Source: an uncultured Methanotrichaceae archaeon (lineage in GTDB: Archaea; Halobacteriota; Methanosarcinia; Methanotrichales; Methanotrichaceae). Taken from it: a DNA stretch of 64,000 nt. The stretch spans positions 2,279 through 66,278 of the forward strand of contig CAZWDT010000002.1 in NCBI GenBank assembly GCA_964632755.1. The letters run 5' to 3'. Shown piece after piece: positions 1 to 64,000 of the stretch (positions are counted from its first letter, which is position 1; the number at the start of each line of letters is the position of its first letter). Below the pieces are notes generated by a model that did no database searches, was not told where the DNA came from, and saw only the letters and a program-made list of their open reading frames with translations. A program made the translations under genes and the position numbers.

Positions 1-530
1 TTTCGGCGGGGAATCGCTCCGAGAATCGGGTGGTCTATCGCCTGGCGGAGCATCTCCAGATGGCGCGGGCTTCCAACCTGGTTGAGGATCACGCCAGCTA
101 AGCGGAGCGCGGGATCGAAGCCTGCAAAGCCCTGGACAACTGCCCCTGCGCTCCTGGACATGCCGTGAACGTTGACGACCAATATCACATCGAGCCCGAG
201 CGCCTTTGCCACATGGGCTGAGCTTGCCAGGTCGCCGCCGTCCATGCCGTCGAAAAGGCCCATCACTCCCTCTGCGACGCATACGTCAGCGCCCTTGATT
301 GCGCTGGAAAACGACCTCCGAACGCCATCTTCCCCCATCATGAAGGTGTCCAGGTTCCGCGAGGTCCTCTCGCAGATGATCGAGTGGTGTGTGGGATCGA
401 TGAAGTCGGGCCCGACCTTGAAGGGCTGGACATCGAGGCCGCGGGCTCGCAAGGCTGCCATGAGGCCGAGGGTTATGATCGTCTTTCCTACACCGCTATG
501 GGTGCCGGCGACCATGAATGCCGGGATCAT
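1..530 (-). CDS. cobyrinic acid a,c-diamide synthase family protein, N-terminal part (CbiA/CobB type; in a methanogen it could equally be the F430 enzyme CfbB); the 3' end lies outside the window
   Basis: My own minus-strand translation from the ATG at complement(528..530) reads [49 protein letters not shown]...GVMGLFDG...[20 protein letters not shown] and [10 protein letters not shown] are hallmark motifs of this amidase family. It is absent from the ORF track because it runs off the edge. The + ORFs 172..612 and 384..593 are shadows. Confidence 0.8.
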   Translation of the reverse strand, partial: [176 protein letters not shown]

Positions 531-806
531 GCAGGCCTATTCCGAACCGCTACTAGATTATCCTTTCCAGGGCCTCTCCGCCAGAAGATCTAAGCAGTCG
601 ATGGGAGTATAAGGTAAAAATAGATACTATTAAATTTAATAGATGCTACATACGCATGGAGTACACTAGATGATAACTTATCATTGAGAATTATTCATCC
701 AGATCTCTCTCATACTAACATTTATGTAGAATGAATGATACGATTGTTCATGCATTTGTATCCATAGCAAAAACTAATACTATAAACTATCAAAGATGGA
801 TGTAAT

Positions 807-3800
807 ATGACTCGAAATGTTCTTCTATCAACCATAATTCTCTCCATTCTTTTTAGCGGAGGCGCAATTGGAGAGATCTCCTCCAGCTTCTCTGCTAGCG
901 ATGGCAAGGCGACCGTGGGCTTCTCGACGATATTCGGCGCAGAAGTCGAGGATCGGATCTCGGACAGCGCCACAGCCGCCTTCTCCGGGGGATTGGGCCT
1001 CTCCCGGACGCTTCAGGTCGCGGGAGACCTGCACGAGAGGCACTCTGTAAACGATGCGACAAACGGCCTCTACGCCATGGTCGCAGTCGACGTATCAAAC
1101 GCAGAGGACTGCATCTACAAATACGTCATGTATCCTGGCGAGGGTGAAGTTGGGCCGAGCGCCTACGTTCAGGCCCGCCAGAGCCTGACATCGATTGGCG
1201 CCGACGATATCGACGCAACGATCCAGGCCACAAACGCCAGGGGCTGCAGGGCAACCGGGAATCTGAGAAATGGCGGCACAGTGCAGGGCTACATTGGAAC
1301 CGCCAGGGCCACGGTCGATTATGCAACGGTATCTCAATCTGTGGATCATATCGAGACCATTCCCTTGACAACAACCGAGCTTTTCACCTGCGCAGAGACA
1401 GGATCTTCTGGGATTCCAGATTTCTATACGGCATCCCAGAGATTGACCTTGGAGGGTGGATCTGCAGATAACTACAGGGCCAGCTCCACCGCCCGGCTCG
1501 ATCAGGCGACCACCTCTCTGACATCTGTCGAGATCTCGGTCCCAGAGGGCGAGGCCAGGTTGCAGATGGGCTCTTTTGCAAACAGCTTGGACTTATCGAC
1601 CGGATTTCTGACAGACCTCGCTCTCGGCCAGGCGACGCTTTCAGCATGCGTTGGAGTCGATGGCACGAGGGCATGGGCCGATATTCAATCGATCGATGGC
1701 AGCGGTAGCATCGAGAGCTGGATCCGGGCAGGGGATGTAACATGGAACTTCGAGACCATCGATTCCGGGACGTATGCCAGGTCATATACAAACCTCGCCT
1801 CCGGCGACCTTCTCCTGAGCGGATATGCGCTCGATAGGGGGGACGACAGGACGGTGCAGGTGCATACGGAGGGAGAGGGCACTATCACCCAGGATCTGGC
1901 CGCCCAGGACGAGGATCTGGCGGTCCAGTCAACGTCCCACGTCCTTGTAGATGGAGGGACCCTGACCTACGATGGGCTCGTCAAGGGTCATAACACAGGG
2001 GTGAGTACTGAGACCGACCTGCAAGCCCAGGCCCCAGAGGGATCGGTAGAGTATATATTGACTGCAGGGGACATTGTTCAGCAAGCTTCTGCCCTATACG
2101 AGGGGGAAGAGGATGATGAACCAGTTCCTAAGGATGAATATGTTACCTATGAACAAGTGATGAATTTTGATAATCCTGGATTTTTAGCTCTTGTCGCTAA
2201 TGCACCGATAGACTTGAAGAATAAGGAAAATTTTATGCGATCCATTCTCAAGATTAAGGAAGACGTGGTGGCACGTGCGAAAAAAATAGATAACTTCCTC
2301 AATGCTCGCAGCCAATATGGGGAAGAATATTCTAAGATTGGACAAATAATGGAATTAGATAACGCTGGAGACTTTTTCCAGGATGCAAGGTTTCATATCG
2401 CCTATGATAAAAACTATAATGCGCAGCTGGTCGAAATCACATATAACATAGCCCCTGAGCCTGAAGTCCAAAGTTCATTGGCATCAATCCCTCCCCTCCA
2501 GGAGAATGGAGACCAGGCGAGGTTCTACCAGAAGCTGGAGGCCGCAACTCCCGGATGCTCTTCAGACATATTGTACGCCTACGACGAGCTCGATGTCTAT
2601 GAAGGAGTCGTCCAGGGATCCTATCAGGCCTTGATCGGTGGCGTTGGGACGCCCGATGCATATGCAGCAATCGCGATCGACGACCTCTTCGTAGAGACAA
2701 CCGATTCAGGCACTGGAAGCGAGATCAGGCAGATAAGTGGAGCGACGAACGGCTTGATGAGCACATCCTCGACAACACATCTGCAGACAACTGGAAGCGA
2801 TATCGATACGGGAGCAAGCCTCGAGGGCTCAGGAACGATCCTAGCCACCGATGATAGGGCCCAGCAGAGGCTCGACATCGATGGAAGCTTGACGAGCCCC
2901 GGAAACGCGTATTTCTATATAAATTCCCTCTATGGCGAGAACTGGGATCTGTTCAACGATCTGGAGATGAGATATGATTATGGATATCCGGGCCAAAATC
3001 CTCAGTTCAGCTTCGACGGGCTTGCCCTCGCGAGATCGAATCCCAATCCCCAGGCCCTGATCAACTATCAGATCGGGGCCGGAGGTGGAACGTGGAATCT
3101 CGATGAAGGGGCAACTACAATGGTCAACGATCCATCCCTCCTAGAGCTTGTGGAGGGACCATCTGCCTTAGCTAAGCTGGGCGTCTGGGACGAAGGCGCA
3201 AGATTCAGCCTTGAGGGTGCGATCGTCTCCAGCAGCGATGCTTCGGGGATGAGTACGAGAATCACCAACAGGAATGTGCAGGAAGAGGGCACGATAATAA
3301 ATTACTGGACAAAGGCATCGAGCAAGGATTGTTCCGCCATAATCTCTCTCGGTAGGGGTTACATCTATCCCGCCCATATAGGAATAGGATCGATCTCTGC
3401 CATAGCCGACCAGTCCGGATCGATCGTTAGCGCAGAGGATATAGGTGCAGACGGCCAGGAGTTATTATTCAATGCCTATGTATTTAACGAGGAGAACTCC
3501 GCTCGATTAATGATCAATCCAATTGGATCCAGAGACGATCCCGACAGTCCGGGTAATCTGGAGATCGGATCGATCTCTGCTGCAACCGATCAATCCAAAT
3601 CGACGGTCAGTGTAAATGATCTGCAGGCAGAAGGCCCATTTATGACGAATCTCGAATTTACGGGAGGCAAGATTGAGACTTCATCCTATCTCTACGTGCC
3701 AGGCGCTCTGTACAACAGCAACATTGCTTTCAGCGGATATATCCAGGACCAAGGAAGCGGCCTTGACCGGGCCGTTCGAGGGATGATTATGGATCTGCGG

Positions 3801-4466
3801 GCAGCCGGTGATGATTTGATCTTCAAGGCCGAGGCATCAAACCAGGAGAACGTCGTCCAGCTCTCTACAAAACCCTACAGTTGCACTGGAAATCCCGCCA
3901 GTTTGGAGATCGGATCGATCTCTGCCTCAGCCGATACATCCGGATCGATGGTCCGCGTAAATGATCTGCAGGCAGAGGGCCCAAGCAGCATCGACCTCTC
4001 CCTTTGGGGAGGCGATGCGAATACATATACGCTCCACTCAAGAATGGGCGCAGAACTCGCAAATGGCGGAGAGATCGCATTCAGCGGCTACATCCAGGAT
4101 ACAGGACGCGGCGATGACCGGGCGGTTCGAGAGACGACCTCGAGCCTTGTAGCCTCTGGCGAAAGCATCGATGTGGTGCACGAAGCGTATGCAGGCGAAT
4201 CCAGCTCCAAGGTGGAGACGATCGTGGATAACGGCGAGATATCGAGCTTATACGGCTACGCAGCATCCACTCCCTTGACGATGCTCGCCTATCAGAGGGC
4301 GGTTGCAGACGGAACGAGTATCCAGGGCATAGGCTTGGCCTACAATCCCGGAAGCGTGCCGGACACGGCTGAAGGATCGATCGAGAAGGACTTTCCAATC
4401 CTCTTCTACAACAGGGCCTGGACCGATCCGGATCCGCATGAGCAGCACAGCTGGAGGATCTATTGA
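807..4466 (+). CDS. large acidic secreted/surface protein, paralog 1 of a three-member family in this window (no named family recognised)
   Basis: 1219-aa ORF. The signal-like N-terminus MTRNVLLSTIILSILFSGGAIG is followed by EISSSFSASDGKATVGFST..DRISD..FSGGLGLSR, which is shared with the ORFs at 35284 and 38449. The C-terminal FYNRAWTDP motif is also shared. Composition is S/T/G/A/D-rich and Lys-poor. The upstream region is AT-rich. Confidence 0.85.
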   Translation: MTRNVLLSTIILSILFSGGAIGEISSSFSASDGKATVGFSTIFGAEVEDRISDSATAAFSGGLGLSRTLQVAGDLHERHSVNDATNGLYAMVAVDVSNAEDCIYKYVMYPGEGEVGPSAYVQARQSLTSIGADDIDATIQATNARGCRATGNLRNGGTVQGYIGTARATVDYATVSQSVDHIETIPLTTTELFTCAETGSSGIPDFYTASQRLTLEGGSADNYRASSTARLDQATTSLTSVEISVPEGEARLQMGSFANSLDLSTGFLTDLALGQATLSACVGVDGTRAWADIQSIDGSGSIESWIRAGDVTWNFETIDSGTYARSYTNLASGDLLLSGYALDRGDDRTVQVHTEGEGTITQDLAAQDEDLAVQSTSHVLVDGGTLTYDGLVKGHNTGVSTETDLQAQAPEGSVEYILTAGDIVQQASALYEGEEDDEPVPKDEYVTYEQVMNFDNPGFLALVANAPIDLKNKENFMRSILKIKEDVVARAKKIDNFLNARSQYGEEYSKIGQIMELDNAGDFFQDARFHIAYDKNYNAQLVEITYNIAPEPEVQSSLASIPPLQENGDQARFYQKLEAATPGCSSDILYAYDELDVYEGVVQGSYQALIGGVGTPDAYAAIAIDDLFVETTDSGTGSEIRQISGATNGLMSTSSTTHLQTTGSDIDTGASLEGSGTILATDDRAQQRLDIDGSLTSPGNAYFYINSLYGENWDLFNDLEMRYDYGYPGQNPQFSFDGLALARSNPNPQALINYQIGAGGGTWNLDEGATTMVNDPSLLELVEGPSALAKLGVWDEGARFSLEGAIVSSSDASGMSTRITNRNVQEEGTIINYWTKASSKDCSAIISLGRGYIYPAHIGIGSISAIADQSGSIVSAEDIGADGQELLFNAYVFNEENSARLMINPIGSRDDPDSPGNLEIGSISAATDQSKSTVSVNDLQAEGPFMTNLEFTGGKIETSSYLYVPGALYNSNIAFSGYIQDQGSGLDRAVRGMIMDLRAAGDDLIFKAEASNQENVVQLSTKPYSCTGNPASLEIGSISASADTSGSMVRVNDLQAEGPSSIDLSLWGGDANTYTLHSRMGAELANGGEIAFSGYIQDTGRGDDRAVRETTSSLVASGESIDVVHEAYAGESSSKVETIVDNGEISSLYGYAASTPLTMLAYQRAVADGTSIQGIGLAYNPGSVPDTAEGSIEKDFPILFYNRAWTDPDPHEQHSWRIY
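2045..2490 (+). other. in-frame AT-rich cassette inside paralog 1 (about residues 413-561) with K/E/N-rich composition
   Basis: The stretch is visibly AT-rich (e.g. gaataaggaaaattttatgcgatccattctcaagattaagg) and flanked by GC-rich coding DNA. The encoded peptide ...KDEYVTYEQVMNFDNPGFLALVANAPIDLKNKENFMRSILKIKEDVVARAKKIDNFLNARSQYGEEYSKIGQIMELDNAGDFFQDARFHIAYDKNYNAQLVEITYNI... is unlike the S/T/G/D-rich remainder of the protein. The reading frame is uninterrupted. Confidence 0.7.
3381..4135 (+). repeat. in-frame tandem repeat inside paralog 1 (one truncated unit plus two full units of about 345 nt / 115 aa)
   Basis: ggatcgatctctgc recurs near 3387, 3567 and 3912. gtaaatgatctgcaggcaga(a/g)ggccc occurs at 3612 and 3957, exactly 345 nt apart. 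At protein level, LEIGSISA(A/S)(T/A)D.S.S.V.VNDLQAEGP and IAFSGYIQD.G.G.DRAVR each occur twice. Confidence 0.9.
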
Positions 4467-4607
4467 GGGCCTGAGGCAGGGTCCTGGGGAGTTGGCCGAT
4501 GCTCCCCCCCCCTTCGTCTCTTTTATTGGTGTATCTCCCATCCACTCACGCCGGATGTTGTTTTCATTCCGAAAAGGATAACTATCCATTACATCGATCC
4601 CCCTTGC

Positions 4608-5330
4608 ATGCAAGTAGGCGTCGTCACGAGGGGCAAGTATGGCGAGCGGCTGATAGAGACGATCAAGGAGCATACTGATTTCGTTGTTGTCTCCGTGGCC
4701 ATTCCCGAGTACCTGCCCGATTTCATCGAGGATCCGGAGGCCTTTTTAGACGATCTCAACCTGGATCAAGCGGTCTTCCGCTCCGACCTTTTGATCCTCT
4801 ACGTCTTCCATCCAGATCTCACCCCCGAGCTCCTGCGCCGGGCCGGAAGGGCTGGCGTCAAGGCCGCAATCGTCCCGGGAGGGATCGCTCGCGCTGGATC
4901 GATCGTGGAGCTGCAGGAGGTTGCAGAGGAGAGCGGAATTCCAATCGAGGTCGACGAGATCTGCTGCACGCTTGAGCCTTGCGGGATCGATGTGATCGAC
5001 GCCTTCGCTAAAGAGCTCGGCCGCCCCGAGATCCGCGTCGAGTCCGAGAACGGCCGGATCTCCAAGGTCGATGTGATACGGGGGTCGCCCTGCGGATCCA
5101 CATGGCATATGGCAAGGGAGATTGTTGGGCACACCGTCGAAGAGGCCCCGGCCCTCGCCGGCCTCATCTGCCAGCAGTATCCATGCCGGGCCGTTCGGGG
5201 GACGCCTGGGGGGATCCACACATCAGGGGATCTGCACAAGGATGCGATGGAGAGGGCGCTAGGCAAGGAGACAAACCTCGTCGTTCCCCCCCAGTCGAGG
5301 CCGATAAGGATTCGAGGGGATGAGAGATGA
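4608..5330 (+). CDS. DUF166-family protein (archaeal family sometimes annotated as a thymidylate synthase-like protein)
   Basis: 240-aa ORF. MQVGVVTRGKYGERLIETIKE..., ...EICCTLEPCG... and ...VIRGSPCGSTWHMA... match my memory of the DUF166 pattern. It overlaps the next gene by 4 nt. Confidence 0.55.
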   Translation: MQVGVVTRGKYGERLIETIKEHTDFVVVSVAIPEYLPDFIEDPEAFLDDLNLDQAVFRSDLLILYVFHPDLTPELLRRAGRAGVKAAIVPGGIARAGSIVELQEVAEESGIPIEVDEICCTLEPCGIDVIDAFAKELGRPEIRVESENGRISKVDVIRGSPCGSTWHMAREIVGHTVEEAPALAGLICQQYPCRAVRGTPGGIHTSGDLHKDAMERALGKETNLVVPPQSRPIRIRGDER

Positions 5331-6157
5331 GGCGAGAGGACGTGGTCGATGCATGCGTCTCTGCCCTTCGACGAGCGGAGACCTCCCTTCCCTCCTGGGT
5401 CGAGGACCTCATCCAGAGCGCAAGGGATGCTGAAGGCGATTCGCTTGCGCGCTCCAATCTCGAAGCAATCATCGAGAACATCAAAGCGGCAGCGGCCCGC
5501 GGGCTTCCCCTCTGCCAGGATACTGGCCTTCCAGTCTTCCACATCCTCCTCGGCCGCAAGGCAGAGCTTGGCTTCTCCCTTGAGGAGTCACTTGCTGAAG
5601 GCGTCCGCAAGGCGACCTTGGAGGTGCCGCTTCGTCCAAACGCCGTCGATCCCATTAGCCGCATTAACTCCGGCGACAACACGGGCCCTGGCATGCCGGC
5701 CTTGATCGTGGATCTCGTAGACGGCCGGGATCTCTCGATAACCGCGCTTCCCAAGGGCGCAGGGTCGGAGAACATGAGCGTAATTGCCATGCTCACTCCT
5801 GCAGACGATCCTCTGGAGTTCGTCGTAAGGGCGGTTGCCGAGAGGGGGGGAAACGCATGTCCGCCCCTCTTCGTGGGGGTGGGCCTTGGGGGGACGTTCG
5901 ACGGCGCAGCAGCCCTCTCGAAGAGGGCGCTCCTCCGGATGCCGGGATCATCCCCCCTGGAGCTAGAGCTATTGGAGCGGATAAACTCGCTTGGGATCGG
6001 GCCGATGGGCCTAGGAGGAGATACGACCGCCCTCGGAGTGAAGGTGGAGCAGGCATGCTGCCATACCGCATCGCTTCCCGTTGCCGTGAACATGCAATGC
6101 TGGGCTCACCGAAAGGCCACATCGATTGTGGGGGAGGATGGATGGAGCATCGCCTGA
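5327..6157 (+). CDS. fumA: class I (Fe-S) fumarate hydratase / tartrate dehydratase-type hydrolyase, alpha subunit
   Basis: 276 aa. LPLCQDTGLPVFHI, LRPNAV, ALPKGAGSENMS and CPPLFVGVGLGGT are characteristic of the N-terminal catalytic domain of class I fumarase. Confidence 0.85.
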   Translation: MRREDVVDACVSALRRAETSLPSWVEDLIQSARDAEGDSLARSNLEAIIENIKAAAARGLPLCQDTGLPVFHILLGRKAELGFSLEESLAEGVRKATLEVPLRPNAVDPISRINSGDNTGPGMPALIVDLVDGRDLSITALPKGAGSENMSVIAMLTPADDPLEFVVRAVAERGGNACPPLFVGVGLGGTFDGAAALSKRALLRMPGSSPLELELLERINSLGIGPMGLGGDTTALGVKVEQACCHTASLPVAVNMQCWAHRKATSIVGEDGWSIA

Positions 6158-6678
6158 GGACCCCCCTCTCATCCGTTGAGGTCCTCTTCCTGAAGGCTGG
6201 AGATATCGTATGGCTTTCCGGCACCATCTACACCGCCCGGGACAAGGCTCATGCCCAGCTCTTCCGCTGGAAGGATCTAATCCCCCTTGAAGGGGCAGCG
6301 ATCTACCACTGCGGCCCCTTGCTTCGCGGAGGCGACGTCATCTCCGCAGGCCCAACTACCAGCGGCCGGATGGCGAGGTATGCAAGCCAGGTCGTCGACC
6401 TCGGCGTCCGGGCAATCATCGGAAAAGGCGGCCTTCCAGGCGCTGCCGATTATCTTAGGGGAAGGGCCGTATACCTGGCCTATCCTGGGGGGTGCGGTGC
6501 CTCTGCGGCCGGACAGCTCCGCTTGAAGGGATCGTTCCTACCTGAGCTCGGCATGGCCGAGTCCATCTGGGAGATGGAGGCCGAGGAGCTCGGGCCGATG
6601 GTTGTTGCAATCGATGCCCATGGACGCGACCTCTACGCAGAGGTGAGGGCGCGAGCGTGCGGCCAGCTGGAGCGCTGA
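6142..6678 (+). CDS. fumB: class I fumarate hydratase, beta subunit
   Basis: I take the internal ATG at 6142 (MEHRLRTPL...) of track ORF 5857..6678. GDIVWLSGTIYTARDKAH, IYHCGP, GPTTSGRM and IGKGG match the beta (C-terminal domain) subunit. It overlaps the alpha gene by 16 nt. Confidence 0.85.
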   Translation: MEHRLRTPLSSVEVLFLKAGDIVWLSGTIYTARDKAHAQLFRWKDLIPLEGAAIYHCGPLLRGGDVISAGPTTSGRMARYASQVVDLGVRAIIGKGGLPGAADYLRGRAVYLAYPGGCGASAAGQLRLKGSFLPELGMAESIWEMEAEELGPMVVAIDAHGRDLYAEVRARACGQLER

Positions 6679-7364
6679 AGGGACGGGGCCTCGATCCCAT
6701 GAGATCCCAGCCCATTGGAATCGGGCCCGAGATTGCGGCCGCCGCAAAAGACCTGCGCTACCTCGTGGACCGCTCATACCCAAAGGACTATGCCTTGCGC
6801 TTTGTAGCCGACCATTACCGCCTCCCAAAGGATGAGCGCCATCTCCTCTTTCGGGTTGTGGTCGGCCGAAAGGCAGCAGAGGCAAGGCGGGGAAAGCTGT
6901 TGCCAGCAGAGGCGGCAAAGGGCCGGGCGCTTTCCCTCGACGGCTACAACGTGCTGATAACGACAGAGAGCTTCCTCTCTGGGGCACTGGTCTTTTTATG
7001 CGACGATGGCCTCTTGCGCGATATCCGCGGAGCATCTCGCAGCTTTCGCCGATCCGCAATCACGGGGACTGCAATCGAAGCCATCCTGGGCCTCCTCGCC
7101 CTTATCGAGCCGTCCGAGGTGCAGATCCTCTTCGACGCGCAGATCTCCAGATCTGGAGAGCTTGCAGCCCTCTTGCGAAAAGGCCTCTCCAGCAGGGGCC
7201 TTTCCGGCACCGCGAGAACCTGCCCGGCCGTCGACAGAGAGCTCAAGCTCTGCGGGATGATCGTTGCTACAGCAGACGGCCACATCATCGACGCGATCGA
7301 AGCGGCAGTCGATCTGCCGGCGGAGGTTGCGCGGCGCCGGGGGATCGTCCCATTGCGGATCTAA
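6657..7364 (+). CDS. conserved archaeal hypothetical protein (DUF434-like)
   Basis: 235-aa ORF with GC-rich coding bias. LRYLVDRSYPKDYALRFVADHYRL resembles the DUF434 N-terminal motif as I remember it. The true start may be the ATG at 6699. Confidence 0.45.
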   Translation: MRPAGALKGRGLDPMRSQPIGIGPEIAAAAKDLRYLVDRSYPKDYALRFVADHYRLPKDERHLLFRVVVGRKAAEARRGKLLPAEAAKGRALSLDGYNVLITTESFLSGALVFLCDDGLLRDIRGASRSFRRSAITGTAIEAILGLLALIEPSEVQILFDAQISRSGELAALLRKGLSSRGLSGTARTCPAVDRELKLCGMIVATADGHIIDAIEAAVDLPAEVARRRGIVPLRI

Positions 7365-7488
7365 TCGGTCCGTGGATACTTCCAAAAGTTAATTTAAAAT
7401 ACTACCTCTGTGAATATATCATATCAGCAATGAAGGGGATGTGCGGAACTTCCCTTGTCGTCGTCCCCTCACCGAGGTGAACCTAATT

Positions 7489-7953
7489 ATGAAGTCCGGA
7501 ATAGCGCTCGCGGTACTTGCCCTGCTCCTCGCGGGCACCGCAGAGGCCACCCCCCTGTTCTTTCCTCTGAGCGAGCACACCATGTCAAAGGAGGTTGGCC
7601 CTTGTGGCGAGCCACTGCAGAGGAGCTACACCTTCACCACTGCCGACACCCAGGCGGTATCCTGGCTGAAGATCTGGAGGGACCTGAAGATGCACTCGGT
7701 CGAGTGGCGCTGGTACTCCCCGAACGGCCGCGTCTACTCGCGCTCCTTCGGCGTGATTCCCCCAGTTGACGGCCCAGCCGGCTACTGGAGCTCTTGCATA
7801 TGGAGCGATCTTGCGATTCGCGGCTACGAGGTCTCCCTCATGCCGGGGACGTGGAAGGTCGACGTCTTCGTCGACTATCGGAAGGTGGCTACAGAGCTCT
7901 TCACGATAGGAGGAAACCAGGTACCCTGTTCCAAGAGCTACTGCAGGCCTTAA
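7489..7953 (+). CDS. small secreted protein, unknown function
   Basis: The internal ATG at 7489 gives the signal-like MKSGIALAVLALLLAGTAEA, followed by a Trp/Tyr-rich, beta-rich 135-aa domain. Confidence 0.6.
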   Translation: MKSGIALAVLALLLAGTAEATPLFFPLSEHTMSKEVGPCGEPLQRSYTFTTADTQAVSWLKIWRDLKMHSVEWRWYSPNGRVYSRSFGVIPPVDGPAGYWSSCIWSDLAIRGYEVSLMPGTWKVDVFVDYRKVATELFTIGGNQVPCSKSYCRP

Positions 7954-8067
7954 TCCCTAATCTATCCATTGATCAGCCTATCTGCCGGCGGCCCCTTGAG
8001 GGGGCCCCCAACTCCAAGATAGTTTAAATTAGAACCATGCATCACATTTAATCATGATATCGAGGCG

Positions 8068-8181
8068 ATGGCCAGGGACCACCAGGTGGAGATGGGCCGG
8101 ATCTTTCGAAAGGCCCTCTTCTTCATCCTCATAGCTGTAGCTGCGCTCTCGACTCTGGGGCTCTTTCTCTCGCTCAATTAG
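8068..8181 (+). CDS. possible 37-aa single-TM micro-protein ending at a TAG codon (see finding on in-frame continuation to 8301)
   Basis: My own translation reads MARDHQVEMGRIFRKALFFILIAVAALSTLGLFLSLN*. It is not in the ORF track because it is too short. Confidence 0.3.
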   Translation: MARDHQVEMGRIFRKALFFILIAVAALSTLGLFLSLN

Positions 8182-8344
8182 ATCATAGACGCATGGGTGA
8201 CGGACCGCTACGCTCCGCTCGCACGGGCGGCGCTATACGCCTTCTTGATGGCGGCCTCGATCTACATCATCTTGATGATCCTGTCGGCGGGGCCCCGATG
8301 ACATGGCAGGCGAACCTACTTCGCTTGATGGGGGATGTGAACAC

Positions 8345-8535
8345 CCCCTATTCACTCCTATTTCAACCACGAATGAGCGCGAATGAACGCTAATATAACA
8401 TTTAATTCACGTGCATATGTAGCCTATCACTCGATTAATACACCGCTTTATCTGAATTGCTTTGCATCATAGTTAGCAATAAGTTCGATTGAAAGGTCGG
8501 TTACCTTCAAGTAATCGATAAGATTCGAACGCCCT
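8345..8535 (+). repeat. dispersed AT-rich intergenic element, copy A (about 190 nt)
   Basis: It shares CAACC.CGAATGA...GCGAATGAACG(C/T)TAATAT, ...ACCGCTTTATC..., ...GTT(A/G)(G/A)CAATAAGT... and ...CCTTCAAGTAAT(C/T)GA... with copies at 20150..20340 (minus) and 42020..42200 (plus). Confidence 0.75.
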
Positions 8536-8577
8536 TCTCAAGCTATTCGACATCTCCCCCCGCAGACCTTCACCTTT

Positions 8578-9327
8578 ATGTATCTTCGAGACCACCAGAT
8601 GCCTATGGAGCTTTCATTCGGGGGCAGGACCAGGGAGCCGGATGTCCGCTGGCTCAACGATATGAGTGAAGTGATCTACGACCAGGAGTGGCTGGCGAAG
8701 GCGGAGAACCGGCCCCTTTACTACATGTACAGGGATCTCTACCTGAGTCGTGCAGACGAGGGGCGCCTCATCGAGAAGGATCTGCGCTACGATATCACCA
8801 TCATCCCGCCAGGGATGCTTGGAGTCGAGTTCGTAAAGACCGCCGGCCACTACCACCCCTCCATTTTGGGATTCGATATTACCTATCCCGAGGTCTACGA
8901 GGTCCTGGAGGGCGAGGCGGTCTACCTCCTTCAGAAAGAGGACTTATCGGACGTCGTGGCAATCCGGGCCAAAGCCGGGGACAAGGCGGCAATCCCGCCA
9001 GGCTACGGCCACATCACCATAAACGCCTCCAATAAGAGGCTCAAGATGGCAAACTACGTCGCTAGATCCTTCTCCTCGATCTATGAACCCATCAAGGCAG
9101 TCGGGGGAGGAGCCTATTTCCTCACTGAGGACGGATTCATCCCCAATCCCCGCTCTCCTGCGGCGCCCCTGCGGGAGGTTCCGCCTCCCGGGAGCGCTGC
9201 CCTGAAGATGCTTGGGCTCTCCCGGGGCCGCGAGATGTATCCGCTCATAAGGGAGAGGCCTGAAGCGCTCGACTGGCTGGTGAGGCCCCAGGAGCACATG
9301 GACCTATTCGTTGGCCTTTTCGGGTGA
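8578..9327 (+). CDS. pgiA: cupin-type glucose-6-phosphate isomerase (archaeal cPGI)
   Basis: 249 aa. TAGHYHP..YPEVYEVLEGEA and IPPGYGHITIN are the metal-binding cupin motifs of Pyrococcus-type PGI. Confidence 0.8.
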   Translation: MYLRDHQMPMELSFGGRTREPDVRWLNDMSEVIYDQEWLAKAENRPLYYMYRDLYLSRADEGRLIEKDLRYDITIIPPGMLGVEFVKTAGHYHPSILGFDITYPEVYEVLEGEAVYLLQKEDLSDVVAIRAKAGDKAAIPPGYGHITINASNKRLKMANYVARSFSSIYEPIKAVGGGAYFLTEDGFIPNPRSPAAPLREVPPPGSAALKMLGLSRGREMYPLIRERPEALDWLVRPQEHMDLFVGLFG

Positions 9328-9333
9328 TTCCCC

Positions 9334-10248
9334 ATGCCCTGTGCGGTTATGAGATGCAGGCCCTATCTGGAGCTGCTTCGCCCACCACTCGCCCCAATGG
9401 ACCTGGCACTTCCGGCAGCCGCAGCCCTCCTCTCGGCATATGCCGTCACAGGCGGCCTGCCGGAGGCCCTCCCCTTCCTTATAGCCACGGTTGGGGCCTA
9501 TGCGGCGATAACTAGCTCCTACGTCTACAACGACTACTGCGACGTCGACGTCGACCGGGTGGGGATGCCGGGCCGGCCGCTACCATCATCTCGCGTAACC
9601 GCAAAAGAGGCAGGCCTTTACTCCCTATTTCTCTTCCTCGTGGCCTGTACTTGCGCCCTCTACCTCAATCCCGAGAGCTTCGTCGTGCTGATTGCAGCAA
9701 CCATCCTGATCACCATCTACTCCCGCTGGGCAAAGAGACATACCCCCTTCAGCTGGATCCTCGTGGGCCTCTCGTTCGGCCTGGTTCCCCTTGGCGTCTG
9801 GCTTGCGATCTCCCCTGCAGGCGTCCTCAAGGCCGGAATCGGCCTCCATCCAGCCGCCCTGGTGTTAAGCGCCATGATCTGCATCACCGACTGGGCGTTT
9901 ACCAACTGCGACGCATCTCGCGACGTTGCCGGCGATCGCGCAAAGGGGATTCCCACGCTTCCCGCAACCTACGGCATCCCCGTAACATCGAAGCTAGTCC
10001 TCGCCATTTGGTCGGCAGGCTTTGCCCTCTCGCTCCTCCTTGGAATAACAGCGGGCCTTGGCTGGCTCTACATGGCAGGGGCAGCCCTTGCCGGGTCCTG
10101 GCTTGTCTCTCAGGCATGGCAGTTCGCGAGAGAGCCTACCGCTCCTCGTGGCGACCTGCTCTTCTATCAGTCGGCCAACTACAGGGCGGTGCTCTTCGCA
10201 GTTTTGATATTGGATATCCTCTTCCGGGCGGTGACGGGGCCCCTTTGA
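9334..10248 (+). CDS. UbiA-family aromatic/isoprenoid prenyltransferase (polytopic membrane protein)
   Basis: 304 aa. It carries the Asp-rich motif YVYNDYCDVDVDR, a second motif NCDASRDVAGDRAKG, and about 8 hydrophobic segments. Confidence 0.85.
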   Translation: MPCAVMRCRPYLELLRPPLAPMDLALPAAAALLSAYAVTGGLPEALPFLIATVGAYAAITSSYVYNDYCDVDVDRVGMPGRPLPSSRVTAKEAGLYSLFLFLVACTCALYLNPESFVVLIAATILITIYSRWAKRHTPFSWILVGLSFGLVPLGVWLAISPAGVLKAGIGLHPAALVLSAMICITDWAFTNCDASRDVAGDRAKGIPTLPATYGIPVTSKLVLAIWSAGFALSLLLGITAGLGWLYMAGAALAGSWLVSQAWQFAREPTAPRGDLLFYQSANYRAVLFAVLILDILFRAVTGPL

Positions 10249-10375
10249 TTGCCCCTCTGATCGAGGGTGACAGCTCAGGAATCGGCCAAGCCGATCTCCC
10301 AAGCCAATGGCCATCCCCGGCCCGTGGAGATCGCTCTCGATTGTCAAGGCGCCAGCCTTCTATCCCTCCGGGGCT

Positions 10376-11071
10376 TCAGGCCAGGATCGGCCCTACCAGC
10401 GGATGGTGATCGGCATTGGCTCCGCCTGAGATGTTATGGGGCCGGTCGCAAATCAGATCGCCGTCTTCGTCCCTGCAGCCCTCCTCGTCCTGGTCAAAGT
10501 CGCCGAAGTAATTTCCGCCGTACCACATATCCCACGGCGAGCTGGACGATCCCTCCGGACCGAGGTCCCAGAAGTTCTCGCAGGTGTCGTAGGCGTTTGC
10601 CACGTTTCCGATCAGGTCGTTTCCATAGATGCTATTGTTCTTGCCGGTGGCGTATATCCCATAGCGATTGTTGCGGATGACATTTCCTCGAATGGTGCAG
10701 TTGCTCGCCTGTATCTTTATCCCGGAGTCGCCACAGCCGCAATGGCCAGAGCCTGTCACATTGAACCCCTCGAGAACCGCCTCATCGGCGGAGATGACAA
10801 TAGCGCTTGCGCGGCCGCCGCCGTATATCATCGGCATCTCTCCCGCTTCCCCTCTCAGGGTAAGGCGCTTGTTCAGGTAGAGGTTCTCGGAATAGGTACC
10901 GTTAAGGACCTCTATCGTATCTCCTTCAATAGAAGAGTCGATGGCTTCCTGGATGCTTGCAAAGCTGCATCCTTCCTTGCATACGAATACCGTAGACCCT
11001 GCCGACGCGACGAGCAGGACGATTGTAGCCGCAAGTCCTAAGGCGGGCCAGCGGATCTCATGGTTGGACAT
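10376..11071 (-). CDS. secreted parallel beta-helix repeat protein (NosD/pectate-lyase-fold-like)
   Basis: 231 aa. An N-terminal anchor or signal (WPALGLAATIVLLVASAG) is followed by SIQEAIDSSIEGDTIEVLNGTY and repeated ..I.GN.I.NN.YGIY.. turns. Confidence 0.7.
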   Translation of the reverse strand: MSNHEIRWPALGLAATIVLLVASAGSTVFVCKEGCSFASIQEAIDSSIEGDTIEVLNGTYSENLYLNKRLTLRGEAGEMPMIYGGGRASAIVISADEAVLEGFNVTGSGHCGCGDSGIKIQASNCTIRGNVIRNNRYGIYATGKNNSIYGNDLIGNVANAYDTCENFWDLGPEGSSSSPWDMWYGGNYFGDFDQDEEGCRDEDGDLICDRPHNISGGANADHHPLVGPILA

Positions 11072-11195
11072 GTTCCCTCCAAGTGCCTAATCTGTTCGCC
11101 ATAGCTACTTACGTCCAAATAAAATTCTCGGTCGAATGCTTGCACAAGGTTTATGTCCTTAAAGGGGAGGGGTTGGGACCAGCAGAGAATGAGGA

Positions 11196-11711
11196 ATGCT
11201 TGATATGCGACTTTCGATGGACTTGGAGATGCAGGATAAGCCAGGGCAGCTCCTGATGGCCCTCGAGCCGCTCCGGGAGCAGAAGGGAAATATCATCAGC
11301 GTTCTGCACCATCGGGACAAGAAGACCCCTCGTGGCACCATACCGGTCCGCGTGATCTTGGAGATGGACCGGTCCAGGTTGGAGGCGGTCAAGGAGCAGC
11401 TTCAGGCCAATGGGATCATAGTTGTGCGCGCAGGTGAGGACCGCTTCCTGGAGGAGATCACCGTACTGCTGGTGGGCCATGTGCTGGACAGAGATCTCGG
11501 GGATACCGTCCATCAGATAGACTCTACTGGCTTTGCCGAGGTCGTCGACCTCTCCCTCTCCATGCCGGGGATAGATGAGCCCTCTTCTGCCTATCTCAGG
11601 ATCCGGGCCACGGGAAAGGATGAGATCCAGAAGGCAATGTCCATCCTTCGTCAGGTGGGCGTCCAGAAGGATCTGCTGGTTATAGAGCCTATCGAGGCGG
11701 ATGAGCCATGA
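11196..11711 (+). CDS. ACT-domain (amino-acid-binding) regulatory protein
   Basis: 171 aa. L.M.DKPGQLL....L....GNI.SV.H is an ACT-like fold signature. The gene overlaps the downstream homoserine dehydrogenase gene by 4 nt, the arrangement usual in archaea. Confidence 0.7.
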   Translation: MLDMRLSMDLEMQDKPGQLLMALEPLREQKGNIISVLHHRDKKTPRGTIPVRVILEMDRSRLEAVKEQLQANGIIVVRAGEDRFLEEITVLLVGHVLDRDLGDTVHQIDSTGFAEVVDLSLSMPGIDEPSSAYLRIRATGKDEIQKAMSILRQVGVQKDLLVIEPIEADEP

Positions 11712-12718
11712 CGGAGGTAAAGATATCCCTGGTGGGCTATGGCGTGGTTGGCCACGGGGTCGTGGAGGTTCTGGAGAGGAAGCGGCAGTTGATGAGGGAG
11801 ATCGGCCTTGATCTGACGCTCGTAAGCGTCACCGATCATACGGGCACTTACCTTGCGCCAGATGGCGTTGTCGCGAAGGACATCCTGGACCATCGCACTC
11901 TGGAGGGTGTTGCCAACTCCGATATGGCGGCTCGGGAGGTCTTTGGCTCGATCGATTGTGACCTCGTAGTCGAGGTCACCCCCACGAACATAGTACATGG
12001 CCAGCCTGGCCTGGGCCATATGGTCGATGCCCTATCCATGGGAAAGCACGTGGTTACGTCGAACAAAGGCCCCCTCGTGGTGGATTATCGAAGGCTGAAG
12101 GATCTCGCGAGGAAGAACGACGTCGCCCTCAAGTTCGAGGCGACGGTTGGAGGAACCATGCCCCTCATCAGCCTGATCGAGAGGACGCTCGTTGGGAACA
12201 CCATACTCGGTATCAGGGGGATCTTCAACGGCACATGCAACTACATATTGACCAGGATGGTCGAGGAGAAGTACCCATACAACCATGCTCTGACCGAGGC
12301 CCAGGAGCTCGGATACGCTGAGGCCGATCCCTCCTACGACGTCGAGGGCGTGGACACGGCGGGCAAGGTGGCGATATTGGCGAACTCCATCTTCGATATG
12401 GACGTGAAATACGGCGATGTAGAGGTCACCGGGATCACGGGCATAACCCCCGAGGCCCTGATACTCGCCCACAAGCGAGGGTATGCGGTGAAGCTGATCG
12501 GGGAGGTGCCGGCCCTCACGGTAAAGCCGATGCTAGTTCCTTTGGGAAGCCCCCTCGCCGTAGGATCCACGCTAAACGCCGCTGCGATCTACACAGACCT
12601 CTCAGGGACGATCACAGTGACCGGCCTTGGAGCTGGCCGTATAGAGACCGCAAGCGCCATACTCTCTGATATCGTCAGCATATACCGCGGCAATCATGTA
12701 GATATACTGAGATCATGA
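11708..12718 (+). CDS. hom: homoserine dehydrogenase
   Basis: 336 aa. It has the Rossmann motif LVGYGVVGHGV plus SNKGPLV, FEATVGGTMPLI, FNGTCNYILTRM and GYAEADPSYDVEGVD. Confidence 0.9.
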   Translation: MTEVKISLVGYGVVGHGVVEVLERKRQLMREIGLDLTLVSVTDHTGTYLAPDGVVAKDILDHRTLEGVANSDMAAREVFGSIDCDLVVEVTPTNIVHGQPGLGHMVDALSMGKHVVTSNKGPLVVDYRRLKDLARKNDVALKFEATVGGTMPLISLIERTLVGNTILGIRGIFNGTCNYILTRMVEEKYPYNHALTEAQELGYAEADPSYDVEGVDTAGKVAILANSIFDMDVKYGDVEVTGITGITPEALILAHKRGYAVKLIGEVPALTVKPMLVPLGSPLAVGSTLNAAAIYTDLSGTITVTGLGAGRIETASAILSDIVSIYRGNHVDILRS

Positions 12719-14373
12719 CGAGCTTCCTCCAGTTCGCAGAGCTCTGCCAGAAGGTCCAAGAGGTGAGCGGGAACCTGGATAAGGTGGATCTGGTCTCTTC
12801 CTTCCTGGAGGATCTGGACGACCGGGAGCTTGGGATCGCTGCAAGCTTTCTCATGGGCACGCTCATCCCCGAGCAGGAGCTTGGGGTAGGGCCGAGCATC
12901 CTATACGGGTCCATTGCCAAGGCCGCAGGGCTAAATCTTGCGACCATCACCGATCTTTTAAGAAAGACGGGCGACGTAGGGCTTGTCGCTCAACATGCCA
13001 TCTCCGAGAGAAGGCCCCTCACCCTCGCCTCGTTTGCCGGGAGCGAGCCTCTTGCGATCTCCGAGGTCTACGAGAGGTTTCTCGCAATTGCCAAGGCGGT
13101 TGGCAGGGGCAGCCAGGACGCCAAGGCCAAGAACCTCCAGTTCCTCTTCAGCGAGGCCACACCACTCGAAGCGCAGTATATTGCCCGCCTGGCCATGGAG
13201 GACCTGAGGATCGGGGTCGGGGTGGGGTCGGTGCGCGACGCGATCTCAAAGGCATTCCATCAGCCGGTGGACCTCGTGGAACGGGGCTACAACCTGACAA
13301 ACGATATCAGCCTGGTGGCCCAATCGGCCAGGCACGAAGACCTCTCCAAGCTGAACATCGGAATAGGTCGTCCGATAAAGATGATGCTGGCCCAGGTCGC
13401 CGAGAGCATACCTGCCGCCCTCCAAGAGGGTTCCATGGCCGTCGAGTGGAAGTTCGACGGTGCGAGGGTCCAGATTCACAAGGACGGATCGAGGATCCGG
13501 ATATTCTCCCGCAGGCTGGAGGACGTCACAAGCTCCCTTCCCGAGATCGTGGCGATGGCTGAGGGGATGGTGGGGGCGTTGCAGGCGATACTCGACGGCG
13601 AGGTGGTGGCGGTTGGAGAGGACGGCCGGCCCCTGCCGTTTCAAGCAGTCTTGAGGAGGTTTCGCCGCAAGTACCACGTGGCAAGCGTTGCTGCCAAGAT
13701 CCCGCTCAGTTTGAACCTGTTCGACATCATATACCTAAATGGGGAGAGCTTGATCGACCGTCCCCTCGTCGAGCGCAGGCGTTTCCTCGAGGCCGTCTCC
13801 TCTTCCGATATACTGGCGAGGCAGGAGATCACCGACGATCCGGCGGTGGCAGAGCAGATCTACGAGGCCGCACTGAAGGCAGGCCACGAGGGGATACTGC
13901 TCAAGAACCCGGCGTCCGTCTATTCCCCCGGCAAGAGGGGAAAGAACTGGCTCAAGATCAAGCCGGTGGCGGAATCCCTGGACCTGGTCGTTGTAGGCGC
14001 AAGATGGGGCGAGGGAAGGCGGGCGAAGCTGCTCGGCTCCTATCGCCTTGCCTGCCCGGATCCGGCCTCCGGCGAGCTTGTGGATGTGGGATGGGTTGCG
14101 ACAGGCCTCAACGATGACAAGCTCTCTGAGCTCTCCGACCTCTTCAATGATCTCATCGTGATGAGCAAGGGGATGGAGGTGGAGATCAAGCCCCAGGTGG
14201 TCATCGAGGTTGGCTACGAGGAGATCCAGAAGAGCCCTAACTACGCATCGGGCTATGCGCTTCGTTTTCCCCGGTTCATTGGGGTCAGGGATGATAAGTC
14301 CCCGGAGGAGGCGGACGGCTTGGACAGGATAGAACATATATACGGCATGCAAAGGGGCCGGCAGATCTCCTGA
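12715..14373 (+). CDS. lig: ATP-dependent DNA ligase
   Basis: 552 aa. It has the adenylation motif EWKFDGARVQIH (KxDG), plus EGILLK, WLKIK and the C-terminal LRFPRFIGVRDDK. Confidence 0.92.
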   Translation: MTSFLQFAELCQKVQEVSGNLDKVDLVSSFLEDLDDRELGIAASFLMGTLIPEQELGVGPSILYGSIAKAAGLNLATITDLLRKTGDVGLVAQHAISERRPLTLASFAGSEPLAISEVYERFLAIAKAVGRGSQDAKAKNLQFLFSEATPLEAQYIARLAMEDLRIGVGVGSVRDAISKAFHQPVDLVERGYNLTNDISLVAQSARHEDLSKLNIGIGRPIKMMLAQVAESIPAALQEGSMAVEWKFDGARVQIHKDGSRIRIFSRRLEDVTSSLPEIVAMAEGMVGALQAILDGEVVAVGEDGRPLPFQAVLRRFRRKYHVASVAAKIPLSLNLFDIIYLNGESLIDRPLVERRRFLEAVSSSDILARQEITDDPAVAEQIYEAALKAGHEGILLKNPASVYSPGKRGKNWLKIKPVAESLDLVVVGARWGEGRRAKLLGSYRLACPDPASGELVDVGWVATGLNDDKLSELSDLFNDLIVMSKGMEVEIKPQVVIEVGYEEIQKSPNYASGYALRFPRFIGVRDDKSPEEADGLDRIEHIYGMQRGRQIS

Positions 14374-14424
14374 GGCCCTTTTCCGAGGTCACGATTTTCG
14401 ACTTAGATCTGGAGGTAGGCAAGT

Positions 14425-15714
14425 ATGACGATATTAAAAAAGATAGAGGAGTTGAGCGATGAGGAGCTCCAGGGACTGCTCTACAGGCAGGTTGGCATCC
14501 AGGATATGCTGCTGTCGGTCGATGAGATAATCAAGGGCGTGGCCACCCGAGGCGACCTGGCCCTTGCCCAGTACACCGAGCGGTTCGATGGAGCAATTCT
14601 TGCCACCTTTAGGGTGGAGGACTCGGAGATCGATGCCGCCTATGATCTGGTGGACGGGGACCTGCTGGAAACGCTCGCGTTTGCAGCGGAGAATATCGAG
14701 GCCTTTCACGATGAGCAGAGGGAGAAGGACCTCTGGTTGACGGAGATCGCCCCGGGTGTCACCGTCGGCCAGAAGATCGTTCCAATCGATTCGGTTGGGG
14801 CCTACGTGCCGGGAGGAAGGGCCACGTACCCAAGCTCGGCGCTGATGACGGTCATCCCGGCAAAGGTGGCGGACGTCCCTAGGGTCGTTGTATGCACCCC
14901 GCCAGCGCCCGATGGCACGATTCCCCCGTTAACCCTGGTCGCTGCCGATATGGCAGGCGCAGACGAGATCTACAAGCTGGGTGGGGTTCAGGCAATCGCT
15001 GCGATGGCGTTTGGCACCGAGAGCATTGTCCCTGTGGAGAAGATCGTGGGGCCTGGAAACGCCTATGTGACGGCAGCCAAGCTGCTCGTCAGAAATACGG
15101 TTGAGATCGACTTTCCGGCGGGTCCAAGCGAAGTGCTTATTATTGCAGACGAGACAGCCCATCCCGATGTACTGGCCGCCGATATGATCGCGCAATTGGA
15201 GCACGACCCAGCGTCCATCTCGGTGCTCGTAACAATTGATGAGGTGCTCGCAGCCGCAGTTGCCGAAGAGATCGAGACGCTCGCGCTCTCTGCGGAGAGA
15301 AAGGAGATCGTCGTGCAGGGCCTTCAGAGGAGCGCCATACTGGTTGCATCAAGTACCGAGGACGCGGTCAACTTCGCAAATGACTTCGCACCTGAGCATC
15401 TTGAGATCGTGGTCGGGGATGGAATGGACCTTCTCAAGGGTATCCGCCATGCAGGATCTATATTCATCGGACCCCACACGCCTGTGGCAGCTGGCGACTA
15501 TGCGAGCGGCACGAACCACGTCCTCCCCACATCTGGCTGGGCCAGGGTCTTTTCCGGGCTCAACGTGGACCACTTCGTAAAGAAGATCACAGTCCAGAGC
15601 CTGAGCCCGGAGGGCCTCGACCGCCTTTCCGAGGTCATCATCTCCCTCTCCGAGGCCGAGGGATTGCCAGGCCATGCGGAGTCTGTAAGGCGCAGGCTCG
15701 AGAAGCTCGGCTAG
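14425..15714 (+). CDS. hisD: histidinol dehydrogenase
   Basis: 429 aa. Diagnostic motifs are GGVQAIAAMAFGT, GPGNAYVTAAK, PSEVLIIAD and DYASGTNHVLPT. Confidence 0.92.
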   Translation: MTILKKIEELSDEELQGLLYRQVGIQDMLLSVDEIIKGVATRGDLALAQYTERFDGAILATFRVEDSEIDAAYDLVDGDLLETLAFAAENIEAFHDEQREKDLWLTEIAPGVTVGQKIVPIDSVGAYVPGGRATYPSSALMTVIPAKVADVPRVVVCTPPAPDGTIPPLTLVAADMAGADEIYKLGGVQAIAAMAFGTESIVPVEKIVGPGNAYVTAAKLLVRNTVEIDFPAGPSEVLIIADETAHPDVLAADMIAQLEHDPASISVLVTIDEVLAAAVAEEIETLALSAERKEIVVQGLQRSAILVASSTEDAVNFANDFAPEHLEIVVGDGMDLLKGIRHAGSIFIGPHTPVAAGDYASGTNHVLPTSGWARVFSGLNVDHFVKKITVQSLSPEGLDRLSEVIISLSEAEGLPGHAESVRRRLEKLG

Positions 15715-16202
15715 CTTCCCTTCCTCGCCATCCGGTCCATGGCAATGAGGTATCCACGCGCCCTCTCGGCCAGGGGATACCTCATCACCAGCGACTTGAA
15801 CCTGCGGCCGTGGTTTGGCTCCACTAGATGGGCGAGCTCATGGACTATGACGTAGTCCTCAACCCAGCGGGGCATATCCATCAGCCGGTAGCTTATCGAG
15901 ATCGTCCTCTCGGAGATGTTGCAGGATCCGTTCCGCTTCATCTGCCTTGTCGAGTAGGAGATGCCCTTCCAGGCAAGCTTGCCCTGGAAGTACTTGCGAT
16001 TTAGATGGCGCGCTCTCTCCTCCAGCTTGGCGTCGTCGCGTCGCGTGGTCTTTTTCTCCATGCGGGCTTTCAGCCGGGATATGTGCTCCTGGAGCTCGCC
16101 TTCCGGGATATCCTCGGGGGCCATCACCTCCATAACTCCGTCGACCATCCGCGCCTGTATGGTCTTCTTCCTTCTGGCCGATCTCTTGATAAGGATCTCC
16201 AT
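15711..16202 (-). CDS. YgjP/DUF45-type (M48-like) zinc metallohydrolase
   Basis: 163 aa. The HELAHLVEPNHGRRF zinc motif sits near the C-terminus, in a basic DUF45-like context. Confidence 0.75.
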   Translation of the reverse strand: MEILIKRSARRKKTIQARMVDGVMEVMAPEDIPEGELQEHISRLKARMEKKTTRRDDAKLEERARHLNRKYFQGKLAWKGISYSTRQMKRNGSCNISERTISISYRLMDMPRWVEDYVIVHELAHLVEPNHGRRFKSLVMRYPLAERARGYLIAMDRMARKGS

Positions 16203-16292
16203 GACCGATTCGTCTGAACCGATTATATGAATCGCTTTCGGCCACCTTTTGCGAAATAGTCGGCTCCCTTTGGCGGAAGAGTCGGCCAGCCC

Positions 16293-18770
16293 CTAACGGA
16301 AGAGGCTTCCTGTTGTGATCCCGCCCCAGGCCATGGATCGGACCTCCCCTTTTGCCACCATGACGTCGCCGGCCATGGCCTTTCTATAGATCCGAGCCAT
16401 CCTCTCAGCGTAAGCGGCAGAACGCCATCTAGCGTCGATCACGATCGACGCGATTCCCATATCGAGAAGGTCGGGGACGGCGTCAACGAGAGAAGTCTCG
16501 ACCGCGTTGAAGATGTGCGTTCGCCCCTCGGCGTCCAACCTGAGGGGAAACGTCCTTCCGGTCAAGTCCAATAGACCCAAGGTCGAGTCTCGAACGCTCA
16601 GGGGTCGAGCAGCCCTGCAGGGGAGGCAGTCATCGGAGACCATGACCTCCTGGTTGCCCTGCACTACAAGCTCCAGCTCGGGACCTCCTCGGGACTTGAC
16701 TCGGGCGGCCGTCTCCAGGATGTCCCGGGCGTTGAGCTCGGGAGAGAGGGTCAGGCGCCGAAACTCCTTCAGTAATAGGGCGGAGCGGAAGTTCCATATG
16801 TTAAGGCCGGCCGAGCCTGAGAGGTTCATTCGAGGCTCCCCCTTGATTACTGCAGTTGCAGCTCCAAGCCCGTCTACCATGACCTCGGAGATTCCCGCAT
16901 CGAAGGCCTTTGGAAGGAGGGGCTTGGCAATGTCTAGGAACCTGCGGCGGGTGATACGTGGCCACTTCCAGACGAGCTTTTCTGTGCCTGCCGCCTGAAC
17001 CGCCATATCGAGCGTGTCCATGATGGAAGAGGCCGGGGGAGCGAGGGAGTCGATTCGATCCTCCGGCTGGAAGTAGATTCGATCGCATCCGCCCAGTATC
17101 GCCCCTTCAACTGTCTCAAGGCTATCGGCGTACGCTGCGAGGGCCGGGCTGGAACTTCGACTTGGACTTGAGGGCTCGGTCCAGCCATCGAGAAGCTTCG
17201 ACCTGGAAGATGCGACCTCCTCGATCGAGGGCTTGTAGGCCTCGATGAGCGAGACCTCGGCCCCTTTCAGCAGATCGCGGCGCAGCTCATTGATGGCTCT
17301 CAAAGGGGCGAAGAGCCCCCCGGGGTAGCTCATCAAAAGATCAACCGCAAAGGGAGTCGCTCCGCAACGCTCGATCTGGGAGCGGATCTGTTCACTGCTG
17401 AGGGGCCTTGAGCGGGCCTTCTCCATCCGTTCGCCCTCTCGGGATACGAGCAGATCTCCCTTGGGGCCGGCAACCCTGGCCCTTGCAAGTGGCACCCCTT
17501 CGCGCCAGGTGATATCGATATGTATCGGGATTTGAGCTCTTCCTCGCCGCAGGATCGCTTCAGCCCTTCGCTCCAGGCTGGCTCGGCGCGTCATTCGAAC
17601 AATCGCCCCTCGCTCGACTGACGGGGGGACGTCGAGCGAGATTCGCCTTCTCCAGACGCGAGGATCCTTTCTTAAGACGAGCCCTACTTTGCAGTCGCCC
17701 TGGATGAAGACAAGGCCGTCTCCCATCTCTGGAATCGTGCTCCCATGGATCTCGATCAAGGCCTCGCCGTGGCCGTCGACGGATAGCACCCGTCCTAGAT
17801 AGAGTCCCCGGTTCTCGGGGCTCTCGGTTGCCATCAGCGCGTCCCCTTCTTCTCCCATCAGGTATCCGGCGGTAAAGCCCCTGTTGAACGCAAGGGTGAG
17901 GGTCTGCATGTCATCGGGCGATGGGGACCATTCGCCTTCTGAGATGGCGTCCAAGGCTCGACGATATACATCGACGACTGTTGCAACATAGAGGGGAGAC
18001 CTCATCCTCCCCTCGATCTTGATCGCCTCGACCTGGGAGCGGACGATCATCTCCAGGTGGGGGTAGAGGGAGAGGTCCCGCATGGAGAGCAGGTAGCTTT
18101 CCTTCAGGGAGACGGCCTTGGCCGAGGCGATCCTGCCGTATCCGTCCGCCTCCCCTGAAAGCAGTTGATAGGGCTTTCGGCAGGGCTGGGCGCATACGCC
18201 CCTGTTTCCGCTTCGCCCGCCGATCGCTTGCGAGAGGAGGCACTGGCCAGAGTAGCAGTAGCATAGCGCCCCATGGACGAAGATCTCAAGGCCGATACCT
18301 GCCGAGGCCATCTCCTCCACCTCGTTGAGAGAAAGCTCCCGGCTAAGCACCACCCGTCGAAGGCCAAGCGACGCTGCCCTGATGGCACCCTCTCGGTTAT
18401 GGACCGTCATCTGAGTGGAGCCATGAATCTCCATTTCGGGGACGACCTCCTTTGCCAGGGAGAGGGCTCCTAAATCCTGGATCAGCAAGGCGTCAGCCCC
18501 CATGGCGTAGAGATCGACCATGTACTCGGCAAGCTCCGGAAGTTCGCGGTCGTGGACGAGGGTGTTCACGGTGACGTATACCTTCACGCCTCGCAGATGG
18601 GCGTGCTCGACCGCCCTCTCCATCTCAGGAATCGCGAAGTTGGGGGAGTTGGCCCTCGCCCCAAAGCGTCTCCCGCCCAGGTAGACAGCATCGGCTCCGG
18701 AGGCCACGGCCGCTTTCATCGAGTCCCAGGAGCCTGCAGGGGCGAGCAGCTCTGGAAGCCTAAAGCTCAT
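16293..18770 (-). CDS. U32-family peptidase-like protein (long form)
   Basis: 825 aa. PELLAPAGSWDSMKAAVASGADAVYLGG and the family signature EIFVHGALCYCYSGQCLLS....GRSGNRGVCAQPCR are both present. Confidence 0.85.
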   Translation of the reverse strand: MSFRLPELLAPAGSWDSMKAAVASGADAVYLGGRRFGARANSPNFAIPEMERAVEHAHLRGVKVYVTVNTLVHDRELPELAEYMVDLYAMGADALLIQDLGALSLAKEVVPEMEIHGSTQMTVHNREGAIRAASLGLRRVVLSRELSLNEVEEMASAGIGLEIFVHGALCYCYSGQCLLSQAIGGRSGNRGVCAQPCRKPYQLLSGEADGYGRIASAKAVSLKESYLLSMRDLSLYPHLEMIVRSQVEAIKIEGRMRSPLYVATVVDVYRRALDAISEGEWSPSPDDMQTLTLAFNRGFTAGYLMGEEGDALMATESPENRGLYLGRVLSVDGHGEALIEIHGSTIPEMGDGLVFIQGDCKVGLVLRKDPRVWRRRISLDVPPSVERGAIVRMTRRASLERRAEAILRRGRAQIPIHIDITWREGVPLARARVAGPKGDLLVSREGERMEKARSRPLSSEQIRSQIERCGATPFAVDLLMSYPGGLFAPLRAINELRRDLLKGAEVSLIEAYKPSIEEVASSRSKLLDGWTEPSSPSRSSSPALAAYADSLETVEGAILGGCDRIYFQPEDRIDSLAPPASSIMDTLDMAVQAAGTEKLVWKWPRITRRRFLDIAKPLLPKAFDAGISEVMVDGLGAATAVIKGEPRMNLSGSAGLNIWNFRSALLLKEFRRLTLSPELNARDILETAARVKSRGGPELELVVQGNQEVMVSDDCLPCRAARPLSVRDSTLGLLDLTGRTFPLRLDAEGRTHIFNAVETSLVDAVPDLLDMGIASIVIDARWRSAAYAERMARIYRKAMAGDVMVAKGEVRSMAWGGITTGSLFR

Positions 18771-18874
18771 CGCGTCTTCGTCTCGCAGGCGGAGCGTTTA
18801 ACGGTTGGCATGGGGAAGGACAATTCCAGATAACCTATTTATTCGATGAGTAACCATTTTAATTAGGGATTACT

Positions 18875-19870
18875 ATGAAGAAGCACGCCGTCCTGTTCGC
18901 TATGCTCGCCTTGCTCCTCTCCTCTGAGGCTTGTGCACTGCAGTTCTTCTCGGGAAATACGGTCTCAATCGACGATCCCATTGACGACGACGTCTTCGTC
19001 GTCGGAGGTTCGGTGAACATCAACGCTCCTGTGGAGAGCGCAGTCGTTGCCGGAGGAAACGTAAACGTCAACGCTCCGGTAAGAGGAGATCTGATCGTGA
19101 CCGGCGGTCAGGTCCTTCTCTCATCGAACGTTGGGGGAAAGGTCATTGCGCTTGGTGGCAACCTCAACATGATGGGCAACGTGACGAGGAACATCGTTGC
19201 CGCCGGAGGGCAGGTCGACTTCCATCGAAACATGACCGTTGGAAAGGATGCCTTCATCGGGGGAGGCGACGTCTACAACTCGGCGACGATAAACGGGACG
19301 CTTACCGTCAACGCCGAGAACTTCGAGGACAAGGGTCATGCAGGTTTGGTTCGCTTCTATCAGACAGAGTGTAGGGATGAGAAGCCTACAGAGCCTGGAA
19401 TCAGCATCATTGGCCTGATCATGAGCCTTGGGTTTCTCATAGCTGGCCTGATATTGCTGCGGCTCTTCCCTCAGGTCTTCGTCACAATGGACGAGGAGAT
19501 CAGGTCGTCTCCTGCCATGAGGACGATGGTGGGCTTCCTTGGCTTGGTCGTCTCTTTTGTCCTCGCCATCATCTTCGCAATGACGGTTGTAGGAGTTCCC
19601 CTCTCCTTATTGACGCTGCTATTCCTGATGGCCGGCGTCATGCTCTCGGGGCTCTTCGTCTCCTTCAGCCTCGGTCATGCGATCACCCTACGCCTGAAGA
19701 AGGATGGGCCCATATTGGCATTCCTGGTGGGATTCATCATACTGAACATCCTCTACCAGGTTCCCTACGTGGGCTGGGTTGTATCACTAGTCGCCACAAG
19801 CCTGGGATTTGGGGCCCTGATATACGGCCTGCTTCGTTGGCATAGGGATCAGGGCGCCCCAGTTGCATGA
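18875..19870 (+). CDS. membrane protein with an extracellular bactofilin-like beta-helical repeat domain and a C-terminal polytopic anchor
   Basis: 331 aa. A signal peptide (MKKHAVLFAMLALLLSSEA) is followed by repeated GG.VN(I/V)NAPV / GG.V..... turns and then 4-5 hydrophobic helices. Confidence 0.6.
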   Translation: MKKHAVLFAMLALLLSSEACALQFFSGNTVSIDDPIDDDVFVVGGSVNINAPVESAVVAGGNVNVNAPVRGDLIVTGGQVLLSSNVGGKVIALGGNLNMMGNVTRNIVAAGGQVDFHRNMTVGKDAFIGGGDVYNSATINGTLTVNAENFEDKGHAGLVRFYQTECRDEKPTEPGISIIGLIMSLGFLIAGLILLRLFPQVFVTMDEEIRSSPAMRTMVGFLGLVVSFVLAIIFAMTVVGVPLSLLTLLFLMAGVMLSGLFVSFSLGHAITLRLKKDGPILAFLVGFIILNILYQVPYVGWVVSLVATSLGFGALIYGLLRWHRDQGAPVA

Positions 19871-20149
19871 TGTCGGGAGGTGGGGTTCCCTCTCTCAACC
19901 CCCTTCATGCGGAAGAGATCGGCGTCGGTCATCGGCACAAAGGATCCATGCACATCCTGCCTCAACCCCCCTCCGTGCGGATAGGAAGGGCAGCCGCCGT
20001 CCAGAAGGTTGAAACATGTCGAGCCTCCCGGTCTCTTTTATCTCCTGCGGCGGCCACGACCGCTCTGGCGTGAAGGGTTGACCAGCCCTTTGAAGTGGCT
20101 TGATTCGCATATTCATCGATATATCAACAAGATGCAGTTCGCCCGGACT

Positions 20150-20340
20150 CCCCCCTCGCTCTTCTCGCAACTGCTCAATTGCTTGAGGGTATCAATCTTC
20201 TATTTGTACTTATTGTCAACTTTTACACATATAAAATCCCACAAAACGCCATATTTAAGCTCAAATTGGCCCTGAATGAACGCGCATTAATGGAAAATAT
20301 TAACGTTCATTCGCATATCATTCGCGGTTGAGATAAGGGG
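20150..20340 (-). repeat. dispersed AT-rich intergenic element, copy B (reverse orientation)
   Basis: The reverse complement reads ...ccccttatctcaaccgcgaatgatatgcgaatgaacgttaatatt...gttgacaataagtacaaatagaagattgataccctcaagcaattgagcag... and is colinear with copies A and C. Confidence 0.75.
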
Positions 20341-20488
20341 AGATCTCTTTTCCACTCATCATCGCCAAAGGGCGAAAGGATTTTAAACATCTATGCTCTC
20401 CTCCGCACGTATTTGTACAATTGAATACATCATTGGAGGATCTGCCTTGGAAAATATGGAGATGAACTATAGATCGGGGGAGTCCTGA

Positions 20489-20581
20489 ATGGTCCCCACA
20501 CCTTACCTTGCCCTCATAGTCTCGGTGATAGCGATGCTTGCCATAACCTTTCTCATCACGCTGAGGCGATTCGATGATTAA
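20489..20581 (+). CDS. 30-aa single-TM micro-protein overlapping the symporter start (candidate small accessory subunit)
   Basis: My own translation reads MVPTPYLALIVSVIAMLAITFLITLRRFDD*. Its last codons overlap the ATG at 20574 of the downstream transporter (cgATGATTAA). Confidence 0.4.
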   Translation: MVPTPYLALIVSVIAMLAITFLITLRRFDD

Positions 20582-21995
20582 TCAGGTCCTCCTTGTGGCC
20601 TACGTTCTCGCAATAATCGTCCTATCGCTTCGACTTCGCCAGGGCACCCTCTCCGGCTTCGTGATCTCTGATCGCAACATCATGTATCCGGCAGTGATCG
20701 GGATCGCCTTCACAGCGGCCTACTTCAGCGCGGCATCCTTCCTGGGGGGCGGAGGCTATGGCCTCGTCTGCGGCTTTCCCTGGACCATCTGGGCGGTCTT
20801 TCTGCACGTCTTCTTCGCCTGCATGGCCTGGCTCATAGCTCCCCGGATCTGGTCGATGGCAAAGGAGTACGATGCAAGGACCGTCCCACAGCTTCTGGAG
20901 CGACGTTATAAATCCCCCGGTGGCAAGGTTGTTCTCGCCGTCATAATGCTGATCATGTACGCGATCTACCTTGTCGCGATCTACAAGGGCTGTGCCGAGC
21001 TATTCCAGGGGCTCTTAGGGGTCACCTACGTTCAGGGCCTGATCATCGCAGTCTCAATAGTCGCCGTCTATTACGTCATCGGGGGGCTTCCAGCAATACT
21101 CTGGATAAGCTTCATCCAGGGGATCTTGATGCTTGTAGGGGCCGTTCTGCTCTACGGAAGCCTTTTGCAGAGGGGCGGCGGAATGCAGATCTGGGAGCAT
21201 ATCCCTGCTGCAGTCACCTCCATGAGCGGCTATATGATGCCCTGGGAGAAAAGCTTAGGGATGGCGTTCTCTATCAGCCTGGGCCTCGTTGCCCTGCCCG
21301 ACCTATTGATCATGATCTTCTCTGCACGGGATAGGCGGGTGGTACGCTTTGCAGGAATATACGGCCCGATCTCCATTGCGGTATACGCCTTCTGCATCTT
21401 CTCAATAGGCGTCCTCGCTTACGGCGCCTTCACAGCGGAGGAGCTTGCACCCTTCGAGAAGAGCCCAGACAGCTTTATTCCTTTCGTTGCAACAACCCTA
21501 CTTCCACCGGGATTCGATGCCTTGATACTCCTTGCAGCAATCTCCGCGGCCATGTCCACGATAAGCGCGATAGTCCTCGTCACAACCACATCGTTGACTT
21601 CGGACATACTGCGCTTCTTCCGGCCGGCGATCTCCGACGACCGTGTCCTTTTGCTCACGCGAGGCCTTGGAGTCGTCCTAATCGGGGTCTCCGCCCTCCT
21701 TGCAAACGACATGCCACAGGGGATAGTGCCCCTCGTCTCCGTCAGCATGGGAGTGATTGCTTGTTGCGTCTTCGTGCCGCTGATCTTCGGGCTCTACTGG
21801 AATGGCGGCACAGGCCAGGGCTTCGTTGCAAGCCTTCTCGCATCCTTCATATCGGTCGTGCTCTGGCACTTCTATAGCGGATCGGTCATACATCCCGTAT
21901 TCATTGGCCTGATATGCGGAACGGTGGCCTACGTAGGAGTAAGCCTGTTTACTGCGGCACCCGGGAAGGAGGCCAAGGGCACGGGACATAAGTAG
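20574..21995 (+). CDS. sodium:solute symporter (SSS) family transporter
   Basis: 473 aa with about 13 TM segments. The N-terminal ...GFVISDRN....VIGIAFTAAYFSAASFLGGGG... is typical of PutP/PanF-type SSS proteins. Confidence 0.8.
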   Translation: MINQVLLVAYVLAIIVLSLRLRQGTLSGFVISDRNIMYPAVIGIAFTAAYFSAASFLGGGGYGLVCGFPWTIWAVFLHVFFACMAWLIAPRIWSMAKEYDARTVPQLLERRYKSPGGKVVLAVIMLIMYAIYLVAIYKGCAELFQGLLGVTYVQGLIIAVSIVAVYYVIGGLPAILWISFIQGILMLVGAVLLYGSLLQRGGGMQIWEHIPAAVTSMSGYMMPWEKSLGMAFSISLGLVALPDLLIMIFSARDRRVVRFAGIYGPISIAVYAFCIFSIGVLAYGAFTAEELAPFEKSPDSFIPFVATTLLPPGFDALILLAAISAAMSTISAIVLVTTTSLTSDILRFFRPAISDDRVLLLTRGLGVVLIGVSALLANDMPQGIVPLVSVSMGVIACCVFVPLIFGLYWNGGTGQGFVASLLASFISVVLWHFYSGSVIHPVFIGLICGTVAYVGVSLFTAAPGKEAKGTGHK

Positions 21996-22083
21996 CTGTA
22001 TAGTAGCTGTGTATGCAGAATAAGGACCTTAAGGGGCTGCCCTCTTTATGGGGCGCCCCTTTCTTCATGATTTCTAGGTCTCG

Positions 22084-22386
22084 TCAGACCGTATAGTCGG
22101 CAACAAGCCGGTCCCTGCAGACCTTGCCCACAAAATCGGCCACCTTGATGTGATCTGGGTGGGCTTGGTAGCGATGCAGGCCATCGAGCCCATCGAACTC
22201 CGAATATAGGACCAGGTCGCAGCCCACATTCCCATCCGATATATTGATGCCCACCTCGAATAACTTGATCTCCTCGATGATATCCTTCAGCCCTTCCAGC
22301 TGGGCCTTCAACCTCTGCATGTTCTGCCGCCCATCTGCGTCCTCCGCGAACTCCTTCATCCTGAACATGACGATATGTCTGAGCAT
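22084..22386 (-). CDS. Dabb (stress-responsive alpha/beta-barrel) domain protein
   Basis: MLRHIVMFRMKEF...HRYQAHPDHIKVADFV matches the Dabb domain. The track ORF extends to a GTG at 22446; I prefer the ATG at 22386. Confidence 0.75.
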   Translation of the reverse strand: MLRHIVMFRMKEFAEDADGRQNMQRLKAQLEGLKDIIEEIKLFEVGINISDGNVGCDLVLYSEFDGLDGLHRYQAHPDHIKVADFVGKVCRDRLVADYTV

Positions 22387-22442
22387 CCCTCCAGCCTCCG
22401 CCATGTCGGAGGTTGTCAGGATTAATAACGCTTTCCGGCCTC

Positions 22443-23039
22443 TCACCTCCAGCCGGCCTCTGGCCTCCTAGGCTCCTCCTGCCATGGGAGGTATCCCTGC
22501 CTCGCAAGCTCATCCACCTCGAAGCTCAGGTACTCCTCCTCCCTCATGCCGGCCCTCGATGCTGCGATGTTCGACGGAAACGTATCGAGCATCGTGTTGT
22601 ACTCCTGGACTATGTTGTTGTAGGTGTAGCGGTATCTGGCGATCTCGTCCTCCACTTCCCTTATGGCACTCATGGTCACTGCCACGGCCTCCGAGGTCTT
22701 GAGGTCTGGATAGCTCTCGGCAACGGCGCTGATCTTTCCTATCAGGCCCTGGCTCTCGCCTTGGATGCGGTCCAGGTCCTTAGGCCGGGCCTCCCCAAGG
22801 CCGGCTCGAAGGTCGGTTATGCGCTCGAGCACCTTCCTCTCGAAGTGAGCATAAGCCTCGGTCGAGGCCACAAGCCCCTCGACCATATCGAGCCTCTTCT
22901 TCATCGCCACCCTGATCTGGGATAATGTGGCCTCTGCTCCGTTTCTAAGGCTTTGAAGGCGGTTGTATAGGCCTACCATGTAGGCTGCAATCGAGATCGC
23001 GGCAATCCCTGCCAGGATGAGGTAGATGAGGAGTGACAT
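22443..23039 (-). CDS. LemA-family membrane protein
   Basis: 198 aa. An N-terminal TM segment is followed by YNRLQSLRNGAEATLSQIRVAMKKRLDMV....T..YA.FE..VL..IT..R, the LemA signature. Confidence 0.85.
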   Translation of the reverse strand: MSLLIYLILAGIAAISIAAYMVGLYNRLQSLRNGAEATLSQIRVAMKKRLDMVEGLVASTEAYAHFERKVLERITDLRAGLGEARPKDLDRIQGESQGLIGKISAVAESYPDLKTSEAVAVTMSAIREVEDEIARYRYTYNNIVQEYNTMLDTFPSNIAASRAGMREEEYLSFEVDELARQGYLPWQEEPRRPEAGWR

Positions 23040-23051
23040 GTGTATGCTAGT

Positions 23052-23876
23052 TCATCCCATTCGATATCTATCTGATCCCGATCGACCGAAGACCGCTTCT
23101 AGCCGCACCATCCTCACATGGACCTTCCCCTCATCGTCCGGGGTGTGTGTCTGCAGATATCGGCCGGCTACCTCGGCTACGAACTCCTCCGCCCGGTCCG
23201 CCGTGAGCCGCTCCAGGTAGGGGTGCCACGTCGTCTTGATCCAGGCCTCGAGCCCTCGCCTGCCTGGCTGGACCATATCCTTCTCGATCAGCTCGACGCG
23301 GATCGGGACCAGGCCCGCCTCCTCGATCCAGCCGCGGTACTCCTCCGAATCGAAGAAGCTGTACGGCTCTTCGAACTCGATGAAGCCCTCCTTCCAGCGA
23401 TCCTCTGCGATCATCGATTCTGCGATCATAAGGATCCCGCTTGCGTTTCCCCTGCCCCCGAACTGCAGATACGCCCATCCATTTGGGCCGAGGGCTCGTC
23501 CTATGCCTTCGAGGACGGGGGGGTGATCCCTCACCCAGTGAAGGCAGGCGAAGGATACAACGAGATCGAACTCCTCCTCGAACTCCAGGCAGCTTGCGTC
23601 GCCGCGACAAAAGCTGAGGTTGGGGTTCGTCGTTGGGGAAAAGCTCTCATTCGCAAAGGAGACCATCTGGGGGGAGATGTCGATCCCGACGGCCGATCCA
23701 CCGGGAAGCATCTTTGCAATCTCGGCAGTGATCGATCCATCGCCGCAGCCTATGTCAAGCACTCGCTCATCTCCCCTCAGCTCAAGCTTTGCGATCACCT
23801 CCCTCGCCCATCTCCTCTGCTCCGAGGCGCTCTCGCGATATCCCCTTGGGTCCCACCTCTCGCCATATTCGCGCAT
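23052..23876 (-). CDS. class I SAM-dependent methyltransferase
   Basis: 274 aa. It has motif I VLDIGCGDGSIT and post-I GIDISPQMV, giving a trans-aconitate-methyltransferase-like layout. Confidence 0.85.
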   Translation of the reverse strand: MREYGERWDPRGYRESASEQRRWAREVIAKLELRGDERVLDIGCGDGSITAEIAKMLPGGSAVGIDISPQMVSFANESFSPTTNPNLSFCRGDASCLEFEEEFDLVVSFACLHWVRDHPPVLEGIGRALGPNGWAYLQFGGRGNASGILMIAESMIAEDRWKEGFIEFEEPYSFFDSEEYRGWIEEAGLVPIRVELIEKDMVQPGRRGLEAWIKTTWHPYLERLTADRAEEFVAEVAGRYLQTHTPDDEGKVHVRMVRLEAVFGRSGSDRYRMG

Positions 23877-23891
23877 GAATGCTCGCCGGCT

Positions 23892-24170
23892 CTATCGTTC
23901 CATTTGAGGTTCCAGGCCTCGCAAAATCTCCTCGACCAATGGCAGATCCTTGAGGATTTGGTCGAGGGGGATCTCCTCCCCATCCATGCCAAGGGCTGTT
24001 GCGCCAGAAGGCGCAACGATCACGATGGCCTCCGGGGACTTGGTGACGCTGATGACGCCTCCCCTCGCCCCTGGATGGAATCCATATCTGATTCGGGCGA
24101 TCGGTATAAGGATTGCTGAGGGTAGCTCGATGGGTGGATCGGCGGCCATCTCCTCCCAGCATCCCTTCAT
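23892..24170 (-). CDS. small hypothetical protein with a degenerate GerW/YtfJ-like core
   Basis: 92 aa. ILIPIARIRYGFHPGARGGVISVTKSPEAIVIVAPSG resembles the IIP...GFG.G.G...V.P.A.I.. core of the GerW protein encoded two genes upstream. It overlaps the preceding gene by 4 nt. Confidence 0.45.
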   Translation of the reverse strand: MKGCWEEMAADPPIELPSAILIPIARIRYGFHPGARGGVISVTKSPEAIVIVAPSGATALGMDGEEIPLDQILKDLPLVEEILRGLEPQMER

Positions 24171-24724
24171 ATGGTCCTCCGGGCGATCTTAATTGCCATC
24201 CTGAGCACCTTTGCCGAGGCGAGGAAGGAGAGAATGGGCGCAATCAGGCGATAGGGCCAGAGCCTGAGAGAGCCCTCGGCCGCCCCTTCCAGGCATTCTC
24301 GATCGAAGGATGGCTCGATGCATAGGTCGATGAAGAGTACTCCTGCAATGGCGTAGAGGTATCCAAGCAGCATCCCCGTCTCCGCTGGATCGGCAAGGCC
24401 GATCGTGATCGTGCCCTTCATGTCGCGGATCTGGACTGCTCCAAGACATCCGCGGACCAATCGCCAAATGCGCGCCGCAATCTCGCGATCGCCGAGGATC
24501 TCCAGCATCTCCCTCCACTGGAAGGGCTCCTCGCTGCCCTGCTCGTCCTCATCAGCCGAGCCCAGGGCCTTATCCCTTTCCGTGGCCATATCCGTTCCAA
24601 CGAGGCCGAAGAGCCAGCCGAGGCGCACCATTGCCCTTCCCTGGGCGAGCCTAAGCCTGAGGTCGATGGGGATAAAGGGGAGGGCTAGGGCGATTAGGAA
24701 CAACGCTAGGAGGATCGCCATCAT
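24167..24724 (-). CDS. DUF2953 (YtfI-like) membrane-anchored protein
   Basis: 185 aa. It has an N-terminal TM segment (MMAILLALFLIALALPFIPI) and is placed immediately after a GerW/YtfJ homologue, as with ytfI-ytfJ in Bacillus. Confidence 0.5.
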   Translation of the reverse strand: MMAILLALFLIALALPFIPIDLRLRLAQGRAMVRLGWLFGLVGTDMATERDKALGSADEDEQGSEEPFQWREMLEILGDREIAARIWRLVRGCLGAVQIRDMKGTITIGLADPAETGMLLGYLYAIAGVLFIDLCIEPSFDRECLEGAAEGSLRLWPYRLIAPILSFLASAKVLRMAIKIARRTI

Positions 24725-24734
24725 CCATTCGCCC

Positions 24735-25154
24735 TCACTCGGTTACGGGAACGCTTACAGCCTCCTTGGAGGGCTTCTCTTCCTCCTCGCCGTGCTTCTT
24801 CATCATCTTTGGGACCCCCTCTGCGAGCTTTGGGATGAACTCGGCTGCCTTCTCGAGGAGCATCTGCTGCGTCGACGCCCTTCCTGGATGAAGCTGCTCT
24901 ATCCTCACGCCCTCCTTCTCCAGTATGATCACAGCGACTGGCTTGATCGATACGCCGCCGCCGGCGCCTCCGCCCTCGCTTGCTTCCTTCCCCTCCTCGC
25001 CTCCCGCGCCAGCGCCAAATCCCATCTTGATGCTCACGAGGGGGATGATCGTCTTGTCATCGAATGTGGCAGCGTCGCCGACGACCGTCCTTGCAGTCAT
25101 CACCTTCTCCATCTCTCCGAACGCTGTCCTCAATAGGTTCTCGATGTTGTTCAT
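24735..25154 (-). CDS. GerW/YtfJ-family protein (the so-called sporulation protein family) in an archaeal context
   Basis: 139 aa. VVGDAATFDDKTIIPLVSIKMGFGAGAGG...GGGAGGGVSIKPVAVIILEKEGVRIEQL matches the GerW/YtfJ pattern. Confidence 0.7.
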   Translation of the reverse strand: MNNIENLLRTAFGEMEKVMTARTVVGDAATFDDKTIIPLVSIKMGFGAGAGGEEGKEASEGGGAGGGVSIKPVAVIILEKEGVRIEQLHPGRASTQQMLLEKAAEFIPKLAEGVPKMMKKHGEEEEKPSKEAVSVPVTE

Positions 25155-25577
25155 ATTCCCACTCCTAATGTGATAATATATCTCAACCTAGAAAAAGCAT
25201 TTCTTTCGATGGTCTCGTATAGTCCCAAAAGCTTCGGCTGAATCTCCGGAGGGCGGAGGTGGCGAAGAATGAAGGCCATATATGCCGCCTTCGCCCACCT
25301 ATTAACCAAGCCATGCTTTGTGGGCATATCCTGGCATTGGTCATCGGTTAAGGGAATTATGTAAATATATGACACTATGAATTTTATAATTTGAGATTCG
25401 TAGTAGTAGGGTCGTTTTGAGGAAAACGACTTCACTTGACTCAGTTCCCACGTCGAGAACCAATGTTGCGATTAGGTCTGTAAACCCAATTCAACCAGAG
25501 GCGGACTTAACCGATGACACATGCATATCCTGGATGGAAATGCGTCTTATGGCAGGGGGACGAGCTAGGTCGAATTG

Positions 25578-26654
25578 TCATGGCATAATATTAAAAAACG
25601 ACTGTATTGACTCGGAGTCCATCCCATAAGACCTCAGAATCTGCCTAATCTGTGGGGTAGAATTCTCCAGATTGTGATTGATATGCCGGAGCCTTTCCTC
25701 CGCAGTGGGACGATCTATCGCTTTATCTCTAATCATATTGCTCAAGAATAGATCGTAGTCGGAGAACCCTAGCATTTTATATGATATAAAATTTTTTATT
25801 AGTGCCAAATTGCAATCGGATCGCCAAGAATCTGGAAAATAATCGGGTTTTTGCCAATCCAGCTCGCTTGTAATGGCATCCATGATCCTAGAATCATTAT
25901 ACTTCTCATAAAAGAAAGGGTGTATCCTCTCAGTATTTGCGCCAAATCCCTTGATGAAATCGCTAGCGCCATATATTAGAATATATGGATTAATATAATA
26001 CGGATTCTTAAACATCTCTTTTAGTATTGCCCATGCCAATTTTAAATGCAGGAGATCATATCTTCCCTTTAAAGCATTAAACGTATACTCTTTGATTCCA
26101 AAGAGGCCTAATTTATATGATGTGTTTTCATAGTTATTTGTACCATCTAAAATATAGTTTATATCGTATTTATGGAGTAGTTTAGGGATCCATTTGCTTA
26201 CTCCACCTCGACAACCAATACAAAATGTTTGAATCATTCCCGGATTTGGCTCTTTTATCCAAGCTAATAATATCTTTTTAAACAGGTGTCTATTTCTTTT
26301 AACATCATTATCTATTACAATAATTTTGATGCCTAATTCTTCGGATATTTTCTTTACGTTCTCCTTAGTCCTTTCTGGCATATGCCCGTTATCGTAACAG
26401 TAGGCGAGGGGCTGCAGTCCCCAATCTCTAATCGCTCTTAGCGCTAAATAGCTGCTATCTCTGCCTCCACTTAATCCAATTAGGCAATTAAACTCTTTTG
26501 TTTCTGATTTTATTTTAGTTAGGATCTTATCTAATCCCCCCTCTTCTTTATAAATATATGCGGGTGGTGATCTGCAATAGTTGCATACATTCTCAGAGTC
26601 AAATGTTATGAAGGGATGTGCATTTGAGAGCAAGCATGTGCTGCAATAATTCAT
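25578..26654 (-). CDS. N-acetyl sugar amidotransferase (WbpG/LfnA-like PP-loop enzyme)
   Basis: 358 aa. It has an N-terminal Cys cluster (CSTCLLSN...CNYC) and the PP-loop IGLSGGRDSSY. The gene is markedly AT-rich relative to its neighbours. Confidence 0.75.
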   Translation of the reverse strand: MNYCSTCLLSNAHPFITFDSENVCNYCRSPPAYIYKEEGGLDKILTKIKSETKEFNCLIGLSGGRDSSYLALRAIRDWGLQPLAYCYDNGHMPERTKENVKKISEELGIKIIVIDNDVKRNRHLFKKILLAWIKEPNPGMIQTFCIGCRGGVSKWIPKLLHKYDINYILDGTNNYENTSYKLGLFGIKEYTFNALKGRYDLLHLKLAWAILKEMFKNPYYINPYILIYGASDFIKGFGANTERIHPFFYEKYNDSRIMDAITSELDWQKPDYFPDSWRSDCNLALIKNFISYKMLGFSDYDLFLSNMIRDKAIDRPTAEERLRHINHNLENSTPQIRQILRSYGMDSESIQSFFNIMP

Positions 26655-26957
26655 ATTATGTGTCTGGTCTATATCCTTAAAACGTTTTGGTTATTCGATC
26701 AGCATCTCTAGCATGCGCACGATATCGAGCAAGTACAGGCAAGATTTTATATATCGAACCGGACCATTTTATTTGGAAAGACAGCTCCATTGGCGGTGGC
26801 CTGGTCCACGATGGCGGATCAGATGAAATATCTTTGGAAGCTCCAACGGACGATCCCGACGGATGGAGACAAAGGGTGTGTCGCCAGAAAAGAATATAAA
26901 ACGTCGATCCTAAAGCATGATGCTGATAATCTGGGGGGGGGTCTCGGGTGATATCGG

Positions 26958-27905
26958 ATGTATAAGGGGAGGAGGATCTGTGCTGTCGTTCCAGCCTTCA
27001 ACGAGGAGCGGCTCATAGAGAGGACGCTTTGCTCGATGCCGGATCTGGTCGACAGGACATACGTCGTCGACGACGGATCCTCGGATGGGACGGCTGGACT
27101 CGCGCTCTCAATGGCCGAGGTGGACGAGCGGATCCAATTGATCGCCCATGATCGCAATATGGGCGTAGGTGCCGCTATTGCGAGCGGATATAAGGCGGCT
27201 CTTGCCGGTGGCATGGATATCGCCGTCGTGATGGCTGGCGACGACCAGATGGATCCCGCGGCGATGACATCCCTCCTCGATCCCATTGTGGGGGGAAGGG
27301 TCGACTACTCCAAGGGAAACCGCCTGTTCAGCCGGGAGTACTGGCAGGGCATGAGCAGATGGCGCTTCGTCGGAAATGCCATGCTCACCTTTCTGACCAA
27401 GATCTCCTCGGGATACTGGGATCTGATGGACCCTCAAAACGGCTACACAGCGATCAGCCGCCGCGCGTTAGAGAGCATCGACGTGGACTCATTATACCCA
27501 GGATACGGCTACTGCAACGACCTCCTCGTCAAGCTGAACGTCTATGGCTTTCGGGCTGTCGACGTGGTCATTCCTGCAAGGTATGGGGATGAGAAGTCAA
27601 AGATCAAATACCGAATGTACATACCCAAGGTATCGCTCCTCCTTTTATGCGACTTCTTCTGGAGGCTGAAGGTCAAGTACATATGCATGGACTTTCATCC
27701 CCTCGTCCTCTTCTACATCCTGGGCGTGGTGCTCGTTCCTCTAGGAATGCTGGTTGCCATATACTCCATCTACTACAAGTTCGTGCTCGGAGGCTCTCTC
27801 TTCATAAGGGGCGTCCTCTCGTTTCTCATACTGATACTCGGGATGCAGTTCCTCTTCTTTGCCATGCTCTTCGATATGCAGGACAACAATCGCGAGGAGC
27901 GATGA
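26958..27905 (+). CDS. family 2 glycosyltransferase (dolichyl-phosphate hexose synthase-like) with a C-terminal membrane anchor
   Basis: 315 aa. VVPAFNEE, VVDDGSSDGT and the AGDDQMDP (DxD-like) motif are followed by two C-terminal TM helices. Confidence 0.85.
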   Translation: MYKGRRICAVVPAFNEERLIERTLCSMPDLVDRTYVVDDGSSDGTAGLALSMAEVDERIQLIAHDRNMGVGAAIASGYKAALAGGMDIAVVMAGDDQMDPAAMTSLLDPIVGGRVDYSKGNRLFSREYWQGMSRWRFVGNAMLTFLTKISSGYWDLMDPQNGYTAISRRALESIDVDSLYPGYGYCNDLLVKLNVYGFRAVDVVIPARYGDEKSKIKYRMYIPKVSLLLLCDFFWRLKVKYICMDFHPLVLFYILGVVLVPLGMLVAIYSIYYKFVLGGSLFIRGVLSFLILILGMQFLFFAMLFDMQDNNREER

Positions 27906-28954
27906 GGATACTGATCGATACGGGCCACCCGGCCCATGTCCATCTCTTCAAGAACTTCATCTGGGAGATGGAGCGGCGCGGGCATCGGATAAGGGTCACT
28001 GCGAGAGATAAGGAGGTGACGCTTCAATTGCTCTCTGCCTATGGCATCCCCCATCTGCCGATAGGCAGAGCCAGCCATAGGGGATACGGCCTCCTTCGGG
28101 AGTGGATTGAAAGGGATTTGCTGATCTACAGGGAGGCGAGGAGGTTTCGGCCGGACTGCCTCATAGGCGTCCTAAATCCAGCCGTTGCCCATTCGAGCAA
28201 GCTTATTGGCCGAAAGTCCCTGATATTCACCGACACAGAGCCTGAGGCCGTGGGCTTTCCGCTCGCAGATATGCTGACCCTTCCATTCGCTGACGTGATC
28301 CTTGCCCCAACATCTGTGAGGCACGACTACGGCAGGAGGGCTGTGCGGGTGAAAAGCTATAAGGAGCTCGCCTACCTTCACCCCGACAACTTCCGCCCGG
28401 ATGAGGGGGTGGTGAGGGATCTTGGCCTCTCTCCCGACGGGTACGTCATTCTCCGCTTCATCAGCTGGAATTCCTACCACGACAGGGGCCGGAATGGCCT
28501 CTCGATCGAGGGCAAGAGAAGGCTTGTGGAGGAGATCGGAAGGCATTCGAGGGTCCTCATCTCCTCCGAGTCGCCGCTTCCCCGGGACCTCGAACGCTTC
28601 CGCCTCGAAATCTCCCCGGAGAAGCTGCACCATCTCCTCTTCTATGCGAAGATGCTCGTCTGCGATTCTCAGACGATGGCAACCGAGGCCGGGGTGCTCG
28701 GATGCCCGGTTATCAGATGCAACTCCTTCGTGGGCCGAAGGGATATGGGAAACTTCATCGAGCTGGAGGAGAAGTACGAACTCATCATGAACTGCAGGGA
28801 GGAAGGAGAGGCGCTTGAAAAGGCGCTCGACCTGGTAGCAACCCCTGATATCAAGTCCATCTGGCAGGAGCGAAGAAAGAGGTGCTTGAGGGACAAGATT
28901 GACCTATCTCGATTCATGGTAGATCTTGTGGAAGAGCTCCCTTTTGGGAGATGA
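27902..28954 (+). CDS. DUF354-family protein (glycosyltransferase/epimerase-like fold)
   Basis: I use the internal ATG at 27902 (MRILIDTGHPAHVHLFKNFIWEMERRGH...), which is the typical DUF354 N-terminus and overlaps the GT2 stop by 4 nt. The longer track ORF from 27647 runs through the GT2 coding region. Confidence 0.65.
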   Translation: MRILIDTGHPAHVHLFKNFIWEMERRGHRIRVTARDKEVTLQLLSAYGIPHLPIGRASHRGYGLLREWIERDLLIYREARRFRPDCLIGVLNPAVAHSSKLIGRKSLIFTDTEPEAVGFPLADMLTLPFADVILAPTSVRHDYGRRAVRVKSYKELAYLHPDNFRPDEGVVRDLGLSPDGYVILRFISWNSYHDRGRNGLSIEGKRRLVEEIGRHSRVLISSESPLPRDLERFRLEISPEKLHHLLFYAKMLVCDSQTMATEAGVLGCPVIRCNSFVGRRDMGNFIELEEKYELIMNCREEGEALEKALDLVATPDIKSIWQERRKRCLRDKIDLSRFMVDLVEELPFGR

Positions 28955-28969
28955 GGGCGGCAGATCGCG

Positions 28970-30016
28970 GTGATCGATATTCATGAAGCGTTGATGGGGA
29001 AAAGCCGTCTTTGGGATCAGTTCACTAGGAGGAAGGAGTATCGCTCCTTGCGGCATGACGAGCACGGGCGCTACATCCCCGACAGGGACGATCTCGACTG
29101 CCTCACAGACCCTGCGGTCTCCAGGTATCTGCAGCAGTTGGGCTATTTCCCCGAGTATCCGGAAGGAGAGGGCTTTGCTCTCTGCCTGACACATGACGTG
29201 GACGATATCTATCCGCCTGCAAGCCATATGCTCGCCTCTCTTCCTTATCTCATCGGCAGGGGAGAGCTCGACTGGCTTAGGCTCTCTCTCCTCTGGAGAT
29301 GGAAGGGAAGAATGACCAGCCCTTACCGCAACTTCATGGATATCATCGACCTCGAGGATGCATACGATGCCAAGTCAACCTTCTTCTTCCTCTCGACGGA
29401 GAGGGATGTTCGCAGGTTCAGGTACGATATCGAGGAGCTGGAGGCGGATCTGGGCTCCATTATCGATAGGGGCTGGAGCGTTGGCCTCCATGGCGGATAC
29501 TATGCCTACGACCGCCTGGAAGACCTGATGAGCGAGAAGGCGCGACTGGAGGGGAGCCTCGGCCAGAAGGTCCTTGGCTATCGGGGCCATTATCTGAGGT
29601 TCGAGGTTCCGCGGACCTGGAAGCTGCTAGAGGAAGCGGACTTCTCTTACGACAGCACATTCGGCTACGGCCGCCATGCAGGTTTCAGGAATCAGATGTG
29701 CCATCCATATATCCCCTACAACCTGGACGAGGAAAGATCGATCGACATCATGGAGATCCCCTTGAACCTGGCGGACATGGCCCTCTTCGGCCTTGGGATG
29801 GGAAAGGCGTGGGATGCGATAAAGGCGCTTATCGATGTCGTCGAGGTGAATAGAGGCGTAATGACGGTGCTCTGGCACAACAACATGTTCTCATCTCCCT
29901 TTCGGAGGGATTACCTTCGGCTTTATCGGAAGCTGCTCGACTACGGCAGGCGAAAGGAAGCCTGGATCACGTCGTCGGATGAGGTTTGGAGGTGGTTCGA
30001 GCATGGCAATCTATGA
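28970..30016 (+). CDS. polysaccharide deacetylase-like protein
   Basis: 348 aa. LCLTHDVDDIY, FFFLSTER and VGLHGGYYAYD resemble NodB/CE4-type deacetylase motifs. The start is a GTG; an alternative ATG lies at 28994. Confidence 0.55.
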   Translation: MIDIHEALMGKSRLWDQFTRRKEYRSLRHDEHGRYIPDRDDLDCLTDPAVSRYLQQLGYFPEYPEGEGFALCLTHDVDDIYPPASHMLASLPYLIGRGELDWLRLSLLWRWKGRMTSPYRNFMDIIDLEDAYDAKSTFFFLSTERDVRRFRYDIEELEADLGSIIDRGWSVGLHGGYYAYDRLEDLMSEKARLEGSLGQKVLGYRGHYLRFEVPRTWKLLEEADFSYDSTFGYGRHAGFRNQMCHPYIPYNLDEERSIDIMEIPLNLADMALFGLGMGKAWDAIKALIDVVEVNRGVMTVLWHNNMFSSPFRRDYLRLYRKLLDYGRRKEAWITSSDEVWRWFEHGNL

Positions 30017-31022
30017 GATGCTTGTGGACAGGGATTCGTGGGAAGGCTTCGTCGAGGAGAGCCCTCATGGGATGCTATTTCACAGATGGGACTTCCTCAA
30101 AATAATCGAGAAGCATACAGGCTACGAGTTCTTGCCCATTGGAGTCGAAAGAAAAGGCCAGCTCATAGGCCTTCTACCCCTCTTCTACAGGAGGTTTGCG
30201 GCCTTGAGGGTCCTCCTCTCTCCGCCACCGCGGACGAGCGTCCCCTATCTCGGACCAGTCTTGCCAACGGATCATGACCGCTTAACGCAGTCCACGAGGG
30301 AGGCGCACTCCAAGGCCGTGGTCCAGGCACTGCTCGATGTCATGAGAACGCTCTCGCCCCATCACACGGCGATCACCTGCGTCCCCGGGATTGGCGATGT
30401 CAGGCCATTCATATGGGGCGGATTTCAGGCTGAGCCTCAGTACACATACGAGCTGGATCTAGACCGGCCCCTTCAGGAGATCTGGGATGGGATCCAATAT
30501 CGTACGAGGAAGTACATCAAGGGGAACGCGGGCAAGATAAGCCTTCGCAGGGCGAGGTCGAGGGAAGATATCGAGGCCTTCTATCGGATGGAGGCTCTGA
30601 GGTACAGGAGCCAGGGGCTCATGCCCCCTCTCGTCTCGGTGGATTATCTCGAGGATCTGGCAGATGCCTTTGGGGAGCAAATCCGCCTCTATCTCATCGA
30701 GGAAGGGGAGAATATTCTTGGGATATGGGGCGTAGTCGTCTACAAGGATCGCTACCTAACCTGGGTTGGCGGCGTCAGGCCTGGGCAGGATAGCTCCCTG
30801 CAACATGTGAACGAGTGCGCCTATTGGCTGACGATCGAGGGTGCGAGGGAGGAGGGATGCCGAGTCTATGAGCTCTCAGGCGCAAACACCCCAAGGCTCT
30901 GCCTCTTCAAGTCAAAGTTCGATCCATCTCTTTCGACCTACTTTCGGGTGCACAAGAAGACGGCATTTGGAGCCGCTGGCGAGATGCTCTACCGGAGGGT
31001 TTTGAAGAGGCGGTTTAGATGA
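30003..31022 (+). CDS. FemAB/BioF2-like GNAT-fold acyl(aminoacyl)transferase
   Basis: About 339 aa from MAIYEMLVDRDSWEGFVEESPHGMLFHRWDFLKIIE... The layout, including a C-terminal FKSKFDP motif, is typical of FemAB-type or lipid II peptide-bridge-type acetyltransferase_6 proteins. Confidence 0.5.
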   Translation: MAIYEMLVDRDSWEGFVEESPHGMLFHRWDFLKIIEKHTGYEFLPIGVERKGQLIGLLPLFYRRFAALRVLLSPPPRTSVPYLGPVLPTDHDRLTQSTREAHSKAVVQALLDVMRTLSPHHTAITCVPGIGDVRPFIWGGFQAEPQYTYELDLDRPLQEIWDGIQYRTRKYIKGNAGKISLRRARSREDIEAFYRMEALRYRSQGLMPPLVSVDYLEDLADAFGEQIRLYLIEEGENILGIWGVVVYKDRYLTWVGGVRPGQDSSLQHVNECAYWLTIEGAREEGCRVYELSGANTPRLCLFKSKFDPSLSTYFRVHKKTAFGAAGEMLYRRVLKRRFR

Positions 31023-31702
31023 AAGCTGGCCTCGATTTCCTGGCGAAGCTCGGGCTTCTGAAGAGGATCGCCATAACGAACGTGGACAACTGGGTCTACG
31101 CGAGGTGTTGGGATGGGGGGGAGCTCTTCAGGCCCCTGAATGACCAAGGCTCGCAGTTCTTTCAACGGCTCGGCAACTCCGGCGGCAAAGTGGAGAATTC
31201 GGGGCCTCGGCCTGACCTGAGCTCGCAGAGGGTAGCCGATGAGGGCGGTCTCGCCGGCCTCGACGAAGAATGGAAGCTTGGGTATCTCATGAGAAAAGGC
31301 TGCAGCGTCTATCTGGCGAGCCTAAAGGGCCGGCTTGCCGGTCGATATATCTCGTGCAATCTCGGCCAATTCAAGCCGTATTCCTACAACCGCCATAGCC
31401 TGTTCGCGGGGAGGGATGCATATTACGTCTTCTTCTGTAGGACTTACGATCCCTTTAAGGGCAGGAGCATCTTTCCTGAGATGCTCTGCCGGATCTGCAG
31501 TGACATATGGAAAGAGGATCCACGGGGAACGGTCTATATCTCGGCCGAGATCAAAAACGCGGCCTCACAGAAGGGAATCGAGAAGGCAGGCTTCGAGCGC
31601 GTCGGCCAGCTCAGATACCTTTCCGTCCTGAACCAGCCCCTGATATCCAGTCTCTCCCGGGGGGAGGATAGGGTCCTAAATGAGCCCCTGGACGGCGCCT
31701 GA
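31019..31702 (+). CDS. GNAT-like N-acetyltransferase (weak call)
   Basis: 227 aa. The C-terminal ..NAASQKGIEKAGFERVG.. resembles the GNAT motif. It overlaps the upstream gene by 4 nt. Confidence 0.4.
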   Translation: MKAGLDFLAKLGLLKRIAITNVDNWVYARCWDGGELFRPLNDQGSQFFQRLGNSGGKVENSGPRPDLSSQRVADEGGLAGLDEEWKLGYLMRKGCSVYLASLKGRLAGRYISCNLGQFKPYSYNRHSLFAGRDAYYVFFCRTYDPFKGRSIFPEMLCRICSDIWKEDPRGTVYISAEIKNAASQKGIEKAGFERVGQLRYLSVLNQPLISSLSRGEDRVLNEPLDGA

Positions 31703-33484
31703 GTCGTAGATCCTGTTATACTCGGAAAGCTGGTCCCAGAGGGGAAGATCCGGCATGTAGTAGTCGAGCAGGTTGAATAGGTTTGGATGGTCGACGAAGT
31801 CTCTCTCAAGCGAGGTGTATAGCTTCAATGGCCTTCCATCGAGCTCGCCCCCCCTGATCAGCAACAGGTCGTCGGACGAGTTCCTCAAGAATCTCATATT
31901 GGCGCGGTCGACCTCGAGCACATGTGCCTTTTTTTGGAAAGGCGAGCACTCAAGATATCTTGTAACGACATAGTCGGACATGACATACCCGCCGGCGACC
32001 TCCGGGAGATATCGAATCGATTCGACCTCGTTCTCGGTCATGTAGAACGTATAGAAGGTCCGCTTCACAAGGGGATTATCTGAGGCCGTGAAGTCGTTTG
32101 AGACCGAGAGGAAGATCATTGCCATGAAGACCACGACCAGAATGGTTCGACCATATCCCCTGGCCTTGTGGAAGAGCCCCGAGAATCCGACGGCCGAGGC
32201 CATGATGATGAATATAAATGCATATTCGCCAAACCTCATGATGTTGAAATTCTTTGCAAGATGCGTGAAAAGGAGCATCGGCCCGGGAAAGGAGACCGCG
32301 ACCAATAAGACCCCAACGAGGCATAGCATCTTGGCCCTTGTCGAGAACCTCTCATCGTTCAGTGCCCACAGTATGCCAAATACGATGAAGAGGAGCAGCG
32401 GGGCATACTGGAGATAGTTGAATAGCTCCTCAAATGGTGCATCTGCTATGGATTTGGTTGTGAGGAGTGATGGGGCGGAGGTCATCACGTTCTCCAGAAG
32501 GGCCTGCAATATATACATGGAATAATGCATCCAATATCCAAGACATAATATCAGGCTGAGGAGGAGGTACTTATAGCTGATAGTCCTCTCTTCCCCCCTT
32601 TCATATGCTATATCTAATGTGATTAGTAATGAGAATATCACCATTATAAATGGAAGTGATACTGGGTGGTACAGTATTAATACTACCGTCAGAGCCACGA
32701 TTATCATAAGCTTCATGGCGCTATCTCTAATAAAAATAAAATACAATAATACCAGCTCCAGGAACGACACAACGCTCCTGGGGATCGAGGACATGCCATA
32801 ATTGAGCACATCCGTGTAGAATATGATGAAGAGGGAGATCAACAAGGCTAGAGACCGATCCTTGAATACCGTCCTCGATACCAGGTAGGCCATCGGCACG
32901 AGAAACGCATATACCAGGCCGTTTGCAAGGAAGATCATCTTCTCCAGCGGCAATGGCGATCTCATTATGATATATAAAGCATAAACTAATATGTGCCAGA
33001 GGGGAAAGGCGCGATAGTTGTCGAATGCATCGGTCACATGGGCCGCTTCCATCAGCGTCGATATGTAGAATAAATGGGAGATCGGATCCATCCTGCCGAT
33101 GAATAGATGGTACTTCATGGTCACGCCCCAGATCAAGTTGAGGTTTAGAGCCATGATCTGGGCGAGGATGATCAGCACCCTGCCGCAAGTGGCCTCGAAT
33201 AGAAGTATCTCCATGAGGATTATGGTCGCTAGCAGCGTTATCACGAGGTAATAACCCACGGGGCGGGGTGTGTAGGTAGCCAGGATCAATGCCGATATGG
33301 CGAATAGGGGCGCGTAGGCCATTAATAATAGATTGAAGATCCTGCAATCGAGCCGCACCTTCTGGTAGGCGCTGCCACGATATATCAGGAAGAGGAGCGT
33401 TCCCGCTATCATGGGGATTGCGAGATAGCTTCCAAGGAGCGACAAGCTGTGCAGGCCGAGCAAGGGGGGAAGTAGAAGCCCCAC
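31676..33484 (-). CDS. large polytopic membrane protein with a C-terminal soluble domain (GT-C / polymerase-like; possibly DUF2206-type)
   Basis: 602 aa with at least 12 hydrophobic segments and then a roughly 150-aa hydrophilic tail. GC content is lower than in the core genes. Its tail overlaps the convergent gene at 31019..31702 by 27 nt. Confidence 0.6.
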   Translation of the reverse strand: MGLLLPPLLGLHSLSLLGSYLAIPMIAGTLLFLIYRGSAYQKVRLDCRIFNLLLMAYAPLFAISALILATYTPRPVGYYLVITLLATIILMEILLFEATCGRVLIILAQIMALNLNLIWGVTMKYHLFIGRMDPISHLFYISTLMEAAHVTDAFDNYRAFPLWHILVYALYIIMRSPLPLEKMIFLANGLVYAFLVPMAYLVSRTVFKDRSLALLISLFIIFYTDVLNYGMSSIPRSVVSFLELVLLYFIFIRDSAMKLMIIVALTVVLILYHPVSLPFIMVIFSLLITLDIAYERGEERTISYKYLLLSLILCLGYWMHYSMYILQALLENVMTSAPSLLTTKSIADAPFEELFNYLQYAPLLLFIVFGILWALNDERFSTRAKMLCLVGVLLVAVSFPGPMLLFTHLAKNFNIMRFGEYAFIFIIMASAVGFSGLFHKARGYGRTILVVVFMAMIFLSVSNDFTASDNPLVKRTFYTFYMTENEVESIRYLPEVAGGYVMSDYVVTRYLECSPFQKKAHVLEVDRANMRFLRNSSDDLLLIRGGELDGRPLKLYTSLERDFVDHPNLFNLLDYYMPDLPLWDQLSEYNRIYDSGAVQGLI

Positions 33485-33549
33485 GATCGCGACCGCGGGT
33501 ATCAGATAGAGCAGGATCCTGCTCGTGATCGAAAACCTATCATCGAGCC

Positions 33550-34818
33550 TCAGGGAAGATCAACCCCTTTCTTCGCCCTGCCGAATCTTATGGCTTCGCA
33601 TGCAACGGCTAGGCTGAGCGCGGCATATGTCAGAATCCACGCATATCCCACGCCGATTATCCCATAACTGAATATGAATATATAGCTGAGTCCGAGCAAT
33701 AAGACGAACCTCGCAAAGTTCATGAGGACGACGATCCCTGGCCGAGCCCTGATGTTCTGGATGGGGATGTATAGGCTGTAGACGGTGACGAAGAAGCTCC
33801 CGAGCACCAGGATCCTCAGGAGATCGATCGACTTGGCATACTCCGGCCCCAGAAGCCCCAATATCTCCTCGCCCCAGATATATATGATCACGACAGGGAC
33901 GAGCAGAAGGCCGAAGGTATGCGATAGCACCCGAACGATTGCCCCCCCCACATCCCTGCCATGGCTTCCCTCGACGAAGAAGGAGGTGCTGATAGCATCT
34001 GGAACTATCAATATGATGTTCGCAACTGAGAAGGCCACGTACCATCTGGCAGCCTCTATCGGTCCGAGCATGTTGAGGATCATGATCGGTAGTATGAGGG
34101 CGGGAGCTGTGTTTAGAACGCTTGCCAGGTAGTTCAGAGAGGAGAACCTCAGAGTATCCTCGAGAAACATCCTGTCGATTCTCGCGCTGAATCGAAGATT
34201 CCTGGAGATCTGGACTGCCGATACCATGAGGGCTATTATGTAGGCTGCTCCGAGCGAGAAGAAGATGCCGATGCAACCCATGCCAGCAAGGATGGGGAGG
34301 AAGGGGATGCGGGTGGAGAGAAGGAGGTTCTGGCTCAGATAAGCCCCCCCTCGGCGCTCCGAGATCATGGCGTAGCCGATTGTAAGCGTTGCCGAGTGGG
34401 CGAGGCAGATCGCTATGAAGAATATAGAGTAATCCCTTATGAAGGAGAGGTCAGGGGAGATCGTATCCACTATTGCGAGGAAGGCCAGGCTGATTACGAG
34501 AGAGAGCGCTGCAGGAATCCAGAGGCCGCTGTTGAAGACCACATCCTTATCCCTCAGAGGCATAAAGCGAATTATCGAGACGTCGGATCCGAACCTGGAT
34601 AGGATCATCACGAGCTCCAGCGAGGAGATCATGGCCGTTCCTAGCCCTACATCGGCTATCGAGTAGTACCTTGTAGCGACGCTCCAGAACAAAAGGCCGA
34701 TCGTCTTGTTAGCCGCACGGCTAAGCCCTATGAAGAAGGAGTTCCTCATTAGGGGATCGCTTACGGCGTGAGCGGGATTCCATAGCGCCTTTTGCAATGC
34801 AAGGCCTCGTCGAAGCAT
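33550..34818 (-). CDS. oligosaccharide/polysaccharide flippase (Wzx/MOP superfamily)
   Basis: 422 aa with about 12 TM segments. A likely true start is MRNSFFIGLSRAANKTIGLLFWSVATRYYS.ADVG at 34749, which is typical of polysaccharide biosynthesis protein N-termini. Confidence 0.7.
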   Translation of the reverse strand: MLRRGLALQKALWNPAHAVSDPLMRNSFFIGLSRAANKTIGLLFWSVATRYYSIADVGLGTAMISSLELVMILSRFGSDVSIIRFMPLRDKDVVFNSGLWIPAALSLVISLAFLAIVDTISPDLSFIRDYSIFFIAICLAHSATLTIGYAMISERRGGAYLSQNLLLSTRIPFLPILAGMGCIGIFFSLGAAYIIALMVSAVQISRNLRFSARIDRMFLEDTLRFSSLNYLASVLNTAPALILPIMILNMLGPIEAARWYVAFSVANIILIVPDAISTSFFVEGSHGRDVGGAIVRVLSHTFGLLLVPVVIIYIWGEEILGLLGPEYAKSIDLLRILVLGSFFVTVYSLYIPIQNIRARPGIVVLMNFARFVLLLGLSYIFIFSYGIIGVGYAWILTYAALSLAVACEAIRFGRAKKGVDLP

Positions 34819-35283
34819 CTCAAAGCGTCCATATATCCATTGGTTGTCTTCGATGAATCCAAATTGGCGTCCATCAGGGCATCCCTACCTACATCCATAA
34901 CTAATTGCTTTCGGAATAAGGCTCTATCGGCAATCGGGATCTGCCGTGGCCTAGACCGCTGAGATCTAGGATACGGGGACGATTCGATGGTAGATTTGGT
35001 CGCGATGTATGGATTATATATCTTATCATATATTATATTTATTATTTTAATATCATATTTTATTATTTCCTTCGTTTTCGAAGATATAATGGTTTGAGAG
35101 CGCTCCATCCTCCAGATAACGTTTCTTTCAGACGATATTCTTAAAATTATCGAGATGATGGCTACGATGGGATACAACTTAATTAAATTAAAATAGATAA
35201 TCATGCGAAACTATTAAGTATCATAGAACCAATATACACTTCTATATAGAATTATCTTAATAAAATTATGTGGAGTATAAATC

Positions 35284-37599
35284 ATGTGGAATCATCGAGC
35301 TCCTTTCATCCTTCTCTTGGCCTTGATTGTGATGGTCGGCGGGGGGAGTGGCCATGTGAGCACATCCTTCTCTGCAAGCGATGGGCAGAGCTCTGTGGGA
35401 TTCTCCACGGCCTATGGGGCCGATTGTGAGGACCGAATCGGGGACACGGCCACGTCCAGCTTCAGCTCTGGGGTGGGCCTCAGCCGTTCGATTCGGTCCT
35501 CGGGCGACCTGAACGAGTATCATTGGGTGAGAGATGGCATGAACAACTTCGCCTCAGTGAGGGCGGAGGTTGAGAACGCGGTTGACAACAAGTACCAATA
35601 TGCGATCTTCCCGGCGGAGGGCGACGTCATCTCCGGCTCCTCCGTCCAGGCACGCCATAAGCTGACCTCCTTAGAGGCCGATCGCATCTACTGCGAGGAG
35701 GCGGCATCGAACTCCGAGGGGGACTGGACGATCACATCGACGACGGTAGAAGTGGGCTCCCTTCTTGGATATTATGGCTTCTCGTGGGCAAGCTGCGACT
35801 ACGCGACGGCTTATCATTGCGCAGATCATGCAGATGGCCGCACTGTGACATTCACCTCGGAGGCCGGGGATGATAGCTCTTGCCATGCCTATAACAGGTT
35901 GACCGCGAGGGATGGCGGCGCTCCTGCAGAAGTCGACGGCTACAAGGGATCGGCGTATGCGGACACCAAGCTTGCAGCAGCCTCCATCCGGGAGGCATAT
36001 ATCGATCTCGCCGACGGCAATATGGAGATCGAGCAGTGTTCGAGCATCTTCGCCGACTCCTCGGGCTCCTGGACGACCCTTGAAGACGGCCAGATGAGCT
36101 TTGCAGGGAGGAGCTGGGCCTCCGAGGAGCCCAAGTCCGGGACGAATATAGATCGGCTTGTGGCCCAGGGCGAGGTCTGCAACCTGATTCGAGGAGGGGA
36201 CTTTCCCTGGAAGATCATGGGGATGGATGGACGGTTCGCGGGGTCCATAATTTACGTGGATGGATATCTGAACCTGATCGCAAGTGCGACGGATAATGAA
36301 CCCGTGCATTCGCTTTATATGAATCTGGAGGCGCTTGGCTCCATCCAGCAATGCATTACCGCTCAGAACGCATGGTCTCGCCTCTCGGCCAAGTCCGCTA
36401 CATCGATCGATCTTGGATATCTCACCTATTCCGTCACCTCGCGAGCCGGAGAATCGTTTGCCTTTGCCGATATGGATCTCTTCGGCGATGCCACGGAGGG
36501 GGGAATCGTCCATGAAATGTACGCCGGAGGCAAGCTTGAGTGCGAGCTGGCGGGGGCCTTCGCCTTTGGGGAATACACAGCCCTCGAAGTTCGAGATCCT
36601 GAGGCGGTTGAGAGGGCTATGGTCCAGGGTGGAACCCTCCATTACAGCGGCAGATCCGCCGACTTGCTGAGGGGAGATGAGAGGCTCGCCTTGATCGAGG
36701 TGGACCGATTGAGGGCGGATGCAATCGGCGGGGTTGTGGAGCACGAGATCGAGATGGAGAGCCCAGAGGGCGATTGGGTCTATGAGAGCTCCGCCGTCCT
36801 CTCACCCCTGGGCTGGGGCAGTCTGGAGTATGCGGGACTGGGGAAAGCTGCGGAGACGTTCGCCCTTGTGCGGGGAAGGCTATCAGCCCATGGATCGAGC
36901 GGGTCCCTCACGGCCGCCCTCGAATCCAGGAAATCGTTGAGCCCGGACTCCGCTTCCGAGCTTGCGGATTGCTCCTTTCATGCCTGGAGCCTATCGAGCG
37001 TCTCCGGGACTGGCGATCTATCTTTCGAGGGTCTGGCCCTTGCCAAGGAGGGTCTCTCAAGCGTGCGGCTTTGCGATCATCGATCGAGCGGCGATCTCGT
37101 GAGCGTGGAGCTTGGCGCAGGCGATTCCCTTGAAGGCGGTCCAGGTGCCATGGCATCTATCGAGGTTGCATCTGGGGAGGAGGGTTCGCTCGCCTTCGAG
37201 GGTCAGACGCTCGACGGCATCGACTCGATGGGAGGGCGGGCATCGATCGTCACCACCGTCGTCGATGCGTGGGGGGACGATCTGCATACCTCCTACGAGG
37301 CCTGGGGTTCAAGCGAAGCAGAGACGCCTGACAAGCGATCGCTGACGACTTCGGACGTCGAAGACGGCCATCTGGGAATTGCGGGCGGTTGCAGGGCAGC
37401 CTCCACTGGGACAACCTCTCGCCAGAGGGGCGTTCTTCAAGGCGGGAGCATATCGTCGTACGGGGAAGCCGAGGATCCCGTGGATGGCGAGATCGCGTTT
37501 GGGGGCTTCAAGGCCGTCGACAAGGATCTTCGATTCTATACGCTTGCATGGACCGATGAGGACTCGGCCCATCAGAGATGGGGATCGGTCCCCATCTGA
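35284..37599 (+). CDS. large acidic secreted/surface protein, paralog 2
   Basis: 771 aa. The signal-like MWNHRAPFILLLALIVMVGGGSG is followed by HVSTSFSASDGQSSVGFSTAYGA..DRIGD..FSSGVGLSR. It is colinear with paralog 3 for several hundred residues (e.g. YQYAIFPAEGDV, ADRIYCEEAASNSEGD, HAYNRLTARDGG, ADSSGSWT). The C-terminal motif is RFYTLAWTDED. Confidence 0.85.
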   Translation: MWNHRAPFILLLALIVMVGGGSGHVSTSFSASDGQSSVGFSTAYGADCEDRIGDTATSSFSSGVGLSRSIRSSGDLNEYHWVRDGMNNFASVRAEVENAVDNKYQYAIFPAEGDVISGSSVQARHKLTSLEADRIYCEEAASNSEGDWTITSTTVEVGSLLGYYGFSWASCDYATAYHCADHADGRTVTFTSEAGDDSSCHAYNRLTARDGGAPAEVDGYKGSAYADTKLAAASIREAYIDLADGNMEIEQCSSIFADSSGSWTTLEDGQMSFAGRSWASEEPKSGTNIDRLVAQGEVCNLIRGGDFPWKIMGMDGRFAGSIIYVDGYLNLIASATDNEPVHSLYMNLEALGSIQQCITAQNAWSRLSAKSATSIDLGYLTYSVTSRAGESFAFADMDLFGDATEGGIVHEMYAGGKLECELAGAFAFGEYTALEVRDPEAVERAMVQGGTLHYSGRSADLLRGDERLALIEVDRLRADAIGGVVEHEIEMESPEGDWVYESSAVLSPLGWGSLEYAGLGKAAETFALVRGRLSAHGSSGSLTAALESRKSLSPDSASELADCSFHAWSLSSVSGTGDLSFEGLALAKEGLSSVRLCDHRSSGDLVSVELGAGDSLEGGPGAMASIEVASGEEGSLAFEGQTLDGIDSMGGRASIVTTVVDAWGDDLHTSYEAWGSSEAETPDKRSLTTSDVEDGHLGIAGGCRAASTGTTSRQRGVLQGGSISSYGEAEDPVDGEIAFGGFKAVDKDLRFYTLAWTDEDSAHQRWGSVPI

Positions 37600-37738
37600 T
37601 ATCCTTTGGCCATGACGCTCTATCTTCCAATCTAAGGGACCTTCCGCCCCCTCCCCTCATGTGACGGGAGAGAGGCGCGGCAAATGCCAGCGCCGCCGGC
37701 CGGAACGCGAGGGAGGAGGCAAAGCAGCCTGCTACCTC

Positions 37739-38053
37739 CTATCTGGTTGAGTAGACTTCGCCCCTCACGTCGAGCTTTAAAAGAAGGACGAGCCTTTCCT
37801 CGTCGTCCACCTCGTAAACGAGCCGAAAATCGCCAAACCTCACCCTGAAGCGGTTCGTGTGGCCTTTGCACCGCTTGACGTCGAAATTTGCCTTCTTCGG
37901 ATCATCTTCTGAGATCTCTGTCGACCTTGAGAAGAGATGAGGATTTTCGGCGAGCTGATCGATCAGCTCTTTTAGGTTTTTCTGATGAGCGCGAGGAAGC
38001 CTGGTTATAACCCGTTCGACTCTCTTAGGATGCAAAAGCACATCGAAGCTCAT
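37739..38053 (-). CDS. RelE/ParE-superfamily type II toxin
   Basis: From the ATG at 38053 the protein begins MSFDVLLHPKRVERVITRL... and ends ...FRVRFGDFRLVYEVDDEERLVLLLKLDVRGEVY, the characteristic C-terminal pattern. Confidence 0.7.
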   Translation of the reverse strand: MSFDVLLHPKRVERVITRLPRAHQKNLKELIDQLAENPHLFSRSTEISEDDPKKANFDVKRCKGHTNRFRVRFGDFRLVYEVDDEERLVLLLKLDVRGEVYSTR

Positions 38054-38196
38054 AATCCGAGTTCTGCCTTGAGGCTCTTCCAAGAAACGCCCTTCTCCCT
38101 CGTCTCTTTGGCGAGCCTGTCAAGCTCTTCGGCCTCAGATTCGCTCGCTTCGACTCCTCGCTCTAATTCTTGCTTTATCCTGACGGAAGCCATCAT
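38050..38196 (-). CDS. small antitoxin-like protein (48 aa)
   Basis: My own translation reads MMASVRIKQELERGVEASESEAEELDRLAKETREKGVSWKSLKAELGL*. Its stop overlaps the toxin start (ttATGAgc). It is too short for the ORF track. Confidence 0.5.
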   Translation of the reverse strand: MMASVRIKQELERGVEASESEAEELDRLAKETREKGVSWKSLKAELGL

Positions 38197-38448
38197 GTCT
38201 TAAATCACATATAAACATCATATACCTTTCGATGATATCGCCTACTGGAGGATCCAGTAAGCTGATTAGAATCGCTTTCGAGAGAGCCCTCCAGCTGCTC
38301 GACAATGCCGTTTCCGGGGAAGCGCCCAGTACATGCGCAGACGGATCGCGACCCTTCGAAATTTTTAAGTAATAGCCTTGCGTATATATCATGATAATAG
38401 ATCTAAATCATGGCACTATTATTAATATGTCAATGGAGGTTATCTTCG

Positions 38449-41400
38449 ATGGATAAGAATTGGGTTCCAGGCGTCGTGCTGGTCGTCCTCTTGGCCCTGA
38501 CCGGCACTGCCTGGGGAGAAGTAAGTTCGTCATTCTCTGCGAGCGATGGAGAGAGCACGGTTGGCTTCTCAACGGTCTATGGAGCCGGCCTGAATGACAG
38601 GATCGCGGACTCAGGCAAGGCCGGCTTCAGCTCAGGGTTGAGCCTCAGCCGTGCGCTTCTGGCCTCGGGAAGCATGAACGAGTTTCATTATGTGGATGAC
38701 GGCACAGGCAGGGCCTCAGTGAGGGCTGAGGTTGAGAACGCCGCTGACTATCAGTATCAGTACGCGCTCTTTCCTGCGGAAGGAGATGTTGCACCGAGCG
38801 CCTACGTCCAGGCACGTCATTGGATGACGGCGCTGGATGCCGATAGGATCTACTGCGAGGAGGTTGCGACTAACGCCGAGGGCGACCTCGCCGTCACCAC
38901 GATAACAGTTGAGGATGGATCACTGCAGAACTACTTCGGACTTGCCAGGGCGACGGCTACTGACGTTACCACCTCCCACAGCGCGGATAGCGCGGAGGGC
39001 TCGATGGTGCTCATAGTCGCCGGGGCAAGGAACGATGTATCCGACCACGCCTATCACTCCCTAACGGCAAGGGATGCAGGCCTTCCTGCGATAATGACCG
39101 AATTACAAGCATCGACCTACGCCGATAACGACTTCGCAAGAGCCTCCATCGAAAGCGTCCTGGTGGATGTATCTGACGGCACGCTAAATATGGAGCAGGG
39201 ATCGAGCAACTCCATTGCCGACTCCTCCGGCTCCTGGACAAGCGTGATCGACGGTCAGCTGAGCTTCGAGGGCAAATGCTGGGCCGATGAGACGCCGAGG
39301 GCGCAAACGAGCATAGCCCGTCTCGTTGCTGACGGCTCCACCTATCACCATCTCCTGGCAGGCGACGTTCCTTGGGAGCTTCTGGGAGTTCCTGGGCGGA
39401 CCTCTCAATCCCTAACTCATGTCGATGGCCATCTCGAGCTCTCGGGCGATGCCCTGGAGAATCCGACGGGGACCTCGGTCAATGTTGCGATCTCGGCTGA
39501 GGGAAGCATCGAGCAGAACCTGTGGGGAGAGAACGCGGATGCCAACTTGAAGGCCGAGGCGGAAACGACCGTGGAACCTGGCAGCATCGAGTATACGGGA
39601 TCCGCCCAGGCGAGCAATACAAGGACCAGCGTCAAGGTCGACCTCTTGGCGGAAGCTCCGAATGGCTCGATCGACCATAGCATCGATGCTGGGGGCATGA
39701 CCGAGGAGGTTCCCGCTTATGCGGTCGACCTGGCCGAGTTATCGGCGGTTGGCACGTTTGCCTACGACTGGACAGCTCTCTCCTTAGGGACGCTGGACTA
39801 CAACGGGGAGGCCACATCGTGGAAGAGCGGCCCCGATACCATTGCCTTGGCCAAGGTGAACGAGCTCTTCGCTCATACCGACTTAGGCTCGATCTTCCAT
39901 ACCATCATGGCCGAGAATCCCGAGGGCGACTGGGCTCGCGAGGAGACGACCGTGGAAGCCTACAATAGCTTTGGCGATCTCTCCTTCTCCGGCTACGGCA
40001 AGGCATGGAAGACGGGAGCGACGGTCCAGGGCTGCCTATCTGCCTACACGCCATATGGGTATATCGGCAACACAATGGAGACGGGAACGAGCCTTTTCTC
40101 CGGATGCACAACGGCCCTGCAGGGGGGATACGACCTCTACGCATGGGATTCCAGCGATCTAAATGGAGGCGGATCGCTCGACCACACAGGTACGGCGATG
40201 GCCCGGAATGGCAAAGGCGGGATCGAGCCGTCTGGAGGAAATCCCGCGATCAGCCTTGCAGCAGTCCTCGATGCTAGGCTCGACACTCCCGGGAGCATAA
40301 ATCATTATATGGGCGCAAACGATGGAAGTGGCCACGCGGTCTATACGAGCACCGACCTGAACTCGGGAGAAGCGCAGTATCAATCCGATGGCGATGGGAT
40401 CATAGAGCCGTTGAACGGCATTCCATTGGCCGAGTATCACTACTCCGGCACGGCAAGCGCGCTTCAAGGAGGCGCCTATCTCAAGAACATGGAGACGAAT
40501 GGATATGTGACGGGCTCGGGCAGCATCAACCACCACGTATCTGCAAGTGCATGGCCTCCTGGGCTCGATGCCTATCAAGATCTCGGCTTGAGCGGCCTTG
40601 GCGGCTGCAGCTTCTACTATGCCGGCTTTGCACTTAGCTACTACAGCGCAAGCGGCGATCAGGTCTTCATCAACACGCCATACATAATCGGTTGCAGCAC
40701 TGGAGACCTCTACCACTCCCTCTCTGCCTTATCGTGGTCGTACCCATATCTGGCAACTGTGGGATCCTCGAATCTTGAAGCATCATCGAGCGTGAACGCC
40801 TATGGCTGCGCATCCATCTCTGCAAGCACTCAGGCGAGGGCAAGCAGCGTCGAGGCGAGGGTGGTCGAGGACTTGTACGTCGATGCAGGGGAGATCTACC
40901 ACTCAACAGAAGCCCATAGCAGTCCTCTGGAGGAAGTCGCGGCGCTCCAGATGGAGGGCCTCGGCAACAACGCATGGGAGAGCGACCTCAGCCAATCTGA
41001 GGAGGGCTCTGCTAACATGCACCATGCTGGATCTGCTGTGGCAAGGGATGGCCTAGCCAAGGTGCAGGTGGACGATCATACGGCATACGGGGATTATCTG
41101 ACGCTGGATGCCGGCGCAGGCGAGCTCTATGAATACGGCGGGCCTTCGGCCGGTGTCGACGTAGAGGTCGGATATGGTTGCTACAGCGATGGAACAGAGA
41201 TCGAGACTGCCACACTCACGCCATCCACTCTCTGGTATTTCGGATTGGCCCAGGACATCACCGGGTCAAGGGTTGCATCGGTCGTCACAAAGGGGCTTCT
41301 GGCCTCCGGCGATGGGATCTACGTCCAGCATTATGCCCATACTATGGACGATCTGGAGAATTGGCAGGAGTCCACAGTCGGTGTGGAGATCGATAATGGT

Positions 41401-41637
41401 GAGCTCAGCCTCCTTGGAAACGCGAAGGCTGATCTAACTAGCACCTCTGCATATCAGAGGGGAAGCGCGACTGGCGAGTACATCAACGTCCACGGCGAGG
41501 CATTGAACCCATGGGCTACGCAGTGTGACCAGGCATATGGAGGCTACACGGCCTGGTTCAAGAGCATGCGGTTCTATGATCGAGCCTGGACGAATCCAAC
41601 TGTCGCCGATGAGATGCATGGATTGATATACACATGA
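38449..41637 (+). CDS. large acidic secreted/surface protein, paralog 3
   Basis: I prefer the ATG at 38449, which is preceded by ggaggt. MDKNWVPGVVLVVLLALTGTAWG is followed by EVSSSFSASDGESTVGFSTVYGA..DRIAD..FSSGLSLSR. The C-terminal motif is RFYDRAWTNP. The track ORF starts at 38410. Confidence 0.85.
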   Translation: MDKNWVPGVVLVVLLALTGTAWGEVSSSFSASDGESTVGFSTVYGAGLNDRIADSGKAGFSSGLSLSRALLASGSMNEFHYVDDGTGRASVRAEVENAADYQYQYALFPAEGDVAPSAYVQARHWMTALDADRIYCEEVATNAEGDLAVTTITVEDGSLQNYFGLARATATDVTTSHSADSAEGSMVLIVAGARNDVSDHAYHSLTARDAGLPAIMTELQASTYADNDFARASIESVLVDVSDGTLNMEQGSSNSIADSSGSWTSVIDGQLSFEGKCWADETPRAQTSIARLVADGSTYHHLLAGDVPWELLGVPGRTSQSLTHVDGHLELSGDALENPTGTSVNVAISAEGSIEQNLWGENADANLKAEAETTVEPGSIEYTGSAQASNTRTSVKVDLLAEAPNGSIDHSIDAGGMTEEVPAYAVDLAELSAVGTFAYDWTALSLGTLDYNGEATSWKSGPDTIALAKVNELFAHTDLGSIFHTIMAENPEGDWAREETTVEAYNSFGDLSFSGYGKAWKTGATVQGCLSAYTPYGYIGNTMETGTSLFSGCTTALQGGYDLYAWDSSDLNGGGSLDHTGTAMARNGKGGIEPSGGNPAISLAAVLDARLDTPGSINHYMGANDGSGHAVYTSTDLNSGEAQYQSDGDGIIEPLNGIPLAEYHYSGTASALQGGAYLKNMETNGYVTGSGSINHHVSASAWPPGLDAYQDLGLSGLGGCSFYYAGFALSYYSASGDQVFINTPYIIGCSTGDLYHSLSALSWSYPYLATVGSSNLEASSSVNAYGCASISASTQARASSVEARVVEDLYVDAGEIYHSTEAHSSPLEEVAALQMEGLGNNAWESDLSQSEEGSANMHHAGSAVARDGLAKVQVDDHTAYGDYLTLDAGAGELYEYGGPSAGVDVEVGYGCYSDGTEIETATLTPSTLWYFGLAQDITGSRVASVVTKGLLASGDGIYVQHYAHTMDDLENWQESTVGVEIDNGELSLLGNAKADLTSTSAYQRGSATGEYINVHGEALNPWATQCDQAYGGYTAWFKSMRFYDRAWTNPTVADEMHGLIYT

Positions 41638-41644
41638 AGGCTTT

Positions 41645-41675
41645 GGGAGGAGAGACTCCTCCCTTCTTTTTCTCC
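41645..41675 (+). terminator. hairpin plus T-rich tract directly after paralog 3
   Basis: gggaggag-aga-ctcctccc forms an 8-bp stem with a 3-nt loop, followed by ttctttttctcc. It lies 8 nt after the stop codon. Confidence 0.6.
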
Positions 41676-42019
41676 ATCGGATCTGCCCGCGTTGTGTAGG
41701 CGTATCGCTTTTCCTGCCCTATCTGCCGGGTTTGCCGATCGTTGCTGAAAGATCGTAGCCGATGCATCTCTCTTTTCCGTATCTTGTCCGCCACTATTAC
41801 GCCTTATCGTCTGATCGTTGCCGAGAACATGCTCAATATGTTGAGGTAAATTGCCCTTTTGGCTAATCTTCAGCGGAACCGCAATGCCTCCTGATAGTGA
41901 TCTCTTTTGATCAGTATCTCAAGTATCCTCACGATAATTACAAGTGCTATCTCCCTATTTACGTCACCGCCAGATATCGTTTTTCATCATTTGTGCATGA
42001 GTCTGGCGGGATCATGAAC

Positions 42020-42200
42020 GTGTTATCCGCGAATGAACGCGAATGAACGCTAATATCTCCTTTTATTCGCGCGCATTTGCAGCCCCTCTGACCGGAGTTT
42101 ATAAACCGCTTTTATCCAAGTTTTGGTGTGCTGAAGTTGACAATAATTCCAAGTGGAAGATTAGCAGCCTTCAAATAATTGAGCAACTACGAACATAGTG
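42020..42200 (+). repeat. dispersed AT-rich intergenic element, copy C
   Basis: ttatccgcgaatgaacgcgaatgaacgctaatatctcc...aaaccgcttttatcc...gaagttgacaataattccaagtggaagattagcagccttcaaataattgagcaac is colinear with copies A and B. Confidence 0.75.
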
Positions 42201-42356
42201 CTGGATAAAGCAACCTCATGGCATGTGTTTTTTTTTATCTGCCGCATTGTCCTATCGTTGCCGTACATCGCTACTGCTGCAGATTGGCGCAAGGCAGAAA
42301 AGGCCGGCCCCCCAACGAATTCTCCGGCTTACGGCGGGAAAATGAGGGCTGTTGAT

Positions 42357-43277
42357 CTATGCTTGAAGAGGCAGGCCCCTTGGGAGGATATCTGCTAGGT
42401 ATTCCTCCCATCTATCACCATCATCCGATGCGATCTCCGATATCCAGCCGCAGCACTCGATCCAGTCCTCTTCCTCCTCCTTCGTCTCCGCGATGTTCAC
42501 CGTCCCCATGCTGAGACTAGTCTCGAATCGTCCAAGGAAGCTCTGCATCCCCTCGTGCATAAGAGAGGAGTTGGCAGCGCTCTGGCGATAGTCCAGTTGG
42601 CCCAGGCCGGTTGAGAGGGTCTGGCTCTCGTAGGCGAACCTCTTGGTTGGTTGGTAGTTCACAGCGATCACGTTATCCAGGTCCGTCGTCACAGTGACGT
42701 TGAAGCGATCCAGGCTGGAGCTGAGGAAGCGGGTTCGAGATAGAACGGGGTTGTAGTTCAAGGTCGACTTGACGCGGTCCAGGTTGTTGTCGGCAACCTC
42801 CCTATCGTTCATCCCCCAGCCCTCGTATTCAAGGGCGCGCTCGGATTCAAGGATCATCGGCCACTTCTCGAAGTAATGAAAGTAGGTGAAGGGATCGTTC
42901 GCCGCCTTGGTCGCGTTATAATCGACCGATTCGTTATCATCCGATCTGATAAACGTGCTCTCCGAGGCGGAGATCTGCCCCTCCCTCGCATAATCCCTCT
43001 CCTGAAGGCCGATCCCTTGAAAGCCGATATCGATGTAACGGGAGTGATACCCCCCCGAGGTTCGCCCGCCAGGGCTTATTTCTATCTTGGACACGGTCCC
43101 ATAAGAGTTCTCATCCAGGCTCATGTTCAACTTCATCCCCCGGCGATGTATGCTCCAGCCTTCGACGGAGGCCTGCCAGGAGTTGGCCGAGACGATTGAC
43201 GCAGCGAATATCAGCACCAAAATGAGATACAGCCACCTCTCAAAGGGATAGGCCTTCTCGATCCTCTTTCCTCTCAT
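42357..43277 (-). CDS. N-terminally anchored/secreted hypothetical protein
   Basis: 306 aa. It has one N-terminal hydrophobic segment (WLYLILVLIFAASIVSA) and an acidic Cys-containing tail (EEEEDWIECCGW). I recognise no family. Confidence 0.6.
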   Translation of the reverse strand: MRGKRIEKAYPFERWLYLILVLIFAASIVSANSWQASVEGWSIHRRGMKLNMSLDENSYGTVSKIEISPGGRTSGGYHSRYIDIGFQGIGLQERDYAREGQISASESTFIRSDDNESVDYNATKAANDPFTYFHYFEKWPMILESERALEYEGWGMNDREVADNNLDRVKSTLNYNPVLSRTRFLSSSLDRFNVTVTTDLDNVIAVNYQPTKRFAYESQTLSTGLGQLDYRQSAANSSLMHEGMQSFLGRFETSLSMGTVNIAETKEEEEDWIECCGWISEIASDDGDRWEEYLADILPRGLPLQA

Positions 43278-43586
43278 CCTGCCCCCATCCAGATCGGATC
43301 CGAGATATTCTGGCAGGCTTAACTATCTTCCGGGCAATCAGAGGTCGGTCGTGTACGGGAGTTACTGAAAAACGCTAGCTATCGACCTTACAAGGGTGAT
43401 TGACTGCCGGCTATCGATTCGTGCGATTTCTTTCACCCGCCCATACCCGCTGTCCTCAATCGACAAGCATGCACGGGAATCCTGGAGATCCCGGATGCAG
43501 CCGGCATATCTCCGGCGGGAGGGGGCAATCGGATTAGGATCCGGCACTCCGGAGGGATTCGTCGGCCGATCGGATCATTGCCCCTC

Positions 43587-44807
43587 TCATTCCTCCTCCG
43601 ACTTGGAGATGCGAGGCGGAGATCCAGGCGGCCCATTCAGGAGCAATTCCATAACATCTGGCCCATTCACCACGCCGAAGCCTCCTTCGCGGGCCGACGC
43701 TTCGTCGAATCGAGATATGCCGTCTGGTTCAATTCCCTCGCCCATCATGGCGAATGGGACCGGCTCGGAGCTGTGCGTCTTGGTCTCGATGGGGGTTGGA
43801 TGGTCCGGAAGGACGCAGGCACGATAGGGCTGGCCTGCCTTTCGGAGGCCTTCCAGAACAGGGCCCACTATTCGATGATCGAACTCCTCTATTGCCTTCA
43901 CCTTGAGGAGGAGGTTTCCCTCGTGGGCTGCCTCGTCCGGCGCCTCGACGTGCAGGAAGACGAAGTCGTGCCTGCCAAGGGCATCCAGAGCAGCCTCGAC
44001 CTTTCCCTCGTAGTCGGTATCTATCGTCCCTGTTGCCCCGGCCACATTCACCACTTCGAGGCCTGCGTATCTGCCTATTCCCTTGATGAGGTCGACTGCC
44101 GAGATCACAGCTCCTGTGATGTTGTGAAGCTTCTCGAAGCTTGGAATCGAGGGGGCTTTGCCCTGGCCCCAGAGCCAGATCATGTTGGCTGGCCTCTTGC
44201 CTCTGGCAATCCGCCGCAGGTTGACCTTGTGGCTTTCGAGAATTGGCCTTGCCTCCTCCATGATCTCCCGAAGCTTAGCCGCGCCCCTTCCGCGCGGCAG
44301 GTAATCCTGGATCTGCCTTCCCGTGATGTCGTGCGGCGGCGTGCACTTGGCATCGGCGCCCTCGTTCAAGACGAGGAGGTTTCTGTAGCTTACGCCCGCG
44401 TGGATTCGCCCCGCCGGTATCAGGGGCCGCAGGGCAACGATAAGCTCTGCGCCTTCCTCGCTTGAGATATGACCTGCGCTGTAGTCCTCCATCACGCAGT
44501 CGCGTACGGTCACCAGGTTGCATCTAAAGGCGATATCTTCCTTCCCCAGCTCCACGCCCATGGCCGCGGCCTCCAGGGGGGCCCTCCCGCTGTAGAAGCG
44601 GGAGGGATCGTAGCCCATGACGGAGAGGTTGGCAACGTCGCTTCCCGGGGACATTCCGGGTGGGACCGTGACTGCAAGGCCCAGGCGCCCCATCCTCGCC
44701 ATCTGGTCCATGTAAGGCGTGGAGGCTGCCTGGAGGGGCGTTCTTTTGCCCAGCTCCTCCAGAGGATGGTCCGCCATCCCGTCGCCCAGGAGAATGATGT
44801 GCTTCAT
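43587..44807 (-). CDS. cofactor-independent phosphoglycerate mutase family protein (GDGMAD subfamily, also proposed as a non-orthologous homoserine kinase)
   Basis: 406 aa. Diagnostic motifs are MKHIILLGDGMADHPL, TPLQAASTPYMD, PGSDVANLSVMGYDP, AFRCNLVTV and FVFLHVEAPDEAAHEG. Confidence 0.8.
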   Translation of the reverse strand: MKHIILLGDGMADHPLEELGKRTPLQAASTPYMDQMARMGRLGLAVTVPPGMSPGSDVANLSVMGYDPSRFYSGRAPLEAAAMGVELGKEDIAFRCNLVTVRDCVMEDYSAGHISSEEGAELIVALRPLIPAGRIHAGVSYRNLLVLNEGADAKCTPPHDITGRQIQDYLPRGRGAAKLREIMEEARPILESHKVNLRRIARGKRPANMIWLWGQGKAPSIPSFEKLHNITGAVISAVDLIKGIGRYAGLEVVNVAGATGTIDTDYEGKVEAALDALGRHDFVFLHVEAPDEAAHEGNLLLKVKAIEEFDHRIVGPVLEGLRKAGQPYRACVLPDHPTPIETKTHSSEPVPFAMMGEGIEPDGISRFDEASAREGGFGVVNGPDVMELLLNGPPGSPPRISKSEEE

Positions 44808-44893
44808 GTTGTGGTCCTCCGAGTGATCATCGCTTTACCAAGTGTTCATCGATTTCGTCGCAGGCCTTATCTACCGCATCCAGCCCTACGCGC

Positions 44894-45541
44894 TCAGGCG
44901 CTTTTAGAGGCCATCTCCTCGGCCCGACTCATATCCGCGAGATGCCTGTTCAGCACCTTTGCGATCGTGTTCAGCTTGGAGCGGTTGCATGTGGCCCCGC
45001 GTGTAACGCCTGTTACTATATCCACAACCTCTCCCTTTGTAACCGTGTTCGGCCTTGTGGGCTTGACGAGCCTGGTCTTTACGCCCTCCCTTGCGAAGTC
45101 CTCGAAGTCAACGGGACACTGAGCGACCACTACCGCCGGGATGTCCACGAGCGCCAGTACCTCCCTCGTCTTGAAGATGACGTGGGACTTCACGTTCCCC
45201 AGGTGGATGACGGCGATCTTGTGCCTTGCAATCTGCGCCACCTCCTTCTCGGTGAGCCCAAAGGTGGGGCCGTATCCGCGGCCGGCCGCCTGCGGGAAGC
45301 TCTCCGGAACGCCCGCCCCCGAGTTCAGGACAAGGACGCTCGTCTGGATGCCCTCCCTTCTCAGGCCATATGTGATCTCGCAGACGGGCTTTGTGATATG
45401 CCTCCTTCCCGGGGACATGGCGATCGCAATCACATCCGGCCTCGCAGCCTCTGATAGCGTTCCCCGCTGGGCAAGGCCTCCTCCCTTTGCAAGGCCCATG
45501 CTCTCCCGGCAGTCCACAACCTGCGTAGCTCTTCCGATCAT
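44894..45541 (-). CDS. mcrC: methyl-coenzyme M reductase operon protein C homologue
   Basis: 215 aa. MIGRATQVVDCRESMGLAKGGGLAQRGT...AMSPGRRHITKPVCEITYGLRREGI...PVDFEDFAREGVKT matches my memory of McrC. No mcrA/B/G genes are in the window. Confidence 0.65.
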   Translation of the reverse strand: MIGRATQVVDCRESMGLAKGGGLAQRGTLSEAARPDVIAIAMSPGRRHITKPVCEITYGLRREGIQTSVLVLNSGAGVPESFPQAAGRGYGPTFGLTEKEVAQIARHKIAVIHLGNVKSHVIFKTREVLALVDIPAVVVAQCPVDFEDFAREGVKTRLVKPTRPNTVTKGEVVDIVTGVTRGATCNRSKLNTIAKVLNRHLADMSRAEEMASKSA

Positions 45542-46056
45542 TCCGACCCTCCTGCGTGCGATAATCCGCCTTCCGCGCCCTTCGATATAGTCAAGAGCTC
45601 TATCTCGAACGTCACCGTCTGCTGTGCTAGAGGGTGGTTGGCATCCAGTGTGGCGATCTCTTCCTCGATCTCGGTGACCTGGACCTGGACCCCTCTCCCG
45701 TCGTCCTCGTGGATCTCCAGGTCCATCCCCTCCGCCAACACCAGGTCTGGGGGTAGATCGGCGAGGTTGACGGAGATCACCAGATCCTCGCGATAGAGGC
45801 CAAAGGCCTTCTCGGGGGGTATGACGACGGTCTTCTTCTTCCCGGGGCTCATGCCGATGACGGCCTCTTCGAATCCCTCTATCATCCTTCCTTCACCGAG
45901 GCAGAACTGCAATGGTTCCCCTCCTCGTGAGCTCTCGAAGGGCACATCGTTCTCAAGCGTTCCCGCATAATGAACCTCCACAACATCGCCCGCCTTGGCT
46001 TGAACCATATCTAATGCACCTACCATATGCTCGCTTCGATTGTCGCCTTCGTCCAA
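45538..46056 (-). CDS. FKBP-type peptidyl-prolyl isomerase with insert-in-flap domain (SlyD-like)
   Basis: VEVHYAGTLENDVPFESS, LQFCLGEGRMIEGFEEAVIGM and the IF-domain tail DANHPLAQQTVTFEIELL are all present. The real start is probably an internal ATG (46026 or 46008). Confidence 0.85.
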   Translation of the reverse strand: MDEGDNRSEHMVGALDMVQAKAGDVVEVHYAGTLENDVPFESSRGGEPLQFCLGEGRMIEGFEEAVIGMSPGKKKTVVIPPEKAFGLYREDLVISVNLADLPPDLVLAEGMDLEIHEDDGRGVQVQVTEIEEEIATLDANHPLAQQTVTFEIELLTISKGAEGGLSHAGGSE

Positions 46057-46103
46057 TCATATCTATGGCTATCGCATATTTAGCTGGTGCTATGAGTGTG
46101 GGC

Positions 46104-46127
46104 AGTCTACCACAATGCAGGTAGACT
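46104..46127. promoter_or_regulatory. 8-bp inverted repeat in the divergent FKBP/mcrC - htpX promoter region (candidate operator)
   Basis: agtctacc-acaatgca-ggtagact lies immediately upstream of a TATA-like ggctttaaatgg, about 95 nt before the htpX ATG. Confidence 0.25.
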
Positions 46128-46220
46128 ACTTTTGAGCCAGGGTGATGGCTTTAAATGGTAGGCATATCATAATTCATACGTGCATCCAATGTATCAAAGG
46201 GTCCAAGGTGGCATCAATCC

Positions 46221-47102
46221 ATGAGAAAATGGCAACAGGATAGGGGGTTGCAGTCTAGAATGCTGCTGACCATGGTTCTCCTGGCAGCAGTCTACCTGGC
46301 CTTTCTGGCCTTTCTGGCATATATGGGCACCAGTCAGTCCTTCATGATCCTCATCGCGGGGATATTCATATTCGCCCAGTACTTCTACTCGGACAAGATG
46401 GTGCTCTGGAGCACGGGCGCTAAAATCGTCTCCGAGAGCGAGGAGCCCGAGCTCCATGGCATCATCACCCGTCTGTGCGCCGTGGCCGACATTCCAAAGC
46501 CTCGCGTGGCCGTGGTGAACACGAGCATACCAAACGCATTCGCAACCGGGAGGAATCCCAGTCATGCGGTCGTCGCTGTGACGACCGGCCTTCGGCAGAG
46601 GCTTAACCAGGGCGAGCTCGAGGCGGTGATAGCCCATGAGCTCAGCCACGTCAAGAACAGGGACGTGATGGTGATAACCATTGCGAGCTTCCTCTCTACG
46701 GTGGCCTTCTTCCTAGTCAGGAACATGATTTTCTTCGGCGGGGGTCGGCGAAGGGAGGACTCCGGAGGAGCCTTCATAGCGATCTGGGTCGTATCCCTGG
46801 CAGTCTACATAGTGAGCTACCTATTGATCCAGGCGCTTTCCAGATACAGGGAGTTTGCCGCAGACAGGGGCTCTGCGCTCATAACCGGCCAGCCCTCCCT
46901 CCTTGCCTCAGCCCTCCTAAAGATCAGCGGCTCGATGGAGCGAATCCCAAAGGAGGACCTGCGAAAGGTAGAAGGGATGAGCGCCTTCTTCATCATTCCC
47001 GCGATCTCTCGCTCGTCCTTGATGAACCTCTTCTCGACGCATCCTAGCGTTGAGAAGAGAATAGCAGCTCTGGAGAGGATCGAGCAGGAGATGGAGCGCT
47101 AG
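46221..47102 (+). CDS. htpX: zinc metalloprotease HtpX (M48)
   Basis: 293 aa with 4 TM segments, the HELSHVKNRD zinc motif and the C-terminal FSTHPSVEKRI. Confidence 0.9.
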   Translation: MRKWQQDRGLQSRMLLTMVLLAAVYLAFLAFLAYMGTSQSFMILIAGIFIFAQYFYSDKMVLWSTGAKIVSESEEPELHGIITRLCAVADIPKPRVAVVNTSIPNAFATGRNPSHAVVAVTTGLRQRLNQGELEAVIAHELSHVKNRDVMVITIASFLSTVAFFLVRNMIFFGGGRRREDSGGAFIAIWVVSLAVYIVSYLLIQALSRYREFAADRGSALITGQPSLLASALLKISGSMERIPKEDLRKVEGMSAFFIIPAISRSSLMNLFSTHPSVEKRIAALERIEQEMER

Positions 47103-47663
47103 ATGGGATTTCTCGACTCCCTTCTCGGAAAGACCGTGCTCCCAAAGGCACGCTCGGAGAAGCTATTTGCCATCTCGACTGCGGCAATCTCCCTCGAGTC
47201 GTTGGGAATCGTCCCCGGTGGCAAGGCTGCCATCTGCTTCAAGGCGATGGACTCCTCTCGGCTCCAGGCTGCGCGAACGGAGATAGAGGAACTCCTCTCC
47301 TTGAGCGGCCGGGAGACGGGCACAAAGCACGCGGTCGAGTCGGATCGGTACGGCTTCCTCTGGGTGGTTCTAGAGGATCGGGACTTCGAGGACCTAGTGA
47401 CAGGAATCCACATGGTCAGCCAGACTTTGGCCGACCACGGCTTTGGAGAGTGGCTGCTCTGCGCAGTCTACCTCTTCAAGGAGCCTCGTCCGGTCTATTG
47501 GATCTACAACTTCAAACAGGGTAGCTACTATCCCTTCGTTCCCTCCGGCGAGAGCCAGAGGGACAACGCCCTGGAGTTCCGGCTCCGCTCATTGATGGAG
47601 AAGGAGCTTCCCATACAGAAGGATCTGGAGCGGTGGTACCCCCTCTGGGGGATGCCGATATAG
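47103..47663 (+). CDS. hypothetical protein; PspAB-like (PspA-associated protein B) by genomic context
   Basis: 186 aa. Its ATG directly follows the htpX stop (cgcTAGATGgga). An HtpX plus unknown-protein dyad close to PspA-PspAA is the published PspAB context. I cannot verify the domain itself by eye. Confidence 0.45.
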   Translation: MGFLDSLLGKTVLPKARSEKLFAISTAAISLESLGIVPGGKAAICFKAMDSSRLQAARTEIEELLSLSGRETGTKHAVESDRYGFLWVVLEDRDFEDLVTGIHMVSQTLADHGFGEWLLCAVYLFKEPRPVYWIYNFKQGSYYPFVPSGESQRDNALEFRLRSLMEKELPIQKDLERWYPLWGMPI

Positions 47664-47814
47664 AATCGCACTGATGCTGGGCTATGCCATTGCCACGCCA
47701 TCATATTCAGTTTGCATCCTGGGTTAGTTGCTATCATAGTCGGCCCGCCGTCATGGTTAACCTCCATCCAGGTTAGCCGCTATAATGGCCATTTGCCATC
47801 TGCTCCCATCGCGA

Positions 47815-49062
47815 TTAGCCGCGAGGGGCAGTCCACCTCGCTTTGATGCTCCTTGCGGCGAGCATCGAGGTTGAGAATGCGGCCTGGAGATTGTAGCCGC
47901 CGGAGTCCCCGTCCACGTCGAGGACCTCGCCTGCCAGGTACAGCCCTTCAACGATCCGGGACTCCATGGTCTTTGGGTTGACCTCCCTTCGATCCACTCC
48001 GCCCCTTGTGACCATTGCCTCGTCATATCCTCCAAGCCTCTCAACCACCAGGGGGAGCCCGGTCAGGTTCTCGACGAGGGCGCGGCGCATCTCTTTCGTC
48101 AGCTGGGCGGATTTGAGGTCGTTAGGGATTCCCGAGATATCGAGAATCCTTGAGATGAATCTCGAGGGCAAGGAGAGGTCTGCGAGGAGGATCCTTGCGG
48201 CGCGGTCCCCGTCGACTTGCGCCCTCTCCATGAGCAAGTTCTCCAGGCTCCCTCGTCCCAGGGCAGGAAGGAAGGAAAGCTTCAGCGTATCTCCGGGCCT
48301 TATATGCCTCGAGAGGTCGAGGATCCCTGGGCCAGAGAGGCCCCCATGGGTGAAGAGAACGTCGCCCGATCGCTCCATCTTCTTCTTTTCCCTGAATAGC
48401 GCAATCGAGATATCCTGAAAGGATATCCCGGCCAGATCCGAGAAGGGATGATCCCTTATGTAGACCGGGGCCAAAGCGGGACCGGTATCGACAATGCTAT
48501 GGCCGAGAACCTTCGAGAGCCTGAATCCGTCGCCGGTCGAGCCTGTCGCAGGATACGATCTGCCGCCCGTTGAGATGACCAGAAGGGCCGATGAATAGAG
48601 GCGGTCCTGGGTGAGAACCTGAAAACCATTCCCTGACCGGGCAATCGACCTCACCTCCTGGTCGCACCTGAGAATAATCCCTTTAGCCCTGCAGAGGCCG
48701 AGGAGGAGGTCGAGCACGTCCCTCGACCTCAGCGTCCCGGGAAAGACCTTCCCTTCATCCGTCCGGATCATGGAGAGGCCGAGGCCCTCGAATGTGGAGA
48801 TGAGGTCACAATTGGTGAAGCCCAGCAGTGCTGGGCGGAGGAACCTTCCGGCATCGCCATAGCGATCGAGAAAGGCCCGGATCTCTCCATCGTGGCTTAT
48901 GTTGCAACGGCCCGAGCCCGAAATCAGGAGCTTTCTTCCAGGTGACCCCATCTTATCGAGGAGGAGGATCCTCTTGCCCTCGATCGAGGAGTTGATCGCA
49001 CAGAAGAGCCCTGCGGGACCTCCGCCCACTATTATGAGATCGAACTCCTCAGGGTCTTCCAT
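47815..49062 (-). CDS. HI0933/BaiN-family NAD(FAD)-utilising flavoprotein
   Basis: 415 aa. It has the Rossmann motif DLIIVGGGPAGLFCA and the C-terminal LYLAGEVLDVDGDSGGYNLQAAFSTS. Confidence 0.85.
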   Translation of the reverse strand: MEDPEEFDLIIVGGGPAGLFCAINSSIEGKRILLLDKMGSPGRKLLISGSGRCNISHDGEIRAFLDRYGDAGRFLRPALLGFTNCDLISTFEGLGLSMIRTDEGKVFPGTLRSRDVLDLLLGLCRAKGIILRCDQEVRSIARSGNGFQVLTQDRLYSSALLVISTGGRSYPATGSTGDGFRLSKVLGHSIVDTGPALAPVYIRDHPFSDLAGISFQDISIALFREKKKMERSGDVLFTHGGLSGPGILDLSRHIRPGDTLKLSFLPALGRGSLENLLMERAQVDGDRAARILLADLSLPSRFISRILDISGIPNDLKSAQLTKEMRRALVENLTGLPLVVERLGGYDEAMVTRGGVDRREVNPKTMESRIVEGLYLAGEVLDVDGDSGGYNLQAAFSTSMLAARSIKARWTAPRG

Positions 49063-49096
49063 CGATCTCCGTCATCTCATCCGGCCCGACGGCGGC

Positions 49097-49375
49097 CTAA
49101 TCCTCTATCAGCCCCGGCCCGTTGAAGACCTTCTTCGCCTCTTCGAGGCTCATGTCGGACGGTGGCACTATCACCTGGGACTCGACTATCTCCTCTGCGG
49201 GAAGCGCCGTTCCCTTCTGCTTGATGGTCTCGATGAGCCGGTCGAGGTCCTGGCGAAACTCCCGCTCAGCCCCGGCGGATACGTGCTCGACTATGCGGTT
49301 GTCGATTCGATTGAGCTCGTCAATGAGGGAGTCGGGCACGCGGTACTGCCCCTCTCCCATGATCCTGATGATCAT
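49097..49375 (-). CDS. PspA-associated small protein (PspAA-like)
   Basis: 92 aa (MIIRIMGEGQYRVPDSLIDELNRIDN...). It overlaps the pspA stop by 4 nt. Its size and position match the described PspA-PspAA dyad. Confidence 0.6.
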   Translation of the reverse strand: MIIRIMGEGQYRVPDSLIDELNRIDNRIVEHVSAGAEREFRQDLDRLIETIKQKGTALPAEEIVESQVIVPPSDMSLEEAKKVFNGPGLIED

Positions 49376-50070
49376 CTCCCGGCCTCCCTCTTCAGCCGGA
49401 CAAGCTCGTCTTCGACGCCAGACGAGGCCTTCATCCGGTTGAGCTCTCTATCGATGTCGTCGCCGCTTCCTGTAACGTCCTCAAGGCTTCCCTGCTCGAG
49501 CAGCTCGTCAAGCGCAGCAGAGCGCGCCTTCATGCCCTCCGTCTTCTCCTCAGCCCTCTGGACCGCCATCCCAACGTCGGCCATCTCCTCGCTGATCCCC
49601 GTCACCGACTCCGTCACCTTGACCTGGGCCTCGGCTGCCGAGTACTGGGCCTTGATGGTCTCCTTCTTGGTGCGGAAGACCTCTATCTTGGTTGTGAGCC
49701 TCTGCTCGGTGGCCGCGAGCTTATCCTGCTCCTTTTGGAGATCCTGGATCTGCAGCTCAAGCGACTCAACTTGGGCTCCAAGGGCGACCTTCCTCTCCAA
49801 GGCAACGCGAGCCAGGTCGTCCCGGCCAGCCTTCACGGCGTCGCCTGCTTGAGCTCCCAGCTTGTCCATGCTCTGCATCAGCTTGGCCTTCTGAAGCTCG
49901 AGCCTCTTCTTGGAGGTCGTAACCTCGGCAAGACCCCTTCTCACGTTCTGCAAAAGTTCCAGCTGCTTCTCATAGGAATAGTCCAGGGTCTCCCTGGGGT
50001 CCTCCACCTTATTTATGATCTTGTTCATCTTGGCTTTGACAACCGTGCCCATTCTATCCAACAAACCCAT
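49372..50070 (-). CDS. pspA: PspA/IM30 (ESCRT-III-like) family protein
   Basis: 232 aa. MGLLDRMGTVVKAKMNKIINKVEDPRETLDYSYEKQLELLQNVRRGLAEV is followed by long coiled-coil sequence. Confidence 0.85.
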   Translation of the reverse strand: MGLLDRMGTVVKAKMNKIINKVEDPRETLDYSYEKQLELLQNVRRGLAEVTTSKKRLELQKAKLMQSMDKLGAQAGDAVKAGRDDLARVALERKVALGAQVESLELQIQDLQKEQDKLAATEQRLTTKIEVFRTKKETIKAQYSAAEAQVKVTESVTGISEEMADVGMAVQRAEEKTEGMKARSAALDELLEQGSLEDVTGSGDDIDRELNRMKASSGVEDELVRLKREAGR

Positions 50071-50334
50071 TATATCAACTCCCCAAAGGCCCGGCTATGA
50101 TGACCGGCCCGTGATCATGTCTCAGAGTCAGTCTGGCTCCAAGTCTATTTATATCCTGCCGGTCTCCTCATCCTCTCCATAGAGCGCTTCTCCTCCCGGG
50201 TGGGTCATCTGTCCGGGCTGCAAGAGGATCTTCGATAGATGGTCTGGGCTATTGAGGAAATGGGGGGGCAGGTCCGGAGAGCGTTCGTCCTGCATTCTGC
50301 CAGGATTGGCATGCCCTGCTTTTAAAAAGGGGTC

Positions 50335-50730
50335 TCACATGCGACTGCGCACTGCAGGCAGAGCGGCTCGCTCTCGCTCCATCTCCCGCCGGCATCGGGG
50401 GCATATCTCCACCCAGGAGACCCCTTCTGAGTCCCTCTGCATCTCTTCGGGGACGACCTCGACGATTCGCTTCAGCATCGGCCTGGTTGCGAATGGCGTA
50501 TGGCAGACTTGGCAGGGGATCAGCTCGAAGGATATCTGAAAATCCTCCCCCTCCGGGCTGATGGATAGGGCCTTTCCAGGACAGAACTCGACGCACAGGT
50601 CACAGAACTCCTCGCATCGAGAGAAATGTATCACCCTTTGCTCTCCGTCCTCGAGGGTAATCTTTCCCGAGGGACAGACGTTGGAGCAAGCCGAACAACC
50701 CAGACACCTGCTGGAATCCATGGATATCAT
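50335..50730 (-). CDS. 4Fe-4S ferredoxin-domain protein with an extra Cys-rich C-terminal half
   Basis: 131 aa. CLGCSACSNVCP and CDLCVEFCP form the ferredoxin domain, and CQVCH...CPRC forms the Cys-rich tail. It overlaps the upstream gene by 4 nt. Confidence 0.8.
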   Translation of the reverse strand: MISMDSSRCLGCSACSNVCPSGKITLEDGEQRVIHFSRCEEFCDLCVEFCPGKALSISPEGEDFQISFELIPCQVCHTPFATRPMLKRIVEVVPEEMQRDSEGVSWVEICPRCRREMERERAALPAVRSRM

Positions 50731-51170
50731 CTCGTCTTCCTCCTCTCAATGATCGAGGCTTGGGCCGCCTTGTACCTTGCCCTGCGGTGAACGACATCAT
50801 AGTCAACGGATAGGGCTTGTGCAGGACAGGTGGCAACACAGGTTGGAAGCTCGGATGGATAGCAGAGGTCGCACTTATGGGCAAGCTTATCGGACCAGAT
50901 CACGCCAAAGGGGCAGGCAAGTGTGCAGATGCCACAGCCCGTGCATTTGGCAGCATCGAAGGATACTCGATCCCCGTCGGTCGTAAGGGCCCCCGAGTAG
51001 CAGGCCTTGGCACATGTGGCATCCTTGCAATGGTGGCAGAGAAGCGGCACGGCTGCGCGCCCATCGGCGAAAAGAACTGCGATATGAGGCTCTCCGTTGT
51101 GTTCCCTCTTGCAAGCGACCTCGCAGGCCTTGCACCCTATGCACCTCAATACATCGACGTATACCGGCAT
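50727..51170 (-). CDS. poly-[4Fe-4S] ferredoxin-like electron-transfer subunit (HycB/FdhB-small-like)
   Basis: 147 aa. Cluster motifs are CIGCKACEVAC, CHHCKDATCAKAC, CTGCGICTLACP and CDLC....CVATCP. Its ATG abuts the fdhA-like stop. Confidence 0.85.
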   Translation of the reverse strand: MPVYVDVLRCIGCKACEVACKREHNGEPHIAVLFADGRAAVPLLCHHCKDATCAKACYSGALTTDGDRVSFDAAKCTGCGICTLACPFGVIWSDKLAHKCDLCYPSELPTCVATCPAQALSVDYDVVHRRARYKAAQASIIERRKTR

Positions 51171-53207
51171 CTAATCCCTCCGGGCGAGATTGCAGGCGGC
51201 CACCTTGAACTCAGGGATCCCGGCAACCTCGTCCCTTGCACCGCTAGTGAGGATGTTCGCTCCCGGAAAGTGAAACGGCATGAAAATAACGCTAGAGGGA
51301 ACCCTCTCTGTGATCCGGGCCAAGGCTTCCGTCGTTCCCCTGGCGGTGGATACGACGACCATATCGCCTTTTATGATGCCAAGCCTTAGGGCATCCTTGG
51401 GGTTGATCTCGGCGAAGGCCTCCGGCTCTCGCTCCGCGAGGGAGGGGCTTCTCCTGGTCATCGATCCGGCGTTATGATGGACGGCGATCCTTCCGGTCGT
51501 AAGCGTGAAAGGGAACTCGCCGGAAGGCCCTTCGGCCGGAGGCCGGAAGGATACGGGCAGGATCCGGCCCCTTCCGTCCTTCGTCTTGAAGGCCTCGGTA
51601 TAAAGGATGGGAGTTCCTGGGTGATCTTGGCTCGGGCAGGGCCAGATTATGCTCGTAGCATTGAGCCGGGATCTAGTGACCCCCCCATAGGCGGGAACGG
51701 TTCTGTTGATCTCGGAGAGGACCTCCTCGGCCCCGGCGTAATCGAAGTTCAATCCCATGCGATTTGCCACCTGACAGACTATCCAGAGATCCGAACGGGC
51801 CTCGCCTGGAGGGCGAACCGCCCGATTGGTCCATTGGATCCGTCTCTCGGTGGAGGTGAAAGTCCCCTCCTTCTCCGCCCAGCAAGCAGCGGGGAGGACT
51901 AGATCGGCCAGCTGGGCAGTAGACGTCATGAAGATATCCTGGACGACCAGGAAATCGAGCGAGGAGAGCACCTCCTTGACATGGTGGCTGTTGGACTCCG
52001 AGTTCACCGGGTCCTCCCCCACGATATACATCGCTTTGATCCTTCCGTCTTTTGCTCCATCGATCATCTCGGGGGCGGTCAGGCCTCGGCCAAGGGGAAG
52101 GGATTGCGCATCCCAGGCCATGGAGAAGGCCCCCACGGTTGCCGGATCGTCGGCTGGGCGGTACCCTGGATAGAACTCGGCAAGCGCGCCCATATCGCAT
52201 GCCCCCTGAACGTTGTTCTGGCCACGGAGAGGAAGCACGCCAGTCCCTTCCCTCCCTATCTGGCCGCAGATTAGGGCCAGGTTGGCCAAAGCTTGGACGT
52301 TATCCGTCCCCGTTGTATGCTGAGTTATCCCCATGGAGTAGACGATCGATGAGGCCGGGGATAGGGCATAGGCCTCTGCTGCCTGGAAGATCAGTTGAGC
52401 TGGAATGCCGCAGATCTCCTCCGCCCACTCCGTGGTGCAGCCCTTCAGCGCCTCCACAAGATCCGGGCAGCCTCTTGTACGAGTGGCTATGAACTTCTCA
52501 TCCATCCAGCCCTCGTCGATGATCAGCCTGGCCATGGCGTTTAGAAGGGCAACGTCAGTCCCTGGCCGGATCTGGAGGAATATATCCGCGAGCCAGGCGG
52601 TCGGTGTGTAGCGGGGATCGGCTACGATCACGACCGCCCCCGCATCCTTTGCCCGATGGATCCATTGTGTGATCACGGGGTGGTTCTCGGCGAGGTTTGA
52701 GCCTATTATGAAGATACATCTGGAGTTGGCTAGATCAGGGATTGGATTGGTCATCCCAGCGGCGCCCAGGGAGCGATTCAGCCCCACAACGGACGGCGCA
52801 TGGCAGAGGCGTGCACAATTGTCGACGTTCTTCGATCCCAGGGAACGGGCCAGCTTTTGGATGAGGTAGTTCTCCTCATTCGTGCACTTCGACGATGCTA
52901 GGAACCCCAGGGATGGAGGTCCCCCCCCCTTCAAGGCCTTGGCTAACTGCCGGGCGACTACGTCGAGAGCCTCCTCCCAGCTGATGCGAGCCCATATATC
53001 GCCCACCTTCTTCATGGGGCAAGTGAGACGATCTTTATTGTTGATCACCTCAAGGGAGGCGTTGCCTTTGGGACAGAGGGCGCCTTGGCTCACCGGATGT
53101 TGGGGATTGTACTCGATTCCCATGGCGAGGCCCCTCTCAGTCGTGATCTGCAGTTCACATCCTACGGCACAGTAAGGACAGACGGTGGATACGGTCGATC
53201 TGGGCAT
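51171..53207 (-). CDS. fdhA: molybdo/tungstopterin oxidoreductase, formate dehydrogenase catalytic (alpha) subunit type, Cys variant
   Basis: 678 aa. It has the N-terminal Fe-S motif CPYCAVGCEL....CPKG. The active-site stretch NCARLCHAPSVVGLNRSLGAAGMTN aligns with the FDH (U/C)H.PSV.GL motif and has Cys, not an in-frame TGA. Confidence 0.8.
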   Translation of the reverse strand: MPRSTVSTVCPYCAVGCELQITTERGLAMGIEYNPQHPVSQGALCPKGNASLEVINNKDRLTCPMKKVGDIWARISWEEALDVVARQLAKALKGGGPPSLGFLASSKCTNEENYLIQKLARSLGSKNVDNCARLCHAPSVVGLNRSLGAAGMTNPIPDLANSRCIFIIGSNLAENHPVITQWIHRAKDAGAVVIVADPRYTPTAWLADIFLQIRPGTDVALLNAMARLIIDEGWMDEKFIATRTRGCPDLVEALKGCTTEWAEEICGIPAQLIFQAAEAYALSPASSIVYSMGITQHTTGTDNVQALANLALICGQIGREGTGVLPLRGQNNVQGACDMGALAEFYPGYRPADDPATVGAFSMAWDAQSLPLGRGLTAPEMIDGAKDGRIKAMYIVGEDPVNSESNSHHVKEVLSSLDFLVVQDIFMTSTAQLADLVLPAACWAEKEGTFTSTERRIQWTNRAVRPPGEARSDLWIVCQVANRMGLNFDYAGAEEVLSEINRTVPAYGGVTRSRLNATSIIWPCPSQDHPGTPILYTEAFKTKDGRGRILPVSFRPPAEGPSGEFPFTLTTGRIAVHHNAGSMTRRSPSLAEREPEAFAEINPKDALRLGIIKGDMVVVSTARGTTEALARITERVPSSVIFMPFHFPGANILTSGARDEVAGIPEFKVAACNLARRD

Positions 53208-53275
53208 ATTTATCCTGTTCCAATCAGTCCCTCATGATCTGCAATATCCTCGATCGAGTCGGCCGGACAATAGTC

Positions 53276-54094
53276 CTAGTAGGCATAGATCTTTCCATAA
53301 GGCCTCTTGGAGATCGGGGATATCTTGATCATATTCCCCTCTGAGATCTCCTCCTTGCACATCCCAATCTCCGGGAACCGGTCCAGGAACTCTCCCACGT
53401 ATCGGTCCAGTATGGCTCGATCCTCCTCGTCGAGGGGCGAGATCTCCACCTCCTGGCCCAACTGGCTGGGCATAAGATCGCCCCTGAGGTAGATGACGCC
53501 GCCGTGCATCCCAGTCCCTATGTAGTTCGCGAGGTGCGGCTTGCCTCCAAGGCCTAGCAGTATCACTATACCTCCTGCCATGTACTCGCCCAGGAAGTCT
53601 TGGGAAGTGCCTCCGATCACCAACACCGGCTTCTTGTCCATGTATTCCTTCATGTGGAGGGCCGTCCTGTATCCCACGTCTTCCTTGACGAAGATCTTGC
53701 CTCCCCGCATGGACATTCCGAGCACGTCCCCGGCCCTGCCTTGCACGGTTATCTCGCCATCGTCCATGGTGTTTCCCACGCCGTCTTGGACGTTGCCATG
53801 GACCATTATGCGATGGCCGCTTAGGAAGGCCCCCAGGTCATTGCCTGGAGTGCCCACGATCTCGATATCCAGCGGTATCATTAGGCCAAAGAGCCTGGTT
53901 CCGATGTACCTCTGGCCACATATATTCTTCAGCAGGAAGTGGCGCGTCCCATTCAGCATGCAGTTGCGGAGCAGGTTGTTGAGCTCCTTGCTGGGCATGC
54001 CGGTTGCATCTATCTCCACCTCGCCTACCCTCCAGCTCTTTACCGCATTGAGGGCCGGTCCGGCCGTCCCGCAATCTATCAACTGTGCTTCCAT
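53276..54094 (-). CDS. glutamate synthase GXGXG (domain 3) subunit, archaeal split type
   Basis: 272 aa. G..GNDLGAF..G..I.V.G...DGVGN.M..G.I.V.G.AGD..G..M.GG.I.V is the beta-helix repeat pattern. The gene lies next to the domain 1 and domain 2 genes. Confidence 0.75.
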   Translation of the reverse strand: MEAQLIDCGTAGPALNAVKSWRVGEVEIDATGMPSKELNNLLRNCMLNGTRHFLLKNICGQRYIGTRLFGLMIPLDIEIVGTPGNDLGAFLSGHRIMVHGNVQDGVGNTMDDGEITVQGRAGDVLGMSMRGGKIFVKEDVGYRTALHMKEYMDKKPVLVIGGTSQDFLGEYMAGGIVILLGLGGKPHLANYIGTGMHGGVIYLRGDLMPSQLGQEVEISPLDEEDRAILDRYVGEFLDRFPEIGMCKEEISEGNMIKISPISKRPYGKIYAY

Positions 54095-54113
54095 GATTAC
54101 AGACCTCCTGTTC

Positions 54114-55625
54114 TTATTCGCCTGCTCCTTTCACCCCGAGGACATCGAGCTCCCACTCGTAGAGCCCCACGCCTCGAAGGTGATCTCGGTTTCCTCGAAG
54201 GCTCTCAATGGCGTTGATGCCCATGCCGCCCAACATCTCCTTGATCTCATGAGACCAAGCTGTGAGCAGATTGACCAGACGCTGAGAGGCGATTCTGGTG
54301 TCTAACCTCCCTGCCAGGCGGGGATCTTGGGTGCATATTCCCCAGTTGCACTTGCCTGTGTAGCACTTCTGGCAGAGCGTGCATCCCATGGCTATCAGGG
54401 CTGCAGTTCCTATGTAGACGGCATCTGCCCCGAGGGCGATGGCCTTGATCACGTCGGAGCTGCATCGGATGCCACCGCCGGCTATGATCGTACAGCGACT
54501 CCTCACCCCTTCCTCCCTTAGCCTTCTGTCCACTGCGGAGAGGGCAAGTTCGATGGGGATGCCAACGTTGTCCCGGATCGCCTTGGGTGCGGCCCCTGTG
54601 CCTCCCCTCATCCCGTCAATGGCCACTATGTCCGCACCCGCTCGGACTATTCCCGAGGCAATGGCTGCGATGTTGTGCACCGCTGCCACCTTGACCGATA
54701 TGGGCAACTCGTAGTTCGTGGCTTCTTTGAGGGCGTAGATGAGCATGGAGAGGTCCTCTATGGAGTAGATGTCGTGATGGGGGGCTGGTGAGATGGCGTC
54801 CGTCCCCTCGGGGATCATCCTCGTTGCAGCAACCTTTGAAGAGACCTTCTCCGCTGGGAGATGGCCGCCTATCCCCGGCTTGGCTCCTTGTCCAACTTTT
54901 ATCTCGATCGCTCTCGCACAGTTCAGGTACTCTGCATCGATGCCGAAGCGGCCCGATGCCACCTGCACCGTAGCATAGCGTCCAAACTCCGCTCGCATGT
55001 CTCGAGGCAGGCCCCCCTCTCCCGTGTTGAAGAGGGTGCCGAACTCGCGGGCGGCCATCGCCAGGGAGTTGAAGGCCTGGTAGCTTATGGCCCCATAGGA
55101 CATGGCGGAGAAGAGAATGGGCGCTTCTATGGTGATGTTCGGGCCAAGCTCAGTGCTAATCTCGCCGCAATCGTCTATCTCGAGCAGGTCCGGCTTTCTG
55201 CCAAGGAACGTCCGGAGCTCCATAGGCTCTCGAAGTGGATCAATGGACGGGTTTGTGACCTGGGATGCGTTCAGGACGATGTTGTCCCAGTAGATGCGAA
55301 GTGGCTTGTCGCTGCCGCAACCTGATAGGAGGACGCCTCCGGTCTCCGCCTGCTTCTTGAGGTCGTCTATCTTCTCCCTAGTCCAGGCCTCGTTGGGCCG
55401 ATAGTAGGGGGGGGTGGGGCGGACCACAAGGGCATTTTTGGGGCAGAATATAGCGCACCTCTGGCAGCCGGAGCACAACTTCTCGTTGGTTACCATCCGA
55501 TCTGCAACCGGATCGTAGATGTGGGTTCCAAAGGCGCACTGCCGTTCGCAGCCGCGACATTGGTTGCAGGCCGACTCATCGCGGAATATCTGGAATTCAG
55601 GAAATAGGTAGGACCTCATTGGCAT
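54114..55625 (-). CDS. glutamate synthase FMN-binding (domain 2) subunit with an N-terminal 2x[4Fe-4S] ferredoxin domain
   Basis: 503 aa. CNQCRGCERQC and CSGCQRCAIFCP form the ferredoxin domain. The TIM-barrel motifs are IEIKVGQGAKPGIGGHLP, DIYSIEDL, DIVAIDGMRGGTGAAP and IIAGGGIR. Confidence 0.88.
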   Translation of the reverse strand: MPMRSYLFPEFQIFRDESACNQCRGCERQCAFGTHIYDPVADRMVTNEKLCSGCQRCAIFCPKNALVVRPTPPYYRPNEAWTREKIDDLKKQAETGGVLLSGCGSDKPLRIYWDNIVLNASQVTNPSIDPLREPMELRTFLGRKPDLLEIDDCGEISTELGPNITIEAPILFSAMSYGAISYQAFNSLAMAAREFGTLFNTGEGGLPRDMRAEFGRYATVQVASGRFGIDAEYLNCARAIEIKVGQGAKPGIGGHLPAEKVSSKVAATRMIPEGTDAISPAPHHDIYSIEDLSMLIYALKEATNYELPISVKVAAVHNIAAIASGIVRAGADIVAIDGMRGGTGAAPKAIRDNVGIPIELALSAVDRRLREEGVRSRCTIIAGGGIRCSSDVIKAIALGADAVYIGTAALIAMGCTLCQKCYTGKCNWGICTQDPRLAGRLDTRIASQRLVNLLTAWSHEIKEMLGGMGINAIESLRGNRDHLRGVGLYEWELDVLGVKGAGE

Positions 55626-56746
55626 CCCCTCTCCGAGAGCTCGCCGACAACCGGCTCTCCGCCATTGGGGGTCCAGACCCGGTCGAGGTCCGGCGATATC
55701 AATCGGATGGAGGCCTCCTCTGAGGAGAGATAGAGCATCTCCCCCTTTGTGGCCGCGGTCAGTGGCCGCAGCCTTATCCTGTCGGTGAGGCCTATCATCT
55801 CCCTCTGATTGGCTATGATTATCGTGAATGGACCGTTTAAGAGGAGCGGGGCATATACCATTCTAAGCGCAGTCAAGAGCTTTCGAGCCTTTTCGTCCAT
55901 CCGGTCGATGGATTTCCATACCGGCGGGGAGAGCACCTTGGATACTAGCTCTATTGGCAGCCTCTGCCTTCTCATCAGCAGGTCAACGGCGTAGGTGATA
56001 ACCTCCGTATCGGTGAATAGCGTGCATTTGTAGCCGTACATCTCCAGATAGCGGCGGTTAGTTCCATACGAGGAGATCTCCCCGTTATGGACCACGGTCC
56101 AGTCGAGGAGGCCGAAGGGATGGGCTCCACCCCACCAGGCCTGGCTATTTGTAGGAAAACGACCATGCGCGGTCCAGATGTGGCCCCGATAGAGCCGGTC
56201 CAACATGAAATACTCCGATATCTCCTCGGGAAAGCCCACGCCCTTGAAGATGCCCATGTTCTTGCCGGAGGAGAAGACGCAAGCGTTCTCGATCTGGGTG
56301 TTCACCCACATGGACTTGGCAACGACGTAATCGTCGTCGGAAAGCCTGGCCTCGTCCCCCTTCTTGTTGGGGGCAACGAAATATCTCCATAACAATGGAG
56401 GGTCCATCACCCTTACTTCATCGTCATGGGGGATCTCCTCATCGTAGACCAGGTCGAAGTTGGCGCATAGGAAGGCCTCGAACTCGTCCTTGGCCTCTCT
56501 CTTGACCTGCCTGTTACCTCCGGTGAACATCATATGCAGGGCGTAATACTCCTGGTATTGAGGGTAAATCCCATACGCAGCGAATCCTCCGCCCAGTCCG
56601 TTGCCGCGAACGTGCATATTGGCTATGGCTCTGGTAACACCCTCGCCGGTGAACCTTTCTCCATCCCGGTTCATCGCACCGAAGATGGAGCAGGAGCTTA
56701 TCTCCTTCTCGTGGATCTCTCTTCTCACTCTTCTCTCCGTCATCAT
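55616..56746 (-). CDS. glutamate synthase glutamine amidotransferase (class II, domain 1) subunit
   Basis: ...SSCSIFGAMNRDGE...HVRGNGLGGGFAAYG...GHIWTAHGRFPTNS...VVHNGEISSYG are Ntn-amidotransferase motifs. The catalytic Cys is preceded by a short propeptide. The start is uncertain (ATGATG at 56746 or ATG at 56803). The track start at 56863 lies inside the promoter block. Confidence 0.8.
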   Translation of the reverse strand: MMTERRVRREIHEKEISSCSIFGAMNRDGERFTGEGVTRAIANMHVRGNGLGGGFAAYGIYPQYQEYYALHMMFTGGNRQVKREAKDEFEAFLCANFDLVYDEEIPHDDEVRVMDPPLLWRYFVAPNKKGDEARLSDDDYVVAKSMWVNTQIENACVFSSGKNMGIFKGVGFPEEISEYFMLDRLYRGHIWTAHGRFPTNSQAWWGGAHPFGLLDWTVVHNGEISSYGTNRRYLEMYGYKCTLFTDTEVITYAVDLLMRRQRLPIELVSKVLSPPVWKSIDRMDEKARKLLTALRMVYAPLLLNGPFTIIIANQREMIGLTDRIRLRPLTAATKGEMLYLSSEEASIRLISPDLDRVWTPNGGEPVVGELSERGCQ

Positions 56747-56837
56747 CGCCTCAAAGCATGAATCTGCTAAGCAAGCAAGCGTGCTGCCTGTTAGGAACCC
56801 CATTGACGATTGCCATCCCCATACGTCTCGACGTCGC

Positions 56838-56873
56838 TTTATATGTGTTTGAGAGATTTTCACAAAACTTATG
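56838..56873 (-). promoter_or_regulatory. conserved promoter/operator block upstream of gltB1 (shared with glnA)
   Basis: The minus strand reads cataagttttgtgaaaatctctcaaacacatataaa. It is identical at 28 of 36 ungapped positions to the block at 58366..58401. It contains the near-palindrome TCATAAsTTTTGTGA and a TATA-like end. Confidence 0.55.
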
Positions 56874-56899
56874 ATCTCTTGGGACTTGGCTAGGGGAGT

Positions 56900-56919
56900 G
56901 CCGGGGCTCTAACCCCGGC
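56900..56919 (-). terminator. GC-rich hairpin between glnA and the gltB1 promoter
   Basis: gccgggg-ctctaa-ccccggc has a 7-bp stem and lies about 70 nt after the glnA stop. No strong T-tract follows it. Confidence 0.3.
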
Positions 56920-56989
56920 AATCAGATATCCTTCTATCAGCTCCAAACCTCTTCTATCCGGCAAGGGCCAAGGGAGTAGGAGTTATCCC

Positions 56990-58324
56990 CTAAAGCAGGG
57001 GAAGATACCTCTCCAGCTCCCATTGGGTCACGTTCATTCGGTATGCGTCCCATTCCTTTCTCTTGTTGGCGAGGAAGGCATGAAATACATGCTCTCCCAG
57101 CGCTTCCCTCACGAGCTTGCTCTTCTCCGTGAGATCGATTGCCTCGTTCAGGCTTCCTGGAAGGGATGAGATCCCGGCGCTTGTCCTCTCGGCATCGGTC
57201 ATGTGGTAGACATCTTTCTCCTGGGGATCGGGTATGTCGTACCGGTTGTTGATCCCGGCAAGGCCAGCTGCCAGCATTACCGAGAAGGCCAGGTACGGGT
57301 TGGCGGCTGGATCGGCGCTTCTGTACTCCACCCTGGTCGCGGTCTCTTTGCCTGGTTTATACATGGGAACCCTCACCAATGTGGACCGGTTCCTTCGAGC
57401 CCAGCAGATGTAGACAGGGGCCTCGTAGCCGGGAACAAGCCTCTTGTAGGAGTTGATCCACTGGTTGGTAACCGCGGTTATCTCAGGGGCGTGCTTTAAG
57501 AGGCCGCCGATGTAGTTCCTGGCCTCCTCGGACAAGTGGTACTTGTCTCCCGGATCGAAGAAGGCGTTCCTCTTGCCCTTGAAGAGCGATTGATGAACGT
57601 GCATCCCCGATCCATTCTGACCGAAGATCGGCTTTGGCATGAACGAAGCATGATAGCCATAGCGACTCGCCACTTCCTTCACAACGATCTTGTAGGTCAT
57701 GCAGGTGTCGGCCATGTTGAGGGCGTCCTTATACCTGAGATCGATCTCGTGCTGGGATGGGGCTACCTCGTGATGGCTGTACTCGACATCTATTCCCATG
57801 GAGTCCAGGGTGAGGATGGTGTCCCGACGCAGATCGCTTGCAGCATCCATGGTGGTAAGGTCAAAGTAGCCGCCATGGTCCAGTATCTCCGTGGTGTGCT
57901 CGTTCTTGAAGTAGAAGAACTCGAGCTCAGGACCTACGTTGAACGTATATCCCTTATCCTTGAGCCTCTCCAGGTTCCTCTTGAGAACATATCTGGGATC
58001 GGCCTCATAGGGGGTGCCATCGGGATTGAGGATATCGCAGAACATCCTCGCGACAGCGTTCTCCTTCTGCCGCCAGGGCAGTATCTGGAAGGTCGTAGGA
58101 TCGGGGACGGCGACCATGTCGCTCTCGTTGATCCGAGCGAAGCCTTCGATGGAGGATCCGTCGAAGCCCATTCCCTCTTCGAAAGCCCCTTCGAGCTCTG
58201 AGGTGTTTATCGCGAAGCTCTTTGGCGTTCCTAGTATGTCCGTGAACCATATCCTCACGAACCTCACGTTATTCTTCTCCACTGCGGCGAAGAGTTCGTC
58301 CTTGGTCCTTATGTTTTCGGCCAT
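56990..58324 (-). CDS. glnA: glutamine synthetase, type I
   Basis: 444 aa. Diagnostic motifs are FDGSSIEGF, GPELEFF, HHEVAPSQHEIDLRY, KPIFGQNGSGMHVHQSL and NPYLAF. Confidence 0.92.
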   Translation of the reverse strand: MAENIRTKDELFAAVEKNNVRFVRIWFTDILGTPKSFAINTSELEGAFEEGMGFDGSSIEGFARINESDMVAVPDPTTFQILPWRQKENAVARMFCDILNPDGTPYEADPRYVLKRNLERLKDKGYTFNVGPELEFFYFKNEHTTEILDHGGYFDLTTMDAASDLRRDTILTLDSMGIDVEYSHHEVAPSQHEIDLRYKDALNMADTCMTYKIVVKEVASRYGYHASFMPKPIFGQNGSGMHVHQSLFKGKRNAFFDPGDKYHLSEEARNYIGGLLKHAPEITAVTNQWINSYKRLVPGYEAPVYICWARRNRSTLVRVPMYKPGKETATRVEYRSADPAANPYLAFSVMLAAGLAGINNRYDIPDPQEKDVYHMTDAERTSAGISSLPGSLNEAIDLTEKSKLVREALGEHVFHAFLANKRKEWDAYRMNVTQWELERYLPLL

Positions 58325-58365
58325 CTTATTGCCTCTTCTATAGTCTGCTCCCTTGCGGTAGAAAA

Positions 58366-58401
58366 TATATATCTATTTGAGATCGATTCACAAAAGTTAT
58401 G
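58366..58401 (-). promoter_or_regulatory. conserved promoter/operator block upstream of glnA (shared with gltB1)
   Basis: The minus strand reads cataacttttgtgaatcgatctcaaatagatatata, about 40 nt upstream of the glnA ATG. Confidence 0.55.
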
Positions 58402-58669
58402 AAGAATAACAACCTCCAATTATTCAGCTATTCTGGAAAATACTTAACAATTGTCTGGCTGCAATTCCGATAGGATCTTTCAGCGGCCCCTCCCACCCCA
58501 AGGATACGGCCTGGCCTTTTATAGGGTGACGGAGGCGCTCTCCTATGAACTCTTATGAACGATTATGAAGCCTCTTCCAGGGACTAATGCGCATCGGACG
58601 ATGGCCCCCTGGACAAGAAAACCACAATCTTTATCATCGATAAGGGAAGCTAGGGGAATAGGAGGTATC

Positions 58670-58789
58670 ATGGATCTATTGTCCGTCATTGAGATCGTCC
58701 AGGGCATCCTGGTCTTGGGGATCATGCTTCTGATCTTGGGGGCAGGGTTCAAGGTATGGAAGTGGAACTATACGGTCCCGCCCAAGTGA
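58670..58789 (+). CDS. 39-aa single-TM micro-protein
   Basis: ggaggt lies 4 nt before the ATG at 58670. The product is MDLLSVIEIVQGILVLGIMLLILGAGFKVWKWNYTVPPK*. Confidence 0.35.
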   Translation: MDLLSVIEIVQGILVLGIMLLILGAGFKVWKWNYTVPPK

Positions 58790-58928
58790 GCACCTATAGG
58801 CTCTCCATTTTTATATCGATGGGCTCGGCATAGGTCTGATCTCGGAACGCAAAGCTCGTTCCGACAAGCTGATTGGCGTCTCCCCGCCATCTTAGGGCTT
58901 ATCGAAGGCTTTTCTCGCGGGCCGAGGG

Positions 58929-59858
58929 TTAATAAAGCGGGTAGCCGATGATCAGCCTTGCTGCTGAGATGGTCCCTGTCCACACGCGAGCGGCGGAGGT
59001 GGTGAACTGATAACCCGGGCGCGAGGCGGTTATGGCGTAGGTGCCTGATGGCAGATCCATTCCATAGTAACCGAAGGCGTTGGTGGTCTGCGTGAAGCGG
59101 CCGCCCTCGCTGCCGCTCATTCTAACGGTCACATCGGGAATCCCTGCGCCGTTTGGGTCCACCACTCGACCGGTCAGGCCGTAGATGAGCGGATAAGAGC
59201 CGGGGTTCACCGATATGGATAGGTTGTTGCTGGCCAAGGCGCCGCATACGAAAGTGTAGAGATGAGATGTCATTATCTCGGCGTAGCCCCCTTTGATCCT
59301 ATACCACCTGGGGGCGAGATAGCCCTGGAAGAGGACGTTTGTGCCGGTGTCATATAGGTTGAAGCTTCCATAGCGTCCTATCCTTGCCCAGAGGGTGTAG
59401 CCTTCGCCAAGGTTCACGCTGCCGGAGGTTACAAGGCTGCTTCCCATCTGCAGGTAAAGCTGATTGGGCTGGCGTTGGGCGCCTTCTATCGTCAGCCCTT
59501 CCTCGATCGGATCGGCCTTCTCGACGATCATGCCCGACGCGGAGGAGGGACCATAAGGATCCCAGGAGGGAATGTCCGCACTGACGCCCTCTCCGCCAGG
59601 TCCAAATGGATCCCACTCAGGCCTTCCGGCGGCGAATGGATTTAGGTAGTCGGGCACTAGCTGGTCATCGGTCGCTTGGGCAGGCGTACCCATCCAATCG
59701 TATTTGCTATCCGATATGCCCTGCACGGGCGCGGCAAACGATATGGCCAATGCCAAAACGATAGACATCGCCAGAATAACTCTCAAGAGCAAACCCCAAA
59801 TGTCATCTCCTGTAATCGACTTAAATCTTTCGATCGGGTCTCTATCGTCGTCGACCAT
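58929..59858 (-). CDS. N-terminally anchored protein with a C-terminal carboxypeptidase-regulatory-like (CarboxypepD_reg) beta-sandwich domain
   Basis: The C-terminal GLTGRVVDPNGAGIPDVTVRMSG....TTNAFGYYGMDLPSGTYAITASRPGY is diagnostic. The likely start is the ATG at 59858 (MVDDDRDP... followed by TM LLLRVILAMSIVLALAISFA). The track start is 59966. Confidence 0.7.
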   Translation of the reverse strand: MVDDDRDPIERFKSITGDDIWGLLLRVILAMSIVLALAISFAAPVQGISDSKYDWMGTPAQATDDQLVPDYLNPFAAGRPEWDPFGPGGEGVSADIPSWDPYGPSSASGMIVEKADPIEEGLTIEGAQRQPNQLYLQMGSSLVTSGSVNLGEGYTLWARIGRYGSFNLYDTGTNVLFQGYLAPRWYRIKGGYAEIMTSHLYTFVCGALASNNLSISVNPGSYPLIYGLTGRVVDPNGAGIPDVTVRMSGSEGGRFTQTTNAFGYYGMDLPSGTYAITASRPGYQFTTSAARVWTGTISAARLIIGYPLY

Positions 59859-60086
59859 TGTTCTATAACTACGGTACATACGATATATTCTATCCATACG
59901 AAAAGTACTTGTAATCCTTGGGCGAAGGGATATAAACTGGAGCCTAGCTCTTGATTGCAGGATCACAGCGCAAGATCGGCCGGATAGCCGAGTAGGGCGC
60001 TATTGTTATATCATACACCGAGAGAGAAGGGAATACAAGGCGGATTGATGGGCAATATATTAAGATTATGAGAGGTGGAGGAGATC

Positions 60087-63000
60087 ATGCATCATCATAA
60101 GGTGGGCGGAATCTGCTTGCTTTTGGCGACTTTGGCAGCAGCTCTGCAGATTGGGGGGTTGGCATATACCCCTAGCGATGAAGCCACCAAGGATTTCTTC
60201 GGCGATCCTTCGAGCGGCGAGGCCGACCAGGCCTTCAGCATCGCCGAGGACGACTTCTTCGATAACAGCGGCTATAGCGAGACAACGGAGAGCTCCAGCG
60301 CGATAGATGCTCCCAAGGCAGATACACCAGTGGTGGAATCGAACTCTACAGAGGCCGGGGATAAGGCTTCTGATGTTGTATCCACTGCAGAGGCAGATAT
60401 CCTCCCTGTGGCCGAGTCGGATGAGTCCCTGGAAGCTTCTCAGGAATCGAATGCCACAAGCATCGCAGAAGGGGACGAATCGGCCAAGAGCGCTTCCGGG
60501 CAGGCGGATGCTTCCATCAATGCTGAGGTTTCCACACTCACCTTGAACGAGAGCGATCAGGGCAATGCCTCCTCCGCAGAAGCGATCATGGTGACATCTG
60601 CTAACGCCACGGACAATACCACGGCGAACGCAGGATCCAATGAGACTGCTATCAATGAGACTGTCATCAACGAGACCGCTATAAACGCAACTTTGGCCAA
60701 TGTCTCAGCCGAGAACATCACGTCGACTAATGCAACTCTGCCGATAAATGCGAGCGAGAACTTGACGTCCGAATCCGAAGTCAACGCCACGCTTCTGGAG
60801 AACGCAACCGAGGAGAACCAGACTGCAATCGAGCCCGTGGCGGCATCGGCCTCTGCAGATGAGACCGCAGTCGATGAGGAGATCGATTTCTTCGACTTCG
60901 ATACATATCCGACGGATAGGATCTGGCGGGACGGGGTAAATGATATCCCCTATACATGGACGCCCATCTCCTTCTCCGGATTCTTCTACGACTTGGACGA
61001 TAACGTCGGAACCGAGATGATGACGATCGATCTCGACAAGTCCGGGCAGAACTACAGCCGCTCTGTCGACTCAGGGGCATTGATCTACAACAGCCGGATC
61101 CAGCAGATCAAGTACGCCTTCGAGGACTGGGGCAAGTACGAGGTACTGGGCTTCATGGCGGAGAAGTACTTCGCCGGCTACAAGGATAACGATGTCGTCG
61201 ACGGCGACGTCTCCATGATCAACGACAACCAGCTGCGGCGCGTCCTCATCGACGAGGATGAGGATAGGACGATCTCCACAGGTTCCGTCCTTGCCCTGGA
61301 GGAGGGCTATGAGCTGAGGATCAAGGAGATCGACCTGGATGGCAACAAGGTCTGGCTGGCGGTTGCCAGGGACGGAGACGAGGTGGCGGACAAGGTAATA
61401 ACTCCCATATCCGACAACTTGAGGACATCCACATTCACATACGACGTGGACATCAGCGGAAAGGACGCTCCATTGATCATGGCCCACGTGAGAAATGTCT
61501 TCTCCGGGGCTGAGACGAGCCTTGTGACGCTCGACGGCCTCTTCCAGATCTCAGACACATACGACTCGGTGGAGGAGGCGGACAAGTACGGCGAGATGGA
61601 GGTCGTGTCCGTCTCGGACAAGGGGATCGAGATGGAGAACGAGGACTCCTTCACCCTCAGGAAGGGAAAGACGGTCAACATCATGGGCAATGTGGGTTTC
61701 CTCGTAGCAGACTCAGATACATTGAGGTTTGCCCCCGTAGTTGAGCGAAAGGGAAGCTACGAGGTCAGGGGAACGATTGTGGATAGCGATGTCCTCAAGG
61801 ACTACGACAACGAGTTCACCTGGGACGTCTTTAACTTCGAGGGATTCTACTACGACATAGACGATAACGTCGGCACCGAGACTCTTCGCGCCAAGGTCTC
61901 GGGAAGCAGCATAAAGGACGGCGATCTCTATTACGAGACCTCTCCGCAGTCCGTCGACTTCGAGCTATCGAGCTGGGGCAAGTACGACGTCATAGGATTC
62001 ATGGCCGACAAGTACTTCGCAGGCTACAACAACGGCACGACCTTCACCGACGAGTTCAGCATCATCAACGAGGGCCAGCTGCGAAAGGTTTTAATGGACA
62101 GCGACGATGAGAGGACGCTTACTTCCGGATCGGTCCTCCCCCTGGAGGAGGGCTACGAGGTTACCATCAAGGAGGTTGACCTCAACGGCAACAAGGTATG
62201 GCTCGCGGTGACCCAGGATGGCGAGGAGGTTGGCGACAAGGTGCTCAATCCCGTCGGCGGGGACCAGAAGAGCAAGACCTTCGTCTACGAGGATAAGATC
62301 GGTACGGAGGAGGTGCCGATCATCGCCGTGACGGTCGACAGCGTCTTCAGGGGGACAGAGGCCGACCTTGCCGTGATCAAGGGCATATTCCAGGTCTCCG
62401 ACATCCCTGAGGCTGTGGAGGAAGGGGATGTCCACGGCAAGATGAAGGTTGAGTCCTTATCCGACTCTGGAATCATAATGCAGAGCGACGGCTCCATTAG
62501 CCTGGGTCGGGGAAAGGAGATCACCATAATGGGCAACCTGAAGTTCGTGGTTGCCGACGACTCGGATCGTAGGTTCTGTCCCGTAGCCGTGAGGAAGGTC
62601 TCGGAGGAAGAGAGGCTTGCTCCCCTCAGGCTTGAGGCTCCTGAGACGATCATGGGCGCTAGCGTCTCTATCACCGTCACATCGGACGGCAAGGCCCTCG
62701 GCGGTGCTCTTGTAATCGTGGACGGAAGTGAGATTGGTACCACATCCTCGGATGGCACCTTGAGGTACACGCCGGACAAGGCTGGAACGCTCCAGGTTCA
62801 GGCAAAGTTAGAGGGATATCCCGATGGCAGCGGCAGCATGCTCGTCCGGTCCATGAAGGAGGTCAGGAGGCTCGCCTTGAACGTGCCTCCCGAGGCTCTC
62901 AAGGGGGAGACCTTCCTGATCACAGTAACCGGCGGCCTCAACCTATCTCCCATGGAGGATGTCGATGTCAGCTTCGATGATCTCTTCATAGGTTCGACAG

Positions 63001-63497
63001 ATACACAGGGGACTGTCACCTACTCGAGCAACGTCACAGGGGAGCATACGGTCAAGGCCTCCAAGGAGGAGCATGACGACGTCAGCAAGAACATGAAGGT
63101 GGTCTCCTCCCTGGATGTGACGAACCTGACTCTGAGCGAAGGCCCCAAGGCGGGCAAGGCCTTCAAGGTCACTGCAACCGTGGACAACAGGGGCCCTGTT
63201 GCTGACAACCTCACCTACGACCTAAAGGTCAACGGGGAGACCGTCACCAGCAAGGATGTAGTGGTCGAGCCAGGCCAGTCTGCAGAGGTCGCATTCGAGT
63301 ACACGCCTACGGAGCCCGGCGTCTACAAGGTCGAGGTCGGCGGAAGGGGCCAGACCGTGACCGTGGCAGAGGCGGACAAGCTCAACTGGATGCTCATCGG
63401 CCTCATACTGATACTGCTCATAGCCATCGGGGCTGGGGCGTATCTCTACAAGACCGGCGAGCTCGAAGGGCTCAAGGAGAAGCTTCAGAACCGCTGA
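60087..63497 (+). CDS. S-layer protein with tandem DUF1608 (Methanosarcinales S-layer duplication) domains, a sequon-rich N-terminal stalk, Ig/CARDB-like domains and a C-terminal TM anchor
   Basis: The signal is HHHKVGGICLLLATLAAALQIGG. Two roughly 280-aa repeats each carry (F/W)..(F/I)(N/S)F.GF(F/Y)YD(L/I)DDNVGTE, WGKY.V(L/I)GFMA.KYFAGY, GS.L.LEEGYE..IKE.DL.GNKVWLAV..DGEEV.DKV. The C-terminus is LNWMLIGLILILLIAIGAGAYLY. The track start is a GTG at 60075; I prefer the ATG at 60087, which follows ggtggaggag. Confidence 0.8.
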   Translation: MHHHKVGGICLLLATLAAALQIGGLAYTPSDEATKDFFGDPSSGEADQAFSIAEDDFFDNSGYSETTESSSAIDAPKADTPVVESNSTEAGDKASDVVSTAEADILPVAESDESLEASQESNATSIAEGDESAKSASGQADASINAEVSTLTLNESDQGNASSAEAIMVTSANATDNTTANAGSNETAINETVINETAINATLANVSAENITSTNATLPINASENLTSESEVNATLLENATEENQTAIEPVAASASADETAVDEEIDFFDFDTYPTDRIWRDGVNDIPYTWTPISFSGFFYDLDDNVGTEMMTIDLDKSGQNYSRSVDSGALIYNSRIQQIKYAFEDWGKYEVLGFMAEKYFAGYKDNDVVDGDVSMINDNQLRRVLIDEDEDRTISTGSVLALEEGYELRIKEIDLDGNKVWLAVARDGDEVADKVITPISDNLRTSTFTYDVDISGKDAPLIMAHVRNVFSGAETSLVTLDGLFQISDTYDSVEEADKYGEMEVVSVSDKGIEMENEDSFTLRKGKTVNIMGNVGFLVADSDTLRFAPVVERKGSYEVRGTIVDSDVLKDYDNEFTWDVFNFEGFYYDIDDNVGTETLRAKVSGSSIKDGDLYYETSPQSVDFELSSWGKYDVIGFMADKYFAGYNNGTTFTDEFSIINEGQLRKVLMDSDDERTLTSGSVLPLEEGYEVTIKEVDLNGNKVWLAVTQDGEEVGDKVLNPVGGDQKSKTFVYEDKIGTEEVPIIAVTVDSVFRGTEADLAVIKGIFQVSDIPEAVEEGDVHGKMKVESLSDSGIIMQSDGSISLGRGKEITIMGNLKFVVADDSDRRFCPVAVRKVSEEERLAPLRLEAPETIMGASVSITVTSDGKALGGALVIVDGSEIGTTSSDGTLRYTPDKAGTLQVQAKLEGYPDGSGSMLVRSMKEVRRLALNVPPEALKGETFLITVTGGLNLSPMEDVDVSFDDLFIGSTDTQGTVTYSSNVTGEHTVKASKEEHDDVSKNMKVVSSLDVTNLTLSEGPKAGKAFKVTATVDNRGPVADNLTYDLKVNGETVTSKDVVVEPGQSAEVAFEYTPTEPGVYKVEVGGRGQTVTVAEADKLNWMLIGLILILLIAIGAGAYLYKTGELEGLKEKLQNR

Positions 63498-63587
63498 GCT
63501 TCTCCTTCTATTTTTATTATTTAATCTAGATCGCTTCAAAGCCATAACGGGCAGAGGTGGCATCTACGAGAAGGCATTTATATAAAG

Positions 63588-64000
63588 GATGGACGCAATA
63601 GAGGGATCGATGCTCAAGCTCACAGCGTATGTCTCGGGAAATGTTCAGAGCGTAGGCTATCGGGCCAAGGTTTTGGATCTGGCTCAGAGCCTGAATCTCA
63701 GGGGCGCTGTACAGAACCTGACCGATGGCCGGGTGAAGGTGACTGCAGAAGGCAGGGAGGAGGATCTGGAGATCCTCTGCCGGAGGCTGCAGATGAGCAA
63801 TGGCTTGATCGCCGTCGAGGATGTCGCGGCGAGCTACTCTCAGCCATCCGGAGACTACGAGGGATTCGTCAAACTTGTGTCCTCTGGCGAGACCGATCAG
63901 CGCCTCGATATCGGGGTCCATTATATTAAGGAGCTGATCGACGTCACAAGGTTCGGTTTCGAGTCGATGGGAAGCAAGATCGATTGCCTTGGCGAGAAGA
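63588..64000 (+). CDS. acylphosphatase-domain protein with a C-terminal extension; the 3' end lies outside the window
   Basis: My own translation reads MDAIEGSMLKLTAYVSGNVQSVGYRAKVLDLAQSLNLRGAVQNLTDGRVKVTAEG... V.G.VQ.VG(Y/F)R is the acylphosphatase signature. The minus ORF 63526..63921 is its shadow. Confidence 0.7.

Follow-up and report, generated by a model that had tools for sequence, protein, structure and literature searches.

A predicted nitrogen-regulon promoter module at glnA and the GOGAT operon of Methanotrichaceae and its candidate ribbon-helix-helix reader

To our knowledge, archaeal nitrogen control has been worked out almost entirely for NrpR, with NrpA, in Methanococcus and Methanosarcina, and we know of nothing comparable for Methanothrix, the ANME-1 methane oxidizers or the Bathyarchaeia. 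In wetlands and digesters, Methanothrix species are the chief methanogens that live on acetate. NrpR is a repressor that is released by 2-oxoglutarate (PMC9765008), and NrpA of Methanosarcina mazei, a nif-specific activator, is a second archaeal nitrogen regulator besides NrpR (PMC9765008, PMC11456600). Literature searches on NrpR in Methanosaeta, ribbon-helix-helix (RHH) proteins in archaeal nitrogen control, CopG at amtB or glnA, and the half-site words described below returned nothing relevant. The locus analyzed here lies in a 64,000-nucleotide stretch of DNA (the window) from an uncultured Methanotrichaceae archaeon, in which glnA and the operon beginning with gltB1 share a promoter block. 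We read this block, with a probability of roughly 0.7, as the operator and core-promoter module of a nitrogen-assimilation regulon that would be read by a repressing RHH protein. New relative to the first-pass annotation of the window are the true dyad, the phased heptad architecture, the cross-phylum distribution and a specific candidate regulator.

The shared block and its anatomy

The 36-nt blocks upstream of glnA (58401..58366) and gltB1 (56873..56838), both on the minus strand, read as the first-pass annotation gave them, are identical at 28 of 36 positions and end, as it also stated, in TATA-like tracts. When the glnA 36-mer was compared with both strands of the whole 2.46-Mb genome, the best non-self match was the gltB1 block (28/36), followed by the promoter of a small Cys-rich protein (26/36); the two matches at 24/36 fell at the gltB-like/gdh operon and one unrelated site, so the background of the scan reaches 24, and amtB scored 23/36. 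Within the window, the 15-mer CATAASTTTTGTGAA is confined to the glnA and gltB1 blocks, and it is found nowhere else in the genome even when one mismatch is allowed; the shuffled window held a mean of 0.09 matches, and two were reached in 1 of 100 shuffles.

The module consists of TTCATAA-N3-TTATGAA, a 17-bp palindrome, followed by N4, the box TCTCAAATA and then TATA, and its heptads keep a 10-bp phase (Table 1). An imperfect palindrome had been described from the window, and it is present, but family-wide comparison reduces its proposed half-sites, TCATAA and TCACAA, to an own-genome variant of this true dyad. Most relatives carry an extra TCATAA heptad one helical turn 5' of the palindrome; related heptads therefore lie at -31, -21, -11 and -1, all on one DNA face, which is the right geometry for cooperating RHH dimers one helical turn apart. 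The dyad stands 14-15 bp upstream of TATA in 27 of 27 aligned promoters, and the TATA-like octamers of glnA and gltB1 lie 40-90 nt 5' of the start codons. The listed gltB1 open reading frame begins at GTG 56863 and overlaps the module; alignment of its N terminus to relatives makes ATG 56746 (MMTERRVRREIHEKEISSCSIFGAM) most likely the real start. We infer that glnA is the first gene under module control and, from tight gene spacing alone, that the gltB1 operon is co-transcribed. Farther from glnA, 161-187 nt 5' of its box, three direct heptads form a distal array, after which comes a TATA-like CTATAAAAGG at 58524-58515; the array may serve as an auxiliary operator or a looping partner, or may belong to a second promoter. 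In seven other genera, a TTATGAG-N3-TTCATA pair occupies exactly -101/-91, some 38 nt past a TTTAAA box.

Table 1. Features of the glnA and gltB1 promoter modules and the associated genes (window coordinates)
Feature	Position	Strand	Remarks
glnA promoter module	58365..58403	-	Top model R1 match in own genome, E 8.4e-11; kept in 19/19 family genomes
glnA left heptad TTCATAA	58403-58397	-	Followed by N3
glnA right heptad TTGTGAA	58393-58387	-	Followed by N4
glnA box TCTCAAATA	58382-58374	-	Followed by N1
glnA TATA ATATATAT	58372-58365	-	
gltB1-operon promoter module	56837..56875	-	R1 E 4.1e-10; same module 5' of gltB1 in 12 relatives
gltB1 left heptad ATCATAA	56875-56869	-	Followed by N3
gltB1 right heptad TTGTGAA	56865-56859	-	Followed by N4
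gltB1 box TCTCAAACA	56854-56846	-	Followed by N1
gltB1 TATA ATATAAAG	56844-56837	-	
Distal array TTCATAA-TCG-TTCATAA-GAG-TTCATAG	58543..58569	-	Three direct heptads, 10-bp period
glnA, glutamine synthetase, 444 aa	56990..58324	-	Pfam Gln-synt_C 1.1e-136, Gln-synt_N 4.7e-33
gltB1, class-II amidotransferase subunit of split archaeal GOGAT	55616..56746	-	Pfam GATase_2
Rest of gltB1-module operon	50335..55625	-	Pfam Glu_synthase 4.9e-144, GXGXG, Molybdopterin, Fer4 families
gltB2	54114-55625	-	Part of gltB1 operon
gltB3	53276-54094	-	Part of gltB1 operon
Molybdopterin oxidoreductase, formate dehydrogenase-like	51171-53207	-	Part of gltB1 operon
Two 4Fe-4S proteins	50727-51170, 50335-50730	-	Part of gltB1 operon

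That the box is a generic BRE was rejected: the genome contains three instances of TCTCAAA before a TATA, all of them in the regulon, and 166 aligned ordinary promoters are without such a box. Were the box a variant BRE, recognized by an alternative TFB or TBP that acts as a nitrogen-specific basal factor, the palindrome would be secondary, and a regulon-specific box at the expected BRE position would be accounted for; we consider this very improbable, since a BRE must abut TATA, yet the box-to-TATA spacing ranges from 1 to 4 nt between lineages, and the register of the box is instead fixed to the palindrome, at N4. Spacing that is fixed to the palindrome but variable to TATA is more readily explained by steric occlusion and an element bound by a factor than by a TFB site or an activating contact that has to be precise. 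The pattern used for the collection scan already included the box, so that its conservation outside the family is partly ascertainment.

Conservation, regulon and the NrpR alternative

Orthologous promoters, the comparison proposed with the first description of the block, carry the module 5' of glnA in 19 of the 19 Methanotrichaceae genomes tested and 5' of gltB1 in 12. Across 16 genera the flanks are unalignable, and the 50-column module has a mean column identity of 77% with 14 invariant columns. Chance and recent duplication are excluded by this conservation, which extends to several phyla and is set in unalignable flanks. An RNA element such as a leader hairpin or riboswitch is imaginable because the dyad could form a 7-bp hairpin if it were transcribed from an upstream promoter; however, the dyad lies upstream of TATA, variants such as TTAAGAA disrupt the pairing, and an Rfam search of 56600-59000 gave no match at E<=1, so that, even taken together with duplication and chance, this explanation has a negligible claim.

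Enrichment at nitrogen genes, likewise suggested as a check, is seen in the few genome-wide sites. Those with the full architecture lie only 5' of glnA, gltB1, the small (109-aa) Cys-rich protein and the gltB-like/gdh operon, and variant sites lie 5' of amtB and a second amt. The same genes give the best scores in five other species of the family, and in M. thermoacetophila amtB also has a module site. The second glnA of the own genome (on contig C34) is without the module. One further R1 match, at C1:124496, was treated as a false positive because neither a nitrogen gene nor a plausible open reading frame lies downstream. On this comparative evidence, the block is very likely a transcription-factor operator of a nitrogen regulon.

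Could the operator be that of NrpR? As the first-pass annotation had reported, GGAA-N6-TTCC is absent near the glnA and gltB1 promoters, its three matches elsewhere in the window being at chance level, and a GGTAA-N4-TTACC-like variant is likewise found at neither promoter. The own genome retains nrpR only as a frameshifted relic, in three frame-broken pieces (G000:C13:31420-31881, PF01995 domain), as does the sister species; genus g4 (3 genomes) has no nrpR and 14 other genera have two copies, and all of them keep the module. Since the module is kept where nrpR is a relic or absent, as it is in two genera, NrpR was rejected as its reader. The related proposal that the module is a diverged NrpR operator could appeal to the two nrpR-like genes of most Methanotrichaceae genera, and to the fact that glnA, amtB and nif are under NrpR in other methanogens (PMC9765008). 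It is highly improbable, because the own genus and g4 both have a perfect module, and because its sequence and its position upstream of TATA are unlike GGAA-N6-TTCC and unlike the sites of Methanosarcinaceae, which are without the module and have NrpR-type operators instead (GGTAA-N4-TTACC-like, downstream of TATA). The earlier suggestion of a nitrogen regulator other than NrpR, acting beside the BRE and co-regulating glutamine synthetase and GOGAT, gains support from the orthologous promoters, the enrichment at nitrogen genes and the loss of nrpR.

The candidate reader of the module

No regulator gene is conserved beside glnA in the 19 Methanotrichaceae loci. Two neighbors of regulon members in the own genome were considered and set aside: a divergent 245-aa protein by the small Cys-rich gene (C4:15806-16543) has no Pfam match and is not kept at the M. 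harundinacea locus, and a wHTH-like 130-aa open reading frame near the gdh operon (C14:15525-15917) has no Pfam match and is unlinked to the module.

The same module is present in ANME-1, Methanocellales, Archaeoglobaceae, Hydrothermarchaeota and Bathyarchaeia, and in ANME-1, Methanocellales, Hydrothermarchaeota and other MAGs it adjoins a gene for an RHH protein. Among 91 module matches outside the family, 26 (in 22 genomes) stand 33-425 nt 5' of the start codon of an RHH gene, which is divergent in every case, and RHH matches occur in 17 of 118 loci, directly beside the module in 11. All 16 Methanotrichaceae genera and none of the 16 f2/f3 genomes have the RHH gene; it is found in 56 of 59 module-positive Halobacteriota genomes, and the presence of the gene and of the module track each other across 301 genomes, all of these being counts that are not phylogenetically independent. 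A profile search of 61 Methanosarcinaceae genomes, some of Methanosarcina size, returned no full-length member. There are 73 RHH-positive genomes without a match to R1, a model trained on one family and run with strict filters; at least the Methanocellales do carry the module, but the RHH genes in part of these 73 genomes may be paralogues that do something else. About 25 bacterial matches in the 596-Gb collection scan were discarded, having no TATA and no nitrogen genes and being about the number expected by chance on our own estimate.

In Methanotrichaceae the RHH gene stands beside no module and none was seen in front of it, so the link in this family rests on co-occurrence and on transfer from the other lineages; in two genera the gene lies just 3' of a glnA-gltB cluster. 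The own-genome copy is outside the window (G000:C38:8652-9200). The protein has 182 aa, with an N-terminal CopG-type RHH domain (Pfam RHH_1, PF01402; residues 6-41 score 39.9 bits, above the curated cut-off of 20.5) and an uncharacterized C-terminal domain of about 140 aa, in which E67, H68, D72, H75, H103, C124 and N125 are invariant. Its closest solved relative is the CopG repressor (PDB 2cpg/1b01, E 1e-4); NikR is absent from the PDB matches to the full-length profile (E<=1) and to the N-terminal 50 residues (E<=10). The AF2 monomer model has helices at 13-26 and 30-43, and residues 1-12 are not called strand (mean pLDDT of the first 10 residues 62), as is to be expected of a sheet that only the dimer forms. 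A fold search with the model retrieved designed proteins only, apart from weak H-NOX/Bet3-like similarity (TM 0.3-0.4) that is of no use, so that the C-terminal domain matched no natural fold, the ACT-like one included.

Genomic context and co-occurrence point to the RHH protein, with good confidence, as the factor that reads the module. It is rather unlikely that another factor does so, for example one of Lrp/AsnC type, with the RHH protein a neighboring regulon member or a local autoregulator. That alternative would suit the Methanotrichaceae, where no regulator gene lies beside the module, and an Lrp gene is near the module in two loci (L109, L089); but two of 118 loci, for which Lrp was rejected, compare with the 17 of 118 for RHH and the 26 of 91 genome-scan matches, and RHH presence follows module presence across the 301 genomes. 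An Lrp octamer would also be a poorer fit than RHH dimers to short phased heptads in both orientations.

Mode of action and comparison with known systems

How would an RHH protein act at these promoters? In the model that we propose, two RHH dimers would nucleate on the palindrome and further dimers would spread cooperatively along the phased heptads. Full occupancy would then keep TFB and TBP off, since the promoter-proximal box abuts or overlaps BRE/TATA, and with ample fixed nitrogen the whole regulon, including glnA, amtB and the GOGAT operon, would be shut down. The C-terminal domain would sense a metabolite and change DNA affinity, 2-oxoglutarate or glutamine being guesses. That the RHH factor is a repressor at glnA/gltB1-type promoters, through cooperative spreading onto BRE/TATA, is somewhat favored by the layout of the sites, and the label of activator site in the first-pass annotation found no support, the geometry leaning slightly toward repression.

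Activation by the same protein at the same operator is less likely. The factor would recruit TFB/TBP to the special box/BRE under nitrogen limitation, from a palindrome centered at about -53 if transcription starts some 25 nt past TATA, and would repress only where its site overlaps a promoter, namely its own divergent one and a putative upstream one. As an archaeal rule of thumb, sites 5' of BRE activate, which speaks against repression, and the strongest site here is upstream of BRE/TATA, where archaeal activators typically bind, among them Ptr2 and TFB-RF1 and, at the promoters that they activate, SurR or TrmBL1. In ANME-1 the palindrome abuts a TATA-like tract on the RHH side and the box intervenes on the target side, an asymmetry that could reflect auto-repression with target activation, and the distal pair about 38 nt past the TTTAAA box resembles a two-promoter arrangement. 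Yet spacing ought to matter to a contact that recruits, whereas the distance from box to TATA is the variable one and that from box to palindrome is fixed; the core promoters look consensus-like (TATA is good, and position -5 is A, just as ordinary promoters have it), not crippled; and characterized RHH factors are mostly repressors.

A broader reading, in our judgment an even call, is that the RHH-plus-sensor protein and the TTCATAA-N3-TTATGAA/TCTCAAATA operator constitute an unrecognized nitrogen master system across several archaeal phyla, independent of NrpR and NrpA, the sole regulator where NrpR was lost, with a new ligand-sensing C-terminal fold that senses nitrogen status via the invariant E-H-D-H-H-C. 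The phyla concerned would be Halobacteriota (among them Methanothrix, ANME-1, Methanocellales and Archaeoglobi), Hydrothermarchaeota and Bathyarchaeia. With the operator and the regulon defined and a candidate protein named, the question can be put to a direct test. If the operator and its reader are borne out, RHH regulators would gain a new, ligand-responsive class, nitrogen-responsive genes in uncultured archaea could be predicted from a promoter code, and, because Methanosarcinaceae are without both parts, Methanosarcina genetics would have an orthogonal regulator/operator pair.

Like NrpR of Methanococcus maripaludis (GGAA-N6-TTCC) and NrpRI/NrpRII of Methanosarcina mazei, the module places one palindromic operator at several nitrogen promoters (glnA, amtB, nif-related), and the logic that we propose is that of NrpR, a 2-oxoglutarate-released repressor (PMC9765008). 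The TTCATAA-N3-TTATGAA module, however, sits 5' of TATA, whereas the NrpR-type sites of Methanosarcinaceae lie downstream of TATA or over the start site, and NrpR belongs to a protein family other than that of the candidate RHH protein. NrpA is also an archaeal nitrogen regulator other than NrpR, but it is described as nif-specific and the module stands at glnA, gltB and amtB; absence of the RHH family from the 61 Methanosarcinaceae genomes rules out that the candidate is NrpA. The Lrp gene beside glnA in haloarchaea is another case in which a regulator gene lies close to a palindrome-bearing promoter module of nitrogen genes, although here the recurrent neighbor is an RHH gene. The TnrA/GlnR boxes of Bacillus subtilis (TGTNA-N7-TNACA) are likewise 17-bp dyads at glnA, amtB and glutamate synthase promoters, and the regulatory outcome depends on the position of the box; these are bound by a bacterial MerR-family factor at sigma-70 promoters, with no homology to the present system. 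NikR and MetJ, in which ligand sets the DNA affinity of an RHH domain, have the design proposed for the candidate. The E. coli NikR half-site GTATGA resembles TTATGA, but its spacing is N16 against N3 in the module, and the candidate is without an ACT-like match. CopG nucleates on a pseudo-symmetric element, from which several cooperating dimers extend over promoter elements and together occupy about four helical turns. The phased-subsite binding of CopG (RepA) of plasmid pMV158, one of the CopG/Arc/MetJ repressors, matches the heptads of the module; unlike CopG, which is a plasmid-borne protein of 45 aa with no sensor domain, the candidate RHH protein carries a further conserved domain, of about 140 aa, and has a proposed chromosomal role in nitrogen control.

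The promoter module at glnA and gltB1

The block shared by the glnA and gltB1 promoters is the predicted operator of a nitrogen regulon that is conserved among archaea and does not depend on NrpR, the known archaeal nitrogen repressor. The minus-strand blocks at 58401..58366 and 56873..56838 read exactly as in the first-pass annotation, whose gene assignments also hold, with glnA followed by a split GOGAT operon. The 15-mer CATAASTTTTGTGAA occurs in the window in these two blocks only (shuffle mean 0.09), and the whole 2.46-Mb, 56% G+C genome holds no further copies. When both strands of the genome were scanned with the glnA 36-mer, the top non-self match was gltB1 (28/36), followed by a third promoter (26/36), two matches at 24/36, namely the gltB-like/gdh operon and one unrelated site, and amtB (23/36); unrelated background thus reaches 24.

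GlnA was used as the query for 40 relatives, whose loci were then oriented. In the own family, Methanotrichaceae, the block stands upstream of glnA in each of the 19 genomes and upstream of gltB1 in 12. An ungapped alignment of 27 promoter sequences (A1), with a mean column identity of 77% and unalignable flanks, gives the consensus TCAnAAnTnT-TCATAA-nTT-TTATGAA-nnnn-TCTCAAATA-n-CTATAAAT. The imperfect palindrome of the first-pass annotation is present but its half-sites need correction: in the family alignment the true dyad is the 17-bp palindrome TTCATAA-N3-TTATGAA, whose right half-site takes the variant form TTGTGAA in the own genome. Counting from the box start, heptads of this kind are placed at -31, -21 (forward), -11 (reverse) and -1 (the box itself), and therefore follow a 10-bp period. 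TCTCAAA followed by TATA has just three copies in the genome, each inside a module, and the box was not seen when 166 ordinary upstream regions with a TATA were aligned, where only a weak A at -5 emerged; we take the box to be a regulon-specific element. In some promoters it is duplicated in tandem, as TCTCAAACCTTCTCAAATA or TTCTCAAAAGTTCTCAAATA (L053, the gltB1 locus of M. harundinacea, and L079, L185 and L126).

Module elements and associated genes (window positions, or contig C and locus L numbers)
Feature	Location	Strand	Remark
glnA	56990-58324		full-architecture site
glnA module, left heptad	58403-58397	minus	
glnA module, right heptad	58393-58387	minus	
glnA module, box	58382-58374	minus	
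glnA module, TATA	58372-58365	minus	
Distal heptads, upstream of glnA	58543-58569	minus	
Distal TATA-like CTATAAAAGG	58515-58524	minus	
Hairpin	56900-56919	minus	
gltB1			full-architecture site
gltB1 module, left heptad	56875-56869	minus	
gltB1 module, right heptad	56865-56859	minus	
gltB1 module, box	56854-56846	minus	
gltB1 module, TATA	56844-56837	minus	
Operon 3' of glnA			gltB1, gltB2, gltB3 (split GOGAT), molybdopterin oxidoreductase, two ferredoxin-like proteins
109-aa Cys-rich protein	C4:15315-15647	minus	full-architecture site; weak PF14196, below cut-off
Operon, GltB2-like FMN protein and glutamate dehydrogenase	C14:10214-13495	minus	full-architecture site
amtB	C38		variant site
Second amt	C55		variant site
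nrpR relic	C13:31420-31881		
RHH gene, own genome	C38:8652-9200		182 aa
RHH gene beside module, divergent	L147, L182, L135, L133, L090, L126, L089, L132, L104, L086		
RHH gene beside module, same strand	L116		

The gltB1 reading frame as listed is over-extended, relatives supporting ATG 56746 as the start. The stretch from the glnA stop to the gltB1 module contains a G+C-rich hairpin, GCCGGGG-TTAGA-GCCCCGGC, a possible transcript-end or stability element that would set the two units apart; in one relative (L007) gltB1 is without a separate promoter of its own. Far upstream of glnA, three direct TTCATAA heptads with a 10-bp period are followed by a TATA-like sequence. In seven other genera the array is replaced by a pair, TTATGAG-N3-TTCATA, located at exactly -101/-91 with a TTTAAA box about 38 nt upstream of it. 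Distal heptads could belong to a second promoter controlled by the same factor, or could be a partner for looping to the main site, 80 bp away.

Genes and lineages under the module

Checked genome-wide, the motif is enriched at nitrogen genes, with sites at glnA, gltB1, gltB-like/gdh, amtB, the second amt and the Cys-rich protein; the second glnA (contig C34) has no module. R1, a sequence-only model built from A1, has the same few promoters as its top matches in six other family genomes. In every one of them glnA and gltB1 are found; the sister species adds the Cys-rich protein and gltB-like/gdh, M. harundinacea the Cys-rich protein, M. thermoacetophila amtB, and the Methanothrix sp. genome G051 (about 3.0 Mb) gltB-like/gdh, an operon that carries the module there too. 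In our reading, this gene set is a nitrogen-assimilation regulon. Its Cys-rich member, 108-110 aa long and kept in the own genus, M. harundinacea and another Methanothrix MAG (L055, L057, L139), could be a small modulator of nitrogen enzymes. The GltB2-like FMN protein has 533 aa, and its operon carries a variant module with both heptads in the same direction (TTATGAA-N3-TTATGAA).

A scan of 185,579 species genomes for TCATAANNNTTRTGANNNNNTCTYAAA gave at least 118 loci; the pattern contained the box, so box conservation among the listed loci is partly by construction. Besides Methanotrichaceae, these loci belong to ANME-1/Methanophagales, unclassified Methanosarcinales MAGs, Methanocellales, Archaeoglobaceae, Hydrothermarchaeota, Bathyarchaeia and others, and the genes downstream include both glnA types, amtB, gdh, gltB-like genes, and genes for an FrhB/FdhB-like and a homocitrate-synthase-like protein. 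Bacterial matches (about 25 among those listed) were rejected, being without TATA box and nitrogen genes and about as numerous as we estimate for chance in 596 Gb. At five Bathyarchaeia loci (L077, L092, L093, L115, L187) the module is followed by more than 300 nt without an ORF. A conserved sequence, CTTTAAATCCCAAAATGCA...CAGAGCAAAACAAA, is found there instead and could represent a long leader or a non-coding RNA controlled by this operator.

Candidate readers of the module

Which protein might read the module? As the first-pass annotation reported, the NrpR operator GGAA-N6-TTCC does not occur near the glnA and gltB1 promoters. All that is left of the NrpR domain (PF01995) in the genome is three frame-broken pieces; they lie in different frames and include a stop codon, and the DNA-binding N-terminus is missing. 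This relic is shared by the sister species, the domain was not found in the three genomes of genus g4, where the gene is entirely lost, and the remaining 14 family genera have two copies each. The module is perfect both in g4 and in the own genus, g1, and its conservation is therefore independent of NrpR, which we reject as the reader. The shared block is real, and its proposed reading, by a regulator other than NrpR, is supported by a module that is conserved, placed at nitrogen genes and kept without intact nrpR. At its examined glnA loci the sister family Methanosarcinaceae lacks the module and has NrpR-type sites downstream of TATA, in the form of GGAA-N6-TTCT-like and GGTAA-N4-TTACC-like dyads.

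The strongly favoured candidate regulator is a predicted ribbon-helix-helix (RHH) plus sensor protein. Two Bathyarchaeia loci encode, near the module, a protein of about 185 aa whose N-terminus has a CopG-like motif; the own-genome homologue, encoded outside the window, is 42-43% identical to these two proteins. By tblastn the RHH gene is matched in 17 of the 118 listed loci, and it stands directly beside the module in 11 of the 118; an Lrp gene is adjacent in just two. Outside Methanotrichaceae, 26 of the 91 R1 matches in 301 Halobacteriota genomes lie 33-425 nt upstream of an RHH start codon, all divergent and in 22 genomes, a proximity whose chance for a single gene in a 1.5-2 Mb genome is of the order of 3e-4 per site. 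Within Methanotrichaceae the gene and the module are not linked, nor was a module seen in front of the gene. It is present in 16/16 family genera (three family genomes without a match are incomplete MAGs, and the other sampled genome of each genus has it) and in 0/16 genomes of families f2 and f3. Across the 301 genomes, 56 of the 59 module-positive ones have the gene, the exceptions being two incomplete MAGs of an RHH-positive family and one borderline match, and 169 of the 172 RHH-negative ones are without the module (odds ratio 43, shared ancestry ignored); R1, trained on Methanotrichaceae, under-detects the module elsewhere.

Methanosarcina possesses NrpA, the nif-specific activator of M. 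mazei (PMC9765008, PMC11456600), and a profile of 30 RHH members found no full-length member in 61 Methanosarcinaceae genomes, so the RHH family is not NrpA. Partial matches to RHH and to glnA share one short stretch, head to head, in each of two MAGs (G013:C80:3846-4954 and G003:C315:11847-12207); either the assembly is chimeric here or the two genes are true neighbours in those genera. Small genomes of family f7 (e.g. G262, G126, G171, G311) have 6-7 RHH matches each, mostly without an R1 match, and these copies may be paralogues with other targets. The own-genome RHH gene adjoins two genes of 662 and 674 aa (C38:9621-13993) that are acetyl-CoA synthetase-like by eye, as is a 633-aa protein behind the module at L071 and L082 (Ca. 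Methanospirareceae and a MAG labelled Halobacteria), which hints at a carbon-nitrogen link.

Mode of action and the RHH protein

Module anatomy, conservation, regulon and linkage to the RHH gene were computed directly; as to mechanism, RHH dimers would read the heptads, nucleating at the palindrome and spreading along the phased heptads as far as the box, and the C-terminal domain would sense a nitrogen-status metabolite. The usual archaeal rule is that sites upstream of BRE activate, which speaks for activation at the target promoters. The box-palindrome register is, however, a fixed N4, with a box-TATA distance that varies (1 nt in Methanotrichaceae; 2-4 nt in ANME-1, Bathyarchaeia and Hydrothermarchaeota) and a consensus-like core promoter, and this favours steric exclusion of TFB/TBP, that is, repression by the predicted RHH binding, to which we give a probability of about 55-60%. 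In divergent arrangements the TATA-like tract on the RHH side directly abuts the palindrome, which suggests negative autoregulation of the RHH gene, whichever model fits the targets.

In a search of the open-access literature, we found no description of the TTCATAA-N3-TTATGAA motif or of the RHH protein, whose homologues are publicly named just "CopG family transcriptional regulator" or "hypothetical". Pfam gives RHH_1 only (residues 6-41, 39.9 bits), and NCBIfam no significant model. In an alignment of 30 RHH sequences (A2; 43-78% identity to its first row, P0001), R6 and T8 of the predicted DNA-reading strand are invariant, as are E67, H68, D72, H75, H103, C124 and N125 in the C-terminal part. 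In the AlphaFold2 model (mean pLDDT 83.7) the two RHH helices are followed by a helical region at residues 54 to 122 and, from 127 to 180, by a beta-beta-alpha-beta-beta unit. Foldseek against the PDB returned no convincing natural solved match for this model, only designed proteins and weak H-NOX/Bet3-like matches (TM 0.3-0.4). Among solved proteins the CopG repressor is nearest in sequence, and the likeness is limited to the RHH domain of the candidate.
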